Assembly (NCBI RefSeq): GCF_052425735.1
Contig: NC_135771.1
Location: 5,580,001-5,644,000, forward strand
Length of the DNA stretch: 64,000 bases
Direction: 5' to 3'
From: Oculina patagonica
Lineage: Eukaryota
The notes beneath the pieces are model-generated. The model was not told the origin of the DNA. It saw nothing but the letters and a program-made list of their open reading frames with translations, and did no database searches. This document shows positions 1 to 64,000 of this stretch, in pieces (within the stretch, counting starts at the first letter, position 1; each line of letters starts with the position of its first letter). A program made the position numbers and the translations under genes.

Positions 1-74
1 TTTTCTTGATTTTTGTCTTCAAAGTGCACAATATTGTAGGTTTTGGACTGCAATCCTTTAGAGTTTCTACTAAA

Positions 75-104
75 ACAATTAGACTACTCGTCCTCGTTTT
101 CTAT

Positions 105-140
<36 letters not shown>

Positions 141-147
141 TTGCTCA

Positions 148-177
<30 letters not shown>
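75..177. mobile_element. Short palindromic MITE
   Basis: AACAATTAGACTAC..GTAGTCTAATTGTT, a near-perfect hairpin. A similar hairpin element lies at ~42650-42765. Confidence 0.65.
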
Positions 178-179
<2 letters not shown>

Positions 180-401
180 ATATAAAGAGATTTGATGATT
201 TAACGATCTCCTTTCCCCATATACTGACTTTGAACTGTGTTTGTCTTTTTCAGGCGGTCAGAACAGTTATGAGGTGCACGTGTACATGTACAGAAAGCCT
301 GTTTAGCAGATCTTCTAGAGTAGAAATATCGTGTGATATTTGTACGTTTGTTTGTATCCTACGTACCGAGGGGATTGGATAATAATAGCAAATGTTAACA
401 C

Positions 402-3400
402 CTGGAATTTTTCTTTTCCAAGAATACTATCAGCCTGCCCAAGAATCGAGAAGTCTGCTGTTAGCGACGGTTTGTTTCCATTTCGGTCAAGAATGTTCTG
501 CGCGTTCCATCCTTGACGGGAAGCACTGGTAAGGAGTAGAGTCCAGCCTCCACCGTTGCGCGTCATATCACAGTACGTTGATACTGCTTTGTCCACTGGC
601 TGAATACTGTAGAAACCATCTTCAGCATTAACAAAGAAAAAAGTACAGTAGAGTGTCATTTCTTATTGTCTTTTCTTGAACTACGTACTGAAAAATTAAA
701 GAATTTACAGTAGTAGAAGTCTATGTGCGGGCGTAGTAACGTTCGAACTTTTTTTTTTTTGTTATGGGGTTTTTGTCTGTGAGTCGCGGTTTAAGGGTAC
801 ATTCCTAATTATATGGCAGTTTACTATCAAAAAATTATGGCGGTTTCGGTTTAAAGGAGAAAACGAAAGCTTTTTGTGGTCTAGGAAGAACAAAATATGG
901 CAGTTTGTGGAATACACGATCGCGAACCCCTATAATAGTTTTTCAGCACAAGCAAAAATATTATAACCAACAATCGGAATACGAGCCAGAGTTTTCTATG
1001 TAACAATTCGACTGCGAAGGAAGGTTTCTATTGGCTAATGGGGTTAACTTAGAAACAGGGCCCCCGAAATTAACCTTAAATTAGTTACACGTAGCTTTAT
1101 TTATATCACAATATGCCTTGTTGTATAGTTTAAAACATGAAACCTGGATTTCACAACTATTTTTGAATATGATTGCGAAAACTGACTTCACTGCACAATC
1201 TCAGTTTTCTGTATTCCCCTAGTTCACTCAATCAAATCTCCGAGCACCTAAAAAACAAGAACAATTTGACTTATTTTCAAAGTTTTCTAAAAAAAAAAGG
1301 TATTTTTACTAAATATATAAAACCTGAAACACCCTCCTTTCCAATACTGCGTGTTTTGACCTCCATACAGGACCTCGGTGGGCCATATTCTCCTTCCCTC
1401 ATCCAGTACCAGATATAGGTTGGACATTGTTCCTTGTCTGTTCCATATATCCAAGGGGCAGGGTGATATTTCTTCATAGAAGCTGTAAAATAACATCGTT
1501 TAAGATAGTTTATTTAAAAAAATCATAGGCAAAAGGAACGACATGTTACTTATAAAAACATTTATTGGTAACAGCCAGTATCATCATGAGCTGCTGTTGT
1601 GGTTTCTTGCATTGTCAAATTAACATTAGCGGGTTACACAACTAAAACATGGCAAACAACGTCTCAATAGCGTAACGTTACCTTTAAGGAAAACGAAAAT
1701 TGGTTCCAACTTAAAATCGGAGGAAAGAAAGAGAGAAATCCTGGTAATTCACTCTAGTTTATATAATAAATTGTTTTTATTTCTTTACTGACCTGTAATG
1801 GAGCCAAATTCACTTGTCTTTGGCTCTGCAGCTGTAGTTAACCTCTCACCATATAACCAAGGCATTCTTTTGTGCAGTCCGCCATACCAGTCATAGTCCC
1901 ATTTGTCAAACTTTTTGATGAGCTCCACTCCAGTCTGACTGTTATCCGTATTGACAAAGCTGTAACTACGGGGTGCTTTCCAAATACCACCCCATCTCCC
2001 TGTAACACAAAAAAGGAAGGGAAGAGGATAATGTATCAAAAGATAAATAATGGTGATAAATAGTAATATAACAATAGAGTTGATGTTCTTGGGCGTAAAT
2101 ATGTTTTTGGCCCGACTCAGGCTCATTTTAGAAATGAGGGCATTAAGTTAAGGAATCAAAAACAGTAAGCGATATCTTGAACACTGCCGGTGCGAGTCGG
2201 CGTTTAATTTCTGATTGAAAACTAGGTTTAAAAGTTTACAAAACTCGGCAGAAAACCGCAAAATTACTTAAAACAATCTTTGCTTGAAAAGGAAATTACA
2301 AAATTCTATCGGCAGCAAAGAAATAGTCGTCATTTAGAAGTGTTAAAATTAATTGTGCTGTTAACTGAACTGGCAGTTTGGAATATGCCTGAAATTCAAC
2401 TGAGCGAGCTTCGCTCGACGAAGACAAACTTACATTCACTTCGCCGCCTGGATTCTTCTTTGAGTTTCTGTTATTCCTCTTCATCTAGCTGAGAAGACTG
2501 AAAATTTGCTTTCCCGTTCAGTCCTTCAAACATTTTGTCGTTATAAATCTCAAAAACAGTTTTGAAGCGTCTCGACTCAAGGAGCTTGAAGTGATGCCAG
2601 CTTATACCAGCCAGCAAGAAAACGGCGCGAACAGTTGAATGGTTTAGCCCGCTGAATTCTCCATTTTAGCCCGCAAAATACGCCACAATGCCCGATGAAA
2701 TGAAATAATAATCCATGGTGAATCAGCATTAGAAATCCCATGCTATATCAAAAGGCACAATTGCCAACTTCCATCTTTCTACAAAGACAAGTTCATCGAA
2801 CTAACTCCGAACTCTGAAAACTCGGCAGAATTTCATTTTATTGTAGAACTATCAGAGAATGGAACGCCTTACCTAACGATGTTTTAGATCTAAAAAAATC
2901 TGAATTATTCAAAATCGCACATAGATTAGAACTATGACATTATAACTAGGTTCTGATTTTTATTCTAAATTAACTTGATATTTCGGTATTTTAGGGCCTG
3001 ATTACATGAGCCGGGCTGGCCCGGTTAGCCGGGCTGGCTCGGTTTGCCGAGATGACTTTCAGCCCGGTATTACATGAGCCCGGTTAGCCGGGCTGGCCCG
3101 GTTTGCCGAGATGACTTTCAGCCCGGTTTTAGCATAAATGATCAGAGCACGAATGATCTTAATCACCTTTTTCCGGCAATAAAAAAATTATTTGGTGGTT
3201 AATTTTTTGCACTTATGCATCTGGATGGGTTACTTTACCTCTACATCCTATTTAGAAGGAGTTGCATTGATTTTTTCGTCGGATATTGTGCTCAGAAGAG
3301 AAATTTAATGCTGGCCCGCTTAGCCGGGCTGGCCCGGTGAACGCGATTACATGGAAAATTTTCATCCCGGCTAGCCGAGATCCCGGCATCGCGATACCGG

Positions 3401-5979
3401 GATCTCGGCTAACCGGGATGGCCCGGTTGTCATGTAATCGCGATGTTGATTTTTGTTGCGTTTAACAGACGTTCCGAGATCTCGGCAAACCGAGCCAGCC
3501 CGGCTAGCCGGGCCAGCCCGGCTCATGTAATCAGGCCCTTAGAGCCTGATTACATGAGCCGGGCTGGCCCGGCTAGCCGGGCTGGCTCGGTTTGCCGAGA
3601 TCTCGGCACGTCTGTTAAACGCAACAAAAATCAACTTCGCGATTACATGACAACCGGGCCAGCCCGGTTAGCCGAGATCTCGGTATCGCGATGCCGGGAT
3701 CTCGGCTAGCCGGGCTGAAAATTTTCCATGTAATCGCGTTAACCGGGCCAGCCCGGCTAAGCGGGCCAGCATTAATTTTCTCTTCCGAGCACAATATCCG
3801 ACGAAAAAATCAATGCTACTCCTTCTAACAATGCTACTCCTTCTAATTAGAGGTAACGTAACCCATCCAGCTGCATAAGTGCAAAAAATTAACAACCAAA
3901 TTGCCGGAAAAAGGTGATTAAGATCATTCGTGCTCTGATCATTCATGCTATAACCGGGCTGAAAGTCATCTCGGCAAACCGGGCCAGCCCGGCTAACCGG
4001 GCTCATGTAATACCGGGCTGAAAGTCATCTCGGCAAACCGAGCCAGCCCGGCTAACCGGGCCAGCCCGGCTCATGTAATCAGGCCCTTTTAAATTTATAA
4101 ATTTTATTTTCTTAGTAATCTTTGTTAAATTATGTACATAAAAGGTCTTTTTATCCCCCCTCACCTGCTTATTTTTTATTTAGGGCCTCTTCACATGAGC
4201 CCGGTTTACGAGCTGTCTCAGTTACCAGGACGGATTTTGACCTCTGTTCATATGGAAACTTTTAGCCTGGTTGACGGGGATAAAATTCAAGAAACAAAGG
4301 CAAAATGGCGACACATAAAGTTGCATCTTTCGCGACTATCGTAGCTTTATTGACCCATGTAACTTTATTAATAAAGCTAATTCGCATATTTCTGAAGTGG
4401 AAATAGATACAAGGCAAAATTAAACCATTTGGACCGCCCAATTACGAAAGGGAAGGTATTTTCTCAAAAAAAGTTGCGTCCCGGCGACCGGGCTGGAGCG
4501 TTCATATGGGAAAATATTCTTCCCGGTTGTCGAGATCTCGGTTGCAGAAACCGAGATATCGGTAACCGGGCTGGCCCACCTTCTCATGTGAACACATCCA
4601 AAATTTTACAAGAAAATAGGAGTGAGCCGAGATCTCGGTAACTGGGCCAGCCCGGTCAACCGGGATCATATGAAGAGGCCCTAAGGGCCTCTTAATGTCT
4701 TAATTGCAGTGATGGGAGTATGCTTCCCTTTGCAAGATCCCCCTAAATGTAGATGTACATGTAGACCAGTTTTTAACTGACGTAGGGTAGGAAAATGTTA
4801 TTTTTATGATTAATGTTAGGGCTTTTGATCCCCAGTGACAAAAAAAAAACGCGAAATTGTATACTCTATATTTTGCTATGTTGCTCTTACTTAACCAAGA
4901 ATTCAGTTGCATGAAAAGAAAACTGAACTGTCAGGAACTAGCGTTTATATAAAATGTATATGTTCATATGACCAAGAGCTCTTTTGCCAGGTGCACGCGC
5001 ATTTTGTAGTTCCGCTGAAAGTTTTAATCCAATATATTCGCGTTTGTTTTGTAACGTAATATAACGCTTACATTGTACGCTATATAACTCCACCTTGTAA
5101 CAACAACCGTTGCACTGAAGAGGACGGATGTAACCGTCGAAACATGTTTGTAAAATTAAAGAAAGTTGTCCTGTTCCTGAAGTTATCAACAGTTTTGCTG
5201 TTAACTCGACCATATGTTCATTTATATTTACGTGCACGTTTGATGCACCTTAAATGACCTATCAAGTGGGGTTCTTTTGCTACCCTTTTTTTTGCTAAGT
5301 ATACATGCTTTCTCGACTAAAAGCTTTTATGTTGCACTGAGTGGGAGATTTTTTTGATGGAAACACGCAAAACAATTACGCGATAGAAGTACCTTTGCTG
5401 TAAAAAACTTTCATATGAAGTGAAGCTTTTTAGTTGCCTGTCTTTGTTACACAGTATGCTTTCTCGATTCTCGATTTAAAGCTTAAAATCTTAATGCACA
5501 AGTGCTTTTAATGCACAAATTCTTTTATGGCGTTAGAAAAACTTTAATGCCCTTTTGTGCCCTTCACAAAATATATGGTTCTGTCATTTTCGCGAAATAA
5601 AGTAGTTGCAAAAATTAGTAAAAAAATATAAGGTGCTAAAAATATTGATGATGGCACTTACCAGGGCTGTCTGCTTCCAGACGGTATTCAAAAACAGAAC
5701 CTTTTACGTTTCCACTGTTCTTAATATCGTCTGCTTTAAACAGAATGGAATAATCATTCTTCAGCTTTGGATCCATCTCATTATTCCGTAGTACGTTTTG
5801 TTTGGTCCATTTGTTGGTGTAGCTGGCAACCAATAGCGTCCATCCACCGCCGTCACGTGTCATGTCGCATATGGTCTTGACCACGCCTTTGCCGTCCGGG
5901 TTGATTTCATAAACGCCGTCAGCAAATGGCTTGTTGAGCTTTTTGCCGAGGATTTGGAGATGGCGACAGGAGTGCGCCT
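402..5979 (-). CDS. ADAM exons 32-35: two tandem fibrinogen-C/intelectin-like modules (second incomplete in the window)
   Basis: Repeated motif: SC..(AD/SD)G.Y.I.P...(TI/TY)CDMTR(D/N)GGGWTLL...W..QN.L..N...P.L..D(Y/F)SIL..AD.I. Phase matches the TSP1 exon across an 8.8-kb intron that contains N gaps. Confidence 0.8.
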
Positions 5980-8900
5980 CTGGAGAAACAAAATGTGGAA
6001 ATTGAAGCGAAGGCTCAAATAGGCTCTTTTCAAATCAGCAGTTTAGCAGCTATCATAAGCTTGTTAGTCTACTGGTCCTCTAATGTAGCAGTTGTTATTG
6101 TTTTAGGGCTAGGGGCATTGTTCCTGTTGTTTGTTCTATTGTTTTCTGGAAGGGTAGCGAGCCATTCATTTGGTACCTTGCGAGAGCTTCTACTTGCCTT
6201 CAGTTCGATTGTTTTCATGGATGAGAAAAGTCTTGCCGCGGAACTTCTTTGGCAGTGGAAGATATAGGAGAGGTAGTCTGGGACCTACCACGCGTACCCA
6301 ATGTATCAGATCATGTAAACATAAAGCGAACAGTATTTTTTCTAAAATTAAACAACAACCATGACGTGACCTCACAAATGAGCCATCCAATCAAATCGCC
6401 CGCCATATGACCAAAATATTGTAATATAAAATCCAGAGCGAAAATCTTAATTCACCCAGCGAAAAGCTCAACCGTAAAAACATCTGTTCCGTGCATAACA
6501 AACATCGGACTCTATTTTTTTTTTAGAAAACCAGTGGAATAAAATTCCAGTTTTCCTAAATGTAAAGCAATGTACAGCTAGTTTTGATAACACACAACAA
6601 TAAGTTTCTGTAATTTTCTAGCTTATATTCTGTGAAAAAATCTAGATCGCTAGATGTTATTTTGGATATAAAAACATAATTTAAAGGATGTTGATGAAAC
6701 GTATGCAGAATGTCCCACTGTGTTTTATGGTTATTTAAAAGTAACCCAGCTGAATATTTTCATCTCAAATGGTAAATTTTGGAGGCACAAAGTCGCAGCG
6801 AAAAATTTCGGAGAGTAGAATTTGCTTCTTAAAACTGTCTGCCATCTCGGCGTACTTCCAAATTGAAATATAGTTAATGGTGGTTTTACTGAAACAATAT
6901 AGACAATTTTTTTCTCATTGCAATTTTTTGAGTGCACTTATAAATGCCGGCTACTCATATGACCAAGAGTTATAGGCCTATTGTCGTAGTTGGACGGTAA
7001 CGGCACTCGCTGTCACCTTTCTGTTGGTTTTAACTCCTTAATAGAACCTTCCAATCTATATGCCGCCCTATTATCTCGGTTGCAAACTTGACGCAAAGTA
7101 AATTTCCTTCAGTCTTTAATTTGGCCGGGTTTTACAAACAAATGTTTTGAAAAACTACATAAGGAAAGGAAAATGTATGCTTTCTAACACAGCTTTTTGC
7201 CTGAGAAAAAAAGTTTAAAAGTAAAGTATTAAGCTTGGTTTCTTAAGCCAGTTCTCTTCATTAAATTGAAAGTTAATTATTGGCATCAAATTCCGGTTCA
7301 ACCCCCATACAAAGCACTGCTTTTAATTTTCGATCCACGAAAAACTAAACAACACCGAAATGATGTATTTTATCGGCATGTGTGTTCCTGTATGAGATCG
7401 CATTGATTTTCTGCATAAAAACGCAATAAGAAAGATATTAAAAGTTTGTCGAAAGGTTGCTATTTTTCGTTAACAGGAAGTATTTAACACTATATTTAAT
7501 TCTTTAAAAATTCCATTTTTCCATAGGATCGAGCCACGAAAACATCATCGGATTCTGATCTTCAGTGTAAAATATTTGCATTTCAAAAGGAGAGCAAAAT
7601 ATTTTCCGATCATTAGAAAGAAAATATTTCCAGCTATAATAAACTTCTTCTTCATGTTCCGCACATCAATCTGATAATTTTATCTGTAATAAAACAAGCC
7701 TTAGAATTACTGTGTTTTGTCGTAAATGTGAGTTTTCCAGAGAAAATTAGATTCCGAAAAGATTGAGAAAATCTAAAACGTAATTAAATCGCATCTGTCA
7801 GCGCGCGTAAATCGAGTTTTATTATCTAACGTCTGAAATAGAATGAAATCATCACACCAACATGAAAACACAAAAGCCTCAGCCAGAGGAAGGCGTAATA
7901 TATTCCAATAAATCAGGGTCACGTGCGTGGATCTGCTAAAGTGTTTTGTTCTTGCATTTCCGGAAAGGTTTTTTTTTAATATCTCGGCGAAGTTTTGTCA
8001 GGTAAACAAACACAGGTTCGCTGATGACTTTTTGAGTTCATTCTCGGTGAATCATAATCGTTTATAGTTCAAAATGAAAAAGGTTTGTTTAGAAAAAATG
8101 TTTACAATGAAAATGAAGACCAGTTGCGTATTTGGTCGTTTTAGAACCTGAATTTCACAAGCTATTGAGAAAATGAACCGAATATTGATTCTCCGTTTTA
8201 ACGAAGTTTCAATAGGACTTCAAAACAAAGAAAGCTCTCTTGACAGATTTTATATTTCGATAAAATAAACCTATTCAAATATTGTCAAAAATGAGCGGAG
8301 CCCTCTTAAATCTTGCTTACGGTATAAACTTTATTAAGACTTTAAGGTCAACAGTCAACTCAAACGGAAAATTAATCTTGCGATTTTCGAGGCTTGGTTT
8401 ATTTACTGTTCATATAGTGGGAGGCATTTTTAGGATGACCCCCGCGTTCAGACTGAGCATTTTTTGCTAACAAACAACTTGGAATAATACTAATTTATTC
8501 ACAAAATACCAGGATACAAAACATTTCTCGAAAGTGAAAAATAAACTGCATCGAAACTGCTGTGAAGATGTAAGATACAGGAAAAGGGTTTCGAGTTCAT
8601 TCTGGTGAACATCCTCACCGCTTGGGCTTGAGAAATCAGTACTATCACTTATAATTGGTTCGGAAGAAAAATCGTTTTAGTAGTAATCCGTAATAATTAG
8701 TTTTGCTATTGGACACTCCCTCAAAATGACAACGAGCAATGGTAGTAAATACGAGTTTTTCTTGGCAGTTAGTATATGCTAACATTTTTTTTTTCTCGAA
8801 CTTTTCAGTTTTGACACCTGTTCATAAGAGGTACCGCCGGATCATAAATTATTCAGTTTCCCTTTGACACACTACTTAGCTGTCGAGAAGGCACATTCAA

Positions 8901-11900
8901 TTAGAACGTGGTTTCCAGAACGCAATTATAAAACAACAAAGTGAACGGAGGAAAACAGCTTATCTGTGAGATAAGAAAACGTTATTGACTGGTAACTTGA
9001 GAGCAGTGGCTGAAAACAACAAATTTAGAAGACTACTTTCAGCTGTCCTTCGTGCGATACCCGACGATATTTGTATTTGTCGTCAAACTATCAAGACGTT
9101 TACTACACAGCTAAAAAGACTTGGAACAACAAGATGCTACATAGCCAAATTCTTGGACATTTTGATATTTAACTTCAAAATTTGCATTGGCATAAACTCT
9201 TAAAACGGTTTCAGCTAACATCGAACTGAAATTCTTGCTACTGCCGTTCGGTGTGCGAAGAACTCACAACGGTATGGAAACAACAAACAACACGACAAAA
9301 TGTTTTTTCTTGACAGACGTTCAGCTCTCGCACGAAGGAGGTATCTTCATCGCGGAGATAATCTGTTGCGCTATTAACTCTGTGTTGTCCTTAGTAGCGA
9401 CTCTATGGAACATTTTGGTCATCCTTGTGATCTGGAAGACACCAGCTCTCCACTCGCCTTCGAATATTCTCATATGTTGTCTCGCTGGTTCGGACCTGGT
9501 AATCGGTCTCTTAGCACAGCCTATGCTTGTCACTTATAAGATCGCCGAGTTTAAGGACAGTGCAGAAACTGCCTGCATTGGAAGGCTCATTCACTGGATA
9601 GCTGGGTTTGTGTGTGCAGGGGTTTCTGTTATGACAATAGCAGCAATATCGGTGGATAAAGTGCTCGCGCTGTATCTGCATCTTCGTTACAAACAAGTCG
9701 TCACCGTGGCGCGAGTTTTGAAAGTTGTTTTCGTGTTTTGGTTCTTTTGTGTAACTGCAGCTGTTTTTCTCTTCGTTTCCAACTCGGATCGATACTGGAC
9801 GCTTGTTCCTCTGCCTGTGCTCTGTATAAGTCTAACAACCACGTTTGTAGCGTACATTAAAGTGTTTGGTGTTCTTCGAAGGCATCGAAACCAAATCCGA
9901 GCCCAGACTCGCTCAGCTTGGAACGGGGTCAACATGCGAAAGTACAAGAAGTCCGTAATAACTATGGTCTATGTTCTAGCGATGTTTCTCGCTTGTTATA
10001 CGCCGTTTTTAACAGCAATGGCAATGCGCCTCTTTGTTGGTTATAACTCTACAGTTAAACTAGCTTACGAATGGGGAGCAACGGTCGTATATCTCAATTC
10101 TTCGTTAAACCCCTTATTATACTGGTTCAGAATGCAAGAGATACGCCTTGCAACGTACAATACCATAAGAAAACTCCGCGGAAAAGACAGTATTGTTGAC
10201 AGTAAAGTTTATAACTTTAGCGTTTATAAAGAGGGCATGTATAATGAAAGCGTCCTCAGCAAAAACGGAGTCATAGACATTTCGCAAGCAACTCAAAATA
10301 AACTGCAGTAATTTAAAACGGATCCAACTAACTTTATTTTACACCTACAAGCCGTCTTAACATTACGGTAATGTTAATTCAGACAATGACAAGTTCATAA
10401 TCAATTATTTAAACATCATTCGTAAAAATTGTTCTATGCAAAACAATTGCTCGTTATGTGTACATTACACTGCCCCGACGAATTTCACAGGAAAAAACAA
10501 TCTATAGGCTCGAAAAAAGCCACACGAAAAAACAATCTATGGGCAAGAAAACAGCCACTTCCAGAGATAGTAAGCATTTCTAACGAGCATCCTGAGCAAA
10601 AACAGAGTTCTAAACGTTTCGCAAGCAACTCAAAATTAACTGCAGCAACTGAACCAACTAACTTTATTTTACTCCTACAAGCCGTCTGTAATTTTTATTG
10701 AGACGACGATAAGTACATGATCAATTATTTAAGCATCATTCGTAAAACTTCTTGTTTTATGCAAAACAATAGCCCGTATTGTCTACGTTACACTGCGCCA
10801 ACAGATTTCACACGAGTTAACAATATATGGGCTCGAAAAAGCCACTTCTAGAGAATATTATCAGCTGATCAGAGAGCATTTATAGCGAAAGCGTCTTGAG
10901 CAAAAACGATGTTATGGACATTTCGCAAGCAACTCAAAATTAACTGCGGTAACGGATCCAATTCAACTAGCTTTATTTTACTCCCACAAGCTGTCTGTAA
11001 TGTTTACGAAGACGATGATGAGTTTGATGGGTTCGTGATCAATTATTTAAACATCATTCGTAAACTGTCTTGTTTTATGCAAAGCAATAGCCAGTTATGT
11101 CTACGTTACAATTTTACTCCGAGCAAACAATCGATGGGCTCGAATAAAGCCACTTCTAGAGAATATGATAAGTGGGGAAAAAATTTGAAATAACAGGTCT
11201 TTGCGTGTAAAAAGGAGAGAATTCTCCTATTAAATAAATTGTGATAGATAATATAATTTGCATTTACTACTTTAAGTATTTGTACACCTGTACAAAACGC
11301 CAGGCGATTTGAATGCAGTGAAAATAAAACTAAGCTAAAACTAGGCAATTTTATTATTTACATTGCAAGTTCTTTAGGGAAGAGCGTAAAACGGTCAGAA
11401 TGCCCCAAGAAAGGAGGGTGTTTATATTAACTAAGATGTAAAGAGCCATTACTGTTTTATACTAATTATTTAAAGGTTCCAATATTATTGACATATAACC
11501 CGCAGAGAACGTTTATCTAAGTGGTGCTTTATTATGCGTAGCACATTAAATTCAATGTCATTAGTTTCACACCGTTGCGATTTTGAATTTTAAGAGTAAG
11601 AAAATTGCCATCGGAAATGGTATACAGTGGAACTAAAATAATTATTCACCACACGCCGTTTACAGTACCTATAAAATTACTCGTCTTATAAATATTGTGG
11701 TGCTCTTAGCTCTAAGTAAAAAGTTTTTAGACATAAATAATTAATAAATGAATATTTTGAAAGGTGATTGTATTGATGAATTGAGGTTGATTAAAAATGG
11801 TATTCGGTAACTAGAACTAAAAAAATATTCAAGCCGTTTACTGAATACGTATAAGACTCGTCCTATAAATGTGGTGGTGGTGCTCTAAGCTCTAAGTAAC

Positions 11901-14900
11901 AAGTTTGCAGACATAAATCAATAGTTAATGAATTAGAAGGTGTATGGATTGAAGAATGGAGGGTGACCCGGGGGGTACTCCCATAAATTTCGGATAGGGG
12001 TGCCAAGGTTCTTAAACCCTGACCCTATTTAAGGATAAAGAAAGCGAAAATTGATACCCTTTTTAAGGCCCAAAACCGAAAAATGACACCCTATTTAAGG
12101 GGAGGAGAAACGTTCCGTGACGACCCAAATAACGGCAAACCGCGTACGGCAAGACACAAATCTTTATAAAATCGCTTTTCTAATACCTGAACTGAAAATT
12201 CAGTTTTCAGATATCTTTTTCTCGTCTAGCTGGGCGTTTATTTTAGCTAATAGAATTTAGGTACCCTATCTAAGGATCACAGCGGGAACACATTGCCAAA
12301 AGTAGCAAAAATGATACCCTATTTAAGGACCGAGAACCTCAAAAACCATACCCTATCGGGCGGCACATACCTATATAGGCCACATATGGAAGTACCCCCC
12401 CCCCCCCCCGGGAGGGTGATTAAGGTGAAAACTAATGATATCCATTTGCTACGGATCTAAGAGTAAGGTTCCGTCAATATCAGTGCTTTTAAGCAACAAC
12501 TTAAAAGTTGATGCAAAGCCAATATATTTCCGAGAAAGAAAATTATCTCGAGACCAAGAGACGACATGCTTTTGGCAAATATCCTAATTTCCGCGACAAT
12601 TATACAATTTTAAGCGTTTTAATTCAAATCTGAGAATTCTGAAAAATTGATGATGTTAAAATTCTGCAAGGTGTTGAAACATATTTATTTTACATAGATG
12701 TTTACGTAAATGCGAAGAAAAGAGTCACGCGACAATTATACAATTTTAAGCGTTTGAATTCAAATCTGAGAATTCTGAAAAATTGATGATGTTAAAATTC
12801 TGCAAGGTGTTGAAACATATTTATTTTACATAGATGTTTACGTAAATGCGAAGAAAAGAGTCAAATATTACAGTCTAATCAAATGAATGTTTTGTCTAAA
12901 GTGTCACTACTGGACGTATTTTTTTTGTTCGACGTGAGGTGGAAATAAGACGGTGAGCGGCTTCAGTCATAATTTATATCTTTTATTGGGCCAATACTGT
13001 TTTTCTTTGTCATCATCATTAACCTTGGCAATTTTAAGTGCACTTATACGATCGTTCGTTAAGTAACGGAAACTGTCCGAAGGTTGCGAAATGGGAAATA
13101 ATCAGTCCGAGATACAAGATATATGAACTGTAATCATTGAATGTTAGAGCCGTAGGGCTTCTTTAGCCAGGTTTTTCTCCGGGGGTACGGGATTGCTACT
13201 CGGAATGTTTGGTTTCGATGTGCACTGCCCGATTTCTGTTACGCACCTTACCTTATTTCGGACTAAAGCATGATTTTTTTCTCCACCCTGTTTCAAACCT
13301 GGCATGGTATTTAAAGGATCTGTTCTTTTTTTTTTTTCTTTTTTTAAAAACAATTTTCTCCTGAAGCGGTTTTCAGATGATTGTAATTTATATGGATTAT
13401 TTTTGGTCTTTCTATCTTGTTGAAGGTTATCTCCAATTATAAATCTATGAACAAATCAGATTTCATCACAGAAAATCTGAGAGGCGGAATTGCTTGCGTC
13501 AATTATTTCATTCTATGAGTCAGAATCATATATTTCTGCATGTTTATCATGTCATATTACGGCCCCGTTGACGAAATTACCTCGAACTGAGGTGTGTCGG
13601 GCAAATAAAGTGGTCCGTCCCCGCAAACATAAGCAATTCCTTTAGCGTAAGCAATTTACGACATCTACCAAGACGATTTTACGACATTGCAACAAAATAT
13701 AACTGTATTAAGGTGGCACGTGATTAAAAATGTTTGACTGGGTTCGTTTTGGCTGTATTGAGCAANNNNNNNNNNNNNNNNNNNNNNNNNNNNNNNNNNN
13801 NNNNNNNNNNNNNNNNNNNNNNNNNNNNNNNNNNNNNNNNNNNNNNNNNNNNNNNNNNNNNNNNNNNNNNNNNNNNNNNNNNNNNNNNNNNNNNNNNNNN
13901 NNNNNNNNNNNNNNNNNNNNNNNNNNNNNNNNNNNNNNNNNNNNNNNCAAAACTACGATTAGGGGTACATTCCCTACGCATACAAACTGGAAAATATGAA
14001 AATGCAGGAGCATCCATATCAGTTGAAGAACGAAAGTGTTTGGTATGTAAGGAAAACCACATAGAGGACGAACAGCATTTTTTAATGTATTGCAAAGGGT
14101 ATAATGATGTTAGAAAAGAGCTTCATTCCATCGTGTCACAAACTGATCCTCGCTTTGTAGGTTTAACTGATCATGAAAAAATAATGTACCTTCTTAAATT
14201 AGATAATTATGCTACCTCTAGAATCATAGCTAAATATATCTTTCTTATGTTTCAAAAAAGAAAAGAAATTTTAAAAAATTGAAAGTTATATCAATAAATA
14301 GTTTAATTAATAGTTCAATTATTACCGTAAACGTTTGCATTGTATTTTCATTATTTGTTATTAAGTAATTTGTTAGCATAGTTGCTATAACACCTTTATT
14401 GTAACTAGACCAATACCTCCCTTTGGAGTGTAAGGCACAATAAAGATTTACTGTTNNNNNNNNNNNNNNNNNNNNNNNNNNNNNNNNNNNNNNNNNNNNN
14501 NNNNNNNNNNNNNNNNNNNNNNNNNNNNNNNNNNNNNNNNNNNNNNNNNNNNNNNNNNNNNNNNNNNNNNNNNNNNNNNNNNNNNNNNNNNNNNNNNNNN
14601 NNNNNNNNNNNNNNNNNNNNNNNNNNNNNNNNNNNNNNNNNNNNNNNNNNNNNNNNNNNNNNNNNNNNNNNNNNNNNNNNNNNNNNNNNNNNNNNNNNNN
14701 NNNNNNCAGGCCTACCTACTTAATCAATAAGCTCATGGTCAGCTCTATACTTACGGGGGCAGGGTTCCTCATTGCATGGTTCTTCTAGGAGTCGTTCCCC
14801 TTCGCAAACCTTTCCTCCGTACTGTGGAGACGGGCTGTCGCAAAACCGATAACGAATACGCGTTCCACCGTTACAGGCACGCGAGCAATTTGTCCATCCG

Positions 14901-17900
14901 GACCAGGTACCCCAGTTGCCATCTTGTGCGGTACCAACTAGTGAAGAAACCATGATTAAGCAGCATTTTAATCGAAGAAAGTTTTACAACGCTTTTATTT
15001 AATCTTTTCAATATCAACTGAAGTTAAATGAAAGCTGTTGAGCAATACTTTCATATGTTGGCTGTTCTTATTAAGTACTAGTGTTGCAACACTTGCAAAT
15101 CTCGTTTAAGATTATTTTGATTTTGAACTCAAAAACATGTTCTCTCGGGAGTAAACGAGCTAAAGCGGTGTCAAAGTGTAACTGCCAATATGGGAGAAAA
15201 AATGTGAGTAATTAAGGCAGTAACTACAAAGCGAACAGTAACTATTGTTAATGAACGTTGGAATATAAAAGCCTAACAATTTATTCACTGTTCAGTTTCA
15301 GTGAGAAGCACATCTAAAAAAGACTATTAATGTTAAATTATCGGACAAGTTTCGTAGTTTACATTTTCAGTGGTCGTCACAGGATTTTTTATTCGTTCGT
15401 TATTTCACGTTGGCATCCACGCCCTATTTACACAGCCACAAAAATGAGAACGGAAGACAAACCTTTGTCACAAGCCGATGCGGGATCGAAGCCATCTTCA
15501 CAGGCGCATTGGCCACTGTTGGTACAAAACTAAAGGATAAGAAAGGAATAAAACAATTTACTTTGAGGCGAGAAGAAATTTAGGTTAATAATGATCATGA
15601 TATAAAAGAAGAAGCTAAGACGTGCAGTCTCTGAACAGCCAGGAAAACAAGACAAACTCACTCCGCGTCCGGCACATTCTTTTCCTTTAACGACTCTGCA
15701 TTTCTTTCGTTGTATTTGTTGGCATCTGTTCTCCTTGCAAACCTGCAAGGCGAGTGTGCTGTAGTGATATTATAGTTAAAAATGGCGTTCATAGGAAGAA
15801 CAACTGTATTCTTTTCATCCATTTGCCAACGGTAAATAAAATTAGCAGAAGACCGCCCTCGTGGACCACCTTTTCTTACTGATTTTCACATTTTTTTTAC
15901 GTTTATTCAGAGGATTTGCAATTGGCGTTAACTAGACTGCAAAACAGTCGTATCTTTAGCGAACGCGCTCGGGCTTCGAACGAGAGCGAGAGGTCTGGAG
16001 CCCATGTCAAAACGACCCGGCGCTTCGCGCCTTCGATAAGCGCTTTTTCCAACGACTTTAAAGAAAAAACGACTGTTTTGCAGTCTAGCGTTAACCGGAT
16101 TTTCAACGAGGTCTTTCAATCCAACATACAGAGCTCAGCAAAGTTAACATTTCTTTGAATGGTTAATAAAATACCAGCTTATGCTATATAACATAATTAT
16201 TATTTTAGAATGGTTCACGTCGCTTAACTTACCATTTCGTATAACACACACTTCATGTCTAGGAACTTACACTGTCAACCACCGCCTTTGTTTGTAGACG
16301 CGGTTCGGGGGGGCGCCCCGCTTTTTTTCTATTGGACGGGCGCCCGGGTGGGTGAAACAAAAAAAAATTACACTGTTGCATTTGACCTTGATGTTACCGT
16401 ACCTGATTTTCTCCACACTTTGTTCCTTCTTTAACCATTCCTAACCCAACAAAATCACTTTGATAATTGAGCTTGGCGATGCTGAAACGATATAACCATA
16501 TCTAAATTCAAATGTACTCTCAATTTTTCTACATTTATAAATTTAGAAAGAGGATAATAAAGTAACGATTTGGATCATTATTACTGAGAAAATTGTGAAT
16601 CAAGTCTTAATCACCTATGTCAATGTAACATCTAACATTTATATTTGCACTGATTAACATGATTAAGGGGCACTGATTTGAGGGGCATATCTTGTTGTTG
16701 CAAAAAGTGCTGTTGGTTAACTAGGTATTGTACTATGGTTTGGGTATTATATCTCTCTTTTGTATCCTTTGTTTTCAAATCATTTGATGATCGCATCATT
16801 CGCAATGCCAAGAAACTGCCGATTTGAGCTTCTCTGCAAAAGCCTCCCAAAGTCCAACCCTACGTCCTCGTCGTGGGAGGCGATAACGGGTAATGCCGGC
16901 TAACAGGGCAAACTGTGCGCGGGGTTAGATCCCACCGCAGGACATGGAGGTGGTCCCCAGGAAATAGCTGGACTAATTATTGCCCAGGAAACAAATAGAA
17001 AAACACCAATACATGAGCTGTGCGGCTCGTTACCAGAACTGGATATCTGACGAGTCTATAGTTACCGTGTTGTATTGGTACTTGTTATATCCAAAATAGT
17101 TTCCAGGTAGAGAAGAATCACTAGAAAGACATCGGGCGAGGTGGAAAGAATTATAAGAGACAGAAAAAAGTCCCCGGGCGGGGGGGGGGGCGTACTCCCT
17201 ATAATGGCCTATACGAGGAGGCATCCGCCCGAAAGGGGTACCTTTTTCATGCTTCAGGTATATAAAAGGGTAGGGATTTCACAAATTTGGGTATATGAAA
17301 GGGTAGGGAGATTAGGTATTTAAAAGGGCCTTCAATCAAAATATTTCGAACAGACGCACCTTATGGATGTAGCAGTACATTTATTAAACGCTACATAAAA
17401 ATGGAATCAAGATTCTTGTTTCAGGCATATGTCGTGTCTTTTCAGTAGATGAAAGGGGTACCTTTTTTCAGTAAAAGGTATACGAAAGGGGTGCCTTTTC
17501 TGTGAAAATCGTATATAAAAGGGTAAGGGGTTGGACCTCGGGGCGGAGCCTCCCCGTACAAAAATTTTTTAAGTAGTCCCCCCCCCCCCCACCCCGGGAC
17601 AAAAGTTTAAAACACTTGTCTCCATATCATTAACCACAAAGGCGTAGTCGTTTCCTGTTCACGCGCCGCTCGCGTTCTCAAAAAGAAAAACACTCCCTCA
17701 CAGGAAACACAGGCGTTCAGAGGACAAGAATGATAAAAAAGTAAAAAAATCTTGAAATACCTGCACTGAGCCCCAGTAGGATGAGGTATCGTCTTGTATT
17801 CGACGCCATAGTCAACATCTGGCCTCTGTCGCACGCTGTCTGTGCACTGGATTTGTCCGCACATAACATCTCTAAAATTATAACATTTAAAAACTAACTC

Positions 17901-20900
17901 CATATGCATGAAATTATAGGTGGCATTATTTTCTCTTGGTGACACAGTGATCTAATGGCTAAGGTGCTGAACAACGGCTAGAAAAGCCCCAAGTTAGGTC
18001 TTTGTGTTGTGCTCTTGGACCTTGGGCAGGACATCCTTGAGTCTCTTGGGCCCCGAAGCCACGAAAAGGCTTCACTTTACTTATACAGTTGTATGGTTTG
18101 GTTATTACAAATTCCAAAACTAGAAATTACTACAAAAAAGCGACAACTGATCACTGCACGTAATCTTCCACGGCCGAATTTGATTGGTAAGTTAGGTTTA
18201 TTGTAACGCTGTTTTAACATATATTTAACAAGAGCAAGTTGTAAACTGCTGTGACGTCAAAATAAGCGTACAAAATAAATGCCTCAAAATTAAAAAAAAT
18301 TAAAAGCTTGCCTTCGAGTAGAAAACATTGTCATATTCGTTCAATAGACTACCGCTAACAAAAGTAGCTCTGTAACTACACTATTCAATCTTCAATAAGT
18401 TTCTGTTATTTAACAAAATTCGTTTTTATTCATCAGCTGACCTTTTCGCACAGGGGCGAGGCTTTGCGGCATTGCATGTCCCGTAAGGCGTTCGTTCTGA
18501 GTTATATTTGTCCCAGCATACCTTCTCGGCTGAACGGGCGGCTTCAGACAGACCAGAATACAAGTTAGGACGAAGGCGTGCTACCTTTCTGCCACGCGAG
18601 GGAAGTAACATATTTGCATTTAGCTGCTTTGCAGCTTAGTTACTGGTCGTAGGTCATGGTTATCAGAAAATAAATGTTACTTCGTAACTCTTTCAACACG
18701 CACTGAACATTCAAACTTTAGAAAACCAAACATTTAGCCTGGGACTTCTGTCCTGTGAACTCTTTTACTCTATAACCGTCCCCTCGTTTGAGACACTTCC
18801 TTCTTTAGATTTAATGTGCGTTTTTTATTCACAATCCTGGAATGAGAATGGCCAGAATGTAAATGCGTGCGTTTTTTATTTCGCATTCTTGTTCCGGAAT
18901 GGACAGAACGCCATTCCATCCATGAACAGCATGTTGCGAATGAAAATCCAAGATGGCGGACGGCGTATCCCGTGATTTGAGGGATGTGTCTCCTCTCCTT
19001 TGTAAATAGCCCTGCCAGACCATTCGGTAAATCCATTACAGTCTCCATACTTTCTTCCTCCTCCTTATTTAAGAGAAAAGTTGTTGCGATAATGGCTGCA
19101 ATGGCAGCCTCTTCGTCGGCCGCCATGGGCGACTACATGGGCGTTTTTTAATGCAGGCAATCCGAATTATTCCTAGCAATCTGTACCAACCATTCTTATT
19201 CCAGAATTGTGGGTTAAGAAACGCGCCCTTAGATTGTGGGTAGACGCAACTTCCCTAAGTTCTAAGTTCCTTGGGCCGTTTTGGAATAACTATTTAAGAA
19301 AACGAAATATTTCTCCGCCAACTGTTCCTCTTCAGTGTCCGGCTTGAATAATGATGATTAAGCAAATTTTACTTTTAGCTACTAATCCTCACAATTCATC
19401 AGTTATATGATACTTACTTCCGCCCCACAGATCAGAACATTGGGTGTCCAGTGTGTCGGTACACTTGCCGAGGTGACAGTAAGACTGGAAAAGATAAAAA
19501 CACACACTTACTTCTGAAGAGCAAACAATCGATCGATCAGTAAAACAGTGAGTAAGTGAGAGAGTGAATAAGCGAGGGGAAGTGAACGAGTACATAAACG
19601 AAAGGACAGATGGACCGAAGAGTAAACGAGAGAGTAAGCGAGTCATTTGGTAAGTCAAACGGTCGGCCAAATAGACAGTCGTCAATCAGTTAAGAATCAA
19701 TCAATCAATCAATCAATTATGTATTTACGTATCGAAGCGAGTAAGTGATCTAGTAGCAAACAGTCAGGGAAATGAGCGTTACAGACAGCGTACGCGTATT
19801 ATGCAAAAAGCATTCCTGCATGGGGAATAAAGAAAGGCCTTTACGTGGCCTCGCATTAACCTTTCTCGTTCCCGGCGAAATTATCATGAACTAGAGCAAA
19901 TTCAACAGTGTTCAACAAAAAAAAAACGCTGCACGGTAGGAATACACTTGCTCACTCACTCATCCTCTTCGCTCCTATTAGTGGAGCATAAGGTTGGAAA
20001 CGTAAGGAAAACACGAAGAGAAAACTTTACAACTAGAGACTCTTACATTAGCCTCTAGTTTATCTCCGCCCTCACTGTACGCCTTCCACTGTTTTCCATC
20101 TTGACTGAACCAAAGGTAATACCCTTCAACTAGATTCCATTCTTGTCCCTGCATCGCTACTCGTGTCACCATCTGAACCTGTGTAACCATACAAAAGTAC
20201 CAATTAAAGAATCTTTCCTACCTGTTGTTGTGGGAGGCGCGATGGCCTAATGGTTTGTGCGCCGGACTCCAGATCGAGCGGTTCGGGTTCTAGCCTGCGT
20301 GGCCGGCGTTAAAGGGGAAGGAGAAGGGGAGTTCGAGCGCGAGGTGCGAGGAGAGAGCGCGAAGCGCGATCGGAGAAGGGGGAAGGGGAACGCCTGCCCT
20401 GACGCTATTGTTTTTGTCGTTTTTTACGTCCAGATTCTGGACGCAAAAATCGTGATTGGTCAGAATTTAAAGAGTGTGAAAATTGATTGTTCTGATCAGT
20501 CAGATGTATGTCATTCAATCGATTAATTTGATGGCTGTGGTTTGTTCTCCACTTTCATTCAATGCAGAGGAATACAATGGCGAATGTTATGACTGAGCGA
20601 TTTCTCTGCGAAGCGGTTGATTCTTTGAAAGAAATCGGCCGTTGTAGGATTTAGTATCAAACTACTGAATTTGCGAAAAAATTATAACAAGTTAATTATA
20701 AAGTTGTTTGGGTCACGGCCGGTTGCAATCCGACGCCATAAACTCCAGCACCGGAAACGCTGCTTGATTGAAATAGATGTTCTCTCAGTCTCATAACGGC
20801 AACTTTCGTAACAAATCCGCAGTTGAAGGGTGCAAGGAAGATATATCTGACCTGATCTACCATGAAAAGATTTTGTTTTGCCATATTTCTGACAAGAAGA

Positions 20901-23900
20901 CGAGAAGAAAAGAATTAGATAGGCAATTCAAATGGTGAAGGGTTTTATTCTCCGCGAAAATCGGCACCAATCAGATTGGATAATTTTGACAGCCAGACGT
21001 AAAACAGAGGGCAAGCAGATGACAAGTACTTTAGGGGCGGTATGAAAAAAACAATAGCGTCAGGGCAGGCGTTCCCCTTCCCCCCTTCCCCGATCGCGCT
21101 TCGCGCTCTCTCCTCGCAACTCGCGCTTCGCGCTCGAACTCCCCTTCTCCTTCCCCTTTGAACGCCGGCCACGCAGGCTATTCGGGTTCGAGCCCTGGCC
21201 GGGGCACTGCGTTGTGTTCTTAGTCAAGGCACTTTACTCTCATAGTCCCTCTCTCCACACAGGTGTATAAATGGAAACCGGCGAATCCAGGGGGGGAGTA
21301 GTAAGACTACTAGCCGCTTAATGCTGCAGAAACCGGGAAAAGCTCGAGCTCCGGCCTGATGAGCTACTTGGTTCGAAAGCATGCTTAATCTTTTTTGCCT
21401 GATGTTGGAACAACAAGACTAAAAATGTCATTTTGCCACGTTTTTGTTAGACTGTCCACAGCCTCTCGATTTTTCAACGCAAAAAAGCAAACGAAGCGAG
21501 CGCGAAGCGCGAGCGCGCGGCGGGTGAGGGGTGCTCCCCGCCCCCCACCCCCTTGCTTCTTCCGTTTTGCGCTGGCGTCCAGTTTTCTCGCCGTTCTTAC
21601 CGTGCGCTCATCGATCGAAAAAAACACGAAAAAATAGAGGGGTGGACAGTCTACGTTTTTGTGTATTAAGCGTCGACTCAAGACAAATATTTTTTGTGTG
21701 CAAAGTCTATTGTGCTCAGTTCTCAAATGGTAAATTTTAAAGGTTTTAGAATTTCAAACGCCAGATGATATTTTTGCCCACAACTCCGAATCTCTAAAAC
21801 GGACACCTTTGGGACCGGCTCCAACTGTTCGTCCTAGTAGAGGTGTCCGTTAAAAAAGAGTTGACTGTATTAACAAAGAAAAGCATTATACTTGTCCAAG
21901 GTCGATCTGTAGATATTCGTCTTTATCGCTTTTATCATCTGGGTTACCACACCAGGCTTTTCGTCCATTAAGTCGAGCATATTTAGGCAACCACTGAGCA
22001 CTGAGAGTAGATGAAGCCGTCAGCTGGTTGTCTTTTATGTTACCATTCATGATACCAAGAGATAGGGCGCAATCTGAAGTGCATGGAATTGCGTAAATAG
22101 AAAAGTTGATCAAAACACCACCTAACATTTTCTCTTGTTTTCATGACTGTTAAGAGATTATAAAGCAGTGACATAAGAAAGTAACCCCCTCCTTACACCC
22201 CTCCCCGTCAGTTGAACAACATAATAAGCGAAAAATCACCACTATCGTCCCTATCACCCGCCCAAATCTCCATAAGATTTGTGTCTATAAAAAACATGTC
22301 CGAAACTTGCCTCCTTTGGACGTCGTTGCTAAAAGTTTAGTTTCTTAAACTTTCTTTCTTTCTTAAACATTTCTTACGTTCTTAAGCTTAAAAGCCATAT
22401 TACCATAGTATTAAGCTATATGAAGACCATGTATAGTAGGGCTTACCTTGCTTCATGAATGTGACTTTAGTACGTTCTTCGTCACATCCTTGCCATAGAC
22501 AACATTCAACTCCTTCTCGAGGTGCCATTCCATACAGATGAAGACACATACCAGTCGGTTTGTGGCGTAAAGAATGAGCTACATTAAAATAAACAATGTT
22601 CACAAATTTAGAACAAACAAAGGTAAGCATTAAGGAAGAAAAAAATAAATCGTACGAATGTTTGTGCAAATTTATAAGGCTTAAAATTAAAGGTACAAAT
22701 TTAGCTACAAATTTTAAAAGGTACAATAATTTAGGCTACAAAGTTTTGTACAAATGTAAGTCCAAATTTAGAATACAAATTCAGGTACAAATTCAAGTCA
22801 AGGCACAAATTACAAGATACAAATTTAGTTCTCAAACTCATTAATAATTCATCAAGTTAAACAAAGAAAATCATAACCGTGAAGGAGGTTTAGATACCCG
22901 GTCTTAATTAGCATAGATCAGTTTTAAGGATTTTATTTCTCCGTTTACTCCGTAGTTTTTGTCTCGATCGAGAAGATATATCAAACAGTGTTCCATCGGC
23001 TATCCAAACACCTCGAATTTCGTCAAAAATACTTCGTTGCCTGTCATATTTTCAACACTCTTTTCCGTGTTTGGATATCCCGATGAAACACTGTCTCGCG
23101 TGCTATATATATCACGTACAAAATACGTACAAATTTTAGAAATCGTACCTGCAGTTCTTTCAAATTTAGCGTCCTGTGGTTGGCATTTGCTGCTAATCAT
23201 AAGCTCGCATCTTTTTCCTCGAGCTGGTTTACGCGGGCACACCATTTTTCCACTGCAGTGATGTTTAAGGGTGCCATCCGCCGACAAAGTAAATTGCATG
23301 AATGGTTGATTACACGGCTTGGTTTGAGTGAGCACAAGAATGGTTCCGTCAGGCGGCTGGCAGTTCCCTCTCTGAGGCTTGATGCACATTCCGCTTGCTT
23401 GTAAGAGAGGTGTTGGTGCTGAGGGTTGGGCTGCGAGCCGGTTGTACCAAACATGAGTGGATGCGAAACTTTTCAATTCACGTATAATAAAACCAGACTT
23501 TTTTTCTTAAAGGGACTATGTCACGGGGATTTTGTAGTTTTTTGGTCTTAACTGTTTTGAAAAGTGGTAGGCAACTACACCCATGAAAAAAGACATTATC
23601 TTTGAACATTAAACGGAAGTTATAACCTTTATTTGGGGATTAAAATCAAACTTTCGACTATAAAACGAAAACGTTTTAAAAATGCAATTCTTTTCCATCC
23701 AATTAAAGCCATCCGCAGCCAAACGCACTTCAAACAGTTTAAGTGCTCTAAAATAGCAAGTATTAATAAAAATGGATCATTATTTTTAGGTTCCCTACGA
23801 CATAAATGTAAATTTGGGCAGTTCAAAAATCTGTTAAAATCCATGACAAAACCCCTTTAACAGTTAGACAGTTATCTCACCTTGCTCTCCCGAACAACCA

Positions 23901-26900
23901 TACAATTCTGTCTTAAGGCACATCAGTGAATAACTCCAGTATTGAGGGTTTATCCTGAAATACCGCGCCTCGATTGGTGGATTTAGCACGGTGTTCTTAG
24001 TTTGGTCTTTGCTTGTTGGACCGACAAGAAGCTACGGAACATAAAAAGATACCAGAAATTATAAAATCCAACAGATATATATTTTTCTTCAGCGTGACTT
24101 GCTTGTCTGTAGCATAATCATATAATTCAAACATTGTATAATGTCTAGAAAATAGAAAGCTATCAGGTTTTGTTAAGCCCAATAAAACTTTTTTTTTAGC
24201 GAGATTGGTAAGTCATGTACATGTGCACGGTGTTATATTCCTCAAATTGTAAACATTCCACCATTTTGTGCAGTTGCTTTTTCGTTTGTTATCAGCCGGA
24301 GTACATTCGTAACAGCAATCAAACAAAATCAGAAACACGTAAAAATGTGATGACAACTATATATTTTCTAGGAAAATTATCCAAATATTTTTTTCTTGCA
24401 AGAAAATGCTTTGAAAATGTAGTGCCGGACTTATTACGGTGTATTTACTTAATGCTATTTGCAGCCGAACAGGAAAGCAATGATACTAAAATAAACGTAA
24501 AGTAGGGAACTCTCATATCCATAGGCATGTATAACAAAATTTATAAAAAACTCATGTTTAAAGAGCTGTTACCTGTCCTTTGCTGTTACAGGGATATCCG
24601 TCATGGATAAACGAATCCGCAGGGCACTACAGTATATAGACAAAACTTCATTATCAGCGAGCATATTACTTAAATTTCTTCCTAACGAAAGCGACAACAA
24701 TTACACGTCATAAAAACCATAATTTGTGCATGTCGGTGACGTATTTATTTACTTACATCTCCACTATCCCCTGGGCAATACTCTGGAACATCACAGTCGC
24801 CTTCACTAGCTCGACACAAGATGCCGTGAGGTTTAAACTGCAGTGAAAATAACGCCGACGAATAAAATATATTTAAGTCGTAGTTTGTGAGAGGACCCCT
24901 CCACCAACTATGTGTCAATCAATGTGTAATTATTGAGCGTCAGTGTGGTCACTGTAGGTGTCGCTAAGCATTATCCCTTAAGTAATGCCATAGGAAACTG
25001 CGCAACATGTCTAGTTAGTGAAAGTGGTGCCCTGGGAAGACTCGGGTACAAAAGGAGAGGAGCTCTTATCTTTTAGGGGTTCAAATCTTTGGCTTGATAC
25101 CACTTAGGGTGGTTAAATCTATAATGACAACCTTTTGTTCTACCTCAGTACCGTGTAGGGGATTAAACCAGAAAAAAATATGACAAGAACAATCCGTCGT
25201 TTTAGAACTGGTTTCTGGTGTGAAAACTTTCAATCACTGATGCAGATGCATCTATATCCCGGTATTCGCTTACAATCGCACTGTAAAACGTGAAGAGATA
25301 GAGGAGAAGGGAATATCAATAAGTGCGGTGGCTCCCCTTTAGATCCCCTGATCCCCACCTCCACGCCCCCCCCCCCCCTGGGGAGAAAAGAAGGATGAAA
25401 ATGAATTCAAGCCACGCCTCAAGTAGACATTTTGCTAACTTTCGGGGATTACTTTCAAATTTTCGGCGACTACCCCGTCACGTTTATATCACTAAATACC
25501 AGGACGTTTTTTTTCCTACTCCATGCTGCGCGTTTTGAAAGATCAAACTTAGCGCGCTGTCAACAAATCAATTTCTCAGTAATGTTTTATGGTAAGAAAA
25601 ACGTGATGCCATGAATGTATACCAAACTCACCACACATTCTTGACAGCAGCCATGATTCAGCACACTACACTGTGAGCCGGGCTTCAGCTTGCAGCCTTT
25701 GGGTTCACAACACGGATCTAACTCCAGGCAATCCTGATAAAGAAACAGACTGATCAATAATCACGTGACTAAAATAACAAACATCTATCACGTCATTTTC
25801 AGTGAAATACCAAAAAGAATCGCGGGTCTCAGCCTTCACATACTAGGAGTATAATTCCAAACCCGCAGAGAGAATATATGACGCAAATCAACGTTGTGTT
25901 TTAATGTAAAAGCGCGATTTCTGGTCTGCTATCTGTTATTTTTTTTCATGTTTTTAGCATTGCATAAAGACAAATTTCAGATGTAATAACCTTGAAAGAA
26001 TTAATGTGTTCACCTCTTCAGTTCCGCAATCACATTCCTCTCCTTGTTCCACGAGTCCATTCCCGCATCTTGGTCTTAATTCCTGAAATAGTGAGAGAAA
26101 AAAATAGAAAACTTATAGTGCATCTTGCTAAATTTAGCTCACATATCATCTAGACTTATTTTGTGTCCGTATCCCCTCCCCCCAAGTGTTTCTATCTTTG
26201 TTCTAAATAAGACTAAGGCAAGGTCAGTTTGGAAAGTAATGACCACCTCCCCCCACCCAACGAATTCCCTTACCACCTCCTCCCTACCACCTGCTGTATT
26301 CCCTAACCACCCCTCCCCACCCTAGAAGGTAGAAATATATGACTGATCTGAAAGTAACGAGGGTGGTTACCATCGGAAGTTAACGGCATTGAACCCGTAT
26401 TGTTACTCCCTTTGGCGGTTTTATTTCTTTTTTATTTTTTTTTTTCCACCTTTCAACCCTTTCAATAGCAATTTTTTTGCATATTGAAAAAAAAATTGTT
26501 ATCGTGACATTGGTCCATAAAAGGAAGTTAAATCGGTAATGAAAATAACTCAAGTGTCATCAATTTTTATCACGAACGACCTTTGCGCGAGTTGAGTCAC
26601 ATAAAGTTGGGTGTAACGCATGCAGTAGAAATTCTAGCTTCAAACGTGGACGAACTTTACATTGAAATTTCGTTTTGAAAGCGACGTCAAATAATTAAGT
26701 GACTTATTTGTCACGAATCAAGCGAAAACAGCGATTGAGCTGCTGGTGATTGTAATATTTTAAACTCCAGATATAAACACTTGTTGCACAGCCGTGCAAA
26801 CATTCCTGAGATATCGGTTGCAGTCGGGGTCCCGCTCTTATCATTAAACTGTATATTCAGACATCGGAGTGAATGTCCTTGGTTTTGACTCAATAACAAA

Positions 26901-29900
26901 AAGATAATCAACTTTATTCTAACATTTGCAACAATTTCTTATTGGGCATCAGAGAGCCCAACGATTTTTGACGACATTTCGGCGCGTTTAGTGAAACCGA
27001 CAGAACAGAACTTTACGAACGAGACCCGGTCTTCTCTAAAAGGCTCGTCACGCTATGTGAATCTCTGATAACTTTGTAAAACAGCATATATTTCTGGTGA
27101 AAATACACGACTTTTTCTTAACGTTGTGAATGTATATATTATATTGCATGTTACAGTAGCAGTATAATTTGTATTTATGTGTAACACTCTATGAATCACG
27201 TATCAGACAGATTTATAACAGCATCTCGCCGCTTGATTTTATTATTATAATTATCAAGATAATTACAATAGTGTTTAGATGTGGGGGATTCCTTTCATTG
27301 TTAAACTCTGATAATTATTTTTTTTGTGTTTGTTGATTGGACAGTTGTGTTTTCAATGACAACATCTCGATTAACGTCAAAATTAAACTGCGCTGCACGC
27401 AAATTAGGCCTTTGTTGATAAACTGTCGAGGGCTTGTATAGCTTCATTCCAGCCAAGCCCTTTGAGCGAACAGCTTTGCACGAACGCCGTGAAAAAAGAA
27501 AATCTAAAACTCTGAAGACAACATGTCGAAGGTCAGTGAAGACCAAATGGCTGAGTTCCGAGATGCGTATTGCCTGTTCGATCGCATTGGTGATGGAAAA
27601 ATCGACGGCGAGCAAATTGAAGATCTGTTGCGTTCCATGGGCCTAAACCCTCAGGGTTCGGATCTCAAACAAGTCCGAGAAGACTACAAGAACAAGAGAG
27701 TCGAATTTGAGGAATGGCTTGGAATCTACACACAGTTCCGCAACAAACCAGAGCCGGTCCGGGAGGATTTCATCGAAGCGTTCAAATGCTATGATCGGGA
27801 TAGTTCCGGTACCATCGATGGAGCCTCATTGAGGGGAATGCTATGTCTTCGTGGAGACAGCAAACTGTCGGAGGATGAAGCGAATGAGTTGCTTGCCCCA
27901 GTAGAAGATGCTCAGAAAGGTGTGATTAACTACGAGGAAATTATCAAGCTGGTAATGTCAAAGCCAGAGAAGGTTGAATGATTGCAAACTTTAAATCACT
28001 GATCATGAACATTTGAACAGAACTGAAAATTTCACTGATCTAGACATTGAACTATTATGATTTTACGATGAGTAGTACTGCTTTACTGAAAATAATTATA
28101 ACTGTAGTTTTAAACGATTTTTCTTTGACAGACAATTGTTACACTTGTAACTCTGGAAAACAGATATAGTTTTATGTATTATTTTATTCCCCTGTTTATT
28201 AAAGATACAATTTTGTTTAAGAACTTTGGGATAACATTAAGTTTTTTCTGGTTAGAACTTTCAATTATGGATTCGACCAAAGAAGGGAAAAACGCTGAAT
28301 AAAAATTCCTGAAAATTCTTTAAGTTTTAAAGCATTCGAATCTAGTCTGTTAATGCGTGTTTTGTCTGTTTCTGTGTATTATAGGTTCATTGTATAGAAC
28401 AATGGTCGGCTTCTTCTTTGGGTGTGACTCGCCGAAACTTTTATCTCTATAATCGAATGTTTCGAAAAGAGGAAAAACTATTAAGCTACGTTTTGATTTG
28501 ACTGTATCATTTAGTTACTGTGATGTAGATCTGTGTTTTAAGCATATTTATATCGAGTTTTAACAAGCTGGAGTTTTTGTTAAGAGTAACAGACTGTTTG
28601 TTCACAGATAAGGGAACGTTCCGCTTCTGTGACCAAATTGCCCCCGGTACTTAGTATTATAAACAAACCACAAAGAATTGCATTGCGTGACCGACTTGCC
28701 CACAGCGTGTGTTATGTGACGTGACTTGTGTAATGTCGATCGAATGTAGAGCTTTTGCGGGCAAGTTCATAAACATAAGTGACATAACTGACATAAGTTG
28801 AAATTTTTTCCTACTTTCGTTGAAACGAGCCTTCGCAACGCCTTCGCAACAAGAGGATTGAAAACAGATAACTTCTGCGAGAGTCGGAAATTGAGGTCAA
28901 TGGTACCTTTATCCTTTTAAAACTAGCCGCTTTTTTGCCACTGACATATAAACCGATTCAGGGGAGAGGGGTCTGAACGATTTTAAGGGTACGACATTAC
29001 GTCTGAGGGTTGTGGGGTGGGGTGTTGAGAAAAAAAGAAAAGTCTGTAGAATTTTAGAATGTGCCAAGAATTAAGATATCATTGGTTGAGGGTTACCGGT
29101 TTTTTATTCAATAACCTTTCATTCCCAAGCTCTCAAACTAAACTCTCATTACTGATTTCCATACATTTCTTACAATATCCGTTATGGGAATTTGGTTGTG
29201 AATCAAGACAATATCCCTTGTTGATGATTTTCTTTATTCTCGTTACCTGTCTGCTTGAAAATGTATTAATATTGTAAGGAGAAAAATGATGTTGATCTCA
29301 CTCACCTTCTTTGGTCTGTCATACAAACAGAAATCGTTCAGCTTTGAAAGGCTTTTCATGCTGCAGTCCGAGAATCCAGCAACACGAGTCCTGTCCGGTG
29401 GATAACAAAGAGTCGTCAAAATCGTTGTCAAGGTCCCAGCTGGTCACGTTGCTTGTTCCCAAACCCTTTGGAAATATAGCTTTGTGGTTCCACTGTATTA
29501 CCTCAGAACTCTGAGGATTAAGCCTTCTCGGTTGCATGAAATAACTGGCGGAAATTTGCCTGCTACGTTCATGTGCCTGAACAAGGCACTATTATCAATT
29601 TGATCTTTGTTGTTTCCAGCCTCAACAAACAAGAAACGTTTTAGAATCCGGCCTCCAAAACAAAAATTAACTGCTTTCGAACTCCAGATACCCTATGCCG
29701 CCCCATTCCTAACCTGCGATCAGGCGTTCTTTTTTCTTTTTTCGCAGCAGTAGTAGGGAGGGAGGGTATGATTTCAGGTTACCCCATTCCCCGCACACCC
29801 TCAGTAATTCTTTTCCAAGTACTGTTAAGCCAATTATGAGTTCCTCAGCAGAGAAGTTTGCTCACTGCTATAAATAGTTTTCCGGTTATGTCGTTTGTTG

Positions 29901-32900
29901 TCCTCTGTGTTTAAAAACGGTCGAGACAGCAGCAAAAATGTAGAAATTTTACAAAATAATTTTCACAAAATGTTTCGACGGTACATCCGTCATCGTCAGT
30001 GTGACAGTTATGAAGAAAGTTTACAGTGATTTAAAACGTGCCTGTTACAAATCGTACGTTAACATTATTAAGCCCCAAAAAGTCCCCAAAGTACCACAAG
30101 CCATATAGGTAGTTTCCGCATCCCTCCTTCCCCACTCCCGTCAGGTGTGTTACGTTTCATTGACATACTCACTTGTGTCCCCCCATGATACAGCCTCTGG
30201 GAGTCAGACAAGTACATCCGCCAATTTCTAACAAAAAGGGTGAAATAATAAACAATTAATTCGAAAGTGAACCGTTCACAGCCATCATCGAAAAAGTTAT
30301 TGTTTGCGCATCATGAAGACATTAAGCTAAAATTATGTTTCTCCATCCTCATACCCAGGGTCTTTGTTCCCCTTAACCAGCGGACGAGACTCGAGCGACG
30401 CTGGAAAGTTCAATCAAACTCAATCAATCAACTTTATTTTACGAGGGTTGCACGTAACAGTCTTCGACTGACAAACCTGTGGCCCTCGGATTCCCGATCG
30501 AATTGGAATTTAGAAGTGTTGGTTTTTGTGGAGGGAGGAAAACCGGAGAACCCGGAGAAAAACCCTCGGAGCAAGGACGAGAACCAACAACAAACTCAAC
30601 CCACATATGGTACCTGGTACGGAATCGAACCCGGTCCACATTGGTGGGAGGCGAGCGCTCTCACCACTGCGCCATCCCTGCTCCCCGATTTGAAGTCTGA
30701 AAATGTCGGACTTCCAGTTGAATTGTGCAAACCTAGCTTTCAAAAGCATGACAAACAATTTTTTGGTGTTTTACTACCGGTCATTTTTATTGTTTCTCGA
30801 GCCAATCAGATTCGATCCTGCAACGGAACTTTCGAGAGTCGCTCGTTTCGTCAAGCTTGTGCAGTTAGGAACTCGAGGTACGAGAATGCTGTTTCTACTG
30901 ATGCGATTATAAATCTTGATCTCAGTCTGTTTTTTCCTGGGTTTCTTCTTTACAAAGCAATGTTATACCTCATACTAACACCAACCTTCATCGTGATCCA
31001 TTCCGAAGTTGTGTCCCATTTCATGAGCGGAAGCTATCCAGGGTCCCACGGAAATGTAATGATCCCACTACAAGAATAAAAACGCACAACTGAAAGTGAA
31101 ATTATACGTAAGCTATTAACGATAACCGGGAAAGCTACACCTAAATAAGCAGGTTCTTTACTTTTGATGAACGAAAACGTCAACCCCTCGCCTGTTTTCC
31201 ATTCTTTTTTCTTCGCACTGTTCTCAAAATGCGGGTTTGCACTGGGCATAAGCACAAGCACAATCAAAAGCACACTCACTCTTCTTATGCTGTTCTCACA
31301 AGAAGTTTAGCACAATATACACCTTAGCGTAACAATATTCTCCTCTTTTCCTTATGCTTGCGCTCACACTCATGCTTATGCTTATACTTGTGCGCATGAT
31401 TACCGCGACAATTCCAGAAGAGTCGTCAGTGCACATGCCATAAAGTGCTGCCATTCCTGCAGCATCCGTCCAGCTGTTGTTACTGTAAAGAGAAAAAAAT
31501 ACTCAATTGCACATAGAAAATGATCCGTTTTAACGTGTCTCCAAACTGATATAGAGCGGTTTTCACTTGAGTGTCGAAAGTGAATTGCGTTTGCTTTGAT
31601 TTTCCATTACTACGCTTAGTAATTGGCTTAAAAATTTCACGCCACTTTCTCAGCCAATCAGGAGTAAAATCAAAGCCAATCGTGACTCGCTCGCGCACGT
31701 TTTCCCGCGCTTCGTGCCAGCTACGAGTATTTGCTTCGAGTTTTGATTGGTTCACTGGATTGTCTGTGTCCTTAGTGATTGGCCAGTGTAATTGCTTTGG
31801 TTTTGGTTTTTCGACACTCAATTGAAAACTGCTCTATGTGGCATTCTAAGTGATTCAGCTAACAAGAAATATCGACTCTAAGGAGAGATGAAGTGACATA
31901 ATAGTGCGGTCCGGGCTCGTGCCCTAGCCCTGGCCAATTGCAAGTCATTGTGTTGTGTTCTTGGGCATGACAACTAACTCTTACAGTGCCTCTCTCCACC
32001 CAACGAATAAAATGCTGGGGAGGAGGATAAAAACGCTCCATGTCGCTATATGCTACGAAAACCATTGATAATAGTGCCGCCGTGCAGGGTCACTGGGCTT
32101 GAAATGCAATGAATGGTTCCAGGTCCCAGTTACCCAAATCCCATTTTCCAGTTAAAATGTTCCCAAACTGATCCCGTTCCAAGTCCCCTCTCTTACTCTC
32201 GATCGAAATTTAGCACGCAAAACCAAAACAGTATCACACTAGTTACAATAGTTACAAATGATGGAAATCTAATTTCTTCTCACAATATCAATACATTGTC
32301 GAGCAGACAGGTGGTGAGAATAAAGAAAATGATCAGCCTATAGATATCTTGACATGCAACCATTTTCTCAGAACAGCTAATAAAAGGAATGTATAACAGG
32401 CTGTAAGGGGAATTATCATTTCGATCAACACTCACCACATCAGTTGTGCGTTATCGTGATCAGGAAAGGTTTTCATCAGCGTGTTCTTGCGATATTTTGC
32501 AAATCTATCATAGTACTCCGTGGCCAAATCACTTCTGACAATCTTGTCGCCATTGTTCCAGAATTCCAGCGCAACCAGGACTACTCTGATGTTGATTTTG
32601 CTGTAGATCTGACAGAAAGTATTCTTACTTATAAATTTCATATGTTAATGTTTTGTAAAAAATTCATTCATTCCCGTTTTGATCTGCCACTGAATACGTT
32701 AAAGGGCCACTCACTATCACGAGTACTACAAAAAAATAAGAGCCTAAAGACGTAGTAGTCCAGTTTTGTTGAAAATTACTATGCCAGTGTACTGAGGCCA
32801 TGAACAAGTGATGTTATTGTGATGCCGTAACGAACTTCAGATCTTAACTTGATTGAAAGAGTCAGGCTGTCTTTTTTAAGTTCTGCCCTTGTGGTCTGGA

Positions 32901-35900
32901 AAAACATCTAAAAACTTACAACGGCTGCCCTCTTCCTTCAACAACAATTTACTTTAATTTGTATCTTCATCTTGATTCTTTAAGGCGCATTTCTTGTACG
33001 AGCGAGAGTACTTTGCCAAATTTTTTACTTTTTTTACTGAAAAGCAGAAAAATCCCCGTGACAGTGTCCCTTAATGTTGAAATAAATGCGAAAGCGCGCG
33101 CAGTTAAAGATGTAGCTGAGCAGGTATGATAGTGGGTAAGCAATCCCCAGCTGATCGTAAACGTCCTCTCTAAATAATGGCATTTTTGCGCAATTCCCTG
33201 CACGGTCGCCAATCCTCCATAGTTCATCGAAAAGTAAATCATTTCAAAGCTGTGGACACTAAACGTAAAACTCATTCAAAGTTTAGACTAGTTTGGTTTC
33301 ATTTATGTTGCTACCCATACGGGATCATTTCCCAGTTCTCTCTGAACTGGGGAACGGATGTTTATGCATTCCTTCGGAGTTACTGGAGTTAGACTTCATA
33401 ATGTAATCAGTTACATTAGGCATACATTTTTATTACCTTATCAACAGCATTTACCAAGGTTATCATGCGATTTGTAACTTCTTCTTCCTCATTTCCAAAG
33501 TATTTATACTGTTAATAAAAATGCAAAACATATGTGACACGGGTTGTAACATAAGGTAGCTCCCTTTGCATTCTAACACAGAATAAAACTCACAGAACGT
33601 TTAACAGTTATATTTTTATGGGGTATCTTTATCTTTTACTTGTCTTCAGGGTCTTTAGGGTCTTTTCAGTTTTTTATCTTTACCTTTACCTTGGTGCAAT
33701 ATCTTTATCTTTAAATTTGTGTTTATGCAATATCTTTATATTTACCTTTATCTTCAGCAGCGTTTTTCATTCAATTTCTTTACTTTACCTTATATCTTTA
33801 CGTTTAAGTTCGTGTTATATCTTTAACATTAATTTGATCTTCGTGCAATATCTTCCATATTTCACTTACTAGGCAATACCTCCCCGGCCCTAAATAACGG
33901 ATTTATCTCACCAGATTGTTGTCCACAGCAATCATAAGCTCTGTGTACCTGGTCTCGTCCGTGGTAAAATAAGGACGGTAGAACTCGTCAACTCCTCGAC
34001 GAATCTGATATAATGGGTATGAAACAAAACAAAACCTTTTTAATTGAATTGCTACTATGATATTAATTAAATGGCCGTTTTTATGCTAGAGACGTTAAAG
34101 CCGTCTTAGACATTAAAGCTGTCTCGAGACGACATTAACGTCTAGTATAAAAACGGCAAAAAAGACAGACGCCTTTAACGTCTGATGGCTTTAACGTCTT
34201 TTCGTAAGAGTACTGTGTCTGAACGACGCTCTTATCGGACAGCTTTAACGTCTCAGGAGTTAAAGCCGTCTAGTATAAAAACGGGACGTCGTTAACTAGT
34301 ATAAAAACAGTAAATAAGACAGACGCCTTTAACGTCTGATGGCTCTACGTCTTCGTGTCCAGTGTCCTCCGAGTGTCGAACCCAGTCTTTTTTTTATTTT
34401 TTTTCTGAAAAGCTGTCTACTAAATGCGTCCCGTTTTATACCAGACGTCTTAAACGTCTTAGACATTATAGACTTCTAGACGACAATAATAAGGTTTTGC
34501 ATGCGCAACTAAACTAAAGACAGACTAATATAAACTTATTTACGACTGACTGTAAAGTCCTTGCGAAGAATGATGTGTTCAAGGGAAACAGAATAAGGCA
34601 ATAAAACAAAATAAGGAAACTTTAGAAGCACTAACTGCACTTCACCTCACCCTTCGAGATATTCTGTTGCCACTGGCATTGTCATTCCACTTTTTTCTTC
34701 CTTTTGTATATTTGGACTTAATATCATAAGGGTAAGATGTACCTTTGATAAAAAATATGCGCCATGATTAATCTTTAAGAACTAGTTTTGCTGGCTTTGT
34801 GCAATTAAATAGACAATGACGTGACACTTTGCAAACCAGAGAACGAGCTAGAGCGAGACCAAGAGATAAAAAAGAGCTGAGGGACAAGAATTGGAAGAGG
34901 GTTTTCTTTAACTATCATCAGATCGCACTTAAACGAGCCGAGAGTACGTCAGAGCTGACGTCATCTGCATGTCCAATGGTCGAAAACTCGTTTAGCAAGG
35001 ATTAAGGATTTGCAAAATTTACTAAGAGATAAAAAAATGGCTAAAATTTTAAATGATGGCTGAGATATCGCCGTAAATTTTGCTGAAAACTGAGATTTCA
35101 GCACCTCCATCCAGATCCTGTTGTCAGTTTTTACTGCTACTTACGACACACTTTGTCCTTGTGACTGTGCTGCTTTATTTTGTATATCCTGTGAGCTCCG
35201 TCAGACTGAAAGCCAAAGAAAAATTAATCTTGACAAAGTGAATATCCATTGTTGGGATAATAGGTCTCTTAGCAAATACCATTCTTTTCTAAAGGGATAC
35301 TGAAAGGATATTGCTAAGTTACTATTGTTTCCCAGAGTCCCTATATTCTTCGCGTCTAACGAACACCTTGCCCCACTGTTAATAAAGACTTCAAGGAATA
35401 TTTATACAAAGATAACACGTTTAGTTTCTAACTCAGATAACAAGATAGTATGAAAGAATTGGTATGCCTTTTCCCGCGGAACCGTTCTTCTCCCCTTTAA
35501 CTCGTAGTCATTTACATCTTTACAAGCCCCACCTAGCCTCCTAAAACTGCCTTGCATTACTATGTAGTACCTTGCGTGACGGCTTTACATACCTTTGTAT
35601 CGACGGGCTCCACATAGACCCTATTCTTTCCATCATCGATGTATCCTCTAAATAGAATGAAAAAAATAATAATAATAAAAATCAGCATGTAGGTTTGTGT
35701 AGCTTTGTGCCGGATGACACCATGTCAAACTTAAGTGATATGACAAAAATTTGCAATGTTAGTTAATGTTTTATCCTCGCTATGAGTCACGTTTGGAGGA
35801 AAGGTTGCGTGACAACCAATACAATGTTACCTTAATCCTTTACAAGTGCTGATAACAGCCATAGATTCCTCGTTGCCTCGGATTTTACCATGATAATGAC

Positions 35901-38862
35901 AGTTTTCCGGTTTGGACTGTTAAATAAAAAAAACAAGTAATGAGTATTCAGCCGTTCAGAACTCAGAAGTATGACAATTTGTTGGAAAGCCATGCTTTCT
36001 TGAGTTCCCAAGTTTTCTCTGGTCTTTTCTTGCAGGAAAGGTAATAAAGTCCCGGGTAAAAAAGTGAACACTTAAAGGGACTATGTCACGGATTTTACCA
36101 GATTTTTGAACAGCCAAAATTATATTTGTGTCGCAAGAAACCTAAAACTAATAGTCCATTTTCAAAAATTGCTTTATTAGAGCACTGAAACTGTTAACGA
36201 GCTGCGGATGGCTCGGATGGAAACGGATTGCAATTTGAAAAAATTATGCAAACGTTTTCAAGTTGTTTCCGCGCTTCTTCGAAATATTTTTAGCCGTAGC
36301 TTGATTTCTATCCCCAAATTAAGTTTATATATTCCTTTAGATGTTCAAAGGTAATGTTTATTTAGGGTTATTATTAGGTTGAATTATTAGGTTGCCTATC
36401 ACTAATTTCAGAACAGTTTAGACCAAAAATCTGCGAAATCCCCGTGACATAGTCCCTTTAAATTCTCCCTAAATGTTTGACCCATAAACAACCCAATTCC
36501 TAAGATCATTAACCTTCATTGTTTACTCCTATTCCCAACCCCTTCCATTTTGAATCCCAGTGGAGAAAGGTTTCTTAGAAAGGTATCTGGCTCCGTTTGC
36601 GAGAGTTGTTATTGTTTATCTGCTTGTTTAGTACAGATATGTACAGAAAAAAAAATGAAAATATAAATGGCGTGCTGAAGCAAGGTGCAGGTCTCTGCTT
36701 AAAGAGTTATCCGCTTAGTTGAGGGTGTGTACCAGCTGGCTTATGAAAGATCAAGAGTGCCATAGGTGCAGGAAATAACTTTGTATACGTGCAACGATAA
36801 ATCGTTTGGGGAGGTTGGGCGGGATATAGCTCTTATTTTTAAGCAGCACAAACGAATAGTACGTGTATGGCCATGTGCAGTTATCAATGCCAGAGAATTA
36901 TTCGGGTAGTACCGCTTTTTACCGTTTTAGTTACAGGTGTTCCGTCCTCTTTAAAGGATCTCACTAGAAATGATCGAGACACAAGGTCCCTAGAAAGAGA
37001 AAAAACGATGATGTAACAAAAATAAGGACCTTTAAAAATAAGTGGAGAAGTGGTCGCAAGTCAATAACTCGGAAAAAAAAGATTTTCCGAGTTCCCCAAC
37101 GGGAGTCGAATCCATGACCTTCCAGAATACCGGTTGGAATGCTCTAACCGCTGAGCTATAGGGGACTCTCATGGTGAGCGAGGTCATATACTGGGTTCTT
37201 ATGTGACACATGTCCTGCTGACTGCAAGGCTCAAATATGTCCAAATGATAAATGTGAATAAATGATAAGTCGACCACTTCTCCACTTTTTTTCCACTTTA
37301 TCCAAGTCACCATTTCACTCATCAAAAATAAGGACATTTTATTATGGCCTTTCCCGTTGAGTGGTAGGTTTCAGTAAATATCGGACACCAAAATAGGACC
37401 AGGACAACAATCGAGGGCCTTAATATTCGCCTTTTCAAATTATCAAGTAACTTGGACAGCAAAGAAAAACTAAATGTGGTATTATTAATTAGATAGAAGC
37501 TTTTCACAAAAAGTCAAACTGAATAGTCTTCATTAAAACAACATGGATTTCTCTCGGGTTAGGAGCAAATTACTTTCATTTCAAATCTTTTCCGTTGACG
37601 TTATTTTTTACCCTCAGTTTTACAAACAAATTAGTACAGTGCAATTTGTGCTCAATATCTTTATTTTCGTCAACCTTTACAAAAGAAAAAGATACTATTT
37701 CGATGGTTTAGATTTTCGTGTATGCAGTGAGGTTTGAGTTATGACTACCTTTCGTTCTGCTGTAACATTCAATTTACGAGAAAACTGACCTTCCCGGTCA
37801 GGCTAGGGATAACAAGTATTTTACTGCAAGTAATTTTTGACTTACTTGTTTTGCTGAAGGTCAACAATATGCTCACTGGTATGTGAAGGAATGACAAAGC
37901 TTACTTCACTTACATGGCCTTTCTAAACGATTCAAAAAAAGAGCAAAATGGTTAAGTCTTATCCAAACTCAGTGGTGCTTAACATTTTCTGAACTGCATA
38001 AAGCTATTGAAAGTAATGCTACTCCTCCTGCATGAAATGCAAGTTCATCACAGGTTACCACCCCCATGTCCCCCTGCCCCCCCTTCTCTCCCCCCCCCCC
38101 CCGCCCCTTCCACATAATATTGTCACTCCTTTGCTTCGTTTTATCTCCAAGTTGCAGATGAAAAATTATAAGACATACCTATACTCTGGTACTGAATGAG
38201 ATCCAGTGAAGTAAGACAGAGTGTTCGTACTCACGTTTTCTTTAGTTGATAAATATCCTTTAGTTTTATCATTCCTTAAAAGTCTTCTGGGGTACACCAC
38301 TTTAGCACTGCTTGTGTCTAATTCTTCCCCAGGAATCATGTAATTCACTCCGTCACCTGACAATTAAACGTAAACATGAATGATCGACTCAATTTCAGTC
38401 TGAGCTGTCTCTCTTTTGCTCTAAACTCCGTAGGATGAACCCGAAAACAGCGAGCACGAACGAGCGCGATATTCGAGCGGCGAAGTCGAGGCGAAGCCAC
38501 GTGCCGCGAGTTGCGTGGGCGCCAGTCGCTCGGACTGGCGCCCGCGCAACTCGCTTCGCCGCGAGCCCCTCAAATATCGCACCCCATCGCGCTCATTATT
38601 TTTGCGTTCATCCTTCGGAGTTTAGAGCAAAAGAGAAACTGCTCGAAGTCTAGAAACTGTACTGATGAACACGCTATTTGAAGTCTGTTGATCGCTTCAA
38701 CCCGGTCTTTCGCACGGCCACAGGGGGTGTGGAGGGGGCAAAAAAATATAAAATGGAATAACTTTTATCGAAATTTAATGATTATCGATATAATATACCT
38801 GGAATAATCCATCCACTCAGCAGAATCACTTCAAAGAACGCGACGCACTTTACTCTAGTCAT
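402..38862 (-). CDS. Multi-exon ADAM-type (reprolysin/M12B) metalloprotease-disintegrin with extra discoidin, ricin-B, TSP1 and fibrinogen-like modules; 3' end lies outside the window
   Basis: 35 exons traced with GT-AG ends and consistent phase: 38799-38862, 38235-38356, 37846-37922, 36923-36989, 35831-35916, 35593-35647, 35145-35205, 34651-34742, 33912-34004, 33437-33508, 32436-32608, 31404-31482, 30986-31067, 30173-30227, 29306-29390, 26014-26082, 25632-25733, 24757-24837, 24573-24626, 23881-24031, 23149-23430, 22447-22578, 21892-22073, 20047-20178, 19418-19484, 18442-18541, 17761-17871, 16403-16481, 15662-15742, 15463-15529, 14755-14937, 5662-5979, 1793-1999, 1324-1482, 402-619. Total 4038 nt, ~1346 aa, open throughout. 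Confidence 0.9.
2994..4086. mobile_element. Two adjacent copies of a PIF/Harbinger-like MITE in inverted orientation (2994-3538, 3542-4086)
   Basis: TIR G(G/A)GCCTGATTACATGAGCCGGGCTGGCCCGG at all four ends; TTA at 2991-2993 and 3539-3541; the interiors are reverse complements. Confidence 0.85.
4183..4681. mobile_element. Related Harbinger-like MITE
   Basis: TIR GGGCCTCTTCA(C/T)ATGA..; TTA/TAA flanks; shares the CCGGGCTGG subterminal motifs. Confidence 0.75.
5110..5153 (+). ncRNA. Minimal type I hammerhead ribozyme motif (Penelope-like element remnant)
   Basis: Stem I TTGCA/TGTAA, core CTGAAGA(G), stem II GACGG/CCGTC, GAAA, palindromic mini stem III ACATGT, GUU cleavage triplet. Confidence 0.7.
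9274..10311 (+). CDS. Class A (rhodopsin-like) GPCR, single coding exon, 345 aa, nested antisense in ADAM intron 31
   Basis: Seven hydrophobic segments. Motifs LHSPSNILICCLAGSDL (TM2), AISVDK (DRY variant), FLACYTPF (TM6), NSSLNPLLY (NPxxY); N-terminal glycosylation sequons. First ATG at 9274. Possible 5'UTR intron 8002-8808. Confidence 0.93.
   Translation: METTNNTTKCFFLTDVQLSHEGGIFIAEIICCAINSVLSLVATLWNILVILVIWKTPALHSPSNILICCLAGSDLVIGLLAQPMLVTYKIAEFKDSAETACIGRLIHWIAGFVCAGVSVMTIAAISVDKVLALYLHLRYKQVVTVARVLKVVFVFWFFCVTAAVFLFVSNSDRYWTLVPLPVLCISLTTTFVAYIKVFGVLRRHRNQIRAQTRSAWNGVNMRKYKKSVITMVYVLAMFLACYTPFLTAMAMRLFVGYNSTVKLAYEWGATVVYLNSSLNPLLYWFRMQEIRLATYNTIRKLRGKDSIVDSKVYNFSVYKEGMYNESVLSKNGVIDISQATQNKLQ
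10240..11165 (+). repeat. Three diverged ~320-340-bp tandem copies of the GPCR C-terminus/3'UTR
   Basis: The blocks TTTCGCAAGCAACTCAAAAT..AACTGC, TCAATTATTT..CATCATTCGTAAA and GGCTCGAA..AAGCCAC each recur three times. Confidence 0.8.
11967..12412. mobile_element. MITE with CCCGGG(G)n-TACT ends (related element at 17172-17598)
   Basis: Terminal inverted repeats; (G)AGGGTGA duplicated on both flanks; internal ACCCTATTTAAGG repeats. Confidence 0.75.
12592..12863. repeat. Near-perfect 136-bp tandem duplication
   Basis: CGCGACAATTATACAATTTTAAGCG...GAAGAAAAGAGTCA occurs twice, with about one mismatch. Confidence 0.85.
13948..14455 (+). mobile_element. 3' end of a non-LTR retrotransposon (LINE ORF2 C-terminal zinc-binding region plus 3'UTR), flanked by gaps
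   Basis: KLRLGVHSLRIQTGKY..ERKCLVC..EDEQHFLMYC is the CCHC-type tail that follows RT. Stop at 14282, AATAAA at ~14439, then an N gap. Confidence 0.85.
14755..14937 (-). CDS. ADAM exon 31: thrombospondin type-1 repeat
   Basis: DGNWGTWSGWTNCSRACNGGTRIRYRFCDSPSPQYGGKVCEG..CNEEPCP; phase 1-1 exon. Confidence 0.93.
15463..19484 (-). CDS. ADAM exons 25-30: Cys-rich and EGF-like domains
   Basis: SYCHLGKC..QCSDLWG, YGTC..PCAKRDVMCGQIQC, GMVKEGTKCGENQVCKENRC, ECAGRGFCTNSGQCACEDGF. Confidence 0.9.
16842..16908 (+). ncRNA. HDV-like self-cleaving ribozyme
   Basis: P1 GCCTCCC(16842-48)/GGGAGGC(16875-81); P2 CCCT(16858-61)/AGGG(16905-08); P3 ACG/CGT closing L3 TCCTCGT; G16882 for P1.1; P4 CGG/CCG; J4/2 GCTAAC with the putative catalytic C at 16900. 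Confidence 0.8.
20047..22073 (-). CDS. ADAM exons 23-24: N-terminal part of an F5/8 type C (discoidin) domain
   Basis: DCALSLGIMNGNIKDNQLTASS..ARLNGRKAWC..EYLQIDLGQ / VQMVTRVAMQG..VEGYYLWFSQDGKQWKAYSEG. Ends at a phase 0 donor. Confidence 0.92.
20231..21375 (+). mobile_element. tRNA-derived SINE split by a MITE (20291-21180)
   Basis: SINE head with A/B-box-like TGGCCTAATGG..GGTTCGAGCCC. The MITE has TIR TAGCCTGCGTGGCCGGCGTT and a 9-bp TSD TTCGGGTTC (20282-90 and 21181-89). Confidence 0.8.
22447..23430 (-). CDS. ADAM exons 21-22: ricin-B-like beta-trefoil domain
   Basis: Three internal repeats of the type H..(S/T)G.C....G..L....C.......F: QASGMCIKP..MQFTL, KHHCSGKMVCP..AKFER, RHKPTGMCLHL..VTF. 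Both exons are phase 1-1. Confidence 0.75.
23881..24031 (-). CDS. ADAM exon 20: C-terminal part of an F5/8 type C (discoidin) domain
   Basis: LLVGPTSKDQTKNTVLNPPIEARYFRINPQYWSYSLMCLKTELYGCSGEQ matches the discoidin C-terminal consensus (L.PPI.ARY.RI.P..W....LR.ELYGC). Phase 0 acceptor, phase 1 donor. Not in the ORF track. Confidence 0.9.
24573..26082 (-). CDS. ADAM exons 16-19: disintegrin domain
   Basis: CGNGLVEQGEECDCG, DPCCEPKGCKLKPGSQC, LCRASEGDCDVPEYCPGDSGDCPADSFIHDGYPC; the disintegrin loop is DCD-type. Confidence 0.95.
27523..27981 (+). CDS. Myosin essential (alkali) light chain-like EF-hand protein, intronless, nested antisense in ADAM intron 15
   Basis: 152 aa. EFRDAYCLFDRIGDGKI..DLLRSMGLNP, EDFIEAFKCYDRDSSGTI and INYEEIIKLVMS resemble MYL6-type light chains. 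AATAAA near 28299. Confidence 0.88.
   Translation: MSKVSEDQMAEFRDAYCLFDRIGDGKIDGEQIEDLLRSMGLNPQGSDLKQVREDYKNKRVEFEEWLGIYTQFRNKPEPVREDFIEAFKCYDRDSSGTIDGASLRGMLCLRGDSKLSEDEANELLAPVEDAQKGVINYEEIIKLVMSKPEKVE
29306..33508 (-). CDS. ADAM exons 10-15: catalytic reprolysin domain with intact zinc site
   Basis: NIRVVLVALEFWN, HDNAQL and GMA..YGMC. Exon 30986-31067 encodes AHEMGHNFGMDHD (HExxHxxGxxH). Met-turn GCIMG in 30173-30227; FSDCS...CLYDRP in 29306-29390. Confidence 0.95.
29963..30004 (-). ncRNA. Degenerate minimal hammerhead motif (Penelope-like remnant)
   Basis: Minus strand reads TCACA CTGACGA T GACGG ATGTA CCGTC GAAA CATTT TGTGA; stem III is damaged relative to the 5110 copy. Confidence 0.55.
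30410..30686 (-). mobile_element. tRNA-derived SINE inserted into a MITE (~30344-30887)
   Basis: Head GGGGAGCAGGGATGGCGCAGTGGTGAGAGCG..GGTTCGATTCC; tail AATAAAG(TTGA)n. An uninterrupted copy of the host MITE is at ~40144-40419. Confidence 0.8.
31551..31837. mobile_element. MITE
   Basis: TIR ATAGAGCGGTTTTCACTTGAGTGTCGAAA / TCGACACTCAATTGAAAACTGCTCTAT. Confidence 0.7.
33912..38862 (-). CDS. ADAM exons 1-9: signal peptide and prodomain
   Basis: Hydrophobic N-terminus MTRVKCVAFFEVILLSGWIIPG. Prodomain motifs VVYPRRL, HIVDLQQNKDLV and ENCHYHGKIRGNEESMAVISTCKGLRGYI. Furin-type site RRIRR, then TRYTELMIAVDN. Confidence 0.85.
36076..36457. mobile_element. Kolobok-like MITE (relatives at 23511-23856 and a left end at ~62534)
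   Basis: TTAA flanks and TIR AGGGACTATGTCACGG. Confidence 0.75.
37070..37240 (-). repeat. tRNA-like repeat/SINE remnant
   Basis: TAGCTCAGCGGTTAGAGC..GATTCGACTCCC A/B boxes followed by a T-run, but no proper anticodon arm. Confidence 0.55.
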
Positions 38863-40801
38863 CCTTCCTTCCTACAATGGAACAAAATTTATTAAACGCT
38901 ACATACGATAGGACTAAACAACTAAGGTTGGACTAAACAATGAAGAAATCTAGAAGGAGTTTGCTGCGTAGACTAAATTAATAGGTATCATAGTTTAATT
39001 TATGATGGACAAGAACAGCGTGTTTCTTCTCAAGCTCCAGTACTCAAATTTTCTTATTAATATATTTAGTTCCCTGTCAAGAAACATTAGGTTTTCAATG
39101 TTTTGTAAAATTAATTGTTTTATTTGTTGTTTTTGACTTATCCACGGCTCCTTGGGAGTAAGGTTTAGTTGTTAAAACTCCCATAAAAGTGGGTTTATTT
39201 TAGAACTAGCGTGCATGACGTGATTGGAGGGCCGACATCATTTTACTAATATATCCTTCATATTTGACAAACTAGATTTTATGACTGACTTTCTTAACAA
39301 AAAGATGTGTTGTGAGTTGCAATTAAAATGTTTATAATCAAAGCCACATACCATAGCGTTGCTTGTTCTCCAAAGTACCAATTTGTCGCCTAGTTAGAAA
39401 AATCAGCGACAACTCCCATCCAGTTGAGAAGTGTCCCGGTTAAACGGCCAATGATTAGTGTACAAACTTCTTTCTTTGGTACAGTGGCAACCTTTAAGTA
39501 GTTAACAAATCGACAGTCGAAACGATTATGATATTCTTGAAATTAAATCGCCGGTAAGCTTATATGCAGGTAACTGTCAAGTTATTTCAAGTGTCTGTCA
39601 TTTGAAAGCAGGTTAGCATATAGTTTATTCCCTTAATTAAATTCCGATCCTCGAATAAAGAGTGTGAGATTTCCTAGATGAATTTAAGTGATTCAGTACA
39701 TAGTTGTTCGCTATTTTGTGGCGCTAAAAACTGATGTGTTTCAAAAACAAATAAAGGCAACAAAATACCACATCAGAAAATTTTGTCAGTAATTACTTCC
39801 AGCGCCATTGAGTCAACGCATGGTTGATCCCCTTAATTATCCTGTCACGGGTCTTTAGTACCATTATTGTAATAGAAAAAGGCCACATGTTCCTCTCTTG
39901 TCGTGAACATTTGAAGCCTTTGTTTGCGTGATATTTTGTTTTCAATTATGATTTTTCTTTGATTGTTTAAGCTTTTAATTTGTATATGTTTTAATTACTC
40001 AAGGTAATTTATGTCAGTCAAGGAATTTCCTCAGTTTCCACAAATACAAAAATATTTTTTCGAGCCAGTAAATTTGTGTATTTACATTGTTAAATCGCAC
40101 AAATGAATTTTCCTTATAGTTACTGAGGAGCCTGCCCGTAGCACATCCTCGTACCCAGGGTCTTCGTTCCCCTTGACCAGCGGTCGAGAAACAAACGACC
40201 ATGAAAAGTTCCGATTTAAAGTCCGAAAATATTTGACTTCCGGTTGAATTGTACATGCCTAGCTTTCGAGAGCCTGACCAACAAACTTCTGGGGTTTACT
40301 TCCGGCCATTTTTATTGTTTTTAAAACCAATTAGATTCGATCCTGTAACGGAACTTTCGAAAGTCGCTTGTTTCGTCAAGCTTGCACAGTAAGGAACGAA
40401 GATTTGAGGTACGAGATTGGCCTGTAGCAGTAAATGGCCTTTCTTGTAACTTGCGCACACCAGAATTCGAGTCCCTATGAACACCCAACGCAAGCTCATA
40501 TAGAAGTGAAAAACATATATGCATGCAAGTTCAAATCTCAAAATTTGCGTTGACTTGAAACTCCCTTTTTCGAGGGCCTAACAACATTTCTGTTTTGTTT
40601 GCCATTTTTTTTTTAATCTAATCTAGAACAATTTCTTTTATTTGACGTCAGTGCCGTGATGCACCGTAGCGCGTGCATGTTTCGAGTTGAGTTGTGACGT
40701 AAACAGACGTTCCTAGGATACGCGCGTGCCAGCTTTGGAGCGGAAAAGATGAAACTGTGAAACAGAGAAACGTTATCGCAGATAACACTCTCAAACAAAA
40801 G

Positions 40802-43800
40802 ATGGCGACAAGAAAGATTCTACCCAAAGACGAGCAGCTTTTAATGAAATTAGAATCAATTTTAGATCTGTACAAGAATTTCCATGATGCAGCCGACGAA
40901 CAAGACAAACTTGTTGTTTTGGAGGCTCTGGAAGATATTCGAGAGATTCTGACAAGAACGTACATCACTGAACGTTTAAAAAGTAAAGAACTTACAGAGA
41001 TCGAAACTGTTTTGAAAGATCTGAACAGCCATGTAAAGGCAATGGCTTTAGATGAATTATTTAGTGAAGTTAATGAGATGAAAATGAGGATGGACTTGGT
41101 GGAAGCGAGGTTCGAGCTAGAGGACACTATAACACATCCAAAAAATTATTTTAACGAGGAAGGTAAGGTGTTAATGTTGTCACTGATATAAACACTGTAA
41201 ACTACTTATTGTTTAGTCGTTACGTACTATCAATTTTCCGCTATTTCTAAACTTTGTTCAGAAGCTTTCAGACTTGCTAATGGGCTTTCACTTATAACTT
41301 NNNNNNNNNNNNNNNNNNNNNNNNNNNNNNNNNNNNNNNNNNNNNNNNNNNNNNNNNNNNNNNNNNNNNNNNNNNNNNNNNNNNNNNNNNNNNNNNNNNN
41401 NNNNNNNNNNNNNNNNNNNNNNNNNNNNNNNNNNNNNNNNNNNNNNNNNNATCGACTGACTGACTGACTGACTGACTGACTGACTGACTGACTGACTGAC
41501 TGACTGACTGACTGACTGACTGAGCCTGCCCACCTGACTGACTGTTTGAGTGACTAACTGTTGACTGCAGATGAACGTAATACTCAGAGTCTAAATCAGG
41601 GATCCCAACCGATCAAACAAAATATTAATATATAGCCTTTGCAGTTTACTACTGTTGAAGGATTCTCGCATATTTTTATTGACAATATTGCTTTACAGTT
41701 GTCAATTGCCTACACTTATGACTATGTGATTACTGTCAAGAACATTAGAATTTCTTGGTAAAAGCAAATATAGGTTGGTATCATACCAGCGGAAAAAAAT
41801 AATTTTAATTTCGCATCGAAAATGATTTTCATTTCGCAACTGTTTACACAGATGAAGATGACATATGGAGCAGAATCAGTGCTAAAAGGAAGGAAATACT
41901 CGGCCAGTCAAGCTTAAGACTAAGAACTCTACTCCCACGATACATGCACAAAGTCAGGTTCGATTTACCGGGTTTGCCTGCTCATGTGCGAACTGGTTCA
42001 GACGCCGGAAACGAGAACGAATCCTCGCAAGACACTTCCGAAGGGACAAAAGAACTTGTCAAATCAACTGACCAACTGCTTCAAGATAGTGTGAACAGTC
42101 TTCAAGGGTTAATGAAAGAGCGAAGGACACGTTTAAGAGCGGCCAGGAGACCTACTAAGATTAGTTCAGGGCTCGCCAGCTCGGCGGATTATTCGATTCG
42201 GCGAAGCAAGTTGGGTTTAGAAAGAGCTCGCGATGCTCTCTGTGGAAAACTTAACACAACGGCTACATCTAGTTCGGACGATCACAGTCAAGAAAAGCCT
42301 AAGAGCGAAATAATTGTACGTTGTGAAGAATGCCAAAAGTTATTAAAAGAAAGAGACAAGTTTTGGGGATTGGAGTCGGATTCGGAAGAGGAAAACATCA
42401 AAGAGTTTAACGAGCATGTAAGACGCCGCAGCTTGCGGCGAGATTCGAGAATTTTTGAAGCCGCCGAAGGAAAGGTAGTAGATATGTCTTCCAGAGCATT
42501 GAGTCACAAAGAAGTCAGAGGAATCGCTGGTCGTGGTACGTGGACTTCACCAGCTTATGCTCCACTTTGGGCAGTGAATGATGTGGATAGGACAAGAGCA
42601 AACTCCATGACGGATCCCTTCGTGTTCGGTCATAAGAAAGGTACAGTATTTAACAATTATCCTGCAAAATCGCGCGGAATATCGCCTGATACTTAGCCGA
42701 CGAAGCCGTAGGCCGAGTTAGCTAAAATCAGACGATATTCCGCAAGATTGAGCAGGATAATTGTTTTATTATTCAACAAGTTATCAATGAAACATATTTT
42801 GCAGAAAGAAAAACTGTAATTACCCAGCGCTTTACAAGACTTTGGACAAATCTTCGCAACCTACGTATATATCGCAGCATATATATTATGTATAGCCTGC
42901 GAACAAGCTCCCCGCTCTTCCGCTCGCTTCGCTCGCTTCGCTCGCGTAACTCCACTCGCTTCGCTCGCGGAAACCCCACTCGGGAGCCTGTTCGCAGGCT
43001 AGTTATGTACGGATGACAGATATCAATAACATTTTGACCATGTTATATGGGCAGCGCAGGCGTAAGTTAAATTATCTAAATAGATATCTGCTTGAATATT
43101 TTCATTTCAGGAAACAAGTACTTAGTGCTAAGTACTCTAACTATTTCTTAACCTTGTATCTCGCTCCGACAATACGCGCGCAATTGGAAATCTTGACTAA
43201 AATCAGTTTTGTTTTAAATCATAAGTTGTTTTGCTGACAAAGATTAAAGTTCAAATTATTTTCCCTATTAAAGGTGTGGCGCTTATTTTAACTACCTGTA
43301 AAACACTTAGGGGAATGAAGAGAGAATAAAGTGAGGCCCGTAATAGGTCTGCACAAATTCTGTCAGGGGAACAAGTGCCAGTTGATGGCGACATCACTTC
43401 TCCGAGAAGTGATTGAGCCCGCGGTTTTTGTCGCAGAAGTTGCTAAGCAACATGACGTATTCGTACGCGCGATTGCTTTTGGAGTCCTTGTGAGCGGTTG
43501 CACTAGTTTTTGATTGGACGAAATAATTCGGAAATTCTTCGAGTGCTTCAACGAAGATTTGCCAAAAACGGCACTTATTCCCCTGACTGAATTACTATAA
43601 AATTATTTCGAATGAAATACAATAGGTAATATGAGCACAGTTTCTCAGTCTCTTTGTGTTCAAATACGAGAGGTAACATGAACTCAGAATCACAGATTCA
43701 CAGTCTCTTTGAGGGGTCATGAATGGTCCCTCAAAATGTCGCAGTGCTAGCAAAATTAAGCTTTTGCTCGGAATGCTCGCAAAATTTTAGTGGGTGCAAA

Positions 43801-44160
43801 ATTTTAGCGGTTTTTAGTGGGGTAGCTTTTTGAAAAGTGCTCGATGCTCGCAAGGCTATATTTTTGTTAATGCTTGTGATACCCCTTCTTTGTAAATACC
43901 CAAATTAGGGCCGCGGCACTTTTTCGAGAGCGGCGCTTATTTTATTATAATAAGCGCCTAATAATTTAAAAATTACTTGATGCGGCGCTTATTCGAGTAG
44001 TCGATCATTTACGTAACAAAAAAGGTTGGAATTAGTTTATGTAACAAATTGACACATAATAAACGCGCCTATGCTATTTTTTCAACACCTCGTTTTCCTC
44101 TTTGCAGGGATATTAAAGAAGTTCTTGAGCCGCCTAACAAGACATCACCCCTCAAGTTAG
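40802..44160 (+). CDS. Uncharacterised ~400-aa protein (helical/coiled-coil N-terminus), 3 exons
   Basis: Exons 40802-41162, 41852-42640 and 44108-44160 join in frame through phase-1 GT-AG introns and end GILKKFLSRLTRHHPSS*. AATAAA at ~44277. No family recognised; intron 1 contains an N gap. Confidence 0.7.
41454..41522. repeat. (GACT)n microsatellite next to an assembly gap
   Basis: About 17 GACT units. Confidence 0.95.
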
Positions 44161-44782
44161 GCAAATGTCAGAAGAAAAAGAACTATTTAATTTACAACTG
44201 AAAACTAGAAATATTTGCTACCTGTTTTTGTTACTTACGCTACTAATGAATTCGCTGGGTTTTTTCATTTATTTTCAATAAAGTTATTTTTTTAGTTATC
44301 AGTGGCTTTGCCGTTGTTCAATAATCTCTTCCGTTGTTTTATAAGTTTTTTCTCTTTTTTTTTTCTAATTATAGAGAAACGTCTTTATCATTCTCGACTT
44401 TAGGCAGTTTTATCAACTTAAACAATCGGCACTCATCTAATTCTTCGCACAATTTGCTATAAACGTGAACTCGGGGAATAGTTTATGGTTTCTTTTTAAG
44501 TTTACCCGTTTACGTGTCTGCAGTGTAAAATTCACTGAATCACTCGCTTAAAGCAGTGACAAGGATTTACATTAACTCGTATGTTATCCGGCCAACTGGC
44601 TCCTTCATTCTGTATCTGATATACCGGTCGGCTGTTCATGTCCGGGAAACTGGGACCAAGAATAAGACGCAAGAATCGTGCCTGCCGCGCGCGAGACTGA
44701 CTCGAAAACGAATTTTCACATCAGGCGTAGCGTGATTTTCGCCGCTACGTGGCAGCATTCAGTCTTTCGTACTCCGACAATT

Positions 44783-45722
44783 TAACCTGAGTATCAGGCC
44801 TTCCTAAGGGGAGGGGGGAGGGTAGGGAAGGAAAAAGGAGAGAAAGGCCTGACACAAACGCTTTGATTGGGTCATGTCAAACATCCAGATTCTGGATGTG
44901 GCGCTGATTGGGTAATTCACAATGGGCCCTGAAGTCACACCACCGGAAATAAAAATTTCATAACGGCGTCTTCAATGAACTGATGTCCACGCGAACGAAC
45001 AGTGAGCGAAAACTTCGCTCGACGTTATTCAGCGTTATTTCAGAGTATTTATGGAAGGCGACGACTTCAAAACGGCTCATAAAGGCGCTCTACAGTTTTC
45101 CTGGAATTAGACGTAATAGAGGACAGAAATTATGCCTCGAAAGCTGCTTGTGAAACGGAAAGTCGACGTCCTCGAATAAATAAAGGTGACGGGCCTACGT
45201 TTGTGACATTTGTACCCTTGCCGTTCTGTGTTAAATTCGGGTTTTCGACGTAATTTGCTTCTCACTCCTTTCTGAGGGGCACTGTTTTATTTAGAGGCAT
45301 TATGTATTAAATAGAGCCGTAAGATTGTGGCCAAGGAAATGTCTAGAGGTCATTGCAGAATTGTCTGCGCTGCGTGGTTTCCTGTTTGTTTCACACTTCT
45401 TTGCCACATGTTTTGCTAGCTTGTTTTTGCTCAATTCTATTTGTAAGATATACCTTAAACTCTCGAAATTTTCGCGTGTAAGGACAAGATATATGTTCCG
45501 TGAAAACGTTGATTACTTGCATATTATTGATGCCGGGATCGGCATTATAAATATCTTGGTCCGGCTTCGCAAGTGACAACCGGAAATGAATTTGATTGGT
45601 TGACGCTTATCACGCCGTGAGGGGTGGAAGACTGGAATTAAAGCGTCTGTGTCAGGCTTTTCTTTCCGTCCGCGCTCCTTCCTTTTCCCCCTACCCCTTA
45701 GAAAAGCCTGATACTCAGGCTA
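44783..45722. mobile_element. MITE with TA(G/A)CCTGAGTATCAGGC TIR
   Basis: TIRs plus a near-perfect 9-bp TSD CCGA(C/G)AATT. Other TAG..CTA-ended MITEs with 8-9-bp TSDs lie at ~15931-16087, ~21448-21653 and ~42893-42980. Confidence 0.75.
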
Positions 45723-46212
45723 CCGAGAATTCTGCCTGTTTATTTCCGGGTTTACTTTTAAAATCTGGTACCGAGCGCGCGAAAACTGAACGCGGCGACG
45801 CGACACAGCAATATATGTCACGCAACATTTCTTTCTCGTGCTGTCCTTCTCCTCATTTGTCGATAGAGATACTTAAAAAAAAAAACGCTTTGAAATCGCA
45901 CGCGAGTGACAATGCAGAATTTATTTGTCCATGCCTATGTCGACTCAGACTTTCTTGGATCTATTTTGAAATTGATTTTCTCGACCGCGATTGGAACAAG
46001 AGGGATAATAATGAATTTAGTTGATACACGATCAAGTAGGTTTATATTAAAGTCAGAATACATGAATCCTATGCATAAGAAGTAATTGTGCAATAAAAAG
46101 ACGAGCTAATACAATCAGTTTCAAAAGTAGATGCTGTTGGTCATAGACTTTTATAACATTTGGTGGCTCCTAAAGGAGCCGTTTGTTTTGGCGGGAAACC
46201 CACAAAGTGAGT

Positions 46213-46584
46213 TTACTTGCTGCTGGTGTACTTGGTCACAGCCTTGGTTCCTTCACTGACGGCGTGTTTGGCCAGTTCACCGGGCAGAAGCAGCCTGATG
46301 GCGGTCTGGATCTCGCGGGAGCTGATGGTTGATTTCTTGTTGTAGTGGGCAAGGCGGGAAGCTTCGGTGGCGATGCGCTCGAAGATGTCGTTGACGAACG
46401 AGTTCATGATGCCCATGGCTTTGCTGGAGATACCTGTGTCAGGGTGAACTTGCTTCAACACCTTGTAGATGTAGATAGCATAGCTTTCCTTTCTCTTTCC
46501 CCTTCTCTTCTTCTTTCCTTCAGCCGAGGCCTTTGCCTTACCGGCTTTCTTCTCGCCTTTCTTTCCTGCAACTTTGGGTGCCAT
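46213..46584 (-). CDS. H2B: Histone H2B (replication-dependent)
   Basis: Canonical H2B fold ending AVTKYTSSK; intronless; 3' stem-loop at 46165-46180. Confidence 0.99.
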
Positions 46585-46909
46585 GTCTGTAGATCAGAAT
46601 GGATTTGAATGAGGTAAGGATGGGTGCATCTTGTATTTATAATAAAATCATGAAAGGATCAATTAACATAAGGATCAAAATTCTCGATTACTGATTGGTC
46701 ATTCTGACATGACCGAGGTCAAATTTGATATTTTGCATGTGGTTTGTTTATACCACTTGAAGTCTTTGTTTTATCTTGTCAAATGGAAAGCTCTAATTGG
46801 TGCATTTCGATCCTGCATACCTGATTAGCGGCAAATAAAATTCGGCGGGCATAAATTCAAATTGTGCAATCTCTGAGAAACTTATCTTCGGAGTCTACAA
46901 CTTTCAATC
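46585..46909. promoter_or_regulatory. Bidirectional H2B/H2A promoter (mirror copy at 56724-57043)
   Basis: 325-bp divergent spacer with a TATAAA upstream of H2B, two CCAAT (ATTGG) boxes and GATCC motifs; conserved in both arms. Confidence 0.75.
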
Positions 46910-47290
46910 ATGTCTGGTCGCGGTAAAGGAAAAGCAAAGGGCACCAAGTCCAAGACCCGCTCATCCCGAGCAGGGCTTCAGTTCCCAGTTGGTCGTATCC
47001 ACCGTCTTCTCCGCAAAGGCAACTACGGAGAGCGTGTTGGCGCCGGTGCTCCAGTGTACTTGGCTGCTGTGCTCGAGTATTTGAGCGCTGAAATCCTCGA
47101 GTTGGCGGGCAACGCTGCTCGTGACAACAAGAAGACAAGAATCATCCCCCGTCACCTTCAGTTGGCTGTCCGTAATGACGAGGAGTTGAACAAACTGCTC
47201 GCTGGTGTCACCATCGCACAGGGAGGTGTTCTTCCCAACATCCAGGCTGTTCTTCTGCCCAAGAAGACCGAGAAGAAAGCTAAAGCTTAA
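46910..47290 (+). CDS. H2A: Histone H2A
   Basis: [16 protein letters not shown]; stem-loop at 47315-47330. Confidence 0.99.
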
Positions 47291-48614
47291 ATAAGCTTTA
47301 ACTCACTCAAAAACGGCTCCTTTAGGAGCCACCAAATATTATGAAAGTCATGACCAATGATATTTATTACAAACCCTAGCCTTAAACTGACACGAAATCT
47401 CGTTTACTTTTGCTTTTGCATTCATAAAAGTCGGACCAACGATATTTAAACAAATCGAAATATTATAATCCTTTACAGTAAACTGTCCCGAAATCGCGTT
47501 CACCTTTATTCTGTATTATTAAACTGATAGAGAAAGTGCTTACTCTTTTCAACTCAATTTACAACACGATATAGCTGGACCTTTTTTGTTTGCAACATTT
47601 GAATTACGCATGCGAATCAAACATTTGAAACGCGGGGCGTTACAGAAAATTGCGCCTAGACTTGTAGCATCTAAAGATCAGAAACGCGCGCCAAAATGAA
47701 GAAGTGAATAGCTAGCACTTCGGCTCTCAAGTTTAGGATAATTTGAACCCAAGCTTGCTTTTTAGCTAGCGCGCAAGTAAGACATTTCTTGCTTTGTATG
47801 ACCTGCGAGAAAAATAACGCCTGATCGCAGGTTAGCTGAGTAGCTACGAATCAAAATATTATAAATTTGGTAACAACCAAGCTAGCGCTACCAATGCTGC
47901 ACGATTTCTTTATTCAAATTGGAAAACAGAAAAGTCCGTATTTTGTTGAATACGTATTTTAGTGAAAGATATCTACTCAACCTTTTGTGCGCGCAAACGA
48001 TTAAATTGCGCGCGCGAATCAAGGGTTTCGTTATGGAAAATGCGCCAAAACTCAACTTCGCATCCTTTGATCTCACGCGCGCGTACACCGTCACACACTG
48101 TGAAAATACTAGAAGAAAATAAAAGGGTTGTGAATCTATACACTTCGTTCTTTTAGATTTGGATACTTCATTTCTCTTTATTCAATTTGATCCCTATTTC
48201 TTCAGTTGCAAATTCAGAAAGCTACTTTAGCGTCCAAACAAGTAAAAGCGCACAACTCTAAGTTGCTTTTGGTTTGCATGATATACCCGTTCTTTGGTGT
48301 TAAGATCATAAAGTATTTCAGCTCCCACGTTTTGGGGAAATCAAGCGAACTTTGTCGGCGGCCTTAGAAAAATGCGCCATAAGCCACAAAATGATTTAGT
48401 TCTAAGAAATGTACTGTTATTCCAACTTGCGCAAAGTAAAAAATGTGCTCCATTTTTGTTTCGCTCGTTCCCGCCATCTCCCCCCCCCCCTCTTTTTATT
48501 GCGTGAAATTGCTGTTAATATCAGAGCACATTCTTTAAGATTTTATTGATCATGACTTTTGAGAGATTTGGTGGCTCCTAAAGGAGCCGTTTGTTTGTCG
48601 GTTGGCAGTGCAGT

Positions 48615-49835
<1,221 letters not shown>

Positions 49836-51912
49836 GTGGATTACATCCCTCACAAAACAAACGGCTCCTTTAGGAGCCACCACATTAATAAAAGCAATGA
49901 TCAATCGAAATATTACAATTCAACCCCAGTTACTAGCAATCCGGAGAACAATCAATCTAGACTTGTTTTATCAATAGTGTATACTTATTCTCGAGCTAAG
50001 CAATGCTTTTGCTGTAATTTTTCAGGAGCAATTACATATATAATGAAATACTTTGTTTAAAGACATCGCAAACACAAGTTTCCAAATAGAGGTTTTAATA
50101 TAAGAGCGTTTGGTATTCTTTATAAGCAGTAATGAGGTTTCGGAGTGGCGAAGTCTATTATTGTTGAGTTTTGGCGCGCGCTGCAACCGTCGCAAATAAT
50201 TTACTGATCGGCTGCATATCCGTTGCGCTCGAGGTTTACAGCTTTTCAGTTCAATTCAAAATAAACTTTTACTCTTTTCTGTTTCTGACCTTCAAAGACA
50301 TATCCCTTTTTTAAGAGCGATATGACTCTGATTTGGCAAAAATCGTCTGCGAGATTTTAATGACCTCTCCTTCTCGTGTGCAAATGCAAATTGCATCACT
50401 GTGTTTGCTACAACCTGAACAAAGTCGTTCTTTGATCATTTGTCACATACACTGCGGACGTTTAAAATTAGAGGGAAATGATCGATAAATGTTCTCGTCT
50501 AATCTTGATCTCTCGATCCCTTGATTTTTCGAACTTCCCGATCAGTTAAACTAGAATTTGTTCCGTTTGATTTGCTTCATGTGCACCGTCGAACACGTTG
50601 ATTATGAACCCCCGATTACACGAACTCCCCTATTTCTCGAACGAATTTTCGTCTCCATTCTAAGGTTTGATAAATCGGGATTCCCCTGTATAACTAGTAA
50701 TGTTTCAGTTATAACATCAGACATGTAATTCTCTGTCGATACTTCCGCTAAATCAAAGGCTTCTAGAAGCGTTTTCTTTTGATGAAAATTGCGCGCTTTT
50801 GTTGTAATTTGGCGCGCGTCCGTATCTAGTACAATGAACCGCACGTGTAGCAGTTTGGAGTTGTAATCCAAAACAGTCCAAAATGCACTTCTAACTCTCT
50901 TTTTTTCTTTTCTGCACTATAAAAGAAAAGATCTAGGTCCATACATGTTACTGACTTTATCTAGAATCAGTGCATGATCTTGTTGGCATTGAAATCTGAT
51001 CAATAATGTTGGCAGCGCTTATGAAGGAAATTGTGTATTTACGAAAATCGTGAACACATTTGATCATTTTATCGATCAGTTTGAGAGTACATCTGCTTCT
51101 TAGTTTTCTAGTTAGGAAAACTAGAGGCGTATAATAGGCGCGAAGGAACGATTTTGAAAGGCAAATTTAGTTTGCGCGATACGGGTTGTCCAGAAGGATC
51201 GATAGCGATGGATTCTGAGAAATGTAATGTTTACAATGTGTATCGTTTATCTCACAAAACTAAACGTAAAATAAAATGGTCAATCCCAACTCTTTCTAAC
51301 ACTCAAATAACCCCCATTTCTCCGAAAATTATTACTCTGAGTTCCACCGTAGGCGTACATTCGATAAGTTTGGTCGGAATATCAAACGGTGATTTACAAA
51401 TGGCGGACTGAAGAAGTGTGTACTTGTTGTTCAAATTTAAAAGGCGTTCGGTCATTGGAGATAAACAGAAAGTCTGATTTTATTACAGAATCGCAAGGTT
51501 TAAGAGTTGTTCTTTCTTAGCATTTTCGGTTTTATGAAAGATTGCGATCTGAACTATAGTTATTTAGCTTTTAAGGCGAAATGTTGTTTACAATTTTACA
51601 AGTTTATGAACATTTAAGCTCAAAATTTTCTTCTTTCTCATTATTTATTTCAAAACTGTTTACATCTACATCTTAAAAAATATCATAACTACAAATTCAA
51701 AACCTTAGTTTTAATAAATTTTATTATTATAACATTTTATTTCCGCAAATCGCCGGGTAAACTAGCACAGAATTTGAAGACGCCATTTTCGAACCTTGTT
51801 TCCTCGGTGGTCCGCATCCAGCGCATTTAGTTTACTTGCACATGCAAATAGGCATTTTGAGCTTTCAGTTCTAAGTGATTAGCAACTAGATTCGACGTTC
51901 TAAAATTTCAAC

Positions 51913-52485
51913 ATGTCCGAAGCAGCGAAGTCCCCAGCTAAGAAGAAGGCAGCGGCTAAAAAGCCAGCTAAGCCAGCCGAACATCCACCTTACATAGAGA
52001 TGATCATAGCTGCAATTGTAGCATTGAAGGAGCGAACCGGATCTTCCCGCCAAGCCATCGAGAAATACATCAAAGCCAACTACAAGGTTGGAGAGGTCGG
52101 CTCGCACTTGAAGTTGGCTTTGAAGCGAGGCGTTACCAGTGGAAAACTTGTGCACACCAAAGGAACTGGTGCATCAGGTTCTTTCAAGGTAAACAAGGAG
52201 GCGGAAAAGAAGCCAAAGAAACCAGCGAAGAAGACCGCTGCGAAGAAGAAGCCCGCCGCCAAACCAAAGAAGCCCGCCGCCAAGAAGGCAGCGAAGAAAC
52301 CAGCGGCAAAGAAGGTTGCAAAGAAACCAGCAGCTAAAAAACCAGCAGCAAAGAAACCCGCAGCTAAGAAGCCAGCAGCAAAGAAACCCGCAGCTAAAAA
52401 GCCAGCAGCGAAAAAGCCCGCAGCTAAAAAGCCCGCCAAGAAAGCGGCCAAGAAACCCGCGGCGAAAAAGACCGCCAAGAAGTAA
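51913..52485 (+). CDS. H1: Linker histone H1
   Basis: Globular domain [31 protein letters not shown]; (KKPAA)n tail; stem-loop at 52533-52548. Confidence 0.98.
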
Positions 52486-53328
52486 AAGCCAAGAAACTCG
52501 AAGGAGTGAGGCATCCTTCACTCAACAAAAACGGCTCCTTTAGGAGCCACCACATGAAATAAAAGAGCAATAATCAACAGAGTACACTTCCCCCCTCCCA
52601 AAAAAATGATCCAATAGTCGAAATTCATTCCCTGAAGATTAACACAAAATTGTGTGACTTGTGGAAGTTGATTGTCGATTTAGCGATAGAATTTCTAGCT
52701 GCAGAACAGGCCAGGCGGTTTATTTTGCGGGTCGAAGCGCGAAGTGCGAGTTATTTAAACCGCCTGTTCTGCAGGCTATAGAATTTCGCACTTTATTCCG
52801 TCACGTCCCCGAGAGCGGTTTGAGTTTTTTTTTTGCGCGCAAATAAAAACACAACCCGGAATAGAGTAAGGGTGAAAATGTGGAGAGGTTTTGGCGTAGC
52901 CTGCGTGCCTCTCTCTCTCTCTTCCCAACTCCCCCTCCCTCGCCTGCAGGCTAGTTTTGGCGAAGAGGCTGAGAGTATTTGATCGCAAGTAGAAGTGAGG
53001 GACTCCTTTTTAGTTCAAAACGAAAGAATACTACAAGGGCACAAATATTGCAGTGCTGTGTACAGACAAAATCTGCGCGTCCTAAACCTCGTGCAGAGGT
53101 AGCGTAGGCTAACTGTATGTATTTACATTGATTCAGACCAAGGAAAGGTCTTGATTTGGATTTTAAAAAACATGGAACCCGCTCTTCCGCTCGAGGAAAC
53201 TAATTTACCCGCGGTGAATAGATATTTCTTAGTAGAAATAGACTCATTTTTACTGTCGATTGGTCATTGCTTTTATGAATGTGGTGGCTCCTAAAGGAGC
53301 CGTTTGTTTTATAAAGGTGTAATCCACT

Positions 53329-53775
<447 letters not shown>

Positions 53776-54186
53776 TCAGTTTACAAATGGATTTATACCT
53801 GGCGGGCTTGTTGCTGATTGGTTCAAAACGAAGAAATCTGATTGGCTATGTAAGATAACCAGTAAATTATATTCACGGTTCTGTGACTGTATTTCGATCC
53901 GAACATGCTTTGAAGATTTTTTCAGGCATTTTTGAATTGTTCTGCTATGGAAAAATCACTCCACAAGTAACAACAGTGAACAAAATATTTCCTTAAGAGT
54001 TTATATGAATGTTTCTCAAAGGTAAAGACTTGTTTCCTTTCAGATAGTTCTTGCACGTGTTGTGTGAATATATTATACGGTAATATTAATGATATTAACT
54101 TGACCCTTGGCTTTGTTGTATGTTGACAACCAATAGGAACATGTTTTCATATAGTGTTTTCTGAGAGGTCATTCTTTACCTTTTAA

Positions 54187-54552
<366 letters not shown>

Positions 54553-54923
54553 ACGGCACTACCAACACAAACAAACGGCTCCTTTAGGAGCCACCAAATC
54601 TCTCAAAAGTTATGATCAATAAAATCTTTATGACTCAGGATATTAAATACAGTTTCATTCAATAACTACTTTGCGCAAGTTGGAATAGCTACATTTCTTA
54701 TAGCTAAATCGAATCGCGTTGACTTCTGGCGAGTCTTTTTGCGCGTATCGTGAAGTCACGTCCCTGGGGTAATCGAAGCGCGCTTTTTTTTCTAATGCTC
54801 GCCAACAAAGTTCGCTTGTTTTCACCAAAACGTGCGAGCTGCAAACCAAAAGCACTGGCGCTAGCAGTCACCAAGGTTTTTGCACCTTAAAAGTGAAGCG
54901 TACGATTCGAGCGCGAAACAGAT

Positions 54924-55283
54924 ACCGTAATGATTCGATTTAGCGCTCGGGGCGCTATTTACTTTTGGCACCTCAAGAGAGGGCGCATCGAGACAGGGCG
55001 CATTTATTTTCGAGAAACAACTAACTTCAAAACAAAACTTTAATAATATAAGATAACTAACAATGACAGAAACTGTAACAGTAGCAAATTGTTGAAAGTT
55101 CACTTACTTTAAAAGAATCGGAGGCGCGTATTAGAATAGGTACACTTATAAGAATGGGGGCGCTTTCTAGAATGGGGGCGCTTATTGGAATAGGGGCGCT
55201 TATTGACAAAAACACATTCGAATGGGGGCGTATTCGGAAGGGGGCGCTATTGGAAGGAGGGCGCAAATCGAATCATTACGGTA
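54924..55283. mobile_element. MITE present only in the right arm of the histone palindrome (second copy at ~60096-60584)
   Basis: TIR TACCGTAATGATTCGATTT; internal GGGGCGCTTATT repeats. Confidence 0.75.
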
Positions 55284-56342
55284 ACATGGAATTTGGGTAA
55301 TGAGTATTATTTTAAATGAAATATCCAAATCTAAAGAAAGAGGCTTATAGATTGCACTCCAATCCTTTAAAATTTTCTTTTAGTATTTTCTACATGTTAC
55401 GTGGCGCGCGTCAGATCAAAGGATGCGGAGGCGAGTTTTGGCGCATTTTCCATAACGGAAACCATTTGATTCGCGCGGGCGATTCAAACGTTTGCGCGCA
55501 CAAACAAACGATTCGATTAAATCAGATAATGCACCTATCAATGTTAAGCCCGAGGGGGGGGGGGGGGGGGGGGGGGGTGTGTTTTTTTTTATTAAAAAAA
55601 ATAATTCCCCCCCCCCCCACAAAAAATATAATATTTTGTGTTTTTTTTTTTTTTTTATTCTTTCCCCCCCCCCCCCCCCTCCCCAACCACCCCCCCCCCC
55701 TTCCCCCCCCCCCCCCCCCCCCCCCCCCCCCATAACTTTCTAAATTTGCATTTAACAAACAAACTTTTCCGTTTTCCAATTTGAATAAAGAAATCGCGCA
55801 CCATTTGTACGGGGTTTTCTTACTTAATTTTTAACATTTTGACATCGTAGATATATCCTCAGTAACAATCTTTTATATGTCTACTCAGAGCCTGGAGAGC
55901 GGGAACGTACACAGGCCATGCCATCAAATCAAGAAATGTCTTACTTGCGCGCTAGCTTAAAAGCAAGCTTGGGTTTAGTTTAACCTATACTAGAGAGCCG
56001 ATGTACAAGCTAGCTGTTTACTCTTTTGATTTCGGGGCGCGTGTCCGATCTCATGGGAAGTCGAGTTTTGGCGCAACTTTATGTAACGTCGAAGGGTTTC
56101 AAATGTTCAATTCGCACGCATAATTAAAATGTTTAAAATACGTCGTGTTGTTCAGCATTTTTTGACAAGCCGACTTTTATGAATGCAAAAGTCGCAAAAG
56201 TAAACTGAAGTAAACGAGGTTTCGTGACAGTTTAATGCTAGGGTTTGTAATATTTCGACTTGTTAATAAATATCATTGGTCATGACTTTCATAATATTTG
56301 GTGGCTCTTAAAGGAGCCGTTTTTGTGTGAGTTAAAGCTTAT

Positions 56343-56723
56343 TTAAGCTTTAGCTTTCTTCTCGGTCTTCTTGGGCAGAAGAACAGCCTGGATGTTGGGA
56401 AGAACACCTCCCTGTGCGATGGTGACACCGGCGAGCAGTTTGTTCAACTCCTCGTCATTACGGACAGCCAGCTGAAGGTGACGGGGGATGATTCTTGACT
56501 TCTTGTTGTCACGAGCAGCGTTGCCCGCCAACTCGAGGATTTCAGCGCTCAAATACTCGAGCACAGCAGCCAAGTACACTGGAGCACCGGCGCCAACACG
56601 CTCTCCATAGTTGCCTTTGCGGAGAAGACGGTGGATACGACCAACAGGGAACTGAAGCCCTGCTCGGGATGAGCGGGTCTTGGACTTGGTGCCCTTTGCT
56701 TTTCCTTTACCGCGACCAGACAT
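56343..56723 (-). CDS. H2A: Histone H2A, second copy
   Basis: ATG at 56723. KKSRII replaces KKTRII. Stem-loop at 56303-56318 with one mismatch. Confidence 0.99.
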
Positions 56724-57043
56724 GATTGAAATCAAGACTCACGAAGTAGAGTTCTCAGAGATTGAATTTGAATTTAGGCGCGTCGAATTTTATTTGCCGC
56801 TAATCAGGTATGCAGGATCGAAATGCACCAATTAGAGCTTTGCTTTTGACAAGATAAAACAAAGACTTCAAGTGGTATAAACAAACCACATGCAAAATAT
56901 CAAATTTGACCTTGGTCATGTCAGAATGACCAATCAGTAATCGAGAATTTCGATCCTTATGTTAATTGATCCTTTCGTGATTTTATTATAAATACAAGAT
57001 GCACTTATCTTATCTTCATTCAAATCCATTCTGATCTACAGAC

Positions 57044-57421
57044 ATGGCCCCCAAAGTTGCAGGAAAGAAAGGCGAGAAGAAAGCCGGTAAGGCAAAGGCC
57101 TCGGCTGAAGGAAAGAAGAAGAGAAGGGGAAAGAGAAAGGAAAGCTATGCTATCTACATCTACAAAGTGTTGAAGCAAGTTCATCCTGACACTGGTATCT
57201 CCAGTAAAGCCATGGGCATCATGAACTCCTTCGTCAACGACATCTTTGAGCGCATCGCCACCGAAGCTTCCCGTCTTGCCCACTACAACAAGAAATCAAC
57301 CATCAGCTCCCGCGAGATCCAGACCGCCATCAGGCTGCTTCTGCCCGGTGAACTGGCCAAACACGCCGTCAGTGAAGGAACCAAGGCTGTGACCAAGTAC
57401 ACCAGCAGAAGAACCAAGTAA
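57044..57421 (+). CDS. H2B: Histone H2B, second copy with altered C-terminus
   Basis: Same as copy 1 except that it ends YTSRRTK; stem-loop at 57454-57469. Confidence 0.98.
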
Positions 57422-59477
57422 ACTCACTTTGTGGGTTTCCCGCCAAAACAAACGGCTCCTTTAGGAGCCACCAAATGTTATAAAAGTCTATGACCGACAG
57501 CATATAATTTTGCGCCTGCTTTCAGTTGCTTATTTTCTTGTCACCTTTTTATGAAGTTCCCAGTCTCCATTTAACATTTTTTTATTGCAACGGTAAGGAA
57601 GTTCGTCAGGCAACACCGCTCACGATCGCGCGTTCCGCTTGAAAAATTAGGCTAGGGTGTTGTTAGACCTCACGCACGCGGCACACTTTCCCTTCTCTCT
57701 CTTGTCCTCAGTATGTTTAGAGTAGTAAGCTCTGATAAGTGTTGAGTATCTCCGACACAGAAGGATGAAGTTTATCTGTTTCTCATATCCTAGACTACGA
57801 GCAGTCCCTATTTTTTTCGCAGAGTCCGTCTTCTCGTATCCGCGCAGAGCAAACACGTGACTAGCGCGATAAGCGTCGAAGCACGAGTCTGCGTGGCATT
57901 CTTTTCTTTTCCTCTTCCACAAGCTGCTCGTATGTACTTTACATGATATACGGCGCTATTTTCGCTTTCGCCCTAGCATCAGGAGTTAACCTGGCGGAAT
58001 TGAAAGATAAATCGACGTTACGCGATAGCCACAGGGAAAGCAGTCATTTTTTCCAAAGGTTTGAAAAGTGCCCGCGCGAAAAGCAAGTGAAACTTTGGAG
58101 CACGCGTACGTGCGGTGCAAGAAAAAAACTTGAGAGTGGCCTCAAGCTGCAGTGAGGCCTCACTCGCGCTCTCGGAAACGATACGAATCAAAGCGCTTTC
58201 GGGAGGAAGGTGCGAGAGAATGAAAGAAGGTTGAACTCATTGCAACATTGCACAGAACGCAGTCTGCAACGATTGAGTTGCACCTTGTTCAGTGACGATC
58301 ACTTTGAATTCTTGTTCTGCATTTTTACTGAAAAAGTAATGCCTCGCTTCGCTTTCTCTCGCTCATTAAGAAACTGCCGTTTCTTGCAAATGCTGATTCG
58401 TAGATGTATTCGTGAAACATAAGTTAATTGTTACTTTTTTCTTTAGTCTCACTCTGTAGTATCGATGTGGTACTTTATCAAGAGTGAAAGCCTCAAACGG
58501 TACATAAAGTAGCCTGCGCCGCCGACGAAACTAAATCCTGATTTACATAAAGTAGATATAAAATTAGTTATAGTTGGAGTTGAAATCAAATAATTTTGTA
58601 GTGTAGTAACGCACTTTTACACCATAATAAGATGTGTTCGGATTTGTCTCTAATTATAGGGTTTTGGCTTCGTAATTTACTGAACTATCACTTAAATTTA
58701 GCAGTGAAACAAAAAGCCTAGCCCGCAAGAACCTGGAAAGCCCGCCTTCCCTAAGAGAGCTTGTTCGCAGGCTACCCAAGGCCCTCGATCCGTCCTTGAT
58801 GGCATAATGGCAGGGGGCTCACCATGCTCACAAAACAACTTTGCTAGATCTGCCCTGCTTTCTAGGGCGGATTCCCGGCTTTTAGAACAACCCCTGGACA
58901 ACCCCTTTCACACGTGGTTGTAGTTCACGAGGGGAGTCCCCCCCCCCCCACTGGAGTCCTCGTTTCCTCCCCCTGCTACCTTCCCCTCCCCACTTACCTT
59001 GCTATTTTGTCACTCAGGTTCGCCGCCATGTTGTTTTTTACACGTGTGTAAAAAAATATAGAGGAAAATTGAGTTTACTGCACTTTCGAAGGTTTGTTGT
59101 TTGTCTTAAAGCTGCTCAGGTTTTACTATAGCATCTATTGTGTTATGCCTCGTTCTATAAAGAGTGCCGACGCGGTGGACCGAAGTGGCCCTGCATTCTG
59201 TAGTTGCTCCTTTTCAAACATTAGCTAATTTGACTTACTTTGTTTGCAGGTTCGTCGAAGCCAGAGTCTAGGCCTGAGGCGTTTTGTCGACCTCTGATTG
59301 AGGACCTCTTGCGAAGGTAGGCTAAGCTCAATGATTTACAGTTTAGTTTAACAACTACTAGACTAGATACGACATATGCACCCACAGGAGTTTCTTTTGC
59401 CCTAGTACAAGCATATAAGCTGACAAAATCTGGCCTTTTAAAAATACATAGTTTGTATAAAGACCTTGTAAATTATT

Positions 59478-61560
59478 GGGCCATTCCATTTGATATCCGC
59501 ACACCCCCTATTGAGGGACAAGGAAATCTTGGGGGAGGGAAGGTCATGGAAAAAGGGGAAAATCTGAAGAGGTTTAGAGGAAATGTTGGAAAATTGCAGA
59601 CTTCTGAAGGGGTTTTGGAGTAAAAACAATCTAAATTAATTACAAGATTTCTGAGGCTACGTTTACACGGACATGGTTATCAATCGACACGGTTTCATGA
59701 CCTCGAAACCGCATTGAAAACGACCAGTTTCGAAGTGTTTACACGGAACCTATTTAACCATTTTCCGAATGTTTTCGAATGTGATTGTATAAGCAAGCGC
59801 TGCTCTCTATGCGTGTTTCACCGTGTTTACCCTTCGTGAGCCAGCCAATTCGTGCCAAAATACGCTGCCGTTTTCAAATCGATGCGGTTTCGTCGTTTTT
59901 GACCGTTTACACGTCCAACGAAACCGTATCGTTTTGAAAACGCTCCACTTTTGACAGCGTTTTCAAAACGACCCGGTTTCAGTAGTGGTCTCGCTCGGCG
60001 CCGTGTAAACGAAAGGCGTAACCGCATCGAAAGCGATGCGGTTACAAATGAAACCGTGTCCGTGTAAACAGTGCCTGAGGGGGAGGGGGTTAAAGTACCG
60101 TAATGATTCGATTTAGCGCCCGGGGCGCTTATTTACTTTTGGCACCTCAAGGGAGGGCGAGGGCGCTTATTCGGGACAGGGCGCTTTTTTCATTTTTTGC
60201 AAAACAACCAAATGTTCAAAACAAAACTTTAATATATATTAAAATAACTAACAATAACAAAAAATGTAACATTAACAAATTGTTGAAAGTTCAGTTACTT
60301 TTACAAGAACAATTATTGTTCATTTTAGCAGTAAATATATACGTGTACAGTACGGTGAATGTTCATGAGTTTATCTTTTTGACGTCGACGACTTCAGTAG
60401 AGGCAGTTAGCCACAACAGGAGCGCTTTTTATAATAGGGGCGCGTATAAGAATGGGGGCACATATTAGAATGGGGGCGCTTATTGGAATAGGGGCGCTTA
60501 TTAACAAAAACACATTCGAAGGGGGGCGCTTATTTGGAAGGGGGCACTTATTGGAAGGAGGGCGCTAAATCGAATCATTACGGTATTACCAAAATCAGAG
60601 GGGATACCCTCTCAAATCTTTTTATCTGAAACTGGGGCTTACAGGTAGCATGTTGATTAGCCTGGATTTCAGACATCCCCTTTCTGGTCACCAGCTCTTG
60701 AGAAGGGACGTCTGAAAAAATCGGCACATAAGGCCATCCGGTTACGTCACTACACTTTGCTTTAATTTATGGAGAAAAGTTTCTTTGGAGGCCATGACTT
60801 TGTGAAAGAAAAATCGCTTCCATAATAGATTACAGGGTATAAAATTATTTTCAATTGATAGTAAACTGTTGAAAACTTGCATGAAATGGATGAGCTTTTA
60901 ATCGACTGCAAGCATATATAGAACCGATTAATCTGAACTGATTTGCTTTATCTAACGATCAAAATATATGTTATGCAATGGACAAATACACTGTAAATGA
61001 CAGTTATGGAGGCATCAAGAAACGGAATTCAGTACAAGAATATCTTACTTGATTTTGGACACTGAGTTTAGAAGTCACTGGCTCATCGAGGCTGCAGGAC
61101 ATAATTATAATTAAAAGCTTCGAGCAGCTTTGTTGACAAAACAAGAATACTAGTACATGATTTGGCAAACAGGTGCATGACGAGGCAATGAATGCCGCCA
61201 GTTTAAAACGTACCGGTTTCCCATATTGATTCTGTATCCGTAGGTAACTAAAATATCGGTAGTAATACACTCTTGAAAGGTAAATGACTAGTAAATTTAT
61301 TTCTGCGGTAATCAAACATTTTCAAATTACAATCCTCACGTGTTGAAATTCAGTCATAATTATACATAATTATGCAAATAATTTTATAACTTGACCAATC
61401 AGAATCACTACCTGGCTTTTGGGTATTGGTGTCACCGGACAGCATTTAGTGCTGATTTTTCAGACATCCCTTCTTGGGAGCTGGTGACCAGAGAGGGACG
61501 TCTGAAATCAGGCTACACCTTGATTGGGGGTGGGGTGTACAGATATTAAATGAATAGCCC
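59478..61560. mobile_element. Nested MITE stack
   Basis: Outer TIRs GGGCCATTCCATTTGATATCCGCACACCCC / GGGGTGTACAGATATTAAATGAATAGCCC enclose elements at 59655-60075 (TGA TSD), ~60096-60584 and ~60658-61515. Confidence 0.6.
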
Positions 61561-64000
61561 ATCTTGAAAAGGAACCTCATTTCAGTCTGTTGAAAACAAT
61601 TATTTAGAAAATCGTAATAGTTGCTTGTTTCCCCATTTGGAAAAATATCGTAACATTTGATTGCTTGTTTCCCCATCAGGTCTCCAGTTTAACAACAAAT
61701 GGTCTGATAGTTGCCCCTTGGAAATTTGATGTTCTTAAAACTATTTTAAGAACATTAATTTCCTGCAGGGCAAATATTAGTCAATAGTTCCTTGACAGAA
61801 AAATGCAGGCATATTAAATAGTGTATCACAAGGCAGCTCAAAGGTCCTTTTGATTAAATTTATTTAAACATAGCCCCGTAGCTGGTCATAGGCCCCATAT
61901 GCCTGTCATACACTGTCATGTGTACATGTCATACATCATACAAAAGTAAGTGGCCATTTTTTATCTTTTAGGACCTGAAAGAGAATAAAGAACAATAAAC
62001 CAAATGAAAACAACTGGAAGCTTCAAGACTCACTAAGGACAGATGTGACCAAATGAAGTGCAGACTAAGCCAAATGGGGTGTGGACGAGAGACCAAAGAT
62101 CTCAAAGACATGGTGAATGACCTTAATTTTTCTTCTTTGAATAGTTTGTAATAAATTATAATAGGTCCCCTGTATAAGTTACTACACCTTCAGAAATGCT
62201 ATTTCATGCTATAGAAACTAAAGATATGTCCCGGTTTTATGGGCCTCTAGACTCAAACACGAATGTTACCTTACCTTCAGTAAATATTTTATTTCATCAA
62301 GGTTTTTCATGTAGGGAGCGTGCAAAGATCGGGAAGTGCATGTCCTATAACCAGAGGCTAGTGGATTTTATCCTTCACTTGCTTTGATGGGCAAATGAAA
62401 GTTTTCAGGGAAAAGTTTTGAAGAAATAGAGGCATGGTTGCCAGGATTTTGTTTGGGCCAGTAAAAATGACTTTTGTGCTAGTACATCCTGGCTACAGGA
62501 TGTACTAGCCCAAACATGGTCATGTTAGCTTAAAGAGACTGTGTCACGGCGGAGACATTTTTTTTTTGTTACGTTTTGCCAAATACTTGCTACAAAACTT
62601 GATATTTGCAAAGAAATTACTTCTATGGATGTAAATTAACTACCGGTAAATAAATAAAATTAACTTTGCTACATCCTGGAAAATTGAATTTCTTTGCACC
62701 CTGCAGTGGGCTGTGCACCAGATTTTCTACTTTGTAGATCAACTGGGTTATCCTATAAGTGACCTCAGAGGTTTCCAGTTCTTAACAAGAAATCCTCCCC
62801 CTCTTCCCATGTGGAACACTACATGTTCAAAATAAATTTTATTAATATGTGAAATGGCATTTTAGGTTTCTGCTAGTTTCCTGGTTTTTCCAACCAGTTG
62901 ACATAGAATTACCTATTAATATTATAACAGGGTTGGGAGAGGTAATGGGGATCAAAGATAAAAATGTCCACAAAGAACAGGCCAAATGGGCCATGACTTC
63001 AAGGCTTAAAACCCCCAACATCTGATGTCGCTTCCCCCCCCCCCCCCGGTCCCCCTCCCTGTCCCCACCCACCAGTCCCATGTCCTCGAGTACCATGTCC
63101 CCATTTCCTACGTCCCGGAGTCACACGTCCCCATCAGTGTCCCATGTCCCTGTGTCCCAGGACACGCATCCCCATGTCCCAAACACACTTTGACATGTCC
63201 CAGTCCCCACGTCCCCATCCCACTTTTAGTCACAGCCATATTTAATCATCTACATAAGGTTTTGTCTTCCCTTTAGGCCACTCCTATATGCAACTTACAT
63301 GTAATAAATGTGGTTGGAACTGTTGAACTAAGACTTTGTTTTTATCTTAATTTTAAGAACTTGCATTCCTGACACGAGGAGGACACCAGCACATCCACTC
63401 CAGAAACACATGAAGAGTGCTGTCCAAGACAGACCAACATAAACATGTGGAGGATTAAAAGCAGGCGACAAGGTGAGATTGTTTAATTTCTCCCTACATG
63501 CACGTTGTCCATAAATTATTACTGACAGGAATATGCATACATGTAGATCTCAAAAAGATAGTTATCATTTATTAATAGAGTGAATTCGTGTAACCCGTTT
63601 TTTATATGTTAATGAGTCGTATAATATTCTAATGTTTGTGTACAATAAAACAATACACGAGTGGTCAGAAAACCTCAAAGAAATCACTTTAATAGTTATA
63701 CAGAAAATAAGTATAAACAGGACGTGTCTTTCTTAAAGCAGTTTAAGAACATGTTCAACCTAAATCGAAAATTAGTGGTCTGGTTCAAATCACGCAGGAT
63801 TTTAGTCATTTCACATTGTTGTTTTTCAGAAGATGGGAAAGAAATTTGCCAAGGGTAATAGAATTCGTGCACAGCTATTTTCCTGCTCATTAAACCTTTT
63901 GTTTGCTAAACAAAAGTTGTTTGTCATCGTGATTTGCTAAAGCTCCCCATTGGATTGCTCGCGCAGAATTGTGTTACAGTCAAGTTTTATTGTTTTTCTT

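Follow-up and report, generated by a model that had tools for sequence, protein, structure and literature searches.

Five regular coding exons inserted in a reprolysin/ADAM gene probably encode a circularly permuted discoidin domain bridged by a β-trefoil, within a putatively secreted ADAM, and would go back to one ancient exon-shuffling event. The gene lies on the minus strand of the window (the whole stretch of 64,000 nt from NC_135771.1 that was analyzed, and to which all coordinates refer). Mapped by tblastn of the relatives P0128, P0096 and P0169, it occupies positions 1 to 35919, and a tblastn of the window and the stretch downstream showed that it runs on past the window start. In the order of the protein, the window holds the propeptide, reprolysin, disintegrin, insert, ADAM_CR, TSP1 and fibrinogen-related parts. 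The catalytic exon (30978-31067, minus strand, located with P0169 and P0128) has an intact HExxHxxGxxHD zinc site, HEMGHNFGMDHD. Pfam analysis of relatives and exon mapping in the window agree that both disintegrin and ADAM_CR are present, with the insert between them. Exon mapping also places TSP1 and fibrinogen-related exons after ADAM_CR, and the relatives end in a trefoil.

The insert consists of exons e20 to e24, which total 879 nt or 293 codons with no stop, each with an AG acceptor and a GT donor. It is flanked by the last disintegrin exon, e19 (24573-24626, CPADSF...PCNSKGQ), which ends in phase 0, and by the first Cys-rich exon, e25 (19418-19484, SYCHLGKC...), which starts in phase 0 and was identified from the sequence and by tblastn with P0169. 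All of these exons are on the minus strand. A 54-nt homologue of e19 with identical boundaries exists in Tubulanus and Nematostella, where e25 also has a counterpart. Exon e20 (23881-24031, 151 nt, phase 0 to phase 1) encodes the discoidin C-terminal piece, from the equivalent of F-x-G-N-x-D through ...YGC, and aligns with the C exons of this genome's ordinary discoidin genes. Lobes 1 and 2 of the trefoil are assigned to e21 (23149-23430, 282 nt), based on phmmer matches to PF00652-carrying proteins, and lobe 3 to e22 (22447-22578, 132 nt), based on alignment A2 and the trefoil span in the homologue model; both exons are phase 1 at either end. The discoidin N-terminal piece is divided between e23 (21892-22073, 182 nt, phase 1 to phase 0, DC...LQIDLGQ, alignment A4) and e24 (20047-20178, 132 nt, phase 0 at both ends, ...FSQDGKQWKAY...EAN). 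The trefoil thus lies inside the discoidin and the discoidin inside the disintegrin/Cys-rich junction, giving three nested levels. Exon mapping bears out the five in-frame exons, their total length and the phase 0 module ends described in the first-pass annotation. Phase 0 is restricted to the outer boundaries and the e23/e24 intron; the other three internal introns are phase 1.

Pfam matched e20 to PF00754 positions 89-118 of 127 (E 4e-4), e23 to positions 1-43 (E 2.6e-7, 31.2 bits for a cut-off of 28.2) and e24 to positions 45-82 (E 0.013), and no continuous start-to-end match to this profile was obtained. Since segment 89-118 comes before 1-43 and 45-82, the discoidin parts are complementary and their order is reversed, as had been proposed from the translation. 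In full-length relatives, Pfam reported PF00754 positions 1-87 or 3-82 only. The flanking introns had been described as free of the missing halves; tblastn with a full-length homologue and whole-genome exon searches likewise found no additional discoidin piece there. All discoidin segments and core motifs are present, and when the pieces are compared with ordinary C and N exons, identity to the first row, P0169, is 32-43%. The motifs ARY-x-RI-x-P, LQ-x-DLG and YS-x-DG-x-x-W and both cysteines are conserved from coral to nemertean. The claim that both terminal cysteines are kept is valid for the family: G44 and C45 are invariant in alignment A3, and C2 is nearly invariant in alignment A4. The putative disulphide would link the cysteine of ...GC in the C-piece to that of DC... 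in the N-piece. The window copy reads LLVGPTS where the F-x-G-N-x-D motif aligns.

For e21 and e22, Pfam returned no match, and the gathering score for PF00652 was not reached. The fold of the bridge was measured on a model of P0169, the closest full-length homologue (45% identical), in which the trefoil spans residues 63-197. VIA-align gave a Z score of 20.0 and an rmsd of 1.7 Å over 128 residues with 5xg5 (MytiLec/Mitsuba-1), and a Z score of 18.3 with 1knl (CBM13, the Streptomyces xylan-binding domain). Foldseek comparison with trefoils gave TM scores by target of 0.80-0.85. Thus, e21 and e22 are predicted to fold as a ricin-type β-trefoil, in line with the initial assignment of the bridge.

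Expression and splicing of the insert were followed in four runs (X1 to X4), whose RNA label is a guess of the tool, though the spliced contigs argue for RNA. Runs under three organism labels contain spliced contigs in which the insert exons are joined. Record 6 of X1 joins 24573 to 24031 (e19 to e20), directly confirming the predicted entry junction, and also 23881 to 23430 (e20 to e21). The e20-e21 joint recurs in X2 record 13 and X4 record 27, e22 appears with spliced flanks in X2 record 11, and the e23-e24 joint is present in X3 record 14. At the exit of the module, X1 record 5 and X4 record 21 show a depth in bin 19300-19486 that equals the contig depth multiplied by 67/187. Judged by this ratio, both contigs extend into the 67-nt e25, as the proposed junction 20047 to 19484 would require. 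In intron bins 19487-19860, 22105-22291 and 24162-24535, depth was zero in all four runs.

Structure and complex predictions were run on P0169, with the window exons as alignment rows. AlphaFold2 modeled P0169 residues 500-813 with a mean pLDDT of 81.6 and a pTM of 0.64, and with the C-piece strands at about 87-90. When the C-piece and the N-piece of P0169 were submitted as a split domain, they associated with an ipSAE of 0.86 against 0.18 for the best control, a result that speaks to compatibility rather than to folding in the cell and that could be reached through memorized solved discoidin folds. That mark, 0.86 against a best control of 0.18, is attained by 51 of 78 solved complexes and by 2 of 108 mismatched pairs. 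Three runs agreed on at least 96% of contacts, with partner pLDDT of at least 81. The contacts of least predicted error join the N-piece LQVDLG and F-H-L-Y-Y-S strands with the ARYLRI strand of the C-piece. Replacing the C-piece by an unrelated protein lowered the pLDDT of the N-piece itself from 81-86 to 32-54. In fold searches (Foldseek against the PDB, VIA-align wide, AFDB clusters and ESM Atlas), trefoil matches dominate and the reassembled discoidin is not shown directly; row 10 of ESM Atlas, with 134 residues aligned at an rmsd of 2.3 Å over query residues 30-296, gives a hint of the sandwich only. The refolding of the two halves as one permuted discoidin, suggested earlier, is thus favored by prediction on the homologue: most likely, a single discoidin domain is rebuilt from the two pieces and bears the trefoil on its old termini.

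The module is ancient and family-wide. At least three paralogous ADAM genes of this genome carry it, and in each of three paralogues the five exons follow one another in unchanged order, flanked by disintegrin and ADAM_CR exons. The junctions recur in full-length relatives from Porites, Pocillopora, Stylophora, Nematostella, Hydra and the nemertean Tubulanus, and the module is included in gene models of eight other species. Its exons are open and conserved across phyla, and Nematostella and Tubulanus share its intron positions and phases exactly. The idea of a graft peculiar to one gene does not hold, and a recent local graft is rejected, since the module is common to at least three paralogues, corals, Nematostella, Hydra and Tubulanus. 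The best database matches of the window insert are paralogue-type relatives with 41-45% identity; the window's own protein was never returned. A word-based protein search with the Tubulanus insert alone retrieved itself and a sea-urchin nectin only; further relatives were reached with an alignment seeded by the window's exons. NCBI names of the relatives are mostly 'uncharacterized protein'. The first-pass annotation knew of no prior description, and our literature searches likewise found none of a permuted discoidin, or of cnidarian ADAMs with discoidin and ricin domains.

In this genome, ordinary discoidin genes consist of an N exon and a C exon separated by a phase 0 intron and bounded by phase 1 introns. 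In 5/5 of the genes checked, the phase 0 intron falls one residue before F-x-G-N-x-D, and the permutation break of the insert is at exactly this position. This coincidence directly supports an exon-shuffling origin. The earlier proposal that one unit of a tandem (F5/8C-ricin)n gene was shuffled at equivalent phase 0 introns is accordingly upheld for the introns; the tandem donor was not found. All homologues of the trefoil exons in this genome belong to ADAM paralogues, as the insert or as the C-terminal trefoil, with no donor gene among them. Among 20 of the more distant trefoil matches examined with Pfam, ricin-B was fused to enzymes or other proteins, and F5/8C occurred only in two ADAM relatives. 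A surviving tandem donor gene is thus unsupported in this genome and among these matches.

We propose a single origin of the module through exon shuffling. From a donor arranged as discoidin-trefoil-discoidin, a segment would have been cut at the ordinary discoidin phase 0 intron and then placed in a phase 0 intron of an ADAM gene. In the resulting protein, the discoidin β-sandwich would be opened at the loop before F-x-G-N-x-D, the point where it connects with the disintegrin part of the ADAM chain on one side and with the Cys-rich part on the other. The sequence order is C-piece, trefoil, N-piece, and the ricin-type β-trefoil would span the original N and C ends of the discoidin and their cysteine pair. 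The event would predate the Anthozoa/Hydrozoa split, and probably the cnidarian/bilaterian split.

Other explanations of the insert were weighed against these data. The split-domain test does not distinguish association within a chain from association between chains. The pieces bind as separate chains in prediction, an outcome equally compatible with pairing across two chains by 3D domain swapping, and a trefoil of about 135 residues holds them apart. With swapping, the module would be a protease dimerization device. We consider such swapping unlikely in view of the one-chain model (C-piece strands at about 87-90, pTM 0.64), the conserved cysteine pair and the linker, which closes the gap between the pieces because the trefoil termini lie together. 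It is less likely still that the discoidin pieces are decayed, non-folding remnants and that the trefoil alone is functional. As a paralogue, the window copy is divergent, its identity to the others being 41-45%, and it has LLVGPTS at the F-x-G-N-x-D position, but the core motifs and both cysteines have been kept from coral to nemertean, and the predicted assembly is of high confidence.

The module is symmetric, with phase 0 at both ends, so that skipping it would preserve the reading frame. The five exons might therefore be a cassette left out of most transcripts, the main product being an ordinary ADAM. This appears improbable, slightly less so than decay, as the exons are present in spliced contigs under three organism labels, no e19 to e25 joint was found among the joints listed, and gene models of eight other species include the module, with exons open and conserved across phyla. 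Nothing was found in favor of an assembly or annotation artefact, which can be practically discounted. Three paralogues repeat this exon order, independent assemblies from other species show it too, and so do spliced RNA contigs; mis-assembly is rejected on these grounds. The reading that we retain, with good though somewhat lower confidence than the opening statement, is that of a natural permutation made through the discoidin's own phase 0 intron, probably before cnidarians and bilaterians diverged. It would have produced a three-level nest and an undescribed family of putatively secreted multi-lectin ADAMs in cnidarians and at least one nemertean.

In such proteins, the discoidin and the trefoil, placed beside the Cys-rich substrate-recognition region, may help to direct the protease to targets that carry glycans or lipids, and the TSP1, fibrinogen-related and second trefoil domains at the C-terminus may join in targeting. 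The expanded cnidarian family of putatively secreted metalloproteases would combine discoidin, trefoil, TSP1 and fibrinogen-related domains, four types of recognition domain in all, making its members candidates for matrix remodeling, or for microbe or symbiont recognition. The truncated F5/8C match that Pfam gives in relatives illustrates how such proteins are under-reported when domains are annotated with linear profiles. To our knowledge, natural circular permutations are few, and the genetic route by which they arose can rarely be seen. In this case, the break coincides with an intron that is conserved in the parent domain, and the same introns bound the module in coral, sea anemone and ribbon worm; the mechanism can therefore be read from the genes, as tandem copies cut at equivalent introns. 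The module is also small enough for direct structural and glycan-binding tests.

The F5/8 type C (discoidin) domain, PF00754, occurs in coagulation factors V/VIII, lactadherin/MFGE8, EDIL3 and DDR1. The insert shares with it every profile segment, the core motifs and the terminal cysteine pair. In the fold searches, the N-piece (query residues 199-297) superposes on lactadherin-like models (AFDB A0A6P4Y5I2, 43% identity), and the insert's exon boundaries agree with the boundaries in this genome's ordinary discoidin genes. It differs in that profile positions 89 to the end precede 1-82, the old termini are bridged by a whole extra domain and the new termini lie in a former loop, which is why Pfam sees partial domains only. 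With ricin-type lectins (PF00652, CBM13), the insert shares a predicted three-lobed trefoil fold and sequence homology to PF00652-carrying proteins. In contrast to them, the window's exons are unrecognized by Pfam, the domain acts as a bridge inside another domain, and sugar binding is putative.

The host has the propeptide, reprolysin domain with HExxHxxGxxHD, disintegrin and ADAM_CR of ADAMs and snake-venom P-III metalloproteinases in their usual order, but the disintegrin/Cys-rich junction is split by the 293-residue module. A typical membrane ADAM ends in EGF, a membrane anchor and a tail, whereas exon mapping indicates TSP1 and several fibrinogen-related domains after ADAM_CR here, probably followed by a second trefoil, in which the relatives end. 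Finally, natural circular permutations such as that of saposin/swaposin are explained by duplication followed by loss of the outer ends. The insert likewise fits two tandem copies of which the first lost its front and the second its back. Unlike in the saposin/swaposin case, the cuts fall on an intron that is conserved in the parent domain, and between the copies lay another domain, which has been retained as the bridge.

The five exons of the insert lie on the minus strand between two ADAM exons recognized from the sequence, exon 19 (24626-24573, ending in PCNSKGQ) and exon 25 (19484-19418, 67 nt, starting with SYCHLGKC). Exons 20 (24031-23881), 21 (23430-23149), 22 (22578-22447), 23 (22073-21892) and 24 (20178-20047) are each flanked by an AG acceptor and a GT donor. 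Spliced together, they form 879 nt or 293 stop-free codons, the successive introns from exon 19 to exon 25 having phases 0, 1, 1, 1, 0 and 0. Each exon was scanned separately against Pfam. Exon 20 matched positions 89-118 of the discoidin profile PF00754, exon 23 positions 1-43 and exon 24 positions 45-82; exons 21 and 22, encoding the ricin-type beta-trefoil, gave no match. Therefore the first-pass annotation was correct in describing a discoidin in swapped order, its final third first and its first two thirds last, without overlap or gap. No extra discoidin piece was found in the introns adjoining the module.

Transcript evidence consisted of contigs from four runs (X1 to X4) with three organism labels, their RNA nature being the tool's guess. 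Record 6 of X1 joins 24573 to 24031, the entry junction expected by the annotation, and 23881 to 23430. The joint of exons 20 and 21 is also present in X2 record 13 and X4 record 27, exon 22 with spliced flanks in X2 record 11, and the joint of exons 23 and 24 in X3 record 14. Depth was zero in all four runs in intron bins 19487-19860, 22105-22291 and 24162-24535. The junction of exons 24 and 25 had no row among the joints listed. The depth of bin 19300-19486 equals the contig depth multiplied by 67/187 for X1 record 5 (19.5 giving 7.0) and X4 record 21 (3.8 giving 1.36); thus we infer that both contigs continue through the 67-nt exon 25. The same arithmetic indicates that X3 record 20 comprises exons 18 to 21 with every intron between them removed. 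No module-skipping isoform was seen among the joints listed for the four runs. Although spliced further downstream, X1 record 6 still includes 97 nt of the short intron before exon 19 (24627-24723), where X3 record 20 seems to be fully spliced; one of the runs may thus contain pre-mRNA or transcripts with partial intron retention.

The introns also contain repeats. Between exons 23 and 24, a G+C-rich repeat occurs twice in inverted orientation (20250-20450 and 21060-21230), and one RNA contig links the two copies on opposite strands (20418/21079); this looks like a foldback or MITE-like element. Summed contig depth was very high in all four runs at 21170-21356, 21731-21917 and 22853-23039 (up to about 16,800, versus about 3-20 in exons). 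These bins correspond to abundant repeat families that are transcribed.

Because the spliced product of the window gene has no reference, residues 500-813 of its closest full-length homologue (P0169) were modelled instead, from an alignment of ten family members to which the exons of the window gene and three paralogues were added. AlphaFold2 gave a mean pLDDT of 81.6 and a pTM of 0.64 (pLDDT about 87-90 for the C-piece strands, 83-96 for the trefoil and 78-95 for the N-piece). Model residues 63-197 formed a beta-trefoil, with a VIA-align Z of 20.0 and an rmsd of 1.7 Å over 128 residues to Mitsuba-1 (5xg5), a Z of 18.3 to CBM13 (1knl) and Foldseek TM scores by target of 0.80-0.85. Lactadherin-like models superposed with the N-piece alone. 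Since trefoils filled the fold lists, the discoidin was assayed as a split-domain complex, in which the 103-residue N-piece and its partner, the 49-residue C-piece, were separate chains. The ipSAE was 0.86, versus 0.18 for the best control; in the benchmark, that mark was attained by 51 of the 78 solved complexes and by 2 of the 108 mismatched pairs. The runs shared at least 96% of their contacts and partner pLDDT was at least 81, while the N-piece's own pLDDT dropped to 32-54 with an unrelated partner. In the tightest predicted contacts, ARYLRI of the C-piece lies between two N-piece strands, LQVDLG and F-H-L-Y-Y-S, and LRTDF is placed next to the ILVQG strand. In the model, these are the contacts that a rebuilt sandwich would require.

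The prediction thus supports reassembly of the two pieces, although it may owe something to solved discoidin folds known to the predictor. It fits pairing within one chain and between chains alike, and supports compatibility rather than proving folding. In that sense, the refolding proposed by the annotation is borne out as predicted compatibility. Both terminal cysteines, noted as kept, are conserved in all members when each piece is aligned with ordinary discoidin genes.

With exon 21 as query, a set of 1.8 billion representative proteins yielded two full-length ADAM proteins of the same layout, from Hydra vulgaris (XP_047134262) and the nemertean Tubulanus polymorphus. A profile seeded with the window exons extended the set to Porites lutea, Pocillopora verrucosa and P. 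damicornis, Stylophora pistillata, Nematostella vectensis (two genes) and several unnamed entries. In all relatives the junctions read PC-x(4), C-piece, then N-piece, x-x-C-x-x-G-x-C. The shared architecture comprises propeptide, reprolysin, disintegrin, module, ADAM_CR, TSP1, several fibrinogen-related domains and a second trefoil, with an additional PA14 in Hydra. The zinc site of the window gene, HEMGHNFGMDHD, is intact. Because its module is only 41-45% identical to anthozoan members, 32% to Tubulanus and 29% to Hydra, the window gene is a divergent paralogue.

Trefoil-exon homologues (38-44% identity) also occur elsewhere on the same chromosome-scale contig. Three fetched regions carry the same five exons in the same order, each set belonging to a complete reprolysin gene and flanked by its disintegrin and ADAM_CR exons. 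Paralogous module-bearing ADAM clusters were observed on this contig (C14) at 12.07-12.37 Mb, with at least six trefoil-exon matches, and at 1.71-1.74 Mb, which points to lineage-specific expansion. The second, C-terminal trefoil of the window gene lies on the minus strand outside the window, about 4.8 kb past its start (L018:91-270; C14:5575087-5575215), and has counterparts in relatives, e.g. P0169 residues 1691-1849. As it is about 38% identical to the bridging trefoil, the two are paralogous. The idea of a local graft does not hold: the five-exon layout recurs in these paralogues and in coral, Nematostella, Hydra and Tubulanus ADAMs. In Nematostella and Tubulanus, exon boundaries and phases are the same as in the window gene; therefore the module and its introns would predate the split of the Oculina, Nematostella and Tubulanus lineages.

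Intron positions bear directly on the origin of the module. Whole-genome searches with exons 20 and 23 each gave at least about 150 matches, mostly separate short open frames, and large tandem arrays of discoidin exons were seen on many contigs (e.g. C4:47.49-47.86 Mb, C13:24.5-26.4 Mb and C12:6.3-6.7 Mb). Six ordinary discoidin loci were fetched, all with a two-exon domain, and five were examined for intron phase. In all five, the N part is a single exon ending in D/E-K before a phase-0 gt, the C part is its own exon starting with x-F-x-G-N after a phase-0 ag, and the whole domain is bounded by phase-1 introns. In the alignments, the end of exon 24 and the start of exon 20 coincide exactly with this internal intron point, in the same phase. 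The end of exon 20 and the start of exon 23 are in phase 1, as at the outer borders of ordinary discoidins, and phase-1 introns bound the trefoil on both sides. In the simplest history, a discoidin-trefoil-discoidin stretch would have been cut at two equivalent internal introns and the segment inserted into an ADAM gene at one of its phase-0 introns. The exon-shuffling origin suggested earlier thus gains direct intron evidence for cuts at equivalent phase-0 introns; its other element, a surviving donor gene, was found neither among the trefoil-exon homologues of this genome nor in a Pfam check of distant protein matches.

The component parts (ADAM, discoidin, trefoil) are of known kinds, and module-bearing proteins are already in public databases under uninformative names; all but two of the relatives with an NCBI name are labelled "uncharacterized". 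No description of the swapped discoidin order, of a trefoil bridging a discoidin, or of a module within the disintegrin/Cys-rich junction was found in the searchable literature.

Ricin-type trefoils bind sugars. In the third trefoil lobe (module alignment columns about 180-200), two relatives (P0173 and P0174) and one paralogue (L003) show C-x-H-P-x-G-G/A, which we take to resemble the sugar-site motif of MytiLec-type lectins; most other members show a looser C-x-H-T-x-G-G/A. With C-L-H-L-Y-G-M at this place, the window's copy may have a degenerate version of the putative sugar site. Discoidin domains use their loops to bind lipids, sugars or collagen. The protein tail would further add TSP1, fibrinogen-related and trefoil domains. 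The insertion point adjoins the Cys-rich domain, which in solved structures of P-III snake-venom metalloproteinases and ADAMs carries the substrate-targeting region; the module may add two recognition surfaces beside it.
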